Source: an uncultured Conexibacteraceae bacterium
GTDB taxonomy: Bacteria > Actinomycetota > Thermoleophilia > Solirubrobacterales > Solirubrobacteraceae
DNA length: 64,000 nt
Assembly: GCA_963731005.1 (NCBI GenBank)
Contig: CAVSTZ010000001.1
Span: 1,585,776 to 1,649,775 of the forward strand
Direction: 5' to 3'
The notes beneath the pieces were generated by a model, which saw nothing but the letters and a program-made list of their open reading frames with translations, made no database searches and was not told where the DNA came from. Below are positions 1 to 64,000 of this stretch, in pieces (positions within the stretch are counted from its first letter, which is position 1; each line of letters begins with the position of its first letter). The position numbers and the translations under genes were made by a program.

Positions 1-1085
1 AGCACGGCCGGCGACGGCGAGACCGCGGCGCCGGGCAGCGCGGTGCTCGCGCTCAGCGCGAACGAGGGGCCGGCGTCGCCGACGTAGCGCAGCGTGAACG
101 GCACCGTGGCGGTGGCGCCGGGCGTGACGGTCGCCTCGCCGCCGGAGCCGCGCAGGTCCTTCAGCGCCAGCGTGTCGCCGGTCGACATGCGCCCGCAGAG
201 CGTCGTCGGCACGAGCGGCAGGCCCTGGCTGTTGGTCTCCTGGCCCTCGAGATCGACACCGTAGATCGTGTCGTAGGGAAAGCCGCGGTACTCCTGGCAG
301 TCGACCGGACGCGAGTCGAGCAGTTGCAGGCCGAAGGTCTCGCTGCCGGTCGCATCCAGCCCGCGGGGGTCGACGCCGTCATAGATCGACTCCGGGAAGG
401 CCATGCGCATGCCGCCGAGCACCGCGTGGGCAAAGCTCGCCGGGGCCGGCAGGCCGCCGTCGCCACGGGCGGGCGTGAAGTCGGCGGCCACCGACCAGTC
501 ACTGTCGCCCTCGGAGGCCGGGGGCGCGTCGCTCGCGGCGATGTGCTGGAGACCGGCCGCCAGCTCGGGCAGGCCCTCGCCGGGCTGGGCGGCCTGTCCG
601 ACCACGGGCGAGATGTAGCCGACCCACTGTTGACCGGCGGGCGCCGGGCGCGTGTGCTGCAGCGTCTCGTCGAGGCTCGGCTTGCGCGTCAGGGTGACGG
701 TGTCGGCGTCAAAGCCGGAGGGCAGCGTGGCCGTCGCGGTCGCCGGCGCCTTGGCGTTGTCGGGCACGAGGAAGGCCGTGAAGAACTGAACGCCGCCGTT
801 GTCGGCGAAGCCCTCCGCGAAGCCGGCCTGGTGGGGCTCGGTGTCACAGCCGCCGTCACCGTTGGCGGGAATCGACAGGCCGGGGCTGAAGGCCGCCGCC
901 GTGTTGGTGGTGAACTCGCCCGCCTCGTCGAGGCAGAGCGTGGCGTCGACGTGCACGACGTCGCCGATGACGTCCTGCTGGGTGGCGCTCTCGTCCCGCA
1001 CCGAGTAGCCGTTGAGGCCGGCGCAGCCCGTGAGGCCGGCAGCGGCCAGCGCGACGGCGAACGCCGCGCGGATCTTCCGTGACAT
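1..1085 (-). CDS. Secreted lipoprotein, unknown function (runs off the window edge)
   Basis: Own translation from ATG 1085: MSRKIRAAFAVALAAAGLTGC (signal peptide with lipobox LTGC). The frame stays open to position 1 with high GC3. Not in the ORF track. Confidence 0.75.
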   Translation of the reverse strand, partial: MSRKIRAAFAVALAAAGLTGCAGLNGYSVRDESATQQDVIGDVVHVDATLCLDEAGEFTTNTAAAFSPGLSIPANGDGGCDTEPHQAGFAEGFADNGGVQFFTAFLVPDNAKAPATATATLPSGFDADTVTLTRKPSLDETLQHTRPAPAGQQWVGYISPVVGQAAQPGEGLPELAAGLQHIAASDAPPASEGDSDWSVAADFTPARGDGGLPAPASFAHAVLGGMRMAFPESIYDGVDPRGLDATGSETFGLQLLDSRPVDCQEYRGFPYDTIYGVDLEGQETNSQGLPLVPTTLCGRMSTGDTLALKDLRGSGGEATVTPGATATVPFTLRYVGDAGPSFALSASTALPGAAVSPSPAV

Positions 1086-1281
1086 CGAATCCCCTGCTTG
1101 TCGTGCTGCGCCGCGGACGTCCGTGCCGCGGCGGTTCCTGTCCCGGCCAACACGGTGGAGCACGGGCCCCGATCTCTCCATCGTCCATTCGTCCGGGAGG
1201 TCTCAAGGCGCTCAAGCCCACCGACCTGGACGTTTCCTGGACACCCGCCGCCGGCGGGCCGTCGCTAGCATGCCGCGACCT

Positions 1282-2193
1282 ATGAGCCCCGCCCCTGCCA
1301 CCGCGGAGGAGATCCGCGACGTCAACACCCGCTACCACGACGGCGCCGCGGCCGACTACGACGCCAAGTGGGGCATCGACTTCGGCGAGACCGGCCGCAC
1401 GCAGGTGCTGGGCAAGCTGCGCAAGGCGCTGGGCGGCGACCTGCGGTCGTTCGCGCGCAGCCTGGAGCTCGGCGCGGGCACGGGCTACTTCTCGCTGAAC
1501 CTGCTGCAGGCGGGCGTGATCACCGACGCGACCTGCAGCGACATCTCGCCAGGGGATGGTCGACGCGCTGGAGCGCAACGCGACCGCGCTGGGCCTGGAC
1601 GTCGACGCGCGCATCGCCGACGCCGAGGCGCTGCCGTTCGCCGACGAGTAGCTTCGACCTCGTCCTCGGCCACGCCGTCCTGCACCACCTGCCCGACCTG
1701 GACCAGGCGTGGCGGCGAGATCCACCGCGTGCTGGCGCCCGGCGGCGTCGCGGTCTTCGCCGGCGAGCCGTCGCACCACGGCGACCGCATCGCCAACGTG
1801 CCCAAGCGCGCGGCGACGCGCGTCGCGCCCGCGTGGCGGCGCGCCATGCGCGCCCGGCCGGCGTCGGAGGGCAACCTCGACGGCGGCGCCGAGAACCACC
1901 AGCTGGAGTCGATGGTCGACGTCCACGCCTTCACGCCCGAGCAGCTCGCCGCCGGTGCGCGCGCCGCCGCGTTCGCCGACGTCCACGTGCGCGGCGAGGA
2001 GCTGCTGGCCAACTGGTTCGGCTGGGCCAACCGCGCGCTGGAGGCGACCGCCGACCCGGAGACCGTGCCGTGGGCGTGGAAGATGTACGCCTTCCGCGGC
2101 TACGTCGGGTTGCAGCACGTCGACCGCGTGCTGCTCGAGCCGCGCCTGCCGTCGGCGATCTTCTACAACTTGATGATCACGGCGCAGAAGTAG
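1282..2193 (+). CDS. Class I SAM-dependent methyltransferase (actinobacterial Rv3038c-like); compensating indels near 1550-1710
   Basis: SAM-binding motif LELGAGTG, SDISPGM and SFDLVLGHAVLHHLPD motifs read across frames. Confidence 0.85.
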   Translation: MSPAPATAEEIRDVNTRYHDGAAADYDAKWGIDFGETGRTQVLGKLRKALGGDLRSFARSLELGAGTGYFSLNLLQAGVITDATCSDISPGDGRRAGAQRDRAGPGRRRAHRRRRGAAVRRRVASTSSSATPSCTTCPTWTRRGGEIHRVLAPGGVAVFAGEPSHHGDRIANVPKRAATRVAPAWRRAMRARPASEGNLDGGAENHQLESMVDVHAFTPEQLAAGARAAAFADVHVRGEELLANWFGWANRALEATADPETVPWAWKMYAFRGYVGLQHVDRVLLEPRLPSAIFYNLMITAQK

Positions 2194-3612
2194 CCGCGCC
2201 GTAGCGCTGCTTGGCGACCTCGCGCTCGTGCGCGTGGTCGACGATCGGCGCCGGGTAGTCGCGGCCGATCACGCAGCCCGCCGCGCGCCTGCTCGGCGTC
2301 GCTCATCGTCCACGGCTCGGCGAGCTCGGCGTCGGGCACGTCGCGCCAGCTCGGGCACCCAGCGGCGCACGTAGCGACCGTCGGGGTCGAACTTGCGCTG
2401 CTGGAGCATCGGGTTGAACAGGCGCCGGAAGTACGGCGCGGGGTCGACGCCGACCGACGCGATCCACTGCCAGTTGCCGTTGTTCTGCGCGGGCTCGCCG
2501 TCGAGCAGCAGGCGCGCGAAGTGGCGCTCGCCCTCGCGCCAGTCGATGTGCAGGTCCTTGGTCAGGAACGAGCCGACGACCAGCCGCGCGCGGTTGTGCA
2601 TCCAGCCCGTCTGCGCGAGCTGGCGCATGCCGGCGTCGACGAGCGGATAGCCGGTCCGGCCCGCCTTCCAGGCCGCCAGCGCCTCGGCGTCGTCGGCCCA
2701 GTCGCAGGCCGTGGCGGTAGCGCTCCTGGAACTCCTGTCGCGACGTTGCTCGGGGTACATGCAGCAGCTGATGGGCGTAGAAGTCGCGCCAGGCGAGCTG
2801 GCGGATGAACGCCGCCGCGCCGGCGCCGCCGGGCGCTGCGCGCGCTCCTCGCACTCGCGCGCCGACAGGCAGCCCCAGCGCAGGTAGGGCGAGAGCACCG
2901 AGGTGCCGCCGGTCGAGAGCGCGTCGTGGCGGTCGGCGTAGCGGTCGAGGTCGGCCGTCGCAGCCAGCGCGCCAGCGCCGCGCGGGCCGCGGTCTCGCCG
3001 GGCTCGACGACCGGCTCGGGGACGTCGGCGTCGTCGACGCTCAGCGCCGCGGCCGACGGGATGCCGTCCCTTGCGCAGCGACGGTGGCAGCGGCGGGAGC
3101 GCCGTCGGCGCGCGGTGCACGGGCGGCGCTGCACGCTCGGCGATCGCGCGCCAGAACGGCGTGAAGACCGTGTAGGGCTTGCCGCCCTGCGTCCGCGGCC
3201 GCGAGGGGTCGACGAGGTAGCCGCCGCCGTGCGGCTCGGCCTCGACGCCCGCTTCGCGCAGCGCCTCGGTGACCCGCGGTCGCGCCGCCGCGCGTAGGGC
3301 GCGACGTCGCTGGTCCACAGCACGGCCCGCGCGCCGACCTCCGCGCGCCACGGCCACCACCTCGTCCTCCGGCGCGCCGTGGCGGACGACCAGCCCGGAG
3401 CCGCGCGCGCGCAGGTCCGCGTCGAGCGCGCGCAGGCAGCCGAGCAGGAAGCGCGCCCGCGCCGGGCTGCGCGTAGCGCCCGTGCAGCAGCGCGTCGTCG
3501 AGCACGAAGAGCGGGACGACCCGCTCGTGGTCGCGCGCACGCGGCGCTCAGCGCCGGGTGGTCGTGGAGCGCGCAGGTCGCGGCGGAACCAGACGATGGC
3601 GGTGGCGCTCAC
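2177..3612 (-). CDS. phrB: Deoxyribodipyrimidine photolyase (cryptochrome/photolyase family); frameshifted
   Basis: IVWFRRDLR, LSPYLRWG, GRTGYPLVDAGMRQL..TGWMHNRAR, NNGNWQW, KFDPDGRYVRRWVPEL, DYPAPIVDH. TGA at 2177-2179 overlaps the 3' end of the methyltransferase. Confidence 0.92.
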
Positions 3613-3663
3613 TACGCGCTCATACGGCGCACCGCAGCGCCCGGCTCAACCTACAATCGCGCT

Positions 3664-4291
3664 ATGGGCGAGCAACGACCGGACTTCCCGCTCTTCCCGC
3701 TGGGCATCGTCGCGCTGCCCGCACGAGCTCGTGCCGCTGCACATCTTCGAGGAGCGCTACAAGGCGATGATCGACGAGTGCCTGGAGCGACGGGCGCGAG
3801 TTCGGGATCGTCTGGCCGCCGACGACGGGCTGAAGGCCAACGGCTGCGCGATGGAGGTCACCGAGGTCCTGGAGCGCCATGAGGACGGCGCGGCTGAACA
3901 TCCTCACGCGCGGCACGCGGCCCTTCCGGATCCTCGAGGAGCACTTCGACCACGTCTATCCGGCGGGCGCGGTCGAGTTCCTCGACGACCAGGACGAGCC
4001 GGCCGACGCGCCGATCGTCGAGGCCGCCCACGCGGCCTACTGGCAGCCTCGTCGAGGAGGCGACCGACAAGGTCCTGGAGCCCGAGCTGCTGGAGCCGCT
4101 GACCGCCTACGAGATGGCCGCGACCGTCGACTTCGGGCCTGACGCCAAGCAGGGGCTGCTCGACCTGCGCTCCGAGAACGCGCGGCTGCGCGCTGCTGAC
4201 CCGCCTGTTCCGCGCCGCGGTCAAGCGGCTGGACTTCATCGAGCGCGCGCAGGCTCGGGCGCGGTCGAACGGGAAGGTCCGCTTCGGCTAA
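3664..4291 (+). CDS. Lon protease substrate-binding (LON N-terminal) domain protein; frameshifted
   Basis: FPLFPLGIV..P.E.VPLHIFEERYKAMI, NILTRGTRPFRI, KQGLLDLRSENARL. Confidence 0.85.
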
Positions 4292-5237
4292 GCCAGCCTC
4301 GGCGCAGCCGCGGTCGAACGGAAGGTTCGCTTCGGCTGACCGGCTCGGCCTCGACCTCCGGCCTGCCCGCAGGCGGCCCGACGCCGCCAGCCAGGAGCCC
4401 GCGAGGATCAGGACGAGGCCGCCGATCGTCGCCGAGCGTCAGCGTCCTCGTCGAGCAGGATCACGCCGTAGATCACCGCGAACGCCGGCGCCACGTAGGC
4501 GACGACCGACGCGCGCGCCGGGCCGATCTCCGCGATCAGGTGTAGAAGAACAGGAACGCCAGGCCGGTGCCGCCGGCGCCGAGCGCGATCATCGACAGCA
4601 CCGCGTTGGCGCCCGGGTTGTGGGTCGGCAGCGAGAGCAGCGGCGACCGGCAGCCAGACGACCGCGCTGATGACGAGGTTCGAGGCCGCGACGCCGACCG
4701 GCGGCACGCCGGTGAAGCCGCGCTTGACGATCAGCACCGCGACCGCGTAGCAGAGCGCCCGCGCCGACGACCATCAGGCCGCCGATCGAGCGTCTCGGCG
4801 TCGCCCGCTGAGGTCGACGCCGAACAGCAGCACGACGCCGACCATCCCGAGCACGACGCCGACCAGGCCCCAGCCGTGCGATCGCTCGGCCGGGTCGAAC
4901 TTGACGGCCAGCAGCGCGACGAACAGCGGCGCGGTCGCGACGAGGATCCCGGCGAGCGCCGAGGGCACGTGGTTCTCGCCGAAGGTGATCAGGCCGAACG
5001 GGACGACGACCTGCGCGGCGGCCAGCGCCAGCGCCCAGCCGCGGCGGCGCGCAGGATCATCGGCACCGCGCCGCAGCGGATCGCCAGCGGCGCCAGCACG
5101 GCCGCGCCGAGGATCGTCCGCGCGCAGATGATGAAGCCCTCCGACAGGCCGTCGTCGAGCGCGACCTTGATGAACATGTACGACGCGCCCCACAGCGCGG
5201 CGGTGAACGAGAGCGAGAGCCAGGCGCGCGGGGTCAC
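4290..5237 (-). CDS. EamA/DMT family transporter; frameshifted, 3' end approximate
   Basis: WGASYMFIKVAL, VPFGLITFGENHVPSALAGILVATAPLF, IGPARASVVAYVAPAFAVIYGVILLDE. Confidence 0.88.
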
Positions 5238-5292
5238 CGATCGAGTGTGCCACGTCGCCAGCCCCAGCGTCGATGACGATGTCTTGGCGCTG

Positions 5293-5311
5293 CCATCAGC
5301 GGAGCTGATGG
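5293..5311. promoter_or_regulatory. Perfect inverted repeat CCATCAGC-gga-GCTGATGG upstream of the EamA gene (operator or short terminator)
   Basis: 8-bp palindrome arms seen directly in the intergenic gap. Confidence 0.4.
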
Positions 5312-5321
5312 ATCGCTCGGC

Positions 5322-5777
5322 TCAGCGCGCCAGGCCGCAGGCGCCGCGCGCGACGTCGCGCGTCAGCTTCGCCAGGCGGTAGAACGTCTGCGGCTGGCCG
5401 GCCGAGGTGTCGCTGAAGGCGACCGTGCCCATCTCGCTGCGGACGCGGTAGCTCAGCGACGTGATCGCGCCTGGGCGGCAGGTTGAGGTGCTTGGCGGCG
5501 AGGCCGACCTGCTTCTCCTCGTCGTTCTTGTCGCCGTCGAGCTCGCGGCGGATCTCGCGCGCGGTGATCAGCTGCGCGGAGGTGATCTCCTGGCGCCCGC
5601 TGCCGTTGCAGTAGGCGCCGCCGTCGTCGCTGATGCGCAGCGTCAGCCGCGCGCCGGGGATCGAGCCGGTGCGCTGCACGACGAAGAGATCGGCGGGCTG
5701 CGGCGCCGCTGCAGCCGGCCGACAGGACGGCGGCGGCAGCGACGGCGAGCGAGGACCACGAGGCGGCGGGGCGACAT
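5322..5777 (-). CDS. Hypothetical lipoprotein; frameshifted
   Basis: Hydrophobic N-terminus ending AVLSAGC, then QRTGSIPGARLTLRISDDGGAYCNG...SYRVRSEMGTVAFSDTS...GACGLAR*. Confidence 0.6.
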
Positions 5778-5803
5778 GCAGCGGCCATCCTGTCGCAGCG
5801 GCG

Positions 5804-7290
5804 TCACGCCCGCGCCGCGCCGCCGCCGCGGCGCGGGTCGCCGGCGCCCGTCAGCGCGCCGGTCGCGCGGTCGCGCTCGACCGCCTGGACGCCGCCGAAG
5901 AACAGGTTGCGCGCGCGGAACGGCGCGAGCGTCCGGCCGGCCGGCGTCGAGCGCCGTCAGCGTCGATCCCCGGCTCGGCGTAGACCGACGTCGTCCTCGA
6001 AGTGCAGCGCGCGGCGCCTCGACCGCCGCGCGCGGCGTCGAGGCCGTGGTCGACGACGCCGACGATCGTCTGCAGGATCGCCGAGCGGATCCGGTTGGAG
6101 CCCGCGCTGCCGAGCGACCAGCTCGACCTCGCCGTCGGCGCCGAGCACGACCGTCGGCGCCATCATCGACGGCATCCGCCGGCCCGGCGGCGCGGTGAGA
6201 AGCCGAGCGGGTTGAGGTCCTCCTCGCCCATCATGTTGTTGAGGTGGATGCCCGGTGCCGGGGACGACGAGGCCGGAGCCCTCGCCGTTGGTGCACGTCA
6301 CCGCGCACGCGCGGCCGTCGCCGTCGAGCACCGAGATGTGCGTCGTCGAGCCCAGCTGCGCGGCCAGGAAGCGCTCGAGGAAGCCGGGCTCGGCGAGGCC
6401 CGTCGACGAACTCCGGCGTGCGCGCGTCCTGGGCGCCCTCCATCACGTCGACGAGCGTCGGCCGGCGACGGCGGCGGCCCGCCGGCTGCGCGTCGAGCCG
6501 CGCCAGCGCGAGCGCGAGCAGGGTCCCGCCGGCCGACGGCGGCGGGTTGGTGAGCGACCGTCGCGCCCGCGGTAGGCGACCCGCACCGGCTCGCGCGCGA
6601 TCGGCTCGTAGCCGGCGAGGTCGGCGCGCCGTCAGCATGCCGCCGCGCGCGCGCGACCCAGGCGACGACCGCGGCGGCGATGTCGCCGTGTAGAACGGCG
6701 CGGCGCCCTCGGCGCCGAGGCGCTCGATCGTGTCGCCCAGCTCGGGCTGAGCGAAACGCTCGCCCTCGCGCAGCGCGCGGCCGCCGGGCGCGAACAGCGC
6801 GGCGGCCTCGCGGCGTCGAGAGCAGGATCCCCTCGAGGATCTCGAAGACGTAGGCCTGCGGCGCGTTCAGCGCGACGCCGTCGCGCGCGAGCGCCGCGGC
6901 GGGCGCGGCGAGGTCGGCCAGCGGCAGCGTGCCCCAGCGGCGCGCCGCCTCCTCGAGGCCCGCCGGCGTGCCCGGCACGCCGCACGACGCGGCGCCGACG
7001 TGGAAGATCTGCATCGCGTCGCCGAACGAGACCTCGATCGGCAGCAGCGGCGCGCGCGCTCGCCGTCGCGCCCGGCGCGGCGACGAAGAAGTCCAGCAGC
7101 GTCGGCTCCTGCCCCGGCGCCGGCCACGAGCATGTAGCCGCCGGCGCCCGGCCCGGTCAGCAGCGGCTCGGCGACCCACGACGCCAGCATCGCCGCGATC
7201 GCCGCGTCGACGGCGTTGCCGCCCGCGCGCAGCACGCGCGGCGCCCGCCTCGGCGGTCACCGGATGCCCGGCGGCGACGATCCCCTCCAT
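5804..7290 (-). CDS. ggt: Gamma-glutamyltransferase family protein; frameshifted
   Basis: [26 protein letters not shown], catalytic [45 protein letters not shown]. Confidence 0.9.
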
Positions 7291-7357
7291 CAGCCGATCC
7301 TGACACCAAGCCGCCATCAGGCCTGCCCCGGCAGCCTGACCGCGCGACCCGAACGAC

Positions 7358-7386
7358 CGAGGGCCCGCGATCGGCGCGGGCCCTCG
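7358..7386 (-). terminator. Hairpin terminator downstream of ftsZ
   Basis: 12-bp perfect stem CGAGGGCCCGCG / CGCGGGCCCTCG with a 5-nt loop. Confidence 0.65.
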
Positions 7387-7413
7387 AAGCGTGCTGCACG
7401 GTGTCGGCGGCGT

Positions 7414-8986
7414 CTATCGGCGCGGCAGGAACTCCGGGACGTCGAGGTCGGAGACGACGCCGCCGCGGCGGACCGCGATCGGCTCGCGCTGCGCGGTCAC
7501 CGCGCGGCGTGCGGCGCTCGACGCGCGGCTCGCCGCGCCCGGGCTCCTCGATCCGCGGCTCGGCCGACGCTTGGGCGCGTCGCCGTAGCCGGTCGCCACG
7601 ACCGTGACCCAGACCTGGTCCTCGAGCTTCTCGTCGACCATCGCGCCGAAGATGATGTTGGCGTCCGGGTGGGCGGCCTCCGCGACGGCCTTGGCCGCCT
7701 CGTTGACCTCCCACAGCGACAGGTCGCGGCCGCCGGTGATCGACAGCAGGATCGAGCGCGCGCCCTCCATGCTCGTCTCCAGCAGCGGCGAGGAGACGGC
7801 CTGCTCGGCGGCCTCGATCGCGCGCTTGTCGCCGGTGCCCATGCCGATGCCCAGCAGCGCCGCGCCGGCGTCGGACATGATCGTCCGCACGTCGGCGAAG
7901 TCGAGGTTGATCAGGCCCGGGAGCGTCACGAGGTCCGAGATGCCCTGGACGCCCTGGCGCAGCACGTCGTCGGCGACGCGGAAGGCGTCGACCATCGACG
8001 TGTGCTTGTCGAGCACGCTGAGCAGGCGGTTGTTGGGGACGACGATCAGCGTGTCGACCTCGTCGTGCAGCGCCTCGATGCCGACCTCGGCCTGCTCGCG
8101 CGCGGCGCGTGCCCTCGAAGCCGAACGGCTTCGTGACGATGCCGACCGTCAGCGCGCCGATCTCGCGGGCGATGCGCGCGACGATCGGCGCCGCGCCGGT
8201 GCCCGGTGCCGCCGCCGGCGCCGGCGGCGATGAACACCATGTCGCTGCCCTTCAGCAGCGCCTTGATGCGGTCGTACTCCTCCATCGCGGCCTGGCGGCC
8301 GAGGTCCGGGTTCGAGCCGGCGCCGAGCCCGCGCGTGACCTGCGGGCCGATGTGCAGCGTGATGTCGGCGGTCGACTGCTGCAGCGACTGCAGGTCGGTG
8401 TTGATGGCGAGGAACTCGACGCCCTCGACCTCGGCCTCGACCATGCGGTTGACCGCGTTGACGCCGGCACCGCCGACGCCGACGACGCGGATCACCGGCG
8501 AGCCGGCGACCTTGGCGCCCCAGGGCGACTCGTCGTAGCTCGCCGAGCTGCGGGCGTAGGGGTCCGCGGCAGGCGCGGCCGGCGCCGGAGCCGGAGCCGG
8601 AGCCGCGGCGCGCGGCTGCCGGAGCGGCGGGCGCGGCGACCGGCGGGGCCAGGATGTCGTCGGGCAGCTCGGAGCAGAACGCGTGGCGCAGGCGCTCCTG
8701 CGGCGACGGGCGCGCGCGGCGCTCGTGCGACCTCGGGCTCCGGATCGGCGCGCCAGCGACGGATGCGGGTAGCCGCGTCTCGCGCGGATCGGCGCCGGCG
8801 GCGGCTCGGCGGCGGCGGGCCGTCAGTCGGGCGCGGCGGGTCGGCGCTCGGACGTGCCTTGCGGAGCGGCGGCGTCGCCTGCGGCGTCGCCGGCTCGGCG
8901 CGGCCTCGGCGCGCGTCCTCGTCGGTGCGGCGGAAGAGCGCCGCCAGCGGGCCCTCCCGCATGCTCGCGCGCTTACCGCTTGCCAT
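7414..8986 (-). CDS. ftsZ: Cell division protein FtsZ with a ~160-aa N-terminal extension; frameshifted
   Basis: [17 protein letters not shown], tubulin motif GGGTGTG, T7 loop [10 protein letters not shown]-terminal peptide DLDVPEFL. The core starts at 8495. Upstream in-frame codons ([23 protein letters not shown]) have coding-like GC3 and no start codon. Confidence 0.93.
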
Positions 8987-9731
8987 TGGCGAGAACCTCC
9001 TTCGCGAGATCGCGATAGGACTGGGCGGCCATCCCGTCCGGTTCGTACTTCAGGACCGACATGCCCTTCACGGGCGCCTCGGCGAAGCGGATCGTCTTCT
9101 TGATCCGCGACGCGAAGACCCGGTCGCCGAAGTTCTCCTCCAGGATCTCGATCGCCTCCTTGGCGTGGACGGTGCGCGTGTCCATCAAGCGTCGGCAGGA
9201 TGCCCTCGATCTCGACGTCCGGGTTGAGGTTCTCGCGGATCATCTGCAGCGTGTTCTGGAGCTGGATCAGCCCGCGCATCGACAGATACTCGCACTGCAC
9301 GGGGACGATCACCTTGTCCGCCGCCGTCAGGGCGTTGATCGTGAGCAGCCCGAGGCTCGGCGGCGTGTCGATGCAGACGAAGTCGTAGTCGTCCTCGATC
9401 GGCTTGAGCGCCTTCTGCAGCGAGCGCTCGCGGCCGATCTGCGTCGACATCGCGATCTCGGCGCCGGCGAGGTCGATCGACGCGCAGGCGATGTCGATCT
9501 CGCGCTTGCGGATCACCTCGCGGATCGAGCATGTGGTGGACGAGCACGTCGTACATCGACTGTCTCGAGCGTGTCGGGGTCGATGCCCTGGGACATCGTC
9601 AGGTTGCCCTGCGGGTCCATGTCGACGCACAGGACGCGGTGGCCCTTCTCGGCGAACGCGACGGCGAGGTTCAGCGTCGTCGTCGTCTTGGCGACGCCGC
9701 CCTTCTGGTTGGCGAAGGCGATGACCTTCAT
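8973..9731 (-). CDS. ParA/Soj family ATPase, with no parB in the window; start could be 9783
   Basis: Deviant Walker A ANQKGGVAKTTT, VDMDPQGNLT, IDTPPSLGLLTINALTAADKVIVPVQCEY, IRFAEAP. The stop overlaps the start of the FtsZ extension. Confidence 0.93.
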
Positions 9732-9831
9732 GCTGCGATCTCCCGTTCACGGAAGGCTCCGTCGTGGTCGGTTCGGGACCCATCGGGGCGGTATTCGCAG
9801 CGGGCCGGGCGATTCCTCCCGGCGGTGTGGG

Positions 9832-10029
9832 CTAAGCGCGCACGTCGATGTGGGCCCCGGAGCCCGGCGCGACGGGCGCGACCGCCGGCGACTCGCCGTC
9901 GTCGGCGTGCTCGAGGGCCTGGAGGAACTCGCCGTCGACGAACGGGTTCGTGGGCTTGGCGAAGGTCCGGGTGATCAGGACTTCGGCCAGCGACGGTGCT
10001 CCATGCGGGAGGCTGGGCGAAACGGACAT
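9832..10029 (-). CDS. Small hypothetical protein (65 aa) ending GAHIDVRA
   Basis: Open frame MSVSPSLPHGAPSLAEVLITRTFAKPTNPFVDGEFLQALEHA... with GC-rich codon usage; fills the intergenic gap. Confidence 0.5.
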   Translation of the reverse strand: MSVSPSLPHGAPSLAEVLITRTFAKPTNPFVDGEFLQALEHADDGESPAVAPVAPGSGAHIDVRA

Positions 10030-10111
10030 GGTCAGAGTCGCATCGACCGGTCGTCCGCCGGCTTGAGCCTGTCCAGCCGGTTCTGGACGCCAGTAGGGTC
10101 CTGCGGGCGAG

Positions 10112-11060
10112 ATGCGGGAGCTCCTGACCAAGCCGCTGCTCGTCGTCACCGGCAAGGGCGGCGTCGGCAAGTCGACCGTCGCGGCCGCGCTGGGCTGGCG
10201 GCGCCGCGCCGCGGGCTGCGCACGATCGTCGCCGAGGTCGCGCGCGCGCGACGACGTCTCGCGGGCGCTCGCCGACGCGACGCGCCCGAGGGCCGACGTT
10301 CGACGAGCGCGAGCTCGCGCCGGGCCTGCACCACATCTCGATCGACCCCGAGGCCGCGCTGGAGGAGTACCTGCGCGACCAGCTGCCGCGCGGCGCTGGC
10401 CGACCTGCTCGCCTCCAGCCGCGATGTTCGGCCTACCTCGCCGCGGCGACGCCGGGCATGCGCGAGCTGCTGACCGTCGGCAAGGTCTGGGAGCTCGCGC
10501 AGCCCGAGCGCCGCACGCCGGGCGCCGCATCCCTACGACCTCGTGATCGTCGACGCGCCCGCGACCGGCCACGGCGTCGCGGTGCTGACGCGCGCCGCGC
10601 GACGTTCGCCGACGCCGCGCGCGTGCGGGCCGATCGCGCGCCAGGGCGCGCATGATCGACGCGATGCTCGCCGACCCGCGAGCAGACCGGCGATCGTCGC
10701 GGTCGCCACGCGCGCGAGGAGATGCCGGTCAACGAGACGCTCGGCGCTGCGCGACGCGCTGCGCGACGAGCTCGGGCTCAGCGCTCGGCCGCGGTCGTCG
10801 TCAACGGCGTGCTGCCCGACGCGCTTCACGCGCGCGCCGACGGCGCGGCGCTGGCGACGGCGCGCGCCGGCGGCTCGCGCGCGGTGCGCGCCGCGCGGCC
10901 GAGCGCCGCGCGCGCGCGCGGCCCAGCGCGCGCAGCTCGCGCGGCTGCGCCGCGGCGTCGCCGGCGTCGAGGTGCCGCACGCTGCCGCTTCGTCTTCGAG
11001 CCGACGGCCTCGGCGCGCCGACGCGCTCGCGCGCGCTGGCGCGACGAGCTGGTCCGGTGA
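10112..11060 (+). CDS. ArsA/Get3-like ATPase, subunit 1 (Rv3679/BagA-like); heavily frameshifted
   Basis: VVTGKGGVGKST, PGMRELLTVGKVWE, DLVIVDAPATGHG, EEMPVNET. Confidence 0.85.
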
Positions 11061-12194
11061 GCGACCTCGCGCGAGCGCCTCGAGGGCAAGCGCGTCGTGC
11101 ATCTGCGCCGGCTCCGGCGGCGTCGGCAAGACGACGACGTCGGCGGCGATCGCGCTCGGGCTGGCGGCGCGCGGGCGCGCGGGTCGCGCGTCGTGACGAT
11201 CGACCCCGCGCGGCGGCTGGCCGACGCGCTCGGGCTCGAGCGAGCTCGGCAACGAGCCGCGGCGCGTCGACGCCGAGCGCTTCGCCGGCCACGGCATCGA
11301 GATCGCGCGGCGAGCTGTGGGCGATGATGCTCGACCCGAAGCGCGACGTTCGACGAGCTGATCGAGCGGCTGGCGCCCGACGACGCGCACGCGCGACGAG
11401 ATCCTCGCCAACCGCATCTACCAGCGAGCTGTCGAGCGCGGTCGCCGGGCTCGCAGGAGTTCACGGCGGTCGCCAAGCTCTACGACCTCGACCGCGTCGG
11501 GCCGCTTCGACGTGCTCGTGCTCGACACGCCGCCGTCGCGCAACGCGCTGGACTTCCTCGACGCGCCCGACCGCCTGACCGGCTTCTTCGAGGGCCGCGC
11601 GCTGCGGCTGTTCCTGCGCGCCGACGGGGCTGGCGGCGCAGGTCATGGGCCGCGGGACGAGCGTCGTCTTCTCGGTGCTGCGAGCGCGTGACCGGCGTCG
11701 ACCTGCTGGACGACCTGCGCGTCTTCTTCCGCGCGCTGGCGGGCTGATCGACGGCTTCCGCGAGCGCGCGGCCGGCGTCAAGGCGCTGCTGCGCCGACCC
11801 GCGCGACGACGTTCCTGATCGTCACCTCGCCCGAGCGCGAGCCGGTCGAGGAGGCGATCTTCTTCCGCGGCAAGCTGCGCGAGGCGGGCATGCCGTTCGG
11901 CGGCCTGATCGTCAACCGCGTGCACCCGCTGGCGCCGGACGGCGACGACGAGGTCGACGAGGCGGCGCTCGCCGCGCGAGCTGGGCGGCGACGCGGCGCT
12001 GGCGCGCAAGGTCGCGCGCGACGCTGCGGCGAGCTCCGCGTGCTCGCCGCACCGCGACGCGCGCGCCGATCGCGCGGCTGCGGCGCCGAGCTCGGCGACG
12101 ACGACCCGATCGTCGTCCCGCACCTCGACGGCGACGTCCACGACGTCGACGGGCTGGTCGCCGTGCACCGGCATCTGTTCGCGGAGGGTGCTGA
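11057..12194 (+). CDS. ArsA/Get3-like ATPase, subunit 2 (Rv3680/BagB-like); frameshifted, end approximate
   Basis: [59 protein letters not shown] overlap with the previous gene. Confidence 0.87.
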
Positions 12195-12225
12195 GCGAAG
12201 CATGTTGCTGGAGCGAGGCGGCGTT

Positions 12226-13080
12226 TTGAGCGATGGGCCGCCGCTCGCGGTCATCGCGTGGCCGTTCGAGCACGGCTCGCCCGACATCGGGATGGGCGCC
12301 GGCGCGGCGCTGCTGGCCGGCGACGCGGCGCTGCACGGTGCGCTGAGCGGCCGCCGGCTGGGCGCCGACCGTCCAGCGGATCCTGGCGGCCGACCCGTCG
12401 ACCGGCGAGGTCACGCGGATCTTCGACCTGCTCCGCGCCCAGGAGGCGGCGGTCGCGGGCGGCGCTGGCCCGCGGCGCGTTCCCGCTGGTGCTGGCCGGC
12501 GGCTGCATCAGCGCGACGGGCACGGTGGCGGGCTGCGGCGCCGCACGGCGCGGTCTGGCTCGACGCGCACGCCGACTTCGACACGCCCGACGACAACATC
12601 AGCGGCTCGATGGACGTCATGGCGCTGTCGATCCTGAGCGGCTCGGCCTGGCCCGCCCAGCACGCGACGATCCCCAACGCCGTGGCGATCGCCGAGCAGC
12701 GCGTCGCCCTGCTCGGCGTCCGCGACCTCGCCGACTACCAGCGCGACCGCCTCGCGGCGCTGCGCGCTGCGCACGGCGCCCGGCGCCTTCGACGCCTGGG
12801 CGGCGACCACGGCGATCAGCGCGCTCCCGCAGCGTCTCTACCTGCACGTCGACCTCGACGTGCTCGACATCTCCGTCGGCCACGCCAACCGCTCGCCGCG
12901 CCCGGCGGCCCATCGCTGGAGACCGTCCTGGCCGCGATCGACGCCACGTTCGACCACGCGACCGTCCTCGCCGCGGCGCTCACCGCCTACGAGCCGGCCG
13001 TCGACGAAGACGGCAGGATCCTCGCCGCCGCGCGCACGATCGCGCGGCGGATCGCCGAGCGCGCCCGCGCCCAGCGCTGA
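12226..13080 (+). CDS. Arginase/ureohydrolase family protein; frameshifted
   Basis: FPLVLAGGC, metal-binding motifs WLDAHADFDTP and YLHVDLDVLD, PGGPSLE, LTAYEP. Confidence 0.82.
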   Translation: MSDGPPLAVIAWPFEHGSPDIGMGAGAALLAGDAALHGALSGRRLGADRPADPGGRPVDRRGHADLRPAPRPGGGGRGRRWPAARSRWCWPAAASARRARWRAAAPHGAVWLDAHADFDTPDDNISGSMDVMALSILSGSAWPAQHATIPNAVAIAEQRVALLGVRDLADYQRDRLAALRAAHGARRLRRLGGDHGDQRAPAASLPARRPRRARHLRRPRQPLAAPGGPSLETVLAAIDATFDHATVLAAALTAYEPAVDEDGRILAAARTIARRIAERARAQR

Positions 13081-13091
13081 GGCGATCGCCG

Positions 13092-14353
13092 CTAGACGAC
13101 CGTCCGCTGGCGGTGGTCCTCTTCGGCCAGCATCTCGTCGGCGACCGCGCGCAGGTCGGAGTCGAGATGGCCGCAGAGGACGTCGCGCAGCAGCGCGCGC
13201 AGCCAGCCGGTGAGCTCGTCGACGAGCGTTGACGAGCGCGTGATCCTCGGGCGCGACGCCCGGCGACGACGGAGCGCTCCAGCGGCGACGAGGTGCGCGA
13301 TGCGCTCGGTCACCTGCGCGCGGGACTCGGGCAGCGCGCAGAGCGCGGCGACGCGACCGGCCAGGCGGCCGGTCTGCGGGCCCTCGGGCTCCAGCAGCGC
13401 GCGCAGCGCGAGCAGGATGTCGGTCAGCGCCTCGGAGGGCCGCGGGCGGTCGCTGGCCAGCTCGAAGCGGCGCAGCGCCCACGCCAGCTCGCCGCTGCGC
13501 GGCGTGCGGCGGCCGATCAGCGACAAGAACGCGCGCAGCTCGTCCTCCTGCTGGGCGGGGATCACGCAGACGCCGCGCGGCTCGGCGCCGGCGGCGATCG
13601 CGAAGGGCTACCAGGCGCTGCCGCCGGTGCGGGTCCAGGCGGTGCGGGCGAGCACGATGCCCGCCGCGTCGTAGAGCCGCAGGGCGGTCAGCAGGCGGCG
13701 CAGCCGGACCTGCGCGTGGCGCAGCGGCGCCTCGTCGCCGGGCGCGGCCTCCCACGTCAGGCGGGCGAGCACGACCTGATGGCCGTCCTCACGCTCGCGA
13801 CGGGCGTCGGCGGGCGCGCCCTCGCAGGCGTCGGCGCGCACGAGCGTCAGGCCGTCGCCGAGGACGATCTCGTCGGACATCAGCGCGAGGCCCAGCATCG
13901 GCGCGACGACCTCGGTCAGCGCGCGCCCGTCCATGACGAGCCCTTCGAGCTCCTCGTAGGCGCGCTCCAGCCGCTCGCGCGAGAGCACGAAGTCGCTCGG
14001 CCTCCTCGAAGACGCGCGTCAGGAAGAGACGCAGCGCGGCTCGGCGCGCTCGCGTGGCTGGGCGGGGAACTGCGACTCGCCGCGCGCGACAGGTAGGCGT
14101 CGAGCCCACCGCACGCCGCCAGCGCGTGGACCGCGGGGGCGTAGGAGGGCAGGCGCCCGAGGATCGAGAGGCGCTCGTCGATGAAGCTCGCGGTCAGCGG
14201 CCGGTAGCAGTACAGCGGCGCCTCGCGGCGGCTGCCTCCGAGCTCGACGACCTCGAACGGGACCTCGGCGCCGTCGGCCGTGTCGGAGGCGAGCTGGAAG
14301 GCGGCCTCCTCGGCGAAGGCGGCAAGCGCGGCGTGCAGCTGGCGGTTGCGCAT
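13092..14353 (-). CDS. Hypothetical protein with a possible C-terminal ApeA/HEPN-like helical region; frameshifted
   Basis: Three ORF fragments join: MRNRQLHAALAAF..LYCYRPLT..; ..ELAWALRRFELA..EALTDILLALRALLE..RLAGRVAALC. Confidence 0.7.
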
Positions 14354-14516
14354 GCCGGTCGGGTTCGTGCCGCGCGGCCGCTGTCCTGCGTGGTGCAGGA
14401 CGCCTTGCAGCCCGTCCGAGCGCCGTGCGCCGCCTGCAGCTTCGCGCGCCGAGGCCGTGCATAGCCGCGTTCAGCTCAGGAACGGCAAGGGGCGACGCCG
14501 AAGACCGGTGCAGCTG

Positions 14517-15113
14517 ATGTCCCGCCGTACCGCCGCCGCGTTCGTCCTCGCCACCCTCCTCGTGGTCTTGCCCGCGCGCGCCCAGGCGTCGACGACGGGC
14601 GGGACGTCCTACCCGACAGGCCCACCCCGCGGGACCGTGGCCCAGGCACCGATCGCGAGCTCCGCCGCCCCGGCGAGCACCGCGGCCCCCGGCACGACGG
14701 TCACCCCCGCCGCGACGGTCGGCACCGACGGCCTCGCCGTCGCCCCCGCCGGCGCGCCCGCGCCGGTCGTCGCCCTGATCGCCGCCGGCAACGCGATCGC
14801 CGCTTTGCCCTACAAGTACGGCGGCGGCCACCAGTCCTTCGACGACAGCGCCTACGACTGCTCGGGCTCGGTCTCCTTCGCGCTGCACGGCGCCGGCCTG
14901 CTCGACACGACGCTCGACTCCACCGGCCTCGCCCGCTGGGGCCAGGCGGGTCCTGGGGCGTGGATCACGATCTACGCCAACAAGGTCCACACCTACCTCG
15001 TCGTCGCGGGCCTGCGCTTCGACACCAGCGGCCAGAAGCAGGCCGGCACCCGCTGGCAGGCCGCACCGCGCAGCAGCCGCACCTTCAAGGTGCGCCATCC
15101 CCTCGGCCTGTAA
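14517..15113 (+). CDS. Secreted NlpC/P60-like peptidoglycan endopeptidase
   Basis: Signal peptide; LPYKYGGGH..YDCSGSVSFAL (catalytic Cys) and WITIYAN..HTYL (His). Confidence 0.8.
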   Translation: MSRRTAAAFVLATLLVVLPARAQASTTGGTSYPTGPPRGTVAQAPIASSAAPASTAAPGTTVTPAATVGTDGLAVAPAGAPAPVVALIAAGNAIAALPYKYGGGHQSFDDSAYDCSGSVSFALHGAGLLDTTLDSTGLARWGQAGPGAWITIYANKVHTYLVVAGLRFDTSGQKQAGTRWQAAPRSSRTFKVRHPLGL

Positions 15114-15119
15114 AGCGGC

Positions 15120-16865
15120 TCAGACGCCGGCGGCGCTGCCGCCGGTGACCGCTGACGCCTTGCGGACCGCACGCACGTAGAGCGCCGCGGCCGAGGCCTT
15201 CGCGGCGCCGCTGCCGGTCCGAGGCGTGAGGCGGTAGAGGCCGGGACGCTTGAGCGCGACCGCCGCCGTGAACTGCGCACGGCGCGGACGGATCGTCGTC
15301 GTGGCGACCTTGCGCCACTTGCCGTCGCTGCCCTGCTTCTCGACGGTCACGACGACCGGCGCCAGGGGCCGGACCGTGCCGGAGACCGCCAGCGAGCGTC
15401 CGGCCTTGATGCGCGTCGTCCGCGCCTTGGCCGACAGTGCCGGCGTGCAGCCGACCTGGACGCCCTCGGTGGCCGCCGCGGTCGCGCCGGTCACCGCCGC
15501 CCGCGCACGCACTCGCCCCGCCGCCCGCCACGGCACCGACGCGGTCCACGCGCCGTCGTCGCCGGACTGCGTCCGCGCGACCGTCACCCACCCGCTCGTG
15601 CCCTGCTTCTGGACGAGCACGCGCTGGCCGGCGATCGGGCTGCCGTCGCCGCGCTTCAGCGCGCCGGTCAGCGCGAGCGCCTCGCCGTAGACGACCGATG
15701 TCGCGCCGGGCGGATCCATCGTCAGCCCGACCACGCCGACCGGCGCCGCCGGCGCGATCGCCGCGGCACGCGTGCGCAGCGCGGGCAGCTGGGCGTAGAG
15801 CGCGGTCGCCCGGGCATTCGGTCGCGTCGCCGTCGCGGTGGCCGCAGATGCGCTCGCAGCGTCACCGGCGTGCCCGACTTGTAGCGGTTGAGCTCGCCGC
15901 CGCCCGAGGTCAGGACGATCTGCCCGGTCACCGGCGCGCCGTGCAGCGGCAGCTTCCAGGCGATCAGGCGGGCGAGCGCGTCGAGCGCGGCGTCGCTCTG
16001 CCCGACGTCGGTGAACGTGCCGATGTTGGCGATGCCGGTCGAGTGGCTGTTGTAGCCCTGGGCCTGGGCGCCGATGACCGCCTGGTCGATCCCGCCCGCG
16101 CGGCCCTCGAAGATCTGGCCGTACTTGTCGACGACGAAGTTGTAGCCCAAGTCGTTCCACCCGTTGGTGTCGCGGTGGTACTTGGCCATCGCCAGCACGA
16201 TCCCGGCGGAGTCCTGCGGGCGCGTAGTCGTTGGCCGACACCGTGTGATGGACGAAGGCGACCTGCACGTCGCCGTAGCTCGGCGCGGCGCGCGGCTTGA
16301 CGCGCGTCGCCACCCCACGCGGCGCGCGGGATGATCGCCGGCTGCGCGCCCGGCCTGCGCGGCGTGCGCCACGGCCGCAGACGCGGACGCCCGCGCGCCG
16401 CGGCGCTTGGCGGCCGCCGGCACGGTGACGAAGTGCAGCTGCAGCGCGCCGCGCGGCCGCCGCGCCGCGCGCAGCTGCAGCTCGTCGGCGCCGCCCGCCC
16501 ACACCGGATCCGACGCGTGCGCGCCGGTCCCGGTGTCCGGGCGATGATGGTGGCCGTCGCCGAGCGGGACCCACGGGCTCCACGCCCGTCCCCGCGGGCG
16601 CACCCGTACCTCCAGGCCGAGGCCCGCGCGGCCCTCGCCGCGCGCGCCGAGCAGGTCGAAGCGCGCCGGCGCGCGCAGCACCGCGGAGCGCCCACGCGCG
16701 TCGAAGTCACCGGGCGCGACGGCCAGCCCGAAGGAGCGCGGAGCGCGCAACGCCACGCGCCCACGCCGTCGGTACGGCGCGGGCGAGCACGGAGGACAGA
16801 CCGGCGGCGGCACCCAGCGTCAGGGCACGCCGCCGCGTGAGCGACGGAGCGTCCAAGCGGCTCAC
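15120..16865 (-). CDS. Tat-exported N-acetylmuramoyl-L-alanine amidase (Amidase_2/PGRP-like) with a basic C-terminal domain; frameshifted
   Basis: Tat-like SLTRRRALTLG, AIIPRAAWG, AFVHHTV, GWNDLGYNFVVDKYGQIFEGRAGG, GHRD..TECPG. Confidence 0.88.
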
Positions 16866-16870
16866 AGTAG

Positions 16871-17084
16871 CCACCGCGCCTCGCGAGACCTGCAGGCTTC
16901 CGTGCTGCACGGCGCGGTGGACCATCGCAGCAGGAACCCGACGGGCTCACGGATGTTGCGAATGAGACCGCAAGTTCCCGGACACAGGGGCGTTACAGCC
17001 TGTGATCTTCCCGACACAGGACGTAGGGGTACACGCCTGGTAGGGGCAACAAAGTGGGCGGCGGGCGAACAGCCCGTCGCCCAC
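16871..17084. ncRNA. Candidate structured non-coding RNA or regulatory element (serial hairpins), family unidentified
   Basis: Gap with reduced GC containing several stems: CCACCGCGCC/GGCGCGGTGG, TTGCG/CGCAA, CACAGG/CCTGTG, CAGG.CGT/ACGCCTG, then a terminator-like stem. Confidence 0.35.
17054..17084. terminator. Strong hairpin, probably the terminator of the HxlR gene (read on the - strand it is followed by TTTGTT)
   Basis: 13-bp stem GTGGGCGGCGGGC / GCCCGTCGCCCAC, flanked by AACAAA. Confidence 0.7.
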
Positions 17085-17091
17085 GCTCTCG

Positions 17092-17454
17092 CTAGGCCAT
17101 CGCAGCGGCGACGACGACGGGTGCGTCGTCAACTGCACCGCACTCGCCGCCGAGCCAGCGCGCGCCGTAGGAGCGCATGTCCTCGATGATCGGCAGCAGC
17201 GCCTCGCCCTTCGCCGTCAGCGCGTACTCGACGCGCGGCGGAACCTCGCCGAAGGTCTGGCGCTCGACGATGCCCTCGTCCTCCAGCGCGCGCAGGCGCA
17301 GCGACAGCGTGCGCGGCGAGATGCCGGCCAGCGACCGCTCCAGCTCGCAGAAGCGCGAGTGCCCCTCCGCGAGATCGCGGATCAGCAACAACGTCCACTT
17401 CCCGCAGATGATGTCCGCCGTCTGGCAGACCGGACATGTGGGATCTACGGGCAT
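17092..17454 (-). CDS. HxlR family winged-helix transcriptional regulator
   Basis: CPV..TADIICGKWTLLLIRDL..RFCELERSLAGISPRTLSLRLRALE..PPRVEYALT. Confidence 0.93.
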   Translation of the reverse strand: MPVDPTCPVCQTADIICGKWTLLLIRDLAEGHSRFCELERSLAGISPRTLSLRLRALEDEGIVERQTFGEVPPRVEYALTAKGEALLPIIEDMRSYGARWLGGECGAVDDAPVVVAAAMA

Positions 17455-17512
17455 GCGCCCATAACTATACCGAGTGAAGTAGCCCTGCCGGGACGGCGAA
17501 CCGCCCGATCGG

Positions 17513-18695
17513 CTAGCGCAGGACCGAGCCCTGCTGGGGCTCGCCGCGCTGGTCCTCGGCCTGCGTGAGGTCGTCCATCGTGGTGCCCTTGCGACCGTCG
17601 GCGGCGACCAGCAGCTTGAAGTCGTGCGGCGAGGACGCGAACTGCATCGCCTCGTCCATCGTGATCCGCCCGGCCTTGAGGTGATGGAAGCAGCGCCTGG
17701 TCGAAGGTCTGCATGCCGTAGTAGCCGCCGTCGGCGATGACCTCGGGCAGGCGGCCCGTCTGCTGCGGGTCCATGATCATGTCCTTGACGCGGCCGGTCA
17801 TGCGCAGCACCTCGCAGACGGCGACGCGGCCCTTGCCGTCAGACGTCGGCACCAGGCGCTGGGAGACCGCGCCCTTCAGCGTGCCGGCGATCATCGCGCG
17901 CACCTGGTTGTGCATGTGGGGCGGGAAGAACTCGATCAGGCGGTTGACGGTCTCCGACGGCGTCCACGGTGTGGACGGTCGAGAAGCACGAGGTGGCCGG
18001 TCTCCGCCGCGCTCAGCGCGGTCTGGACGGTCTCCTCGTCGCGCATCTCGCCGATCAGGATCACGTCGGGGTCCTGGCGCAGGACGCGGCGCAGGGCGCT
18101 CTTGAAGTTCTGGGTGTCCATGCCGACCTCGCGCTGGTTGATCACCGAGCGCTTGTCGACGTGCAGGAACTCGATCGGGTCCTCGATCGTCACGACGTGG
18201 CGGGCCTTGGTCGAGTTGATGTGGTCGATCATCGCCGCGAGCGTCGTCGACTTGCCCGAGCCGGTCGTGCCGGTCAGCAGGACGATGCCGCGCTCCTCCT
18301 CGGCGAGGTCGCGGATGACCGGCGGGAGGTCGAGCTCCTCGATCGTCTTGATGCCGTAGGGGATCGCGCGCATGACGATGCGAGACCGAGCCGCGCTGGC
18401 GGAAGGCGTTGACGCGGAAGCGCGCGAGGCCGGCGACGGCGTAGGCGAAGTCGACCTCGCCGTCGCTGTCGAACTCGTCGAGCTTGACGGCGTCGTCGCC
18501 CAGCATCATGCCGGACGGCGCCGTCGGTGTCCTCGCGCGCGACAGCGGCTCGGCGCCGGGGATCGGCACGAGATCGCCGTCGACGCGACACAGCGGCTGC
18601 GACGGGACCTTGAGGTGCAGGTCGGAGCCGTTCAGCTCGATGAGCCGCGCCAGGGCACGGTGAAGATCGAAGGACACGCCCGGGTGATCGGTCAT
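17513..18695 (-). CDS. pilT: PilT/PilU type IV pilus retraction ATPase; frameshifted
   Basis: GSDLHLKV, RFRVNAFRQRG, Walker A GTTGSGKST, TIEDPIE, LRQDPDVILIGEMRD, GMQTFDQAL. Confidence 0.92.
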
Positions 18696-18757
18696 CCCTC
18701 GATTGGGTGAAGGCGTGTTGCGTGGCTCTGGACAGGTCTTCGAGCGGACCCAGATCG

Positions 18758-18787
18758 CGGAAGGCCCCGCTGTGGCGGGGCCTTCCG
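18758..18787 (-). terminator. Hairpin terminator downstream of rpoD
   Basis: 13-bp perfect stem CGGAAGGCCCCGC / GCGGGGCCTTCCG. Confidence 0.75.
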
Positions 18788-18818
18788 TTCAGACAGTGTG
18801 TTCGGGCGCGGGGTCGCG

Positions 18819-19922
18819 TTAGGCGACGTCGCGGAGCTTCTGGGCCTCCGCGAGGGACTGCAGCTTCTTGAGCGACTGGTTCTCGATCTGGCGGATGCGC
18901 TCGCGCGTCACGTTGAACGTGCGGCCGACCTCGTCCAGCGTGCGCGGGTGCTCGCCGCCGAGGCCGTAGCGCAGCTCGAGCACGCGACGCTCGCGGTAGG
19001 AGAGGTTCTCCAGCGCCTCGCGCAGCGCCTCCTTGGTGAGGATCTCGGCGGCGCGCTCGTACGGGGACTCGGCGCGCTCGTCGGCGATGAACTGGCCGAA
19101 CTCCGACTCCTCCTCGTCGCCGACCGGCTTCTCCAGCGAGACCGGGGCCTGCGCGGAGCGCTTGATCGAGTCGACCTCCTCGGGATCGATGCCGGTGACG
19201 TCGGCGATCTCCTCCGCGGTGGGCTCACGACCCAGCTCGGTGACGAGCTTGCGCTCGGCGCGGCCGATCTTGTTGAGCTTCTCGACGACGTGCACCGGGA
19301 TGCGGATCGTGCGGGCCTTGTCGGCCAGGGCGCGCGCGATCGCCTGGCGGATCCACCAGGTCGCGTACGTCGAGAACTTGAAGCCCTTGCGGTAGTCGAA
19401 CTTCTCGGCGGCGCGGACCAGGCCGAGCGTCCCCTCCTGGATCAGGTCCAGGAACGGCAGGCCCTGGTTGCGGTAGTTCTTGGCGATCGAGACGACCAGG
19501 CGCAGGTTGGACTCGACCATCTTCTGCTTGGCGTCGAGGTCGCCGCGCTCGATGCGCTTGGCGAGATCGACCTCCTCCTGGGCGGTGAGCAGCCGGACCT
19601 TGCCGATGTCCTTCAGGAACAGCTGAAGGCTGTCGGTGGTCATGTCCGGACGGAGGTCCAGCGCCTTGGTCGACTTGCGCCGCGTGCGCTTGTCGGGCGC
19701 GCGCTCGACCTCGTTGGCGGCCGTCGACGCGGGGTCGATCTCCTCGACGAGCTCGATCTCGCTCTTCTCGAAGAAGCCGTGCAGGTCCTCGACGTCTGAC
19801 TCGTCCAGATCCAACTCGGAGACGGCCGTGGCGATCTCGGCGAACGTCAAGACGCCGGTGACCTGCCCGCGCGCCAGAAGGCCCTTGATCTCCTCGAGTT
19901 CCTGCAGTTCAACTACTGACAT
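18819..19922 (-). CDS. rpoD: RNA polymerase sigma factor RpoD/SigA (group 1/2 sigma-70)
   Basis: Intact ORF with a region 1.1-like N-terminus, [55 protein letters not shown]. Confidence 0.93.
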
Positions 19923-20052
19923 CGACGTCCGTTCAAGTTCACCGGCGTGGCGTCGCCGGCAGGGGGTTATCGGGGTACGGAGGACGGTTCAGGAATCAGC
20001 CGGGCGTCAGCAATAGCGACGCTACTGTCCGAACATAAGCTCCAGGGTAGTC

Positions 20053-20095
20053 GCTGATTTCGGTCACAGCAACGCTGTGTGATCGCCGTCACACA
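20053..20095. promoter_or_regulatory. Tandem CRP/GlxR-type sites upstream of rpoD
   Basis: Perfect TGTGA-tcgccg-TCACA at 20078-20093 (extended TGTGTGA..TCACACA) and GCTGA-tttcgg-TCACA at 20053-20068. Confidence 0.7.
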
Positions 20096-20304
20096 TTCGC
20101 GGGACAGTGCGGACGCTCCGACGGAGTTCTCAAGGCAACTACGCGCCAGGTCCTCGTTTGTTTCCAGGTTTGGGTGCTCGGCATTGAGCATCGGCTGCGC
20201 GCGCCGCCTCCTGAACTCTCGCCGGCGACTTCTCAAACGCGCAACGAGCGCGGAACTTGCCCGTTGCGTGCCGGTCCGGACGCCGGCATGGGAGCATTCG
20301 GTCC

Positions 20305-20841
20305 ATGAGCCCCGCGGATCGCGACGTCCTGACGAGCCTGCCCCGCGCCCGGCCGACGCGACGCAGCGCCAAGCGCGCGAGCACGGCCGCGGCCGAGCCG
20401 GCCGCCAACGGCGCGCGGCCGGCCACGAAGGCGGCGGCGAAGAAGGCGTCGCCGGCCAAGGCCGCGGCGACGCCGAAGGCGGCGGCCAAGGACTCCGCAA
20501 AGCCCAAGGCCACGGCGAAGAAGCCCGCCAAGAGCGCGGCGGCGAGCGCCAAGCCGAAGGCCAAGGCGGCCGCGAAGCCGCGGGCCGCGGCAAAGCCCAA
20601 GGCCGCCGCGGCCAGGCCCAAGGTGGCGGCCGCCACCGAGCAGGCAGTGCCGCCGTCGGCCACCTCCTCCTCCCCGCCCCCACCGCCCGCGGGCTGGGCG
20701 TCGCCCGGGTCCTCCTCGGGCCAGGGCGGCGGCGATCTGCTCGCCACCACCGTGCAGGCCGTCGGCGAACTCGCCCAGATCGGCCTGACCTTCGGCGGCC
20801 AGGCGCTCAAGCAGGCGCTGCAGCGCCTGCCCAAGCCCTGA
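20305..20841 (+). CDS. Lys/Ala/Pro-rich histone-H1-like protein with an amphipathic C-terminal helix
   Basis: LPRARPTRRSAKR, repeated AAKK/AKPK/AAAK, ending DLLATTVQAVGELAQIGLTFGGQALKQALQRLPKP. Confidence 0.75.
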   Translation: MSPADRDVLTSLPRARPTRRSAKRASTAAAEPAANGARPATKAAAKKASPAKAAATPKAAAKDSAKPKATAKKPAKSAAASAKPKAKAAAKPRAAAKPKAAAARPKVAAATEQAVPPSATSSSPPPPPAGWASPGSSSGQGGGDLLATTVQAVGELAQIGLTFGGQALKQALQRLPKP

Positions 20842-20919
20842 CCGTCATGCACCGCGACGGGTGGGCCCGTCCGACGCGACATGATCGCGCGCAACAGGCC
20901 CACCCCCGTCGGGGTGCCG

Positions 20920-22254
20920 CTAGGTGCGCCGCACGAGCTTGCCGCTGCCGTCGCGGACCGTCAGCTTGAGCCCGATCTGGCTGGTGATCGGCCCCGGCCG
21001 GAAGGCGCGGTAGGCCAGCACGATCCGGCGCGTGTCGAGGTTGAGCGGCAGGATCAGCGTCAGCCGACCGTCGGGGCGCGTCTTCAGGCCGGTCTTGCCG
21101 AGCTTGCGCAGCTTGCCGCCGACCTCGTGGTAGACGTCCAGGCGCGCGCCGCCGACGGGCTTCTTGGCCTTCGTGCGCAGGATCCCGCGCACCACGACGC
21201 GACGGCCGTAGCGGTTGGTGATCGCGCGCTTGCGGTTGGCCACGAACCACGCGTCGAGCCTGGCGTGCTTGCCGCTCGCCGGCGTCGTGCTCGCGCCGCC
21301 CACGCCGGTGCCTGTGCCGGCGCCCGTCTTGCCGTCGCCGCCGGCCACGTCGCCGTTGCGGTGCGGCAGCACGACCGGGCCGTAGACCGTCGTGCTGTTG
21401 CCGGCCGCATCCTCGACGGCGACCTCGACCGCGTGCTCGGCGAGCGGCAGCTTGAGGACGTTGAAGTCGACCGCGCGCGTCGCGGTGGCCGGGCACGGCG
21501 CCGGGGTGCCGAACTCGTAGTCGTCGCCGTCTGCGGGATCGACGTCGGCGCACGGGCCGCCAACCGGATCGGAGACCGCGACCTTGCCGTCGACGCGCAC
21601 GACCGTGCGGTAGACGCCGCCGCCGACGTCGCTCGCCGCGTAGGTGAGCCGCAGCCGGCCGGTCTTCTCGCCGTTGTCGGTGATCGCCTTGGCCGTCACG
21701 GTCGGCGGCGCCGGGTCGCGCAGGACGACCTGCGGGTTGGTGATCGTCGCCTGCGGCACGGCGCCGTTGACCGCGGCGCAGACGTTCGGGTCGTCGGCGC
21801 CGCAGCCGAAGGAGAACAGGACGGCGGCGGCGTCGAGGCCGACGGCGTCCAGCGGGCTGTTGAGCTCGCCGGTGCAGGTGTCGGTCGGGCCGGGGGCGCA
21901 GGCCTCGATCGTCTTGCCGTCGGCGCTCAAGGTGTAGGAGAACGAGCGGACCGAGCCGACCGGCATCCCCTGCGTGACGCGACCGACCGTGACGCGCGCG
22001 ATCCGCGTGCCGGCCGGTGCGGTGAAGCGATGGAAGGCGAACGTGCCGCCGTCCCACGGCCCGGGGCCGATGAGCTGCGCGGTGAGCCCGCCGCCCGTCG
22101 CGCACGCGTCGGTTGCCGCGGCGCCCTGGTCGGCGTGGGCCTCCCAGCCCGCCGCACAACCGCGCACGGTGTAGGTGTCGGCGCTCGTGGCGCCCGTCGC
22201 GCCGAGCGCGATGGCCGCCGCCAACGCGACTGCCGTCCCTGCCTGCTTGATCAT
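20920..22254 (-). CDS. Secreted Cys-rich beta-domain protein with a basic C-terminal domain
   Basis: Intact ORF; signal peptide MIKQAGTAVALAAAIALGATGATSA, several Cys, Gly/Thr linker, Arg/Lys-rich C-terminus. Confidence 0.8.
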   Translation of the reverse strand: MIKQAGTAVALAAAIALGATGATSADTYTVRGCAAGWEAHADQGAAATDACATGGGLTAQLIGPGPWDGGTFAFHRFTAPAGTRIARVTVGRVTQGMPVGSVRSFSYTLSADGKTIEACAPGPTDTCTGELNSPLDAVGLDAAAVLFSFGCGADDPNVCAAVNGAVPQATITNPQVVLRDPAPPTVTAKAITDNGEKTGRLRLTYAASDVGGGVYRTVVRVDGKVAVSDPVGGPCADVDPADGDDYEFGTPAPCPATATRAVDFNVLKLPLAEHAVEVAVEDAAGNSTTVYGPVVLPHRNGDVAGGDGKTGAGTGTGVGGASTTPASGKHARLDAWFVANRKRAITNRYGRRVVVRGILRTKAKKPVGGARLDVYHEVGGKLRKLGKTGLKTRPDGRLTLILPLNLDTRRIVLAYRAFRPGPITSQIGLKLTVRDGSGKLVRRT

Positions 22255-22375
22255 GGTCCTCCGGAAAAGGGGGTCATAGCGCACCGGAAACGCCGCATCG
22301 CCGGCGTTCTGCAGCGCCTGTGTTTCGCGCTCGGAGCGAGAACTCCTGCGAACAAGAGTTCGTCGATTCCCTCAC

Positions 22376-22386
22376 GTTGTTATGCT
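22376..22386 (+). promoter_or_regulatory. Putative extended -10 promoter (TGt-TATGCT) for the riboswitch-rlpA transcript
   Basis: TGTTATGCT lies immediately upstream of the riboswitch 5' end. Confidence 0.5.
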
Positions 22387-22391
22387 CCCGC

Positions 22392-22546
22392 GCCGTCAGC
22401 CGAGTTCGCACGCCACCTCGGGCGTGTGGAGCGGGGGAACCACCTGTGGAGCGCGGCGTTTCGCGATCCACCGGGGCGAATCGGGCCTCCTGGCCTGTAG
22501 CGCCGTCATCCGGCGCGAGCCCGTCAGCTCACCCCGTAGGCCGTTG
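22392..22546 (+). promoter_or_regulatory. Cyclic di-AMP riboswitch (ydaO/yuaA family)
   Basis: Family motifs in order: GCCGAGTTC, GAGCGGGGGAACCA, GGGGCGAATC, TAG, GAGCCCGTCAGCTCACCCCGTAGGC. It lies upstream of a cell-wall hydrolase, the typical actinobacterial context. Confidence 0.88.
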
Positions 22547-22564
22547 GATGAGGACCTACAGACG

Positions 22565-23350
22565 TTGTCGACGACGAACCTTCTGAAGCTGGGCGCCGCC
22601 CTGTGTGGCCTCGCATTCGCTGCTCCCGCCATGGCGGTCGCGGCCGATGCCTCGACCGCGGATCCGTCCGCGCCGGTCGCGGCGTCCCCTGGCGGGCTGA
22701 GCTACGACGACCCATCGGCGCCGACGGTCTTCGCCGACGGCTCCACGCTCACCGCCCCGCTCGGCCAGTTGGTCGGCGCGACGGTCACGCTGCATGGCGT
22801 CGTGGCCGGCTCGCATCCCGGCGACGCGGTGGCCGTCCAGCGGCTCGACCCGCTCGCCGGCTGGATGACCGCCACCACGGCGACGGTTGCCGGCGACGGC
22901 AGCTATGACGCGGTCTGGCAGGTCGACACGACTGGCAAGACGACCGTGCGCGCGATCCTCGCCACGCAGGCGATGAGCGCCACGCGCACGGCGAGCGCCG
23001 CGGGCCCGACCCCGGTCCAGGGCCGCGCGATCACGCTCTATCGACGCGCCAAGGTCACCTGGTACGGCCCGGGCTTCTACGGGCACCGCACCGCCTGCGG
23101 GAAGCGGATGAGCCACGCGCTGCTCGGCGTGGCCCACAAGACGCTGCCCTGCGGGACGCTGGTCGACCTCTACAACAACGGTCGCACGGTGACCGTGCCG
23201 GTCGTCGACCGCGGGCCGTTCCGGCCGGGCACGAGCTACGACCTGACCGCCGCGACCGCCCGCGCCATCGGCGTGACGACGACGGCGACGATCGGGGCGG
23301 TGCGTTCGGTACCGGCGCCGGTTGTCGCGGCGTCTGCTGCAGCGCGGTAG
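22565..23350 (+). CDS. rlpA: RlpA-like lytic transglycosylase (DPBB domain), secreted
   Basis: RBS GAGGA, TTG start, signal peptide; TWYGPGFYGHRTACG, VAHKTLPCGT, VPVVDRGPF, DLT. Confidence 0.88.
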   Translation: MSTTNLLKLGAALCGLAFAAPAMAVAADASTADPSAPVAASPGGLSYDDPSAPTVFADGSTLTAPLGQLVGATVTLHGVVAGSHPGDAVAVQRLDPLAGWMTATTATVAGDGSYDAVWQVDTTGKTTVRAILATQAMSATRTASAAGPTPVQGRAITLYRRAKVTWYGPGFYGHRTACGKRMSHALLGVAHKTLPCGTLVDLYNNGRTVTVPVVDRGPFRPGTSYDLTAATARAIGVTTTATIGAVRSVPAPVVAASAAAR

Positions 23351-23390
23351 GGCGCTTCGTCGCGCCGCGGTACCGGCCCGCCGAACGGAC

Positions 23391-24725
23391 CTACGCCAGC
23401 GCCACGCCGGCGGCGCGCGCGGCGAACATGCCCTCGTCGGCCCGCCCGGCCAACGTCTCCAGCGACTCCCCATCCACCGGGCAGGTGGCCACGCCGATCG
23501 AGACCGACAGCGGCGCGCTGCCCAACTGGGCGCGGGCGATCGCCGCGGCGACACGGGTGCCGAGATCGCGGGCGGCGGACGGATCGCGGTCGGGGCTCGT
23601 CAGCCACCAGCGGCCGAGGCGCTCGCGCACGACGAGGTCGGCCGGGGCCAACTCGGCCGTCAGCCCGCGCTCGGCGGTCTCCAGCGCGATGGCGACCTCA
23701 CGGCCGCTCTGGGAGGCGAGCAGGCGATCGAGGTCGTCGACCTCGACGACGAAGACGGCGAACGACCGCCCGTCCACGACGCGGCGTTCGAGGCGGCGGG
23801 AGATCGCGGCCAGCCACGGCGGATCGGCATCGGCGACGTCCTCCCAGCTCGTGTCGACCCGACGCAGGCGGGTGACGGTCGGCGCGTCGGCGGCCGGCGC
23901 GTACATCGCCTCGTGCGAAGGAGCGCCGGCGACGCCCGTCGGCGGGGCGGCGGCCAACTCCTCGGCCAGCGACGTCAGCGGATCGAGATCGGCGGGCGGC
24001 GCCGGAAGGTCGACGATCTGCACGCCGGCGGGCGGCGGCGCAGGCGGCGCGTCGGGATGAGCGGCGGCCTGCGGCGGCTCGGCGGCCGCGGCCGCGCGCT
24101 CGGCGGCCTCACGCAGCGGATCGACGGTCGGCCCGCCGTCGCGCGACGGCGGGGCCGGCGCGAAGGCGCGGATGCCCTCGTGGCGTGGCGCGCCGGGCTC
24201 GGCGCGCGGCGGCTCGGCGACCGGCGCCGAGGACAGCGCCTCGGCCAGTGGGCCGCTGCGGCCCGGCGCGTCGGCCATCGGCGCGCTCAGCGAGGCCTCG
24301 GTGACCCGCGCGCAGACGTAGGCGAGACGGTCGGCGAGATCGGCGACCAGCTCGGGCAGCGGATCGCGCAGCTCGGCCCGCAGCGCGCGCCAGGTGGCGG
24401 CCCGCAGCGCCTCGACGCCCGCGGCCAGGCCGGCGGCGGTCCGCGCGCCGGTCAGTCGGCCGGCAGCGGCGCCCAGCGGGGCGCGACCGTCAGCACCGGA
24501 GACGAGGCGCTCCAGCTCCGCGTCAGAGCCCAGCGCGACCAGGATGCCCGAGCACAAGGCGGGACCGCCACGCGCCAACTCGGCCGCGGGCACGGCACCG
24601 GCCTGCGCGAGCGGGGCATCGGCCACGAGGGCGAGCAGCCACGCCTTCGCGACCGCTGTCGCATCGACGCCAGGGGCATCTGCGACCGGTCGCGGGCGAC
24701 GACCGTGGTGTCCGGCTCCATCCAT
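23391..24725 (-). CDS. Degenerate GGDEF-domain protein with a helical N-terminus and Pro/Ala linker
   Basis: FAVFVVEVDDLD..., the GGDEF position reads RERLGRWWL, and LSVSIGVATCP.DG..LAGRADEGMFAAR. Confidence 0.78.
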   Translation of the reverse strand: MDGAGHHGRRPRPVADAPGVDATAVAKAWLLALVADAPLAQAGAVPAAELARGGPALCSGILVALGSDAELERLVSGADGRAPLGAAAGRLTGARTAAGLAAGVEALRAATWRALRAELRDPLPELVADLADRLAYVCARVTEASLSAPMADAPGRSGPLAEALSSAPVAEPPRAEPGAPRHEGIRAFAPAPPSRDGGPTVDPLREAAERAAAAAEPPQAAAHPDAPPAPPPAGVQIVDLPAPPADLDPLTSLAEELAAAPPTGVAGAPSHEAMYAPAADAPTVTRLRRVDTSWEDVADADPPWLAAISRRLERRVVDGRSFAVFVVEVDDLDRLLASQSGREVAIALETAERGLTAELAPADLVVRERLGRWWLTSPDRDPSAARDLGTRVAAAIARAQLGSAPLSVSIGVATCPVDGESLETLAGRADEGMFAARAAGVALA

Positions 24726-24809
24726 GGAGCGGGCATCTTTGCACCCGCACCCGACGTTTTGAGTCGCCTCAGGGGCAAGACTGAACGGTCGACGGGGCAC
24801 AATGGCGCC

Positions 24810-25991
24810 GTGCCCCCGCTCCCGTCGATCGACGAGGCCCGCGCGATCCTGCTCGCCGCCGTCCGCCCGCTCACGCCGACCAACGTCAACGTGCCCGACG
24901 CGCTCGGCCTGGTGCTCGCCGAGGACGTCGTCGCCGCGCACGACGTGCCCGCGTTCGCCAACAGCGCGATGGACGGCTTCGCGGTGCGCGCCGGGCAGGC
25001 CAACCAGCGGCTGCGGATCGCCGGGGAGTCGCGCGCGGGCGAGCCATATGGCGGCACGATCATCGACGGCGAGGCGATCCGGATCTCGACCGGGGCCGCG
25101 CTGCCGGCCGGTGCCGACGGCGTCCTGCCGATCGAGCTCGTCGCGGTAGACGGCGACGCGGTCGTCCTCGGCGAGGCCGTCGCCCCCGGGCGCAACGTGC
25201 GAGAGCCCGGGGACGATCTGCGGGCCGGCTCGATCGTGCTGCGCGCCGGCACGCGGATCGGTCCGGCGCAGCTCGGCATCGCGATCGGCGCCGGCCGCAT
25301 GGCCGTGCTGGCCGCGCCGCGCCCCCGGCTGGCGGTCGTGACGACGGGCGACGAGCTGGTCGAGCCGGGCGCCCAACTGCGGCCCGGGCAGATCCACGAC
25401 TCCAACGGCCCGACGCTCGCCGCGCTGGCCGCGCGCGCCGGCGCCGAGGTCATCGGCCGCGGCCACGCGATCGACGACCCGGAGGCGACCCGCGCCGTGC
25501 TCGGCGAGGCGCTCGAGGCCGCCGACGTCCTGATCCTCTCCGGCGGCGTGTCGGTCGGCCCCCACGACCACGTCAAGCCCGCGCTGGCCGAGCTCGGCGT
25601 CCGGGAGTTGCTGTGGCGCGTCGCCCTGCGTCCGGGCAAGCCGACCTGGCTGGGCGAGCGCGACGGCAAGCTCGTCTTCGGCCTGCCGGGCAACCCGGTC
25701 TCGGCCTACGTCACGTTCCTGCTCTTCGCCCGGCCGGCGCTCAACGCGCTGCAGGGCGCCGATGCGACCGTGCCCCGGACCCGTGCCGCGCTGGCGGTCG
25801 ACGTGCCGCGCCATCCCGACCGCGACGAGTGCGTGCGCGTGCGTCGGCGCGCCGACGGCGCGGTCGAGCCGACGGGACCGCAGGGATCGCATGTGCTGTC
25901 GTCGCTGCTGGCCGCCGATGCGCTGGCGATCGTCCCGCGCGGCGACGGTGCGCTCCCGGCCGGCAGCGAGGTCGTCCTCGAGCCGATCTAG
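24810..25991 (+). CDS. moeA: Molybdopterin molybdotransferase MoeA
   Basis: PAFANSAMDGFAV, RISTGA.LP.GAD, TTGDELV, SGGVSVGPHD, RPGKP, GLPGNPVS. Confidence 0.95.
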   Translation: MPPLPSIDEARAILLAAVRPLTPTNVNVPDALGLVLAEDVVAAHDVPAFANSAMDGFAVRAGQANQRLRIAGESRAGEPYGGTIIDGEAIRISTGAALPAGADGVLPIELVAVDGDAVVLGEAVAPGRNVREPGDDLRAGSIVLRAGTRIGPAQLGIAIGAGRMAVLAAPRPRLAVVTTGDELVEPGAQLRPGQIHDSNGPTLAALAARAGAEVIGRGHAIDDPEATRAVLGEALEAADVLILSGGVSVGPHDHVKPALAELGVRELLWRVALRPGKPTWLGERDGKLVFGLPGNPVSAYVTFLLFARPALNALQGADATVPRTRAALAVDVPRHPDRDECVRVRRRADGAVEPTGPQGSHVLSSLLAADALAIVPRGDGALPAGSEVVLEPI

Positions 25992-25994
25992 GCG

Positions 25995-26851
25995 CTAGGC
26001 GCCGTCGGCGGCCTCGAGGTAGGCGACCATCCGGTTGGTCAGCGCCGTGAGCGCGGGCGCCGGCTCCTCCAGCGCAAGCGGCCGGTCGGTGAGCAGCTCC
26101 TGCAGCCGCTCGCCGAACGGCGCGTCGGCACGGCCCACCAGCCGGGCGGCGACCTGCGCGGCGCGACGGGTCGCCTGCGGGTCGATCGTCCAGATCGCCT
26201 CGAAGCGACGGTCGCGGTCGTCGGGACCGCCCGGCTCGGTCACGCCGGGCTGCTCCCAGGCCAGCAGGCAGGCCGCGTAGCCGGGCGCGTCGACGATGAC
26301 GGCCCACTCGTTGCCCAGCGCGTCGTCGCAGCCGATCGGGATCTCGGCCGGCGCGCCGTCGGGATGGCGCACGCCGCGGGGAAGTCGGCGAAGACGGCGG
26401 CCGCGTCGGCGTGGAGCGCGAGGCGCCGGTAGCGGCGCTCGACGCGCCGATAGAAGCGCTCCTGCTGAAACGCGCCGAAGACGATCGGGGCCGCGGCCAG
26501 CGCGAGCGCCTCGTGCTCGATCGCCGCGACAGCGCGACGAGCGTCGACTTGCGCAGGATCAGCGGCCGGGCCGCCGCGTCCTGGCCGGCGACGGCCGCGT
26601 AGATCGACGGATGGTCCGACGCGCCACCGGTGTCCTGGGCGCGCGGAGATCGCGGCCGGGACCGACAGCCCGCGGTGGCGCAGCGCGAGCACCTTGCGCA
26701 GGGCGTCGACGTCGTCCTCGGTGTAGCGGCGATAGCCCGACGGCGTGCGCTCAGGCGCCGGGAAGCCGTAGCGCTGCTCCCACATGCGGATCGTCCCGGC
26801 GGCGATGCCGGTGCGCTCCGCGACGTCCTTGATGGCCAGATCGGTGCTCAT
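25995..26851 (-). CDS. MerR family regulator with a DICT sensory domain; frameshifted
   Basis: MerR HTH IKDVAERTGIAAGTIRMWEQRYGFPAPERTPSGYRRY; DICT-like AIEHE..FGAFQQERFY, EWAVIVD...ACLLAWE, RRFEAIWT. Confidence 0.85.
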
Positions 26852-26924
26852 GTCCTTGCGCGGTCCTTGCTCGGCATCCGCAATGCAGGTTCAACGGGTT
26901 GTTGAGTGTTCCCTGCAACCACGG

Positions 26925-27911
26925 ATGAGTACGAGGGCCGAAGACGACGAGGTCATCGGCTCGGTGGTCGAGGCCCGTACCCGTCGCGTGCCCGCTCCCG
27001 CACTCCCGGTCCAGAAGAAGACGATCGTGCTCACGGGCGCCACCGGCTACGTCGGCGGCCAGCTTGCTCCCGCGCCTGCTGGACGCCGGCCATGAGGTGC
27101 GCTGCGTCGTCCGCGACCCCGATCGCGCCGACCTTCCCGACGGCGCGCGAGGTCGATCGGCGGCGACGTCCTCGACCGGCGCCGGGCTCGACGAGGCCGC
27201 GGCCGGCGCCGACGTCGCCTACTACCTCGTGCACTCGATGGGCGGCGCCGAGGGCGACGAGGACTTCGCCGCCCGCGACCGGCGCGCGGCGCGCACCTTC
27301 GGCGACGGCGATGGCGCGCGCCGGCGTCGCGCGCACCGTCTACCTCGGCGGCCTGGAGGGCGCGGGCGACGGCAGCTCCGAGCATCTGCGCAGCCGCCAC
27401 GAGGTCGCCGAGGTGCTCGCCGACGCGGTGCCGGAGCTCGTCCACGTCCGCGCCGCGATGATCGTCGGCGCCGACAGCGCGTCGTTTCAGATGCTGCGCG
27501 GACTGGTCGAGCACCTGCCGGTGATGATCACCCCCAAGTGGCTGGAGACCCGCAGCCAGCCGGTGGCGATCCAGCGACGTCGTCGCCACGCTCGCCGCGC
27601 TCGCGGTGCGCGACGACGCCCCGGCCGAGGTCCAGCTCGGCGGCGCCGACGTCCTCACCTACCGCGAGATGCTGCGGCGCTTCGCCGCCGTGGAGGGTCG
27701 CCGTCAACCGCTGCTGCTCCCGGTTCCGCTCTTCACCCCGCGGCTGTCGTCCTACTGGGTCGCGCTGGTGACACCGGTGCAGCTCGGCCTCGTCAAGCCG
27801 CTGGTCGAGGGCCTGAGCGCCGAGACCGTCGTGCGCGAGCCGCCGCCGGCCGGCCTCAACGACGCCCCGCTGGGCTTCGACGACGCGGTGCGCGCGGCCC
27901 TGGACGGGTAA
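26925..27911 (+). CDS. NAD(P)H-binding atypical SDR (YbjT-like); frameshifted
   Basis: LTGATGYVGG, AYYLVHSM, YLGGL, SEHLRSRHEV, RAAMIVG..SASF, PRLSSYWVALVT. Confidence 0.88.
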
Positions 27912-27924
27912 CTTGCGATCGACG

Positions 27925-28644
27925 ATGATCGCCCCACTGGTCGTCCTCGCCGCCGTGCTCGCGGTCGCCGCACTCGCGCTCGTGCGCCAGCTGCTCGACG
28001 GCCCCCATCGCATCGCAGGGCGTCACGGTGCGTACGCCGACCGACGACACCAAGATCGACGCCGACGGCGCGGTCCGCTCGATCCAGGGCGCCGACATCG
28101 TCCTCTCCGACGAGCTGCTTCGGCGAGCTGTGGTCGACCGAGACGCTCGAGCGCCTCGCGCGCACCTACTGGTCGTTTCTCAGCCACGCGACGCTCGGCA
28201 TCATCCGCGTGTACTACACCGACGAGCGAGCGCTACGTCTGCCTGCTCTTCAAGCCGTTCAAGCTGCTGACCTTCCAGGCGCCCGAGTACGAGACCGAGG
28301 CCGATCGCGGCATCGTGCGCTGGCGGATCGACAAGGGCGTGCTCGTCGCCGCCACGGGCCGCGGCGGCGACGGCTACCTGGAGATCGACGTGCGGCGGCT
28401 GGACTGCGACGTCGCGGGCCAGGAGCGGATCCACGTCGAGGTCGAGGTCGCCAACTTCTACCCGGCGATCGCCTCACGCCTCGGGCGGTTCTTGTACTCC
28501 AACACGCAGTCGCGGATCCACGTGATCGTCACGCACGGCTTCCTGCGCCGGCTGGCGCGGCGCGACCTCGAGAAGTCGGTGACGGGCAAGTACCGCGTGC
28601 CCGCCGCGCGCGACACCCCCGCGCCCTCGCGGGAACGCTCCTGA
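27925..28644 (+). CDS. Hypothetical protein with an N-terminal TM anchor; frameshifted
   Basis: TM segment, then GAVRSIQGAD..LERLARTYW..LLTFQAPEY..VRWRIDKGVLV..VEVEVANFYP. Confidence 0.7.
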   Translation: MIAPLVVLAAVLAVAALALVRQLLDGPHRIAGRHGAYADRRHQDRRRRRGPLDPGRRHRPLRRAASASCGRPRRSSASRAPTGRFSATRRSASSACTTPTSERYVCLLFKPFKLLTFQAPEYETEADRGIVRWRIDKGVLVAATGRGGDGYLEIDVRRLDCDVAGQERIHVEVEVANFYPAIASRLGRFLYSNTQSRIHVIVTHGFLRRLARRDLEKSVTGKYRVPAARDTPAPSRERS

Positions 28645-29640
28645 TCAGCCGTAACGGCCGCTGACCAGCGCGCGCAGCTTGGTGCGGTCGTGGCGCGCGT
28701 GGATGCGGCGGACGGTGCCCGAGCGCGAGCGCATGACCAGCGACTCGGTCGTCGCGCTGCGCGCACCCTGGTAGCGGACGCCCTGGAGCATGTCGCCGTC
28801 CGTGACGCCGGTCGCGGCGAAGAAGCAGTCGTCGCCCTTGACGAGGTCGTCCTGGGTCAGCTGCTTGTCGAGGTCGTAGCCCTCGGCGATCGCGGCCTGG
28901 CGCTCGGTGTCGTCGCGCGGCCACAGCTTGCCGACCAGGCCGCCGCCCAGCGACTTGATCGCCGCGGCGGAGATGACGCCCTCGGGCGTGCCGCCGATGC
29001 CCCACAGCAGGTCGACCGGTGAGCGCTCGGAGACCGCGAGCATCGCGGCGCTGACGTCGCCGTGCTGGATCAGGCGCACGCGGGCGCCGAGCTCGCGGAC
29101 GGCGTTGAGCGTCTCGGTGTGGCGGTCGCGCTCCAGCGAGACGATCATGATGTCGCCGATCTCGACGCCGCGGCGCTCGGCGACCAACTCGATGGTCTTG
29201 GTCAGCGGGCGGTCGAGGTCGAGCAGGTCGGCGATGTCGTCGGCGCCGGCGAGCTTCTCCATGTAGACGATCGGGCCCGGGTTGAACATCGTCCCGCGCT
29301 CGGACAGCGCGATCACCGCCAGCGCGCTCGGCATGCCCTTGGCGGCCAGCGTCGTGCCCTCCAGCGGGTCGACGGCGATGTCGACCTGCGGCGGTGAGCC
29401 GTCGCCGATCTGCTCGCCGTTGTAGAGCATCGGCGCCTCGTCCTTCTCGCCCTCGCCGATGACGACGATGCCGTCCATGCTCACGGTGCCGAGCACGAGG
29501 CGCATCGCGTCGACGGCGGCCTGGTCGGCGGCGATCTTGTCGCCGAGCCCGACCATGCGGGCGGCGGCCAGCGCGGCGGCCTCGGTCGTGCGCACGAGTT
29601 CGAGCGCGAGGTTGCGGTCCGGTCCGATCGTCTGGGCCAT
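28645..29640 (-). CDS. glpX: Fructose-1,6-bisphosphatase class II
   Basis: DRNLALELVRTTEAAA, VIGEGEKDEAPML, DIAVDPLEGT, GIGGTPEGV, FAATGVTDG. Confidence 0.97.
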   Translation of the reverse strand: MAQTIGPDRNLALELVRTTEAAALAAARMVGLGDKIAADQAAVDAMRLVLGTVSMDGIVVIGEGEKDEAPMLYNGEQIGDGSPPQVDIAVDPLEGTTLAAKGMPSALAVIALSERGTMFNPGPIVYMEKLAGADDIADLLDLDRPLTKTIELVAERRGVEIGDIMIVSLERDRHTETLNAVRELGARVRLIQHGDVSAAMLAVSERSPVDLLWGIGGTPEGVISAAAIKSLGGGLVGKLWPRDDTERQAAIAEGYDLDKQLTQDDLVKGDDCFFAATGVTDGDMLQGVRYQGARSATTESLVMRSRSGTVRRIHARHDRTKLRALVSGRYG

Positions 29641-29682
29641 GGGCGGGAGCCTATGCGGCCGGCCCGCGCGGCGTCCGCTCGC

Positions 29683-30090
29683 TCAGCACACGCTCTGGAC
29701 GATCGCCACCAGCGCGCTCACGGCCCATGGTCCCTGCGCGGTGAGGCGCAGGTGCAGGCCGTCGCGCTGCCAGCAGAGCTCGTGGACGGGCCGCAGCGAC
29801 GGCTGGGCCTCGGTCAGGGGCGCCTCGCGGTGCAGGACGCCGTCGGCGACCGCGGTGGGCGCGGTCGCGTCGGTCAGCTCGTGGGCGGGCGGTGGGTCGA
29901 CGCCGGCGTAGAGGGCGACGCGTCCGGGTTGGTCGGCGCGCGAGTCGTCGAGGTTCCAGGAGATCTCCACGCCGCGAGGACCGGCCGCGCAGACCTCGAC
30001 CCAGCGCGGCAACGGCAAGACGATCTGTGGCAAGGGCATCGGACGCCCCAGGTGCGCGTCGGCCTCGGCGATGCCCTCCATCTGCTCCAT
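29683..30090 (-). CDS. Hypothetical protein
   Basis: MEQMEGIAEA..EISWNLDDSR..PGRVALYAG..EAQPSLRPVHELCW..LRLTAQGPW. Confidence 0.65.
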   Translation of the reverse strand: MEQMEGIAEADAHLGRPMPLPQIVLPLPRWVEVCAAGPRGVEISWNLDDSRADQPGRVALYAGVDPPPAHELTDATAPTAVADGVLHREAPLTEAQPSLRPVHELCWQRDGLHLRLTAQGPWAVSALVAIVQSVC

Positions 30091-30110
30091 CGCCCGCAAG
30101 CGTGACGGAC

Positions 30111-31323
30111 CTACCGGCGGTCTGCCACGGCGCCACGCAGGCGATCGAGCCCTTCGGCGATCTCGGGCACGGTGTGGGTGGTGAACGAGAGGCGCAGCGT
30201 CGCGCGGTCCGGCGGCCCGGGGAAGAACGGCCAACCGGGGACGAACGCGACCTCGCGGGCGAGCGCGTCGGCCAGCAGCGCGTCGGCGTCCCAGCCGTCG
30301 GGGAGCGTCACCCAGACGAACATGCCGCCGTCGGGCCGCGTCCAGCGCGAGCCCTCCGGCAGCGTCTGCGGCAAGCCCGTCGACGAGCGCGTCGCGGCGC
30401 GGGCCGTAGGCGGCGCGCAGCCCGGCGATGTGCGCGTCGAGGTCGCAGTGCTGCAGCCAGTGGGCGGCGGCGGCCTGGTCGATCGTCGAGGTGTGCAGGT
30501 CGGCGGCCTGCTTGGCGACGACCAGCGCGCGGCGCAGCGCCGCCGGCGTCCGCAGCCAGCCGATCCGCAGGCCGGGGACCAACACCTTCGACAACGTCGA
30601 CAGCGCGATCGTCCGGTCCTGCGCGCCGTCCAGCGACGCGACGGGCGCGATCGGCTCGCCGCGGTAGCGCAGCTCGCCGTAGGGGTCGTCCTCCACGATC
30701 CACAGGCCCAGGCGCGCGGCGGCCTGCGCCAGCGCGGCGCGACGCTCGAGCGGCAGCGTCCGCCCGGTCGGGTTGTGGAAGGTCGGGACCGTGTAGAGCA
30801 GCTTTGGCCGCTCGCGGCGGACCAGCGCGGCCAGCGCCTCGGGGTCCAGCCCGTCGTCGTCGCACGGCACCGGGACGACGCGCGCGCCGGCCATCTGGAA
30901 GCACTGCAGCGCCGCGAGGTAGGACGGCTCCTCGACGAGCACCGCGTCGCCCGGCTCCAGCAGGACGGCCGCGATCAGCGTCAGCGCCTGCTGCGAGCCG
31001 CTGGTGATGAGGATGTCGTCGGCCTCGGTGGCCAGGCCGCGCGCGACCATGCGCCGGGCGATCGCCGCTCGCAGCGCCGGGTCGCCCTCGGTCGTCGAGT
31101 ACTGCAGCGTGCGGCCATAGGCCTCGTCCTCCAGCGCGGCGGCGAACGCCGCGCGCAGGCCGGCCGCGTCGAAGAGCTCGGGCGCCGGCAGGCCGCCGGC
31201 GAACGAGATGACGCCGGGCTGCTGGGTCAGCGCGAGGATCTCGCGGACCGGTGAGCCGGCGACATCGCGCAGCCGCGCGGCCAGGGGCGGCGGGGCCGTC
31301 GAGATCTGGGGCGCGCGACTCAT
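30111..31323 (-). CDS. PLP-dependent aminotransferase class I/II (LysN/ARO8-like); one frameshift near 30370
   Basis: ISFAGGLP, ITSGSQQAL, YTVPTFHNPTG, EDDPYGEL, LSTLSKVLVPGLRIGW, PDGGMFVW, LRLSF. Confidence 0.93.
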
Positions 31324-31335
31324 GCCGCGAGGATG

Positions 31336-32709
31336 CTACATCCCGTAGGACTCCAACAACTTGAGCCAGACCTCGCTGCGCGTCGGGAAGGCGGGCACCG
31401 CGTGCCAGAGCTCGTCCAGCGGGATCGCGGCCACGACGGCGATCGTCGCCGCGTGCAGCCACTCGGCGACGTCGACGCCGACGAAGGTCGCGCCGACGAT
31501 CACGCCGCGATCCTCGTCGACGACGATCCGCGACGTGCCGCCCGTGCCCCTGCCGTGAAACGAGGCGCCCGCGGTTCCGTCGGTCGGGACGTCGACCGCG
31601 CGCACGCGCAGGCCCGCCGCGATCGCGCTGTCGAGCGTGTGGCCGACCGCCGCGACCTGCGGCTCGGTGAACGTCACCCGCGGGGGCGGGCCGGCGGCCC
31701 GCACGCGCGCGTCGATCCCGCAGATCTGGTCGGCCGCCGCGCGCGCCTGGTACTTGCCCTCGTGGGTCAGCAGCGACTTGCCGTTGGCGTCGCCGACGAC
31801 GTAGAGCCAGTCGTGGCCGGCCACGCGCAGGTCGTCGCCGACCTCGATCGGCTCGGCCGACCCATCCAGCCCGACGGCCTCCAGGCCCAGGTCCTCCGTC
31901 AGGTGCCGGCGCCCCGATGCCACCAGGATCTCGTCGGCCTCCAGCGTCCCGTGCGTGGTGGTCTTCACCGTCACGCGCCCGTCCTCGCCGCGCACCACCG
32001 ATTGCGCCCGCACATCGGTCAGGACGTCAACGCCATCGGCCTTCAGGCCGGCCGCCACCTGCTCGGCGGCAAACGGCTCGTCGCGCTCCAGGATGTGGGA
32101 CTCGCGCTCCAGCAGCGTCACGTCGGAGCCCAGCGTCGCGAACGCCTGCGCCAGCTCCGCGCCCACCGGCCCGCCGCCGATGACGATCAGCGACGCCGGC
32201 ACCGCGTCGGTCACCGTCGCCTCGCGGTTGGTCCACGGCTGTGCCTCGGCGAGGCCGTCGATCGGCGGGATCAGCGGCGCCGTGCCGACCGCCACGACGA
32301 CCGCGCGGCGCGCGCGCAGGATCGTCTCGCCCACGTGGACGACGAGCTTGCCCGCGAGGTGCCCGTGACCCCGCACGAGCAGGATGCCGCGCTGCTCGAG
32401 CCACGGCAGCTGCCCGCTGTCGTCCAACCCGTGGACGACCGCGGTGCGCCGCGCCAGCGCCGCCGCGACATCCAGCGTGCCCGTCGCCGCCTCCGCCGCA
32501 CCCGGCACCCGCCGGACCTCGGCCAGCGCCTGGGCCGGACGCAGCAGCGCCTTGGACGGCATGCACGCCCAGTAGGAGCACTCGCCGCCGACCAGCCGGT
32601 CCTCGACGATCGCGACCTGCAGGTCGCGGTCGCCCAGCCGCCCGGCGATGACCTCGCCCGCCGGTCCGGCGCCCAAGACCACCACGTCGACCTCATGGAC
32701 CTCGCTCAT
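31336..32709 (-). CDS. Flavin disulfide oxidoreductase (dihydrolipoamide dehydrogenase/mercuric reductase family)
   Basis: LGAGPAG, redox motif GGECSYWACMPSKAL, IGGGPVGAE, VGDANG, C-terminal HAVPAFPTRSE. Confidence 0.93.
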   Translation of the reverse strand: MSEVHEVDVVVLGAGPAGEVIAGRLGDRDLQVAIVEDRLVGGECSYWACMPSKALLRPAQALAEVRRVPGAAEAATGTLDVAAALARRTAVVHGLDDSGQLPWLEQRGILLVRGHGHLAGKLVVHVGETILRARRAVVVAVGTAPLIPPIDGLAEAQPWTNREATVTDAVPASLIVIGGGPVGAELAQAFATLGSDVTLLERESHILERDEPFAAEQVAAGLKADGVDVLTDVRAQSVVRGEDGRVTVKTTTHGTLEADEILVASGRRHLTEDLGLEAVGLDGSAEPIEVGDDLRVAGHDWLYVVGDANGKSLLTHEGKYQARAAADQICGIDARVRAAGPPPRVTFTEPQVAAVGHTLDSAIAAGLRVRAVDVPTDGTAGASFHGRGTGGTSRIVVDEDRGVIVGATFVGVDVAEWLHAATIAVVAAIPLDELWHAVPAFPTRSEVWLKLLESYGM

Positions 32710-33002
32710 CACCCTCCGGCCTTCCACGTGCGAAACGCGTCGAGCAGCTCGCGCTCGACCTCCGGCTCCAACGCCTCCGGGTCGAGGTGTCCAACGACGC
32801 GCAACGTCACGCGCATCTGCTCCAAGTAGGCGCCGCAGTGCTCGCAGCCCGCGATGTGGGCCTCGAAGCGCGCGCGATCGCGCGCGTCCATCCCATGCTC
32901 GAGGTACTCGGTGACGAGCTCGACCAGCTCACGGCAGGCCAAGCCACCGGGCGGGGAAGTCGCCGGTCGCCTGCGCCAGGGAAGCCATCGTCGCGAGCTC
33001 AT
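32709..33002 (-). CDS. Zinc-finger (zf-HC2) anti-sigma factor
   Basis: CRELVELVTEYLE..FEAHIAGCEHC (HxxxCxxC); overlaps both neighbours. Confidence 0.88.
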   Translation of the reverse strand: MSSRRWLPWRRRPATSPPGGLACRELVELVTEYLEHGMDARDRARFEAHIAGCEHCGAYLEQMRVTLRVVGHLDPEALEPEVERELLDAFRTWKAGG

Positions 33003-33631
33003 GATGCGTTCCAGTCTTCGAGCGCCTTGCGCACTTTGGTGCGCGCACGATGCAGGAGGACCCGCTGGTTGGTCTCCGTCAGGTCCAAGACGTTGCGCAC
33101 CTCGTCCGACGACAGCCCTTCGAGGTCGCGCAGCGTGATCACGATCTTCTGGCGCTCGGGCAATTCGTCGATGGCCGCGCGGGCGACCCGCAGCGCCTCG
33201 GCGGAGTCCAGCGCGGCCTCCGGATCGTCGCGCCAGTCGGCCGGCGCCGACGTCCAGGCGCCCTCGGAGGTGAAGCGCGCCGGGTCGACCGTCGGCCCCT
33301 CGTCGCCGTCCTCGTCGGCGCCACCGCCCACCGACGCGAACGGGATCGAGCGGTGCTCGCGCACGCCGCGCGTCTTGGCGCGGTTGACCAGGATCCGGAA
33401 GAGCCACGTCTTGAACGACGAGCGCCCTTCGAAACGTTCCAGGCCACGGACGACCGCGACCCAGGTCTCCTGGACGACGTCCTCGGCCAGCGCGTCGGTC
33501 GGCACGTACATCCGCGCGAGGCGCAGCAGCATCGGCGAGTAGCGCCGCACGAGGAGCGCGAACGCCTCCTCGTCCCCACCACGTGCACGCTCGACCAGAT
33601 CCAGGTCGTCGACGGGCGAGCGAGGCGGCAT
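32999..33631 (-). CDS. ECF RNA polymerase sigma factor
   Basis: AEDVVQETWVAV..FEGRSSFKTWLFRILVN, LPERQKIVITLRD, NQRVLLHRAR. Confidence 0.92.
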   Translation of the reverse strand: MPPRSPVDDLDLVERARGGDEEAFALLVRRYSPMLLRLARMYVPTDALAEDVVQETWVAVVRGLERFEGRSSFKTWLFRILVNRAKTRGVREHRSIPFASVGGGADEDGDEGPTVDPARFTSEGAWTSAPADWRDDPEAALDSAEALRVARAAIDELPERQKIVITLRDLEGLSSDEVRNVLDLTETNQRVLLHRARTKVRKALEDWNAS

Positions 33632-33691
33632 CGGTCGCGACAATAGCCCGTCCACGCGGCCCGATCGCCGGCGTGAGAAGGTGCCGAGGCG

Positions 33692-34600
33692 ATGGCACAG
33701 CGATTCATCGGGGTCGACGTCGGCGGGACGAAGGTCTCCGTCGCGGTGCTGGAGGGCGCCAAGCTCTCCGAGCCGACCCTGCGCCCGACCGTGCTCGACA
33801 GCTCCGAGGGGCTGATCGACCAGCTCGCCGAGCTGATCGAGGCCGCCGGCCCCGCCGACGCGGTCGGCATCGGCGTGCCGTCGGTGATCGACTTCGCGAC
33901 CGGCACCGCGCGCCATTCGGTCAACGTGCCGCTCCAGGACGTGCCGCTGCGCCGCATCCTCACCGAGCGCCTCAAGCTCCCGGTCTTCGTCGACAACGAC
34001 GCGACGGTCGCCGCGCTGGCCGAGGCCCACGACGACGACCTCAACCAGATCGCCCAGAGCCTGGTCCTGTTCACGATCGGCACCGGCGTCGGCGGCGGCA
34101 TCGTCATCGGCGGACGCATCTACCGCGGCGCGACCGGCGGCGCGGCCGAGCTCGGCCATCAGCTCGTCGGCGCCGACCTCTCGGCCGGCGCGCCGCCGCA
34201 CGCCGACGAGGCGCCGCAGCCCGGGTCGCTCGAGCGGCTCGCGGCCGGCCGCGCGCTCGACGCGCTGGGCCGCGAGCGCGGGTTCGACGACGGACCGGCC
34301 GTGGTGACCGCGGCCCGCGCCGGGGACGCCTCTGGCCTGGAGGCGATCCACATCCTCGGCGAGCGGCTCGGCGTCGGCATCGCCAACGCCATCAACGTCT
34401 TCGATCCCGAGCAGGTCGTCATCGGCGGCGGCGTCAGCGCGGCCGGCGAGCTGCTGCTGGAGCCCGCGCGCGCGGTCGCCCGGCGGTTCGTCCTGCCGGG
34501 CGTGGGAACCCGGACCGAGATCCGGCTCGCCCGCTACGGGCCACAGGCCGGCGTCCGCGGGGCGGCCCTGCTGGCCGGCCAGGAAGTGCTCAACTCGTGA
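33692..34600 (+). CDS. ROK family sugar kinase (glucokinase-like)
   Basis: GVDVGGTK, VDNDATVAALAE, TIGTGVGGG, AELGH, IGGGVS. Confidence 0.9.
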   Translation: MAQRFIGVDVGGTKVSVAVLEGAKLSEPTLRPTVLDSSEGLIDQLAELIEAAGPADAVGIGVPSVIDFATGTARHSVNVPLQDVPLRRILTERLKLPVFVDNDATVAALAEAHDDDLNQIAQSLVLFTIGTGVGGGIVIGGRIYRGATGGAAELGHQLVGADLSAGAPPHADEAPQPGSLERLAAGRALDALGRERGFDDGPAVVTAARAGDASGLEAIHILGERLGVGIANAINVFDPEQVVIGGGVSAAGELLLEPARAVARRFVLPGVGTRTEIRLARYGPQAGVRGAALLAGQEVLNS

Positions 34601-34663
34601 ACTGCCGGGTTGCCCTCCGCGATCGGTCGTAGGATCGAGTGCAGAGACCTAGGAGGCAACACC

Positions 34664-37422
34664 ATGAGCAGCGCCGCATCCGTCAACGAGCGCCTCGCGC
34701 GCCTGACCGCGGCGGGCACGAGCATCTGGCTCGACCAGATCCAGCGATCGCTGACCCAGGGCGGCGAGCTCGCGCCGGCTGGTCGAGGAGGACTCGCCTG
34801 CGCGGCGATGACCTCCAACCCGGCGATCTTCGAGAAGGCGATCCTCGGCTCGACCGAGTACGACGAGCAGATCGCCGAGCTGTCGCCGACGAGGGCGCCG
34901 ACGCGCGCGCGAGATCTACCAGGCGATCGCGATCCAGGACGTCCAGGAGGCCGCCGACGTCCTGCGCCCGGTCTACGACGAGACCGACGGCTACGACGGC
35001 TACGTCTCGCTGGAGGTCGACCCCGACCTCGCCTTCGACACCGCAAGACGATCGCGCAGGCCCGGAGTACTGGGACCGGGTCGACCGCCCCAACCTGATG
35101 ATCAAGATCCCGGGCACCGACGAGGGCCTGCCGGCGATCGAGCAGGCGCTCTACGAGGGCATCAACATCAACGTGACGCTGCTGTTCAAGGTCGTCGCAG
35201 TACGAGAAGGTCATCGAGGCGTTCATCGCGCGGCCTGGAGCGCCGCCTGGACGAGGGCAAGCCGGTCGCCGGCATCCACTCCGTCGCGTCGTTCTTCGTC
35301 TCGCGCGTCGACACCGAGGTCGACAAGCGCCTGGAGGCTCGGCGACGCCGACGCGTCGCTGTTCGGCACGGCCGGCGCTCGCCAACGCGCGCGCCGCCTA
35401 CCAGGCGCTTCCAGAAGGTCTTCGAGGGCGAGCGCTTCGCGACGCTGCGCGAGGCCGGCGCGCCGGTGCAGCGCCCGCTGTGGGCGTCGACCGGCGTCAA
35501 GAACCCCAAGTACCCCGACACGCTGTACGTCGACGAGCTCGTCGGCGCCCGAGACGGTCAACACGATGCCGATGGCGACGCTGAAGGCCGCGGCGCGACC
35601 ACAGCGAGGTCACCGAGCCGCGCGTGCGGATCGACCCGCCGCCGACCTCAAGGCGCTGGCCGACGCGGGCATCGACCTCGACGACGTCACCGACAAGCTG
35701 CTGCGCGACGGCATCGACGCGTTCGTCACGCCGATGGAGCAAGCTGCTCGACGGCATCGAGTCCAAGCGCGAAGGCGATGGCCTCGATGGCCGCGACCCC
35801 CGCGGCGATCGACGCATCGATCCCCGAGCGCTGTACGAGCCGGCGATCGACGCGCGCCTGGCCCGCGCGCAGGCCGACGACGTCGCGCGCCGGATCTTCG
35901 GCGCAGGACGACACGCTCTGGGGCGCCCGCGGGCCAGCCCGAGGTCAGCCAACCGCCTCGGCTGGCTGACGTCCACGACCGCCTGCTCGCCGAGGTCGAC
36001 GACCTCGAGGCCTTCGCGAAGGCCGCCCACGCCGACGGCCTGACCGAGGCCGTCGTGCTCGGCATGGGCGGCTCGTCGCTGGCGCCCGAGGTCTTCCGGC
36101 GCTCGTTCGGCACGCACGCCGACGGGCTGATCCTGCACGTGCTCGACTCGACCGACGCCGACGCGGTGCGCGACGTCGAGGCCGAGATCGACCTCGACCA
36201 AGGCGCTGTTCGTCGTCTCCTCGAAGTCGGGCGGGACGATCGAGACGCTGTCGGCCTTCCACTACTTCTGGGAGCAGACGGGCGGCGACGGCGCGCAGTT
36301 CGTCGCCGTCACCGATCCGGGCTCGGGCGCTCGCGGCGCTGGGCGAGGAGCACGGCTTCCGCCGCACCTTCCTCAACGACCCCGACATCGGCGGGCGCTA
36401 CAGCGCGCTGTCGTACTTCGGGCTCGTGCCGGCGGCGCTGCTGGGCGTCGACCTGCGCGCGCTGCTGGACGGCGCGGCGGACGCTGGAGGCCTCGCTGCG
36501 CAACCCCGATCCCGCCGCCAACCCCGGCCTGTGGCTCGGCTGCGCGCTCGGCGAGCTCGCGCTCGCGCGGCCGCGACAAGCTGACGTTCGTCGTCGACGC
36601 GCCGATCGAGTCCTTCGGCCTGTGGGTCGAGCAGCTGATCGCCGAGTCGACCGGCAAGCACGGCAAGGGCGTGCTGCCGGTCGCCGACGAGCCGCTCGGC
36701 GCGCCCGAGCGCCTACGGCGAGCGACCGCGTGTTCGTCCACCTGCGCGACGCGCGACGCCGACGCCGACGCTCGACGACGACGACGTCGCCGCGCGCCTC
36801 GCCGAGGCCGGCCAGCCGGTGCATCACGATCGCGCGCCGCACGGCGCCGCCGACCTCGGGCGCATCATGTTCTTCTTCGAGTTCGCGACCGCGGTCGTCG
36901 GCTGGGTGCTGGAGATCAACCCGTTCGACCAGCCCAACGTGCAGGAGGCCAAGGACAAGACCAAGGAGGTGCTGTCCATGGACACGCCGCCCGCGATCGA
37001 CGAGGCTCAGGCCGACGCGCTCACGACGCTGCTCGCCGCCGCGCCCGCCGCCCTACGTCGCGATCAGGGCTACGTCGCCGCCCACGCCCGAGTTCGACGG
37101 CGAGGTCGCCGAGCTGCGCGCGCTGATCCGCGACCGCACGACCATGGCCACCACCTTCGGCTACGGCCCGCGCTATCCTGCACTCGACCGGCCAGCTCCA
37201 CAAGGGCGGCCCGCCGACGGGGCGGTTCCTGCAGCTGCTCGCACGACGGCCGACGACGACGTCGACGATCCCCGGCGCAGCCGCTACACCTTCGAGACCC
37301 TCAAGCGCGCGCAGGCCGACGGCGACCTGCTCATCCTGCGCGACCACGGCCTGCCCGCGGAGCGCATCGTGCTCCGCGGCGACCCGGTCGCGGCGCTGCG
37401 CACCATCAAGGAGAACCTCTAA
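34664..37422 (+). CDS. tal-pgi: Bifunctional transaldolase / glucose-6-phosphate isomerase; heavily frameshifted
   Basis: TAL motifs: [50 protein letters not shown] motifs: [54 protein letters not shown]. Confidence 0.88.
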
Positions 37423-37425
37423 CCC

Positions 37426-38367
<942 letters not shown>

Positions 38368-38376
38368 GGGATCCAG

Positions 38377-39919
38377 GTGACCGACGTCAAGCTGGGCGAG
38401 ACGCCCGACAACCCGCTCGTCGAAGGGCTCGAGCGGCTGCCGGTCCACCCCACGACGCTGGTGATCTTCGGCGCGACCGGCGACCTGGCCCGCCGCAAGC
38501 TGCTGCCGGCGATCTACAACCTCGCGCACGAGGGCGCGCTGCCCGAGCGCTTCAACCTCGTCGGCTCGTCGCGCAGCGAGATGAGCCGACGACGAGTTCC
38601 GCGACGCAGGCCGCCGAGGCGATCCGGCAGTTCAGCCGCGCGCGAGCCCGACGAGACGGTGCTCAAGGAGCTGCTCGCAAACGTCCGCTACGTCAGCGGC
38701 ACGTTCGACGAGGACTCGGTCTACGAGGCGCTGGGCGAGCACCTCGACGGCTTCGACGAGGACGCCGGCCAGCCGCTCAACCGCGCGTTCTACCTGTCGA
38801 CCGCGCCGGAGTTCTTCCCGGTCATCATCGAGCAGCTCGGCAAGCACAAGCTCAACCGCCACGAGGGCGCCGAGGTCCGCGCGATCATCGAGAAGCCGTT
38901 CGGGACGACGCTCGCCGAGGCGCGCGAGCTCAACCACCGCGTGCTGTCGGTCTTCAAGGAGCGCCAGGTCTTCCGCATCGACCACTACCTCGGCAAGGAG
39001 ACCGTCCAGAACCTGCTGGCGTTCCGGTTCGCCAACGGCCTGTTCGAGCCGGTGTGGAACCGCAACTACATCGACCACGTCCAGATCACGGCGGCCGAGG
39101 ACCTCGGCGATCGGCACGCGCGCCGGCTACTACGACAACGCCGGCGCGCTGCGCGACCTCGTCCAGAACCACATGCTCCAGCTGCTGTGCTACGTGGCGA
39201 TGGAGCCGCCGGTGCACTTCGACGGCCGACGAGGTCCGCGACGAGAAGGTCAAGGTCCTGCGCTCGGTCGATCACGCCGACGGCCGAGACCGTCGACGCG
39301 ATCGCGGTCCGCGCCCAGTACACGCCGGGCACCGTCGGCGGCGAGGACGTCACGGGCTACCTCGAGGAGGACGGCGTCCCGCGGACTCCAACACCGAGAC
39401 CTACGCGGCGCTGCGCCTGGAGATCGACAACTGGCGCTGGGCCGGCGTGCCGTTCTACCTGCGCACCGGCAAGCGGCTGGCGCGCAAGGTGACCGAGATC
39501 GCCGTCACGCTGAAGCCGGTGCCGCACCTCGCGTTCAGCCAGGACGGCTCGGTCGGCGTGCGGCCCAACCAGCTGTCCTGACGATGCAGCCCAACGAGGG
39601 CGTGTCGCTCTCGCTCGGCGCCAAGATCCCCGGCACGCGCATGCGGATCCGGCCGGTCAACATGGAGTTCCTCTACGGCACTCGTTCATGTCGCAGTCGC
39701 CGGAGGCCTACGAGCGGCTGATCCTCGACGCGATGCGCGGCGACGCGACGCTCTTCACGCGCAACGACGAGGTCGAGGCGCAGTGGGAGATCTGCGACCC
39801 GATCGTCACGCGTGGGAGAACGACGCCGGGGCCGCTGCCGACCGTACGAGGCCGGCACGCAGGGCCCGCCGAGGCCGACAGGCTGCTCGAGCACGGCGCC
39901 CAGCTGGCGCGCGATCTAG
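38377..39919 (+). CDS. zwf: Glucose-6-phosphate 1-dehydrogenase; frameshifted
   Basis: [48 protein letters not shown]. Confidence 0.95.
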
Positions 39920-39928
39920 GCGCGACTG

Positions 39929-41016
39929 ATGGCCACCGTCGACACGGTCTGGCGCGCGCAGCGACACCAAGCCCGGCGCGATCGAGGCCGCGCTGCGCGC
40001 CTCGCTGTCGCAGATCCACCGCGAGAACGCCGGCTACGTGCCGGCGCGCGTGCTCAACCTCGTCTGCATCGTCGACAAGGAGTGGAGCGGCGAGATCGCC
40101 AACCGGCTGCGCCGCGTCGGGCGCTACCACCCGTCGCGCACGATCGTCTGCTCGGTCGAGCCCGGGCGCACGACGCTCGACGCGGTCGCGACGATCGCGG
40201 CGCCGTCGCGAGGTCAGCGCCGGGCGAGATCGGGCTGCTGCGCGAGACGATCGTCGTCGAGTGCGGCGACGCGCCACCTCGCCGCACCTCGACCGCATCG
40301 TCGACCCGCTCGTCGTCACCGACCTGCTGACGCTGCGTCTGGTCGCCGCACGGCCACGCCGAGGCCGTCGACGCGCTGCTGGACCTGGCCCAGATCGTGC
40401 TGCTCGACCGCGTCGACGAGCCCGACCCGGCCGACGCGCTCGCACCGCGCGCGCGAGCTCTCGGACAAGGCCTACGTCGTCGACCTCGCGTGGCTGCGCT
40501 CGACGCCGTGGCGCGAGCGGATCGCCGCGACGTTCGACCCGCCGCCGCTGCGCCCCGAGCTGCGCACGATCTCGCTCGGTGACGATCCGCCACCACCCCG
40601 ACTCGGCGGCGGCGGCGCTGCTGCTGCTCGGCTGGCTGGCGTCGCGGCTGGACTGGCAGCCCGAGCCCGCTGATGGCGCCACGGCGGCGGCCTGCGAGGG
40701 CTCGGCCCACGCGCCGCCGCCAGGACATCGAGCTGCGCGCTGGAGCCCGACCCGACGCTGCAGGTGCCGCGGCCTCGCCGGCCTGACGCTCGAGACGGCC
40801 GTCGGGCCGCTCGCTCGCGCTCGGACCGCGGCCCCGGCGGCCTGCGCGCCGCGCTACCGCCACACGCGCGGCACCGAGCGCGAGTGGACGATCCTCGGCG
40901 CCTCGCGCGGCGAGGCCGGGCATCCTCGGCGAGGGCATCCGCCAGGCGCTGCTGCGCGACCCGACCTACGCGCCGGCGCTGACGCGCAGGGCGCTGCCGA
41001 GCTGACGCGGAGCTGA
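39929..41016 (+). CDS. opcA: G6PDH assembly protein OpcA; frameshifted
   Basis: Follows zwf; [44 protein letters not shown]. Confidence 0.85.
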
Positions 41017-41026
41017 TCGCCCGGCG

Positions 41027-42980
41027 ATGAGACAGATCGTCGGCGACGTGCCGCTGGGCGGCAGCCCGTTCCCGCCGATCGCGGACTACGCGCTTCCTGT
41101 CGGACTGCGAGACGACGCGCGCTCGTCGCGCCGAGCGGCAACGTCGAGTGGATGTGCCTGCCGCGGTTCGACTCGCCGCGCGTCTTCGGCGCGATCCTCG
41201 ACCGCGACGCCGGCAGCTTCCGCCTCGGCCCGGCCGACGCAGACGTGCCCGGCCGGCCGGCGCTACCTGCCGGGCACGATGGTCCTCGAGACGACCTGGG
41301 GCACGCGCACGCGGCTGGATCATCGTCCGCGACGTGCTGCTGATCGGCCCGTGGCACCACGAGGACGAGCGCTCGCACACGCACCGCCGCGCGCCCGACC
41401 GACTACGACGCCGACCACGTGCTGCTGCGCACGCTGCGCTGCGTCAACGGCGCGGTCCAGATGCAACCTCGACTGCGAGCCGATGCTTCGACTACGGCGC
41501 GCACGCCGGCGCACGTGGGAGTACACCGGCGACGGCTACCACGAGGCGATCGCGACGGCGCCGAGGGCTGCGACCTCGAGCTGCACGCTGACGACCGACC
41601 TGCGCCTCGGCTTCGAGGGCCGCGCGCGCCCGCGCCCGCACGACGCTGCGCGAGGGCGACATCGCCGTTCGTCGCGCTGTCGTGGTCCGAGCACGCGCGC
41701 GCCGCAGACCTACGACGAGGCCTACAGCCGCCTCGTGCGCACCGCCGACTACTGGCAGGAGTGGCTCGCCCACGGCGAGTTCCCCGACCACCCGTGGCGC
41801 GCGCTACCTGCAGCGCAGCGCGCTGACGCTGAAGGGCCTGACCTACGCGCCGACCGGCGCGATGGTCGCCGCGGCGACGACGTCGCTGCCCGAGACGCCC
41901 GGCGGCGAGCGCAACTGGGACTACCGCTACTCGCTGGATCCGCGACTCGACGTTCATGCTCTGGGGCCTCTACACGCTCGGCTTCGACTGGGAGGCCAAC
42001 GACTTCTTCTACTTCATCGCCGACGTCGCCGACGGCGACGACGACCTGCAGATCATGTACGGGATCGGCGGCGAGCGCGAGCTCGACCGAGCACGACGCT
42101 CGACCACCTCGACGGCTACGAGGGCGCCCGGCCGGTGCGCGATCGGCAACGGCGCCTACGACCAGCAGCAGCACGACGTCTGGGGCGCGATGCTCGACTC
42201 GGTCTACCTGCACACGAAGTCGCGCGACGAGCTGCCCGAGACGCGTCTGGCCGATGCTCATGCCGCCAGGTCGAGGCGGCGATCGAGCACTGGCGCGAGC
42301 CCGACCGCGGCATCTGGGAGGTGCGCGGCGAGCCGAAGCACTTCACGTCGTCGAAGGTCATGTGCTGGGTCGCCTGCGACCGCGGCGCGCGGCTGGCGCG
42401 GCTGCGCGAGGACCACGAGCGCGCCGACGCGCTGGCAGGCCGCCGCCGACGAGATCCACGCCGACATCTGCGAGCAACGGCGTCGACGAGCGCGGCGTCT
42501 TCACCCAGCACTACGACACCGACGCGCTCGACGCCTCGCTGCTGCTGATGCCGCTCGTGCGCTTCCTGCCGCGCCGACGACCCGCGGATCGTCGCGACCG
42601 TCCTGGCGATCGCCGACGAGCTGACCGAGGACGGCCTGGTGCTGCGCTACCGCGTCGAGGAGACCGACGACGGCCTCGACCGGCGAGGAGGGCACGTTCA
42701 CGATCTGCTCGTTCTGGCTCGTGTCGGCGCTGGCCGAGATCGGCGAGACGCGCAGCGCGCCCGCGAGCTGTGCGAGAAGCTGCTCGTCGCTACGCGTCAG
42801 CCCGCTGCTGCTCTACGCCGAGGAGATCGACCCGCGCACCGGCCGCCACCTCGGCAACTTCCCGCAGGCGTTCACGCACCTCGCGCTGATCAACGCGGTC
42901 ATGCACGTGATCCGCGCCGACCAGGAGCTCGCGCTCGCACCAGCAGCCGCTGGACGCCGCGGCGCCAGCGAGGAGTCAGC
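41027..42980 (+). CDS. Glycoside hydrolase family 15 (trehalase/glucoamylase-like); frameshifted, end approximate
   Basis: [64 protein letters not shown]. Confidence 0.92.
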
Positions 42981-42981
42981 C

Positions 42982-43661
42982 ATGCCCGTCCAGCGTCGTC
43001 CGCCAGCCCGACGCCGAGGCGGTCGCGCGCCACGCCGCGCGCGACGCTCGTCGCGGCGATCGCAGCGACGCGCGCGAGGCGCGCGGCGTCGCCCACGTCG
43101 CGCTGGCCGGCGGCACGACGCCGCTGCGCTGCTACGAGCTGCTCGACGGCCAGCTCGACGACTGGAGCGACGTCCACCTCTGGTACGGCGACGAGCGCTG
43201 CGTGCCGCTCGACGACCCGGAGTCCAACCACGGCCAGGTCAAGGAGCGCGCTGCGCGCGCGCGGCGCGCGTCTGGCACCCGATGCCCGGCGACGCTCGGG
43301 CCCGTCGGAGGGCGCGATCGAGTACAGCCGCGCGCTCGACGGCGACGATCCTCGACATCACCCACCTCGGGATGGGCCCCGACGGCCACACCGCGTCGCT
43401 GTTCCCCAACCACCCGCTGCTCGGCGCCCACGGCGTCGCGGCCGGCATCAGCGACTCGCCCAAGCCGCCGCCGCGAGCGCATCACGCTGACGCTGCCCAA
43501 GCTCAACGCGTCGCGCCGGATCGTCCTGATGGTCACCGGCGAGGGCAAGGCCGAGGCGCTTGGCGCGCGTCATGGCCGGGCCGGACCGCACCTACCCCGC
43601 GTCGCTGCTGGACCGCGCCAAGCTGCTGGTCATGGCCGACAACGCGGCGCTGCCGGCCTAG
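42982..43661 (+). CDS. pgl: 6-phosphogluconolactonase; frameshifted
   Basis: [49 protein letters not shown]. Confidence 0.9.
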
Positions 43662-43665
43662 GCCG

Positions 43666-44235
43666 ATGGCCGCCGAGGTCTGGCTGATCCGCCACGCCGA
43701 GACCGAGTGGTCGAAGGCCGGGCGCCACACCGGCCGGACCGACATCCCGCTGACCGACGAGGGGCGCGCGCACGCCGCGACGCTGCCCGAGCGCGCTCGC
43801 CGGTCACGACGTTCGCCGCGGTCTTCGTCAGCCCGCTGCAGCGCGCGCGGGAGACCGCGACGCTGGCCGGCCTCGGCGACGCAGGCGCAGGTACGCGACG
43901 ACCTCGCTCGAGTGCGACTACGGCGACTACGAGGGCATCACCACCGACGAGATCCGCGACGACGCGCCCGGACTGGTACCTGTGGCGCGACGGCGTGCCC
44001 GGCGGCGAGCAGCCCGACGACGTCGGTGCCCGCGCCGACCGCGTCATCGCCGAGGCGCTCGCCGTCGACGGCGACGTCGCGCTGGTCGCCCACGGCCACG
44101 TCCTGCGCGTGCTCGCCGCGCGCTGGATCGCAGCAGCCGGCGAGCTTCGCCGGCCGGCTCGCGCTGGGAACCGGTGCGCTGTGCCGGCTGGGGTTCGAGC
44201 GCGAGGTTCGCGTGATCCGCGCCTGGAATCTCTGA
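43666..44235 (+). CDS. Histidine phosphatase family protein; frameshifted
   Basis: [40 protein letters not shown]. Confidence 0.9.
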
Positions 44236-44307
44236 GCGCCGAGCGGATCACGGCGCTGGACGTCCGTACGAGGGCCGATGTCCGCATCTGGACACTGTGC
44301 CGCGCTC

Positions 44308-45923
44308 ATGCCCACCGTCCACGCCAAGAAGCGCAAGCCGGTCAAGAAGAAGCACAAGGCCGCCCCCAAGCGCCACTGCAAAACCGTCACCAAGAAGGTG
44401 CACGGCAAGAAGAAGCGGGTCAAGGTCTGCACCCCGGTCAAGAAGAAGAAGGTGGTGCGCAAGCCCGCGCCCACCCCGACCGGCTACAAGCCCACCGCGC
44501 CGGCCTTCCCGCCGTCGACGCCGATCGACCCGGGCGCCGGCCCCTCGCCCAACCCGCCCGCCGATCCGTCGGGCTCGTGGACCCCGCCGCCCGCGGTCCC
44601 GATGACCGCCCGCCAGGCCGAGCGCCTGCTGTGGCGCGCGGGCTTCGGCCCCAAGCCCGGCGACGTCGCACGCGTCGCGGCGATGGGCCTGGATGCGGCG
44701 ATCGCCGAGCTGGTCCACCCGGTCGGCGAGGCGACGCTCGTCGGCCCCGCGCCCCACGACGGCGACGGCGGCGCGCTGCAGCCCTACGACCTCTACGGCC
44801 ACGACCATCTCTGGTGGCTGGACCGCATGGTCCGCAGCGACCAGCCGCTGGTCGAGCGGATGGCGCTGGTCTGGCACGACTGGTTCGCCTGCAACCGCGA
44901 CAAGGTGCAGATCGACCTGCTGCTCGGCCAGAACGCGCTCTTCCGCCGCTCGGCGCTGGGCTCGTTCGCCAACCTGCTGCGCGACGTCACGGTCGACCCG
45001 GCGATGCTCGCCTTCCTCGACGGCATCGACAACCGCAAGGGCTCGCCGAACGAGAACTACGCCCGCGAGGTCATGGAGCTGTTCACGCTCGGCGCCGACC
45101 GCGGGGCCTACACCGAGACCGACATCCGCCAGGCCGCCAAGGCGCTGACCGGCTGGCGTCGCCGACTACGTCGACGGTGTCGGCCTGGCCAACTTCCGCT
45201 TCGACGCGACGCGCCACGACAACACGACCAAGACGATCTTCGGCACGTCGGGCAACTTCTCGTGGCAGGACGTCTGCAACCTCTGCCTGCAGAACCCGCT
45301 GCACCCGTCGTTCTTCGTGACCAAGTTGTGGTCCTACTTCGTGCCGGTCGCGCCCGACGGCCCGACGCAGGCCACGTTGCAGGCGGCCTACGTCAACTCC
45401 GGCTATCAGGTCGCGCCGGTGCTGGAGCTGATCTTCCGCCATCCCGTCTTCCTCGACGGGCCGGCGATGGTCAAGCCGCCGGTGGTCGCCAACGCCGGGC
45501 TGCTGCGCGCGCTCGGGCGGCCCATCGACACCGACGAGTGGGCCTACCTCAGCGGTGAGACCGGCCAGACGCTCTTCGAGCCCGCCGAACGTCAGCGGCT
45601 GGGACGACACGCGCTGGATGGACACCTCGACGTGGCGTGGACGCTGGCACGTGACCGGCGTCGCGCTGGCCCCGACGCAGGTCAAGACCTCGGCGCCGAG
45701 CACCTACCCCGACACCGAGGACGGCGCGACCGCGGTCGCCGCGGCGCTGGCCGCCGTCGGGAACCCGGCGCTCAGCGCCGAGACCGCGGCCAACGTGAAG
45801 GCCTTCGCCGACAGCGTCCTGCCGGGCACGATGAACGCCACCCAGAAGCGCACCTACCGGGCGATGCGCCAGAACGCGCTGCGCCTGCTGATCCTGACCT
45901 CCGCCGACGCCCAGACCTGCTGA
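44308..45923 (+). CDS. DUF1800 family protein with a Lys-rich N-terminus; frameshifted
   Basis: LLWRAGFG, LVERMALVWHDWF, DPAML.FLD, PNENYAREVMELFTLG, ALTGW, PPNVSGW. Confidence 0.88.
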
Positions 45924-45933
45924 GACAACCCCT

Positions 45934-47299
45934 ATGGCCCCCCGCAACTGCTGCAACGAGTTCACCCGCGCGCGCTTCCTGCAACGTTCCGCCGCCAGCG
46001 CCGGCGCCGGCCTGCCGGCGATCGAGGCGGGCATGCCCGCACCCGCCGGCACGGGCCTCAGCCGACGCACCTTCCTCTCGCGCAGCCTCGGCGGCGCGCT
46101 GGCCGTCTACGGCGGCTCGAAGCTCGGCATCGACGCCCTCGAGGCGGGCATCGCCAACGCGGCGGGCGACCCGAGCCGCGTGCTCGTCTCGGTCTTCCTC
46201 GGCGGCGGGATGGACGGGCTCAGCGTGCTCGCCCCGGTCGGCGACGCCCAGTACGCGACGCTACGCCCGACGCTGAAGACCGACCCCGACGCGACGCGCA
46301 CGTTCACCGAGGACGCCACCCTGCAGTGGACGGCCGCGGCGGACTCGCTGCGCACGCTGCACGGCGAGGGCAAGGTCACCGTGATGCCGGCGATCGGCTA
46401 CGACCACCCCAACCAGTCGCACTTCACCAGCCGCCACTTCTGGGAGGTCGGGGAGCTCAGCGTCGACGGCAACTTCGGCTGGCTCGGCCGCTTCCTCGAC
46501 CAGCACGGCGTGCCCGACAACCCGCTGCAGGGCCTGTCGATGAACTCCTACCTGTCGCCGGGGCTCGCCGCGGCGCAGGTGCCGGTCGCCGCGGTGTACC
46601 GACCCGATCAGTTCGGCCTCTACGTGCCGGGCGTCGGCAACCCGGTGCTCGCGCCGATGTACGGCGCCATCGGGGGACTGGGCGCACTGCCGACCAGCGA
46701 TCCGGCGCTGGGCCAGGCGCGGCTGGTGGCGACCGAGGTCGACTCGATCCGCACCGCGCTGCTGCCCTACCAGGGCAACGCCGTCCCGCATGCGACCAGC
46801 TACGGGACCGACGACTTCGGACGCAAGTTGGAGGTCTTGGCCTCGATGCTGGCCGCCAACGTGCCGGTCCGCGCGGTCGCCGTCGACGCGCCGGGCTCCT
46901 GGGACTCGCACTCCGACCAGGCCAACACGATCGGCCGCGACGTCCAGAACGCCTGCGACACGCTGCTGGCCTTCCAGCGCGACATCGAGGCGCGCGGCAT
47001 CGCCGACCGCGTCCTGATCCACGTCTGGACCGAGTTCGGCCGGCGCCCGCAGGAGAACGCCGGCGGCACCGACCACGGCGCCGCCGGCGCCTCGTTCTTG
47101 ATCGGCACCAAGGCCGCCGGCCAGATGGTCGGCGAGTTCCCGGGCCTCACCTCGCTGGACCCCGACGAGCAACGTGAAGGTCACCAGCGACTTCCGCGGC
47201 GTCTACTGCTCGCTGCTGGAGCAGTGGTACGGCGTCGACGCGGCGCCGATCATCCCGGGCGCCGCGAGCTTCGCGCGGCCGGCGCTGATCGCCGCGTAA
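45934..47299 (+). CDS. DUF1501 family protein with a Tat-like signal; one frameshift near the 3' end
   Basis: LSRRTFL, FLGGGMDGLS, NQSHF, GWLGR, WDSH, TEFGRR..EN.GTDHG, DFRGVY. Confidence 0.9.
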
Positions 47300-47324
47300 G
47301 CCGGGCCGCCCGCCCGCGCCTCCG

Positions 47325-47588
47325 CTACCGCTCGCAGGCGATGCCGTCGTGATCGGCGTCGAGGCGGTAGTGGTCGTTGCCGACCGACCGGAACGGGCCT
47401 GAGACGTAGTACGGACCGTTGCCGCTGCCGCCCGCGCAGTCGTAGTCGCTGACGTTGGGCTTCAGGCAGCGGCCCTTGTAGTTCGGATCGCACTTCTGCT
47501 TGGCCGCGACGGTGCCGTGGGCGACAGGCGCCGAGAGGCCCGCGACGGCGCAGATGGACAGAGCGATGAGGGTTCGTCGGGAAGCCAT
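47325..47588 (-). CDS. Small secreted Excalibur-like calcium-binding protein
   Basis: Signal peptide; CDPNY.G.C..DYDCAGGSGNGP..RLDADHDGIACE (DxDxDG..CE). Confidence 0.82.
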   Translation of the reverse strand: MASRRTLIALSICAVAGLSAPVAHGTVAAKQKCDPNYKGRCLKPNVSDYDCAGGSGNGPYYVSGPFRSVGNDHYRLDADHDGIACER

Positions 47589-47717
47589 TGGCGGCGACAC
47601 TAAAGCACCGCTGACCAACTCGCCCCCCTGATGGCCCAGTTTTCGGTTGCGACGGCCGAACCGGTACGAAAATGCCCCGTTTGCGGCCGGTTTTCGACCG
47701 CCTGCGACCATGTGACG

Positions 47718-47969
47718 ATGAGCCGCCGCGACCTCCTCCACGTCCTCACCGCGCTGGCCGAGCTGGCCGGGGGCGAGCCGGACGTCCCGGTCACCGTCGC
47801 CGCGATCGACGAGGCCATCGGCCGCGGCCGCGCCGACATGCGCACACCCCTCAACCTCACCTCCCTTGCCGCCGACGGCCTCGCGCAGCCGGCCGCCGAC
47901 GGCACCTGGTCGCTGACCGAGACCGGCGCCCAGCGCCACCGCGAAGACGAGGACTACGCGGGGCGCTGA
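47718..47969 (+). CDS. Small hypothetical protein, possible winged-helix fold
   Basis: MSRRDLLHVLTAL..VTVAAIDEAIGR..LTSLAADGLA..GTWSLTETG. Confidence 0.6.
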   Translation: MSRRDLLHVLTALAELAGGEPDVPVTVAAIDEAIGRGRADMRTPLNLTSLAADGLAQPAADGTWSLTETGAQRHREDEDYAGR

Positions 47970-47981
47970 GCGGGGGCTGGA

Positions 47982-50323
47982 TCAGGCCGGGACGAGCTCG
48001 CGGTCCTCGTCGCGCTCGCGGTCCTCGACCGGCACCGGAGCGCCCACCGTCACGGACTCCTCGTGGCCCAGCGACGGCAGCCACTCCAGCCAGCGCGGCA
48101 GGTACCAGTTCCAGTCGCCCAGGAGCTTCATCGTGGCGGGCAGCAGCACGGCGCGGACGAGCGTCGCGTCGACGAGGATCGCGGTCGCCAGCCCCACGCC
48201 CATCATCTTGAAGTCCAGGTAGCTCAGGGTCGCGAAGATCCCGAACACCGCGACCATCACGATCGCCGCGCTGGTGACCGTGCCGGCCGTCGTCTTGATC
48301 CCGTGCGCGACCGCGTCCTCGGTCTTCATGCCGCGATCGAACGCCTCGCGGACCCGGCTGAGGATGAACACGTGGTAGTCCATCGACAACCCGAAGAGGA
48401 TCACGAACAGGAACATCGGCAGCCAGCTCGTGACCGACGCCGGTGGACTCGAAGCCCAGGAGCTTCTCGCCGTGGCCGTCCTGGAAGACCCACGTCAGCA
48501 CGCCGTAGGCGGCGCCGACCGACAGCAGGTTCAACACGATGGCCTTGATCGGGATCACGATCGAGCGGAACGTCATCAGCAGCAGCAGGAACGCGAGACT
48601 CAGCACGAAGCCGAACACGATCGGCCAGCGGGACTTCATGAGGTCGTTGAAGTCCTTGGAGCCGGCGGTCATGCCCGTCACGTAGGCCTTGACGCCGCGC
48701 GGCGTCGGCGAACTTCGGCACGACCTCGCCGCGCAGCGTCGCCAGCGCGTCGTTGGACGCCTTGTCGGTGCCCGTGCCGAGGATCGGCAGGCTGATCTGC
48801 ATGACCGTCTTGTCGGCCGAGACCGTCACGTCGATCGGGCTCCTTGACCTGACCGGTCGCGAGCGCGTCGCGCTCCAGCTGCTTGACCGCGGCCGTGATC
48901 TTGGGCGACGTGACGTCCTTGGCCTTGATGACGACCTCGGCGGGGATCTCGCCGCCGGGGAACGCGGCCTGCATCTTGTCGTAGACCTTCATGATCGGCA
49001 GCGAGCGCGGGATCGCCTCGGTGCCGCTGTCGGCCGTGTGCATGTGCAGCACCGGCGAGGCCATCACCAGCAGCAGCGCGCTCGCCGAGATGACCGCGAC
49101 GACGCGGATGGCGCAGCACGCGGTCGAGCACGAAGTTCCACGCGCGCCCGCCGCTGTCGATGTCACGCGTCCGGGCGGCGCTCATGCGCTTGCCCAGGAA
49201 CGGGATGCGGCCCCGCTCCATCCACTTGCCCGAGCCCGACAGCAGCGCCGGGATCACGGTGACCGAGCCGATCATCGCGACGAAGACCACCAACATGGCG
49301 CCGATGCCCAGCGCGGTGAAGGTCGAGTCGCCGGCGAGCAGCATGCCCGGCCATCGCGACGATGACCGTCACGCCCGAGATCAGCACGGCGCGGCCCGAC
49401 GTCGCGGCGGCGATCGCCACGGCGTCCTTGGAGGAGTGGCCGCGGGCCTTCTCCTCGCGCTCACGGCGCAGGTAGAAGAGCGAGTAGTCGACGCCGACCG
49501 CCAACCCCACCAACAACACCACTTCGTTGATGAAGTCGTTGAGCGACACCAGATGGCTGATCGGGCCCAGCAGGCCGATCGTCCCGACGACGGCGGTGAC
49601 GCCGAGCAGCAGCGGCACGCCGGCGGCGACCAAGGCGCCGAAGGTCAGCACGAGGATGATCAGCGTGACCGGGATCGACAGCATCCCGGCCTGCGCGAAG
49701 TCGTCGCCGAAGGCCTTGTTGAGCGCCTTGTCGGCGCTGGCGTCGCCGAACTGGCCGACGAACATCGAGGGATGTTGGTCGCCGGCAGCCTTGACGGCCG
49801 TCTCGACGGCGTCGACGCGCTGCTCGGCGAGATCGCTGTCGCCGTTGATGTCGAACGTCACGAGCGCCGAGCGACCATCAGCAGAGATCTGCCCGGTGTT
49901 GCCGGCGCCGTAGGGCGACTTGACGTGGACGACGCCCGGCTGGGCCGAGACGCCCTTGACGACATCGCCGACCGTCGCCCGGAAGGACGGATCACGAGCG
50001 GTCGTCCCGCTCTTGGCCGGCGCCTGGACCAGGACGGTCTCGCCGGCACGATCGGGGTAGGCACCGTTGACGATGCGATCAGCGGTGGCGGAGTCGCCGT
50101 GGCCGCTGCTGTCGTCTGACGGGGTGACGGTGCCGACGGCGCTGCCGACGAAGAGCGCAAGGGCGACGAAGACGAGCCAGCCGGCGATCGCCTTGCCACG
50201 GTGGCGGGTGCTCCAACGGCCGATGCGCGCGGCCAAGGAGGGGGAGGACGCGACACCCGACGACGGAGGAGAAGGGAAGCCGGGCCCGTGGGGATCGGGT
50301 GCCGGCGGGGAGGAGGAGGTCAT
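47982..50323 (-). CDS. MMPL (RND superfamily) transporter; frameshifted
   Basis: LVLTFGALVAAGVPL, GLAVGVDYSLF, TSGRAVLISG, LFGLSMDYHVF, GTVTSAAIVM, DATLVRAVLLPA..LLGDWNWYLP. Confidence 0.93.
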
Positions 50324-50382
50324 GGCCGGGAGGATCGTCGGCGGTGCGTTGCCGCGCCATGCGGGCCCCTGGCGTCGTCGAC

Positions 50383-50420
50383 GGGGGGAAACCCCACCCT
50401 TAGGGGTTCGTCAGGGGTAG
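50383..50420. promoter_or_regulatory. G/C-run motifs (GGGGGAAACCCCACCC..AGGGGT..AGGGGTAG) upstream of MMPL; possible response-regulator site
   Basis: Palindromic GGGG-AAA-CCCC core plus AGGGGT direct repeats in the divergent intergenic region. Confidence 0.4.
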
Positions 50421-50534
50421 GCCTTCCGGGCAGGTCTTCGTGCAGGAGTTCGGCCCGCGCGCCGATACTGTGGGCGGCTACCACATCACCCCTGCGGTCC
50501 TGTCCCCCGCGGCCGATCACCCAGAGAACCACTC

Positions 50535-52525
50535 ATGGATCCGCACATCGACATCGCCACCGCTCCGGTCTCACCGGACGCCGACGACTCCCCGCCGCGC
50601 GCGGGCGCGATGGACCCCGGCTTCGTCGAGGTCCGGGACACGACCCCGTTCGTCGAGCGCACCCCGGTCCGCTCCGCGTTCCCGCCGATCGCCGACTACG
50701 GCTTCCTCAGCGACTGCCACACCGGCGCGCTCGTCGCGCCCGACGGCACGGTCGAGTGGCTCTGCCCGCCGCGCTTCGACTCCCCCAGCGTCTTCGGCGC
50801 GATCCTCGACCGCTCCGCCGGCGGCTTCCGCCTCGGCCCGTCGGCGATGGGCGTCCCCGCCGGCCGCCGCTACGAGCCCGGCACGATGATCCTCGAGACG
50901 ACGTGGATGACGCCGACGGGCTGGGTCGTCGTCCGCGACGCGCTCGTCATCGGCCGCTGGCGCGAGCGCACCCAGGGCTCGACGACCGCGCACACGCGCC
51001 CGCCGACCGACTACGAGGCCCACCACGTCCTCGTCCGCACGATCACCTGCATCCACGGCAACGCCCAGATCGAGTTGCTCTGCGAGCCGATGTTCGACTA
51101 CGGCCGCGTCCCCGCGACGTGGTCGACTGTCCCGAACGACCCCTACGCCTTCGACGCCACCGACGGCGGCGCGCACGCTGCGGCTGATGTCGGACCTCAA
51201 CCTCGGGATCGAGGGCGGCCTGGCCCGCGCGCGCCATCGCCTCGAGAAGGGCGAGACGCGCTTCTGCGCGCTCTCGTGGTCGCGCCTGCTCGACGGGCCG
51301 CGCACCGCCGAGGAGGCCACCGCCGCGCTCACCGCCACGAGCGAGTACTGGCGCGGCTGGCTGGCCGACGCCGACTTCCCCGACCATCGCTGGCGCAACC
51401 ACCTGGAGCGCAGCGCGCTGACGCTCAAGGGCCTGACCTACGCGCCGACCGGCGCGCTGGTCGCCGCGCCGACGACCTCGCTGCCCGAGACGCCCGGCGG
51501 CGAGCGCAACTGGGACTACCGCTTCACGTGGATGCGCGACGCGACCTTCACGCTCAGCGGCCTGCACTCGCTCGGGCCTCAACTGGGAGGCCGACGACTT
51601 CATCCAGTTCGTCGCCGACCTGGGCCGCAACGAGGACGGCGCGCTGCAGATCATGTACGGGATCGGCGGCGAGCGGGTCCTGGAGGAGCAGACGCTCGAC
51701 CACCTCACCGGCTACGAGGGCGCGCAGCCGGTCCGGATCGGCAACGACGCCTACCACCAGCGCCAGAACGACGTCTTCGGCGCCGTCCTCGACTCCTTCT
51801 GGCTGCACGCCAAGGAGTACGGGCACAACTCGGCGCGGCTGTGGCCGGTCATCCACGACCAGGTCGAGCAGGCGATCGCCTCCTGGCGCCTGCCCGACCA
51901 GGGCATCTGGGAGTCGCGCGGCGAGCCCCAGCACTACGTCTCGAGCAAGTTGATGTGCTGGGTCGCGCTGGACCGCGGCGCCCGCCTCGCGGCCCGCCGC
52001 GGCAAGAACGAGCTCGCCGATCGCTGGCGCCTGGTCGCCAACGAGATCCATGCCGAGATCTGCGAGCGCGGCGTCGACGAGCACGGCCGCTTCACCCAGT
52101 ACTACGGCTCCAAGAACCTCGACGCGTCGCTGCTGCTGATCCCGCTCGTCCGCTTCCTGCCCCACGACGACGTGCGCGTGCGCAACACCGTCATGGCGAT
52201 CGCCGACGAGCTGACCGAGAACGGCCTCGTCCTGCGCTACCGCACCGACGAGACCGACGACGGCCTCAGCGGCGAGGAGGGCACCTTCCTGATCTGCTCG
52301 TTCTGGCTGGTCAGCGCGCTGCTCGAGATCGGCGAGCGCAAGCGCGGCCGCCAGCTCTGCGAGCGCCTGCTGTCGCTGGCCTCCTCGCTGGACCTCTACG
52401 CCGAGGAGCTCGAGGCCTCGACCGGCCGCCACCTCGGCAACTTCCCCCAGGCCTTCACGCACCTGGCGCTCATCAACGCGGTGATGCACGTCATCCGCGA
52501 CGAGCAGCAGAACCCGGTCGGCTGA
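50535..52525 (+). CDS. Second glycoside hydrolase family 15 paralog; frameshifted
   Basis: [58 protein letters not shown]. Confidence 0.93.
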
Positions 52526-52567
52526 CGTTGTAACGTCTGCCCGGTCGGGCATGACGGATCCCCAGCC

Positions 52568-53662
52568 ATGACGGTCACCCACACCGCCAACCTGGTTCAA
52601 GACCTCGCCGCCGTGCGCCAGCGCACGCTGGATCTGGTCTCGCACCTCAGCACCGAGGACCTCGAACGGCAGATCGCGCCGATCATGAGCCCGCTCGTCT
52701 GGGACCTCGGACACATCGCCGCCTACGAGGACCTCTGGCTCGTCCATCGCCACGCGGGCATGGCGCTGCTGCGCCCCGACCTCGCGGCGCTCTACGACGC
52801 GTTCGAGACGCCGCGCGCGGTGCGCGGCGACCTGGAGATCCTCGGCTACGACGACGCGCTGCGTCTACCTCGCCGAGGTACGGGCGCGCACGCTCGCGGC
52901 ACTGGAGATCACGGGTGCCGACCCCGTCCTGCACGAGATGGTCCTCCGGCACGAGCTGCAGCACACCGAGACGATGCGCCAGGCGATGGCCATCGCCGGC
53001 CTGCTGCCGCCCGGCGAGCCGGCTCTGCCGCCGCTGAGCACGCCGGAGGGCTGGCTCGCACGTCGCCGCCGGCACCCACGCGCTCGGCGCCCGCGACGGC
53101 GTCTTCGCCTACGACAACGAGCGGCCGCGCCACGCGGTCGACGTCGACGCCTTCGCGCATCGCGCTGCGGCCGGTCACCAACGCGACCTGGCTGCGCTTC
53201 GTCGAGGGCGGCGGCTACGTGCGCCGCGAGTGGTGGTCCGACGAGGGCTGGGCGTGGAAGGAGGAGTACGACATCACCCACCACGCATCCGTGGCGGCCG
53301 GAGATCCTGACGCTCCGGCCTGCCACGTCTCGTTGTTCGAGGCCGAGGCCTTGGCACGGTGGTGCGGAGCACGGCTCCCCACCGAGGCCGAGTGGGAGAA
53401 GGCTGTCAGACCGCCTCGACGGCGTCGGGCACGTGTGGGAGTGGACCGCCTCGACCTTCGGCGGCTATCCCGGCTTCGAGGCCTTTCCGTACCGCGAGTA
53501 CTCCGAGGTCTTCTTCGGCGACCGCTACCGCGTCCTGCGCGGCGGCTCGTGGGCGACGCATCCGCGCGTCGCCACCGCACGTTCCGCAACTGGGACCTCC
53601 CCGAGCGCCGGCAGATCTTCGCCGGCGTGCGGCTGGCCCGCGACCTCGGAGACCCATCCTGA
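52568..53662 (+). CDS. egtB: Ergothioneine sulfoxide synthase EgtB; frameshifted
   Basis: DinB-like SPLVWDLGHIAAYEDLWL, metal motif HELQHTE, FGE-like RLPTEAEWEKA, VWEWT, VLRGGSWAT, FRNWD. Confidence 0.88.
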   Translation: MTVTHTANLVQDLAAVRQRTLDLVSHLSTEDLERQIAPIMSPLVWDLGHIAAYEDLWLVHRHAGMALLRPDLAALYDAFETPRAVRGDLEILGYDDALRLPRRGTGAHARGTGDHGCRPRPARDGPPARAAAHRDDAPGDGHRRPAAARRAGSAAAEHAGGLARTSPPAPTRSAPATASSPTTTSGRATRSTSTPSRIALRPVTNATWLRFVEGGGYVRREWWSDEGWAWKEEYDITHHASVAAGDPDAPACHVSLFEAEALARWCGARLPTEAEWEKAVRPPRRRRARVGVDRLDLRRLSRLRGLSVPRVLRGLLRRPLPRPARRLVGDASARRHRTFRNWDLPERRQIFAGVRLARDLGDPS

Positions 53663-54682
53663 TGGACTCGATCACCGCAGCGACCTGCACCGCCGAGCAA
53701 CGCATCGTCATTGAGTCGTTCCTCGGCGGCGGCGACCACCGCACGCTGGCCGACGACGTCCTCGACGGGCTCACCCGCCCGTTCAAGGAGCTGCCGCCCA
53801 AGCACTTCTACGACGCGCGTCGGCGCCGAGCTGTTCGACCAGATCTGCGAGCTGCCCGAGTACTACCCGACGCGCTGCGAGCGGGCGATCCTGCGAGGAG
53901 CGCTCGCGCCGAGATCGTCGCAGCGCACGGGCGCGGCCGAGCTGGTCGAGCTCGGCTCGGGCACCGCCGCCAAGACGCGCCTGCTGCTCGCCGCGATGCA
54001 CGAGGCCGGCACGCTGGACCGCTACGTGCCGATCGACGTCACCGAGTCGATGGTGCGCGCGAGCGCGCAGCGGCTGGTGGAGGAGTTCGACGGGCTGCGC
54101 GTGCACGGCATCGTCGGCGACTTCGAGCGCCACCTCGAGCACGTCCCCGCGCCGGTCGACGGCCGCCCTCGCATCGTCGCGTTCCTCGGCGGGACGATCG
54201 GCAACTTCACGCCGGGCAGCCGCCGGCGCTTCCTGCGCACGCTCTCGCAGCTGCTCGGTCCCGACGACTACCTGCTCTTCGGCACCGACCTCGTCAAGGA
54301 CCCGGCCGTCATCGAGGCGGCCTACGACGACTCCGCGGGCGTCACCGCGGCGTTCAACCGCAACGTCCTGACGGTGCTCAACCGCGAGCTGGACGCCGAC
54401 TTCGACGCCCGACGCCTATCGACCACGTCGCGTTCTTCGACCGCGACCGCGAGTGGATCGAGATGCGCCTGCGCGCACGGCGCCCGCAGCGCGTGCTGGT
54501 CGGCCGGCTCGGCCTGCGACGTGACCTTCGCCGCCGGCGAGGAGCTGCGCACGGAGATCAGCGCGAAGTTCACGCCCGAGCGCATCCGTGGCGACCTCGC
54601 CGCCGCCGGGATGGAGCTGGTCGACAGCCTCACCGATCAGGATGGACTGTTCGCGCTGAACCTGGCGCGCGTCCAGAGCTGA
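53662..54682 (+). CDS. egtD: L-histidine N-alpha-methyltransferase EgtD; frameshifted
   Basis: KELPPKHFYD, LPEYYPTRCE, ELGSGTAAKT, FLGGTIGN, AYDDSAGVTAAFN, TEISAKF. TGATG coupling to egtB. Confidence 0.93.
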
Positions 54683-54699
54683 TCGAACCTGGCCAGAAG

Positions 54700-54722
54700 G
54701 GGCGGAAGCTCCCCTTCCGCCC
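54700..54722 (+). terminator. Hairpin downstream of egtD
   Basis: 9-bp stem GGGCGGAAG / CTTCCGCCC. Confidence 0.45.
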
Positions 54723-54826
54723 GCGAAGCTCCACTTCTAGACTGTTCGCTCCCGGTCGAGCGGCGCCCAGGCACGGATGACCTGCAGATCAGCGCCGCGA
54801 CCGGACGAGAGCGAAACAGAACCTGG

Positions 54827-55820
54827 ATGCAGCGGCTCCTGCAGAGCGTGGAGAGGCTTGCGCGTCTCGCCCAGCGCGACGCGGGCCTGCCTGCGGTCCA
54901 ACGCGCCCTCGGCGAGGAGCTCGTCACGATCCTCGGGATCGACCAGGCGCACGTCATCGTGCTCGCCGCCGGCCATCCGGCGCACGGGATCGTCGTGATG
55001 CGTGACGGCGGCTCCAACGAGTACGTCCTGCGCCCCGACGACCTGCCCGACGCGTTGCGCTGGGTCGCCGAGGCGGGCCAGGCCGTCACGGTCGCCGACG
55101 CCCGCGTCGACGGTGCCCTGCCGCCAGCAGTTGGTCAAGGCCTACGGGTTGCAGTCCGCCGCGGTCCTGCCGCTGGCCGCCGGCGATACCGTGCGCGCCG
55201 TCGTCCTGCTCGGCTCGCGCGAGCCGCGCGCATGGGACCCGGCCGACCTGCACACCGCGAGCGCGCTGTCGGATCTGGCCGGCACGGCGATCGCGCTGCG
55301 CGACGCCCGGCTGGCCGCCGCGATCGACCCGCTGACCGGCTGCCTGAACCACGGCGCGATGCGCGAGCGCCTGTCAGAGGAGATCGCGCGCGCCCGCCGC
55401 CAGAACACGCCGCTGGCCGTCACGATCCTCGACCTCGACGACTTCAAGCGCGTCAACGACACCTACGGCCACCCGACCGGCGACGTCCTGCTGCGCCACG
55501 TGGCCGAGGCACTGCGCGCCGAGTACCGCAGCTTCGACCAGGTCGCGCGCTACGGCGGCGACGAGTTCGTCGTGATCCTCCCCAACGTCCGCGGTCCCCG
55601 CGCCGACATCGCCGCGACCCGCGCGCTGCGCGTCCTGCGCGAGATCCACATCGCCCGCCCCGACGGCAGCCACGAGGGCATCACCGTCTCCTGCGGCGTC
55701 GCCGAGTGGGTCGAGCCCGAAGGTCCGGCCGAGCTGCTGGAGCGCGCCGACAAGGCGCTGCGCGGGTCCAAGGCGGCGGGCAAGGATGGGCTCGTGCGGG
55801 CGCCGACGCCGACGAGCTGA
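54827..55820 (+). CDS. GAF-GGDEF diguanylate cyclase; one frameshift near 55125
   Basis: [28 protein letters not shown]-site RSFD, RYGGDEF, ADKAL. Confidence 0.9.
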
Positions 55821-55843
55821 CCGAGGAAATAGGGTCCCCGGCC

Positions 55844-56605
55844 ATGGACATCTCCGGAAGTGGTGCACTGGTCGTCGGCGGGGCCTCGGGACTCGGCGAA
55901 GCGACCGCGCGGCGGCTGGCCGAGGCGGGCGCCGTCGTGACGATCGCCGACGTCAACGCCGACAAGGGGCAAGCGGTCGCCGAGGAGCTGGGCGCGTCGT
56001 TCGCCCAGGTCGACGTGCGCGAGGAGGCGCAGGTGCAGGCCGCCGTCGAGCAGGCCGCCGCGGCCGACGGTGGGCTGCGGATCGCCGTGACCTGCGCCGG
56101 CACGGGCTGGGCGCAGAAGGTCGCCAACTCGAGCGGCCCGCACCCGCTGCAGCCGTTCGAGATCATCATCGCCATCAACTTGATCGGCACCTTCAACGTG
56201 CTGCGGTTGGCCGCGGCGGCGATGATCGGCAACGAGCCCAACGCCGACGGTGAGCGCGGCGTGCTCGTCAACACCGCGTCGGTCGCGGCGTTCGACGGCC
56301 AGATCGGCCAGGTCGCCTATTCGGCCTCCAAGGGCGGCGTCGTCGGCATGACGCTGCCGGTCGCCCGCGACCTGGCGCAGTACGGGATCCGCGTCAACAC
56401 GATCGCGCCCGGCCTGTTCGACACGCAGCTGTTGGCGGCGCTGCCGGAAGAGGCGCGCGAATCGCTCGGCAAGACGATCCCGTTCCCGCCGCGCCTGGGC
56501 CGTCCGTCGGAGTACGCGCAGCTGGCCGAGCAGATCGTGGTCAACCCGATGTTGAACGGGGAGACGATCCGGTTGGACGGGGCGATCCGGATGGCGCCGC
56601 GGTAG
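55844..56605 (+). CDS. SDR, 3-hydroxyacyl-CoA dehydrogenase type-2 (HSD17B10-like)
   Basis: [60 protein letters not shown]. Confidence 0.93.
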
Positions 56606-56665
56606 GGGGCGACGCGGTTCACGGGCGCGCGCCCTCGAAGCCCGCCATCGTGGACCCCTGACGTG

Positions 56666-56706
56666 AAGCGCGTGGAACCCGTCCATATCGCGGGTTCTGC
56701 GCGCTT
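56666..56706. terminator. Long hairpin between convergent genes
   Basis: AAGCGCGTGGAACCCG / CGGGTTCTGCGCGCTT near-perfect inverted repeat. Confidence 0.6.
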
Positions 56707-56711
56707 GATGG

Positions 56712-57815
56712 CTAGCGCTTCACGGTCAGCGTCCGCCGCGCGGTCGTCGTCTTGGCGCCGGCGCTGCGGCGGGCGACGACGGTGAGCGTCGCGCGCACGC
56801 CGCCGTGCGCGCGACGCAGTGTGCGGGTGCCGGCCTTGGTGAGCGTCAGGCGGACGCTGCGGGTGCCGGCGCGCAGCTTCGCGCTGCCGGTGGCGATCAC
56901 CGTCTTGCCGACGCGCAGCGTCGCCTTGGTCGACCCCGAGAGGTTGAGGACGACGGTCACGCGTGCGTGACCGGAGCGGAAGGTCAGGGCCCGGGCGCCG
57001 AGGCGGACACGGAGTGCGGTCGTGCCCGGCGTGCCCGTGCCCGTGCCCGGCTCGCCACCGCTCGGCGAGGTGGTCGACCCGCCGGTGGTGCCCGAGCCGG
57101 AGCCCGGAGCCGAGCCCCCGGGCTTGGGCGAGGTCGGAGGCGTTGTCTCTCCGCCGCCCGTCCCACCGCCGCCACCGCCCCCGGTGCCGCCGCCCCCGGT
57201 CGTCGGCCCCTGGGCGACGGTCACGGCGTGGACCGTCACGGGCGAGGTCTCGTGGCTGTCGTCGACGTAGCGCAGCCCGACGTGGTAGCTGCCGGCCGAG
57301 GTGTAGGTCCGTGACGGCGCCGAGCCGACCGCCTCGAAGCTGCCGTCGCCGTTGAGGTCCCATTCGTAACGCACCACCGTGCCGTCCGGATCGGTGAACG
57401 CGCCCGGCGTGAACGTCACGGCCTGCCCGGTCTTCGGGCTCGTCGGCGCCCAGCTGAAGTCCGGCGTCGCGAAGGCGTTGCCGGCGACGTGCACGCTGCC
57501 GACCATCGTCGCGTGGATCTGGCAGTGGAACTCAAACGTCCCGGGGTGGGTGAAGGTGTAGGTGTTCGTCGTGCCGTCCGGCTGCGTGGCGAAGTCGCCG
57601 TCGGTCCACACCAGCGGATGGCTGGCAAACGCGCCGCTGAACGTGACCGTGTCCCCCACCGCGGCCTCGATGTTCGACGGCGAGTACGCGGCCGGCGACG
57701 CGTCGAAGGGGAACGTGACCGGATGATCGCCCGCCATCGCGGCCGCAGGCACGCATCCCCACGCGACCAGCAGCACGGCAGCAGCCTTGGACACCGACCC
57801 GAGCAGGTTCCCCAT
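56712..57815 (-). CDS. Secreted cupredoxin (plastocyanin-like) + PKD domain protein with a basic C-terminal domain
   Basis: Signal peptide; GDTVTF..SHPL..FHCQIHATMVG (type-1 Cu ligands H, C, H, M); PKD-like DPDGTVVRYEWDLNGDG..YTSAGSY; Gly/Pro linker. Confidence 0.85.
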   Translation of the reverse strand: MGNLLGSVSKAAAVLLVAWGCVPAAAMAGDHPVTFPFDASPAAYSPSNIEAAVGDTVTFSGAFASHPLVWTDGDFATQPDGTTNTYTFTHPGTFEFHCQIHATMVGSVHVAGNAFATPDFSWAPTSPKTGQAVTFTPGAFTDPDGTVVRYEWDLNGDGSFEAVGSAPSRTYTSAGSYHVGLRYVDDSHETSPVTVHAVTVAQGPTTGGGGTGGGGGGGTGGGETTPPTSPKPGGSAPGSGSGTTGGSTTSPSGGEPGTGTGTPGTTALRVRLGARALTFRSGHARVTVVLNLSGSTKATLRVGKTVIATGSAKLRAGTRSVRLTLTKAGTRTLRRAHGGVRATLTVVARRSAGAKTTTARRTLTVKR

Positions 57816-57930
57816 GCCGCGCAAGACACCGCACGGCGCGGATCCTTCCGTCGACGTTCGTTGACGGTGCTGGTCGACTTGACCGGCACAGTGCCCGACA
57901 ACTCGACCAGCGCAGCCGGCCGACGAAGAC

Positions 57931-58410
57931 CTACAAGATCTTCTTGATGCCCCCGATGGCCAGCGCGTTGCCCCGCGCGAGCACGGGGGCCAGGCGGCCG
58001 ACGAACGCCGCGCCCGGCAACCCGCGTGGCGCGACCGCCATCGTCCAGGTCAGGCGCGTGCCGCCGCCGGCGCTCGGCTCGAGCACGAAGTCCTCGGCCA
58101 GCCCGTCGAACATCCGCCGCGACTGGTGCGTCACCCGGAAGGTCGCGCGGTGACCGACGTCCCAGCGGTAGAACTCCTCTTCGATCGTCACGGCCTTGAA
58201 CAGCCGCAGACGCCGGATCGCGCCCACCGTCTGCGGCCGAGCGGTCGTCCAGACGAGCTGGTCGATGATCGGCGCCCACGACCACATCGCGTCGCTGCCC
58301 AATGCGTCCCACACCTGCTGCACCGGAGCGGGCAGCTCCAGCGTGGCGGGGATCACGATCGGCGCGGTCTGAAAGAACGCGTCGTCGATGGGCTTCAACG
58401 TGTAGGTCAT
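57931..58410 (-). CDS. SRPBCC (polyketide cyclase/dehydrase) family protein
   Basis: LPAPVQQVWDAL, VGAIRRL, EEFYRWD, LAEDFVLEP..GGTRLTWT. Confidence 0.85.
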   Translation of the reverse strand: MTYTLKPIDDAFFQTAPIVIPATLELPAPVQQVWDALGSDAMWSWAPIIDQLVWTTARPQTVGAIRRLRLFKAVTIEEEFYRWDVGHRATFRVTHQSRRMFDGLAEDFVLEPSAGGGTRLTWTMAVAPRGLPGAAFVGRLAPVLARGNALAIGGIKKIL

Positions 58411-58428
58411 GGGCGCCGGTTCACCGAT

Positions 58429-59593
58429 CTACTTCAGGCGCTCGACGATCAGGGCCTCGCCCTGGCCCTGGGCGACGCACATCGTCTCGAGGCCGATCGT
58501 CTTGTCGAGCGTCTCGAGGTCGTTGAGCAACGTCGTCATGATGCGCACGCCGGTCATCCCGAAGGGGTGGCCGAGCGCGATCGCGCCGCCGTGCGGGTTG
58601 AGGTCGTCGAGATCGATCCCGACCTCTGAGGCGATCGGCAGCACCTGCGCCGCGAACGCCTCGTTGAGCTCGGTGATGTCGATGTCCGACGCGCTCATGC
58701 CGGCGCGGTCCAGCGCCTTCTTGATCGCCCCGATCGGCGCGACGCCCATGTATTCGGGCTCGTTGCCCCACGTGGCGGCCGTGATGATGCGGGCGCGCGG
58801 CTTGAGGCCCAGCTCCGCGGCCTTTTCGGCGCTCATGATCAGCGCGGCGGCCGCGCCGTCGTTGAGCGGGCACGAGTTGCCTGCCGTCACGGTCCCGCCC
58901 GGCTTGAAGGCCGGCTCCAGCGTGGCGAGCTTCTCGTAGGTCGACGAGGCGCGCGGCCCGTCGTCCTTGGAGACGACCGTGCCGTCGGCGAGCGTGACGG
59001 GCACGATCTCGCGGTCGAACACGCCGGCCTCCTGGGCCGCGACCGCACGCTCCTGCGAGCGCTGGGCGTAGCGGTCCTGGTCCTCACGCGAGACGCCGTA
59101 CTTGTCGGCGACGTTCTCGGCGGTCAGGCCCATCGCGATGTAGGCGTTGGGCTGGCCGTTGTTGCCCTGGAGGTTCTCGTTCTGATCCTCGGGGTGGGCG
59201 GCCTCTTGGGCGGCGTTGTAGCGCGAGACGAACTCGACGCCGCCGGCGATGTACACGTCACCCTGGCCCGCGACGACCGCGTTGGCGGCGGCGCGGATCG
59301 CGTCGAGGCCGGACGCGCAGTAGCGCGAGACGGTCACGCCGTTGGTGGTCTGCGTCGAGCTTCTCGCTCAGCAGCACCGCGATGCGGGCGATGTTGTTGG
59401 CCTGCAGGCCCTGCGGCAAGCCGCAGCCGGCGATGAGCTCCTCGACCGTGGTCGGGTCCACACCGGGGTTGCGCTCGAGCAGCTGATCGACCACGAACGC
59501 GAGGGTCTCGTCGGGGCGCAACGAGGCGAGCGAGCCCTTGAAGGCTCGACCGACGGGCGTCCGGACGGCGTCGACGATGACGGCTTCGGGCAT
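58429..59593 (-). CDS. Acetyl-CoA C-acyltransferase (thiolase); frameshift near 59350
   Basis: IVDAVRTPVGR, catalytic RYCASG, TAGNSCPLNDGA, ELNEAFA, GGAIALGHPFG, TMCVAQGQG. Confidence 0.95.
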
Positions 59594-59619
59594 TGAAAAT
59601 GATCCTCTCGGAGATGAAG

Positions 59620-59674
59620 CCCGGCGGTCGCACACCACGGGCAGGTTTATCCCCCGGCGGTCGCACACCACGGG
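59620..59674. repeat. Perfect 22-bp direct repeat x2 (CCCGGCGGTCGCACACCACGGG), 33-bp period
   Basis: Copies at 59620-59641 and 59653-59674, separated by CAGGTTTATCC. Confidence 0.9.
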
Positions 59675-59725
59675 GCCTACGCAGTACATGGTAGTGGCCC
59701 GGCGGGCCATCACCAGGCCCGAACC

Positions 59726-60259
59726 CTAGCGGAACATCTCCCAGTAGGAGCGGGCGATCATCCGCCGGGCGAAGACGGTCGCGTCGGGCGGCAGCGCGTC
59801 GTGGCGCGCCCAGCGCACGGTGGCGATCTCGGCCTCGGACGGCCGCAGCTCGACCCCCGCGGCGACCTCCACGGCGAAGACGTGGATCCGCTCGCGCTTG
59901 CGATCGAAGCGCGACGCCACCTCGGCGATCTCCACGACCGTCAGCGGCTCGATGCCCAGCTCCTCTTTGAGCTCTCGCCGCAGCGTGACCGATGGATCCT
60001 CGCCCGCGCGCACGTAGCCGCCGGGAATGTCCCATTGGTCACGACGCGCGTAGGTGTGGCGGACGAGCAGCACCTCGTCGCCACAGCAGACGACGGCCTT
60101 CATCCCGATGGTGTGCGGTCGCGTGAGAAACCACCACGGGCGCAGCGCGAGATATCCGGCCCGGTAGGCCCGGCGCAGCATGCGCGGGGAGAGCCGCCGC
60201 CGCAGGCGCGCCTCGATGGCCTCGATGACACGCGGCGTCAGCGACTTGCGCTCGGTCAT
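59726..60259 (-). CDS. NUDIX hydrolase
   Basis: Nudix box WDIPGGYVRAGEDPSVTLRRELKEELGI. Confidence 0.9.
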   Translation of the reverse strand: MTERKSLTPRVIEAIEARLRRRLSPRMLRRAYRAGYLALRPWWFLTRPHTIGMKAVVCCGDEVLLVRHTYARRDQWDIPGGYVRAGEDPSVTLRRELKEELGIEPLTVVEIAEVASRFDRKRERIHVFAVEVAAGVELRPSEAEIATVRWARHDALPPDATVFARRMIARSYWEMFR

Positions 60260-60276
60260 CGGCGCCGCGACATGCC

Positions 60277-61299
60277 TTACGCCAGCACCTTGCCCAGCAG
60301 TTGCGCATGCGCGGCGACATCGCGCGCGTACGCGTCGAAGCCCGACGCGAACATCGCCTGCGGCCCGTCGCAGAGCGCGTGCTCGGGATCTTGGTGCACT
60401 TCGACGATGATGCCGTCGGCCCCGACCGCGGCGGCCGCGCGCGACAGCGGCTCGACCAGGCGGCGGTCGCCGGCGGCGTGTGACGGGTCGACGATCACCG
60501 GCAGGTGCGTGTGCAGCTTGAGCCAGGCGACGGCGCCGAGGTCGAGCGTGAAGCGCGTGGCGGTCTCGAAGGTCCGGATGCCGCGCTCGCAGAGCATCAC
60601 ATCCTCATTGCCTTCCTTGAGGACGTAGTCGGCGGCCATCAGCAGCTCGTCCAAGGACGATGACAACCCGCGCTTGAGCAGGACGGGCTTGCCGAGCTTG
60701 CCGGCAACCTCGAGCAACGCGTAGTTCTGCATGTTGCGCGCGCCGATCTGGACCACGTCGGCGTGCTCGGCGATCGCGTCGGCGTGGGCGCTGTCGAGGA
60801 GCTCGGTGACGACCGGCAGCCCGGTCTCCGCGCGCGCCTCGGCCAGGATCTCCAGCGCGGGCACGCCGAGGCCCTTGAAGGCGAACGGCGACGTGCGCGG
60901 CTTGAACGCGCCGCCGCGCAGCATCGCGGCGCCGCCGGCCTTGACGGCGTGCGCGACGGCCAGCGTCTGCTCACGCGTCTCGACCGTGCACGGCCCGGCG
61001 ATCAAGGTGAAGGTCTTGCCGCCGCCGACCGTGCGACCGGCGATGTCGAGGACCGTGGCCTCGTGGTGGCTCAGCTCAGAGGACGCCAGCTTGTACGGGC
61101 GCGAGATCGGCACGACGCGGTCGACGCCGCCCAGCCCCTCCAGGCCCAGCTCGCGGACGCCCTCGGGATCGCCGATCGCCCCGATCGCGGTTGTCAGCTC
61201 GCCGGGCATCACCCGCACGTGCACGCCGGTGGTCTCCAGGCGCGCGACGACGGCGTCGATCTCGGGCTGCGTGGCCTGCGGGCTCATCACGATCATCAT
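60277..61299 (-). CDS. aroF: DAHP synthase type I-beta with an N-terminal regulatory domain
   Basis: IAGPCTVE, LRGGAFKPRTSP, QIGARNMQN, LLKRG, CERGIRTFE, IVDPSH, DGPQ. Confidence 0.95.
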   Translation of the reverse strand: MMIVMSPQATQPEIDAVVARLETTGVHVRVMPGELTTAIGAIGDPEGVRELGLEGLGGVDRVVPISRPYKLASSELSHHEATVLDIAGRTVGGGKTFTLIAGPCTVETREQTLAVAHAVKAGGAAMLRGGAFKPRTSPFAFKGLGVPALEILAEARAETGLPVVTELLDSAHADAIAEHADVVQIGARNMQNYALLEVAGKLGKPVLLKRGLSSSLDELLMAADYVLKEGNEDVMLCERGIRTFETATRFTLDLGAVAWLKLHTHLPVIVDPSHAAGDRRLVEPLSRAAAAVGADGIIVEVHQDPEHALCDGPQAMFASGFDAYARDVAAHAQLLGKVLA

Positions 61300-61403
61300 G
61301 GGCGTACCGCACTGTAGAGCGGAAGCCGCTGCTGATTCCCCCACTGCTGTCCGGGCGGGGGCCTGGATTGTGCGCCGCCGCCGCGCCGGTCATCCTGCCT
61401 GCA

Positions 61404-62642
61404 GTGTTCTGGCGCATCGCCAAGCTTCCCCTGACCGCCACGCCGTGGCGGGATCTCGCCTACATCGCGCTCGGCCTCGCCTCCGGGATCTTCGCGCTGA
61501 CCTTCTTCTTCGTCGGGCCGTGCCTGTCGATCCTGCTGATCATCACGCTGATCGGGATCCCCAAGCTCCTGCTCGACATGTGGATCACGCAGTGGTGGGC
61601 CAACGGCGAGCGACTCCGCGGGCAGCTGACCGGCGTGCCGATCCCGCTGTCGCGACGGCGTTGGCGCGGCGACACGCTCCTGCAGCGCGTGCGCAACGGG
61701 ATCACCGATCCGATGACGTGGCGCGAGTTGGTGTGGTTGATCCTGATGTTCGGGGTCGGCACCGCGTCGTTCGTCGCGGGGGTCACCGCGTTCAGCGTCG
61801 GCCTCGGCTTCCTGACGCTGCCGCTATGGGCGTGGTCGCTGCCCGACGGCGTCGAGGTCGGCATCACGACGATCCGCTCGGTCGGCTGGATGATCGTCTT
61901 CGCGGCGATCGCCGGGCCGCCCGCGGCGGTGCTCGGCGCGTGGGTCCTGCGCGGCAGCGCGCTCGTCCAGGCCAAGCTCGCCCAGGTGCTGCTGGAGGGC
62001 GAGGAGCAGGAGCGGATCACCGAGCTGCAGGTCTCGCGCGCGGGCGCCGTGGACGCGGCGGCCGGCGAGCTGCGCCGGATCGAGCGCGACCTGCACGACG
62101 GCGCCCAGGCGCGGCTGGTCGCGCTGGCGATGGAGATCGGGATGGCGCGCGAGCAGCTCGAACGCGACCCCGAGGCCGCCGCGGCGCTGCTGGCCGGCGC
62201 GCACGAGGACGCCAAGACCGCGCTGGTCGAGCTGCGTGACCTCGCGCGTGGGATCCACCCGGCGATCCTCACCGATCGCGGTCTCGACGCGGCGGTCAGC
62301 GCGCTGGCAGCGCGCTGCCCGGTGCCATGCACGGTCGCGATCGAGCTGCCGGAGCGGCTCCCGGCGGCGGTCGAGTCGGCCGCCTACTTCACGATCGCCG
62401 AGGCGCTGACCAACGTGGCCAAGCACAGCGGCGCATCGCACTGCGCGATCACGGGTGAGGTCAAGGACATGCTGTTGGCCGTCGAGGTGACCGACGACGG
62501 GCGCGGCGGGCTGCGCGAGTCGGCCGGAACCGGAATCGCCGGGCTGCGCGGGCGCGTCGAGGCGCTCGACGGCCGCCTGCTGGTCGTCAGCCCGGAAGGT
62601 GCCGGGACCGTGCTGCGAGCGGAGCTGCCATGCGTGTCGTGA
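61404..62642 (+). CDS. Membrane sensor histidine kinase (HisKA_3/NarL type); start approximate
   Basis: Several TM segments; ERDLHDGAQARL, ELRDLARGIHP..L..GL, EALTNVAKHS, DDGRGG, GTGIAGL. Confidence 0.92.
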   Translation: MFWRIAKLPLTATPWRDLAYIALGLASGIFALTFFFVGPCLSILLIITLIGIPKLLLDMWITQWWANGERLRGQLTGVPIPLSRRRWRGDTLLQRVRNGITDPMTWRELVWLILMFGVGTASFVAGVTAFSVGLGFLTLPLWAWSLPDGVEVGITTIRSVGWMIVFAAIAGPPAAVLGAWVLRGSALVQAKLAQVLLEGEEQERITELQVSRAGAVDAAAGELRRIERDLHDGAQARLVALAMEIGMAREQLERDPEAAAALLAGAHEDAKTALVELRDLARGIHPAILTDRGLDAAVSALAARCPVPCTVAIELPERLPAAVESAAYFTIAEALTNVAKHSGASHCAITGEVKDMLLAVEVTDDGRGGLRESAGTGIAGLRGRVEALDGRLLVVSPEGAGTVLRAELPCVS

Positions 62643-63277
62643 TCGCCGAGGATCTCGTCCTGCTCCGCGATGGCCTCGTGCGGCTGCTGACCGCGCACGG
62701 CCACGAGGTGGTCGCCGCGGTCGGCGACGGGCCGGCGCTGGTTGCGGCCGTCGACGAGCACCGACCCGACATCGCGATCGTCGACGTGCGGCTGCCGCCG
62801 TCCCAGCGCGACGAGGGGCTGCGCGCGGCGCTGGAGGCGCGGCAGCTCGTGCCGGGCACGCCGGTGCTGGTCTTGTCGCAGTACGTCGAGGAGTCCTATG
62901 CCGCCGAGCTGCTGGCCGACGGCGCCGGCGCGGTCGGTTATCTCCTGAAGGACCGCGTCGCCGACCCTTCGGACTTCGTCGCCCAGGTCACGCGCGTGGC
63001 CGAGGGTGGAACCGCGATCGACCAGGAGGTGGTCCGCCAGTTGCTCGCCCGCCGCCGCGCCGACGACCCACTCGACGAGCTGACGCCGCGCGAGCGCGAG
63101 GTCCTGGAGCTGATGGCCCAGGGACTCTCGAACGCCGCGATCGCCCAGCGCCTGGTCGTCACCGACGGCGCGATCGAGAAGCACGTCACCAACATCTTCG
63201 GCAAGCTCGGCCTGCACACCGCCGCGGGCGGGAATCTGCGCGTGCTCGCCGTGCTCGCCTGGCTGCGCGTGCAGTGA
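62630..63277 (+). CDS. NarL/LuxR family response regulator
   Basis: VIAED, DIAIVDVRLPP, LSQY, YLLK, LTPREREVLELMAQGLSN..EKHVTNIFGKL. Confidence 0.95.
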   Translation: MRVVIAEDLVLLRDGLVRLLTAHGHEVVAAVGDGPALVAAVDEHRPDIAIVDVRLPPSQRDEGLRAALEARQLVPGTPVLVLSQYVEESYAAELLADGAGAVGYLLKDRVADPSDFVAQVTRVAEGGTAIDQEVVRQLLARRRADDPLDELTPREREVLELMAQGLSNAAIAQRLVVTDGAIEKHVTNIFGKLGLHTAAGGNLRVLAVLAWLRVQ

Positions 63278-63304
63278 CGGCCCAGAGGGCCGCCCTGCAC
63301 GCGG

Positions 63305-63334
63305 GCGAGCAATCGCCCGGAGGGCGATTCTCGC
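63305..63334. terminator. Hairpin between convergent genes
   Basis: GCGAG(C)AATCGCCC / GGGCGATTCTCGC stem. Confidence 0.55.
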
Positions 63335-63362
63335 GGGGCAAGGGATGCTTGGAGCCCGAGGG

Positions 63363-64000
63363 CTACGGGTCCGGGAACGGCTGCACCGGCAGGTTGGCCG
63401 GCACCTCGCGCGCGCCCAGCTCGTAGGTCCCGCCGTAGGTCGTGCGCAGCGTGGCGGCCGGGCCGTCGCGCGGGATGACGACGGCCTCCAGCTCGGCGAC
63501 CGAGCAGTTGGCGACGTGGTGCTCGCCGCCGTCGGGGTCGGCGTAGCGCCAGACGACGGTCTGGGGACGGTTGCCGTGGACGGTCAGCCGCAGGCGCGCG
63601 TCGTGGCCGTGGAGGTTGAGATCGAGATGTGATGGGCCTTCGTTGGCGTGCAGCCGCGCGCCCAGACCGCCGATGCGGACACGCTCGCCGTTGAGCGAGA
63701 TCACGCCGTTGGCGACCCAGGGCGTGAGCACCCGACCGACGCGGATGCGCCCGAGCGCGATGTCGAGCCAATCGTCCGGGCGATCCTCGAAGAGGACGCC
63801 GTGCAGCCAGATCCAGCGCTCGGCGTGCTGGGCGCCCCAGTTGTGGCCGATCATCCCCGGCCAGCCGTCGAGCTCGATGACCTCGCCGCCGAACGTCACC
63901 TTGCCGCTGACGGCGACGTGCGGCCGCGGGCTCTCCAGCTTGGTCTTGGGCAGCGGCGCCGAGTACATGAAGGACTTGGGCAGGTGGCGCAGCGGCGGCT
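63363..64000 (-). CDS. Hypothetical protein, possibly tocopherol-cyclase/AttH-like (5' part outside the window)
   Basis: LRHLPKSFMYSAPLPKTK..GWPGMIGHNWGAQHAERWIW..YADPDG..VANCS. Confidence 0.65.
   Translation of the reverse strand, partial: PPLRHLPKSFMYSAPLPKTKLESPRPHVAVSGKVTFGGEVIELDGWPGMIGHNWGAQHAERWIWLHGVLFEDRPDDWLDIALGRIRVGRVLTPWVANGVISLNGERVRIGGLGARLHANEGPSHLDLNLHGHDARLRLTVHGNRPQTVVWRYADPDGGEHHVANCSVAELEAVVIPRDGPAATLRTTYGGTYELGAREVPANLPVQPFPDP

Follow-up and report, generated by a model that had tools for sequence, protein, structure and literature searches.

ParA-family ATPases commonly bind the N-terminal region of a partner that frees them from DNA (PMC11407121), and a hydrophobic pocket of ParA receives the peptide of ParB (PMC12462528). 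In Myxococcus xanthus, PomZ, a nucleoid-associated ATPase of the ParA type, positions the FtsZ ring via PomX and PomY and is activated by a short basic peptide at the N-terminus of PomX (PMC13170346). ParG of plasmid TP228 combines a flexible N-terminal tail, which binds the ParF dimer and stimulates hydrolysis, with a ribbon-helix-helix (RHH) domain at its C-terminus (PMC7308502). How the division site is chosen in actinobacteria devoid of Min is an open question. The parA2 gene has been called ubiquitous in actinobacteria, in a paper that mentions Conexibacter (PMC4255298). Loss of PldP results in variable cell length and minicells (PMC3989709), and septa are misplaced in its deletion mutant. 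A 2025 preprint, which states that the partner or activator of PldP is unidentified, ties this protein to Tat dynamics and never mentions FtsZ in its text (10.1101/2025.07.02.662783).

Here, we describe a module of Thermoleophilia in which an orphan parA gene overlaps a second ftsZ gene, ftsZ2, whose product starts with a conserved peptide. With strong support from sequence comparison, this architecture is real and class-wide; it is apparently undescribed, and it would represent a variant of cargo positioning by ParA. Like PomXYZ, the module would bring together a ParA-type ATPase, a short activating N-terminal peptide and FtsZ (PMC13170346), but where the Pom system has two separate activator proteins, the candidate activator peptide is carried by the FtsZ paralog, in two linked genes. 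With ParA2 (PldP Cg1610, Rv1708, SCO1772), for which division-site phenotypes are known, the module ParA shares its orphan status without parB. The ParA2 unit also has a similar peptide on an overlapping downstream gene, with scpA next in some lineages; however, this downstream gene codes for a likely RHH protein of 110-190 residues, or is absent, where the module has FtsZ2. The anatomy of ParG, in the type Ib ParF-ParG system, matches that of this free-standing small partner. The module has a complete FtsZ in place of the RHH domain of ParG, which would make a protein filament, and not a centromere, its cargo. As for the ParB/Spo0J motif, it is, like the FtsZ2 peptide, a short hydrophobic helix, and the pocket that takes it is kept by the module ParA, but the ParB motif has a central Arg or Lys between glycines that the FtsZ2 peptide lacks, and FtsZ2 has no ParB domain. 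Finally, the duplicate FtsZs of Hyphomicrobiales are, like FtsZ2, lineage-wide paralogs outside of the dcw cluster; they are mostly truncated at the C-terminus, unlike FtsZ2, which is full length and has an N-terminal tag, and no link to ParA appears in the accessible part of that text (bioRxiv 10.1101/2025.09.29.679267). Our literature search, in which subscription journals were thinly covered, yielded no paper on the parA-ftsZ2 module; large dcw surveys may list the duplicate in their supplements. Thermoleophilia are absent from the accessible text of two papers on FtsZ evolution.

The reading developed below is that, by way of its N-terminal peptide, FtsZ2 both activates a nucleoid-bound ParA and serves as its cargo. 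We consider the case for it to be evenly balanced.

The parA-ftsZ2 locus and the state of its assembly

The module is on the minus strand of the window, i.e., the whole stretch of 64,000 nucleotides that was analysed. The parA gene (9731-8973) codes for an orphan ParA/Soj-type ATPase (PF13614), ~251 residues long in relatives. Its TAA is located 14 nt within the downstream ftsZ2 gene, in agreement with the overlap described in an earlier note on this DNA. The ATG of ftsZ2 at 8986 is preceded by a Shine-Dalgarno sequence, AAGGAGG (9002-8996), within the 3' end of parA, and translational coupling is likely. The N-terminal peptide (8924-8986) is a predicted ParA-binding tag, given its conservation and its likeness to small partners. 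It is followed by a Pro/Ala/Glu-rich linker, predicted to be disordered (8496-8923), which contains a second motif, P[ST][AP]Q[ED]RLxxAFSxx[IL]PxD[IV]L (8650-8709), a predicted amphipathic helix according to pattern counts and to a helix in the structural model. A third linker motif, HPRETGYPHPSL (8755-8800, minus strand), recurs in many relatives of the same family. The FtsZ GTPase and C-terminal domains (7580-8495) then lead to a C-terminal peptide and the stop codon (7414-7452). Past the gene, the terminator reported in the earlier note corresponds to a GC-rich 13-bp hairpin (7357-7387; z -2.85 for a 91-nt fold); it remains a possible one, but it has no U tract and was not called by a terminator scan of the window.

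As assembled, ftsZ2 is not a single open reading frame in the window: its sequence is split among three frames, and there is a TGA at 8492. Compared with eight of eight aligned relatives of the same genus, the window has extra single bases near 9563, 9529 and 9190, which shift the frame of parA, and near 8206 and 8099, which shift that of the FtsZ domains. Contigs from four out of four soil runs, representing other strains than that of the window, have one base fewer at ~8202, 9185-9187, 9529-9530 and 9561-9563. Two of the libraries behind these contigs are RNA; the module is covered, with no listed piece across the linker, and transcription is not readable from them. The genome of the window amounts to 4.4 Mb in three contigs, and its completeness score of 55.8% despite so few contigs fits indel errors in the assembly. 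Read from the relatives and the soil contigs, the frame breaks in parA and ftsZ2 are most probably assembly errors.

The fusion across relatives

We collected 85 loci of second ftsZ copies, namely all 60 lower-scoring copies of one order except that of G030, an unpublished genome, plus 20 loci from other orders and five from family f7. At least two PF00091 matches are present in 60 of 61 related genomes, a sample that includes G030, and the remaining genome has none. At 77 of the 85 loci, the peptide and FtsZ share one reading frame. The fusion claimed in the earlier note thus exists in relatives, although the window gene itself is broken. The note had also stated that no start codon precedes the IRVVG sequence of the FtsZ core; there is a GTG immediately ahead of it, at 8495, but this codon is in frame with the peptide in intact relatives. 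A Shine-Dalgarno-like word together with a start codon within the 25 codons before the core is found at only four of the 77 in-frame loci. The alternative that a true stop at 8492 makes the extension a separate protein, with a small gene followed by a short FtsZ that restarts at GTGA, is ruled out by the intact fusion of the relatives.

The proposed synteny of parA and ftsZ extends across Thermoleophilia: parA overlaps the start of ftsZ2 by 4-71 nt at 75 of the 77 in-frame loci, the other two being at contig edges, and Shine-Dalgarno-like words of 4-6 nt precede 75 of the 77 starts. As for the eight loci without an in-frame peptide, four are at contig edges, two are frameshifted, one (L104) was missed by our pattern yet has a variant peptide, and the last is L064. 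In the latter, an intact-looking ftsZ2 starts in mid-linker right after an unrelated gene, with neither peptide nor parA, which is either a misassembly or a real loss of both.

In a scan of named genomes starting from ParA, the peptide was present at 80 of 80 loci. Three of these run off the locus; of the other 77, whose length allows a verdict, 70 have peptide and FtsZ in one frame, in one case with a later stop, and seven shift frame at scattered places of the linker. That these breaks occur at differing places fits indel errors. Most of these loci are titled Solirubrobacterales, Solirubrobacteraceae or Thermoleophilaceae. The FtsZ-first and ParA-first sets may overlap, and kin within each set are not independent. 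One locus titled Bifidobacterium breve (L283) has the same ParA at 85% identity, with the peptide behind it, and is probably a mislabelled metagenome-assembled genome.

The neighbours of parA-ftsZ2 differ among orders, and the pair is never separated in the selected loci. The scpA gene directly follows ftsZ2 at four of four loci of family f8, and at four of the 77 overall; in one of the former (L111), scpA and scpB were confirmed by Pfam. In the window, a short open reading frame (9832-10030, minus strand) lies 5' of parA on the same strand, and L079 has one of 95 residues at the matching position, without Pfam match. Recurrent neighbours of the module in Solirubrobacterales are, upstream, a divergent pair of genes for ArsA-like ATPases (10112-12000, plus strand) and, downstream, a gamma-glutamyltranspeptidase gene (5950-7290, minus strand); both are frameshifted in the window assembly.

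FtsZ2 and the dcw-linked FtsZ1

Two or more PF00091 matches were found in 117 of 121 Thermoleophilia genomes. Outside of the class, 135 of 140 genomes, a tally that includes four unpublished ones, have a single match, one has none and four have two. A second, dcw-linked ftsZ had been envisaged in the earlier note, and the genome of the window does carry an ordinary ftsZ1, with a short N-terminus, in synteny with the dcw cluster of a relative. In the class, ftsZ1 is dcw-linked at six of six loci scanned, with mur genes directly upstream and ftsQ recognisable or not. This rules out that ftsZ2 replaces the normal ftsZ. Neither a ParB nor a member of a dcw family was detected among 56 selected open reading frames at 13 ftsZ2 loci, as had been claimed for the vicinity of the window gene. 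The four two-copy genomes outside of the class are the four sampled members of family f40, and at L146:5522-8166, L147 and L148, the pair is in tandem in the dcw cluster, with strongly diverged copies. Given this location and their position outside of the FtsZ2 group, a kinship of these copies with FtsZ2 is not supported.

In a core tree of 58 of the 82 rows, a branch with 98/94 support sets the FtsZ2 proteins apart on one side. In this unrooted tree, an origin of FtsZ2 from FtsZ1 has an AU p of 0.24. The GTPase motifs are intact in FtsZ2, with GGGTG[TS]G in 75 of 75 proteins and the T7 loop pattern in 70 of 75. The structural model of the intact homologue L079 superimposes on PDB 1RLU with an rmsd of 0.9 A over 302 columns. 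The pattern of the C-terminal anchor peptide, which likely binds SepF, occurs in 66 of 75 proteins, and SepF is present in 121 of 121 class genomes; the nine misses are three variants, one truncated protein and the five members of family f7 (L129-L133), whose long tails are devoid of the terminal pattern in five of five cases. FtsZ2 of f7 thus does not fit a membrane-tied ring in that family. FtsA was found in 20 of 20 genomes of family f11 (e.g., L142:6072-7505) and in none of the 101 other class genomes.

Might FtsZ2 be a filament unrelated to division, TubZ-like or a scaffold, that ParA moves for the sake of another cargo? That FtsZ1 alone is in the dcw cluster, that FtsZ2 of f7 has no anchor pattern and that FtsZ2 branches are longer than those of FtsZ1, including in a quick tree of all 82 rows, would agree with such a role. 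Nevertheless, FtsZ2 scores above the cut-off of the ftsZ equivalog (413 bits for L079 on TIGR00065, with a cut-off of 295), its core is ~61% identical to that of mycobacterial FtsZ, and the C-terminal peptide is retained in most proteins, as counted above; we find a non-division filament very unlikely.

The ParA of the module

K10 (signature), K15 (Walker A), D39 (catalytic Asp), R185 and K211 are conserved in 75 of 75 homologues of the module ParA, and position 214 is Arg or Lys in all of them. By mapping through PDB 8RAY, with an inferred offset, we found that the module ParA keeps the DNA-binding residues matching R209 and R238 of the M. xanthus protein and the pocket residues matching L150, L152, L155 and L192. 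The Glu that receives the ParB arginine (E117 in M. xanthus) is an Ala in 74 of 75 module ParAs; it is kept in 26 of 27 ParB-linked ParAs. The module ParA forms a 100/100 group of its own, and the ParB-linked ParAs a separate 100/98 group, in a tree with 60 of the 77 rows. The module ParA is placed as sister to a third orphan family, ParA3, with 65/46 support; it groups with ParA2 in 12% of the bootstraps, a placement that the AU test does not reject (p=0.37). Its identity amounts to 47% with ParA2, 45% with ParA3 and 44% with ParB-linked ParA, and it has five diagnostic residues in common with ParA3 and one with ParA2.

The absence of a nearby parB, as announced in the earlier note, was borne out by tblastn, with no ParB match in the flanks of 85 of 85 loci; an AGERR motif test for parB gave 17 matches, none of which was confirmed by tblastn. 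A separate parA-parB pair is present in five of five class genomes checked and in the genome of the window. The module ParA is no MinD by TIGR01968 (55 bits, with a cut-off of 213), and MinD was detected in none of the 121 class genomes at E<=1e-40.

In a class without MinD, the intact DNA-binding residues would also suit a negative control of division, in which ParA-ATP on the nucleoid captures the tag of FtsZ2 and blocks or breaks its filaments over DNA, akin to nucleoid occlusion or to MipZ, which inhibits Z-rings by direct contact with FtsZ (PMC11407121). However, the tag is on a disordered tether of 44-245 residues, far from the polymer interfaces, so that tethering fits better than capping, and the likely 1:1 coupled synthesis of the two proteins suits a partner pair. 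We regard such an inhibition as distinctly unlikely.

The N-terminal peptide, the linker and the second motif

The conservation of the peptide that the earlier note had proposed extends to the whole class: its S, L, L and F are invariant in 77 of 77 in-frame loci, which is partly built into the pattern that defines it, R or K stands ahead of the S in 77 of 77, and T is found in 76 of 77. Neither Pfam nor NCBIfam has a model for it. A search of 1.84 billion representatives yielded 1109 matches at E<=0.001. Among the best 150 of these, 126 are under 150 residues and fragment-like, and eight reach the FtsZ start pattern; no other domain was seen to recur, by eye, in the 24 longer ones. The entire N-terminal extension has 44-245 residues in relatives, with a median of 137. 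In the FtsZ2 model, the core is ordinary and the linker disordered; there are two short helices, one formed by residues 15-18 (pLDDT ~60) and the other by residues 126-134, in the second motif (pLDDT ~74). The pattern of the second motif was found in 44 of 53 extensions from the order of the window and in none of 24 from other orders, and it is thus a feature of that order only. We rejected the idea that it stands in for a missing membrane anchor, as SepF is ubiquitous in the class and FtsA is also absent from motif-less orders.

The peptide quite likely binds the module ParA in one way or another. It could otherwise be a relic, kept solely for translational coupling to parA and non-binding, as it begins within the 3' end of parA and as the overlap reaches 65-71 nt in family f11. 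At most loci, however, the overlap is of 4-17 nt and the conserved core of the peptide is outside of it; moreover, the peptide is near-fixed over 13 families while the length of the adjoining linker varies about fivefold. A mere relic is hence highly improbable.

The small partner of ParA2 and a possible origin of the peptide

We searched 44 genomes of other classes with a ParA profile. Behind the best matches comes either a small overlapping gene, whose product starts with RRASLPGADELFRxT, or directly scpA. The ParA2 clade is presumably that of PldP, Rv1708 and SCO1772, a naming that we base on scpA adjacency and gene order. The protein of 110-190 residues behind ParA2 has a conserved peptide at its N-terminus and a C-terminal domain of RHH-like type (L204-L233, L174-L183), and scpA follows it at four loci; in L184-L186, scpA likewise comes after the ParA2 unit. 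The C-terminal domain resembles many RHH proteins, with Z of 3.5-5.0, a range that the tool calls a common arrangement. A Foldseek search with the small partner gave nothing at E<=0.001, and it has no model in Pfam or NCBIfam. From its sequence features, it is a candidate activator of ParA2 and possibly binds DNA.

On a profile of the FtsZ2 peptide, the N-termini of 26 small partners have a median score of 6.3 bits, and the best reaches 14.7 bits; 13 of them are above all 5830 background N-termini, and 25 above the 99th percentile of the background. The earlier note had likened the peptide to the LGRGL-type peptide of ParB, a view that we abandon: 27 ParB N-termini score at most 2.9 bits on the same profile, i.e., at background level. 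Candidate partners of the third orphan family reach at most 1.0 bit (11 candidate starts at nine loci). An hhalign comparison between the FtsZ2 peptide and the small partner gave an E of 0.00025 and a probability of 43% over 17 columns. By these scores, the FtsZ2 peptide resembles the start of the small partner more than that of ParB; so short a likeness could stem from convergence on a common pocket. In seven loci with a third orphan ParA (L245, L246, L248, L250, L252, L258 and L198), small proteins with two CxxC pairs come next, several of which carry a PLGKRALF-like motif and might be another type of partner.

The free-standing small partner was found in 40 of 140 genomes outside of the class, including three unpublished ones, and in none of 121 inside. 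This distribution and the likeness of the peptides would fit a takeover of the partner slot by FtsZ2. It is tempting to speculate that a copy of ftsZ took the place of the DNA-binding domain in a ParG-like partner gene, whose ParA tag was kept.

A possible mechanism of ring placement

If FtsZ2 is activator and cargo, ATP-bound dimers of ParA would cover the nucleoid. In the hydrophobic pocket where the two subunits of the ParA dimer meet, the peptide would form a short helix and set off hydrolysis, probably through the arginine that precedes the invariant serine and not through a central arginine as in ParB. The filaments of FtsZ2, which would probably contain FtsZ1 as well and be anchored at the membrane by SepF, would expose many peptides on long tethers, deplete ParA locally and be ratcheted to a balance point over or between nucleoids. 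The division site would thereby be marked as by PomXYZ, with no adaptor. In its broadest form, our proposal is that the ring of Thermoleophilia is placed by an adaptor-free parA-ftsZ2 machine that arose by swapping FtsZ into the gene of a partition partner, and that the peptide identifies the activator of ParA2 in lineages with the small partner; we put this a little short of an even case.

The influence might also run in the reverse direction, with the ring placed by other means and the tag of FtsZ2 recruiting ParA, or stripping it from the DNA at midcell, in order to clear the chromosome or to time the activity of SMC-ScpAB to division. The scpA gene behind ftsZ2 at all four f8 loci fits this idea, as do the binding of Rv1708 to ScpA and ParB (PMC10482377), the enrichment of PldP at septa (10.1101/2025.07.02.662783) and the DNA-binding type of fold of the likely ancestral partner. 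Nevertheless, scpA adjacency is limited to those four of 77 loci, all five class genomes checked have a complete ParA-ParB pair apart from the module, and no MinD is available to place the ring. We therefore deem this direction unlikely.

The module also means that this common class of soil bacteria has carried two full-length FtsZs ever since it arose. If the tag works, two purified proteins and DNA would suffice to rebuild the positioning of a Z-ring, with less complexity than in PomXYZ, and gene fusion would have switched what a ParA carries. The small RHH-like protein would then become a named candidate activator in genomes of the Streptomyces type. In one genome of family f11 (L107:1305-2747), dnaA is divergent and just upstream of parA-ftsZ2, which may put the module near oriC.
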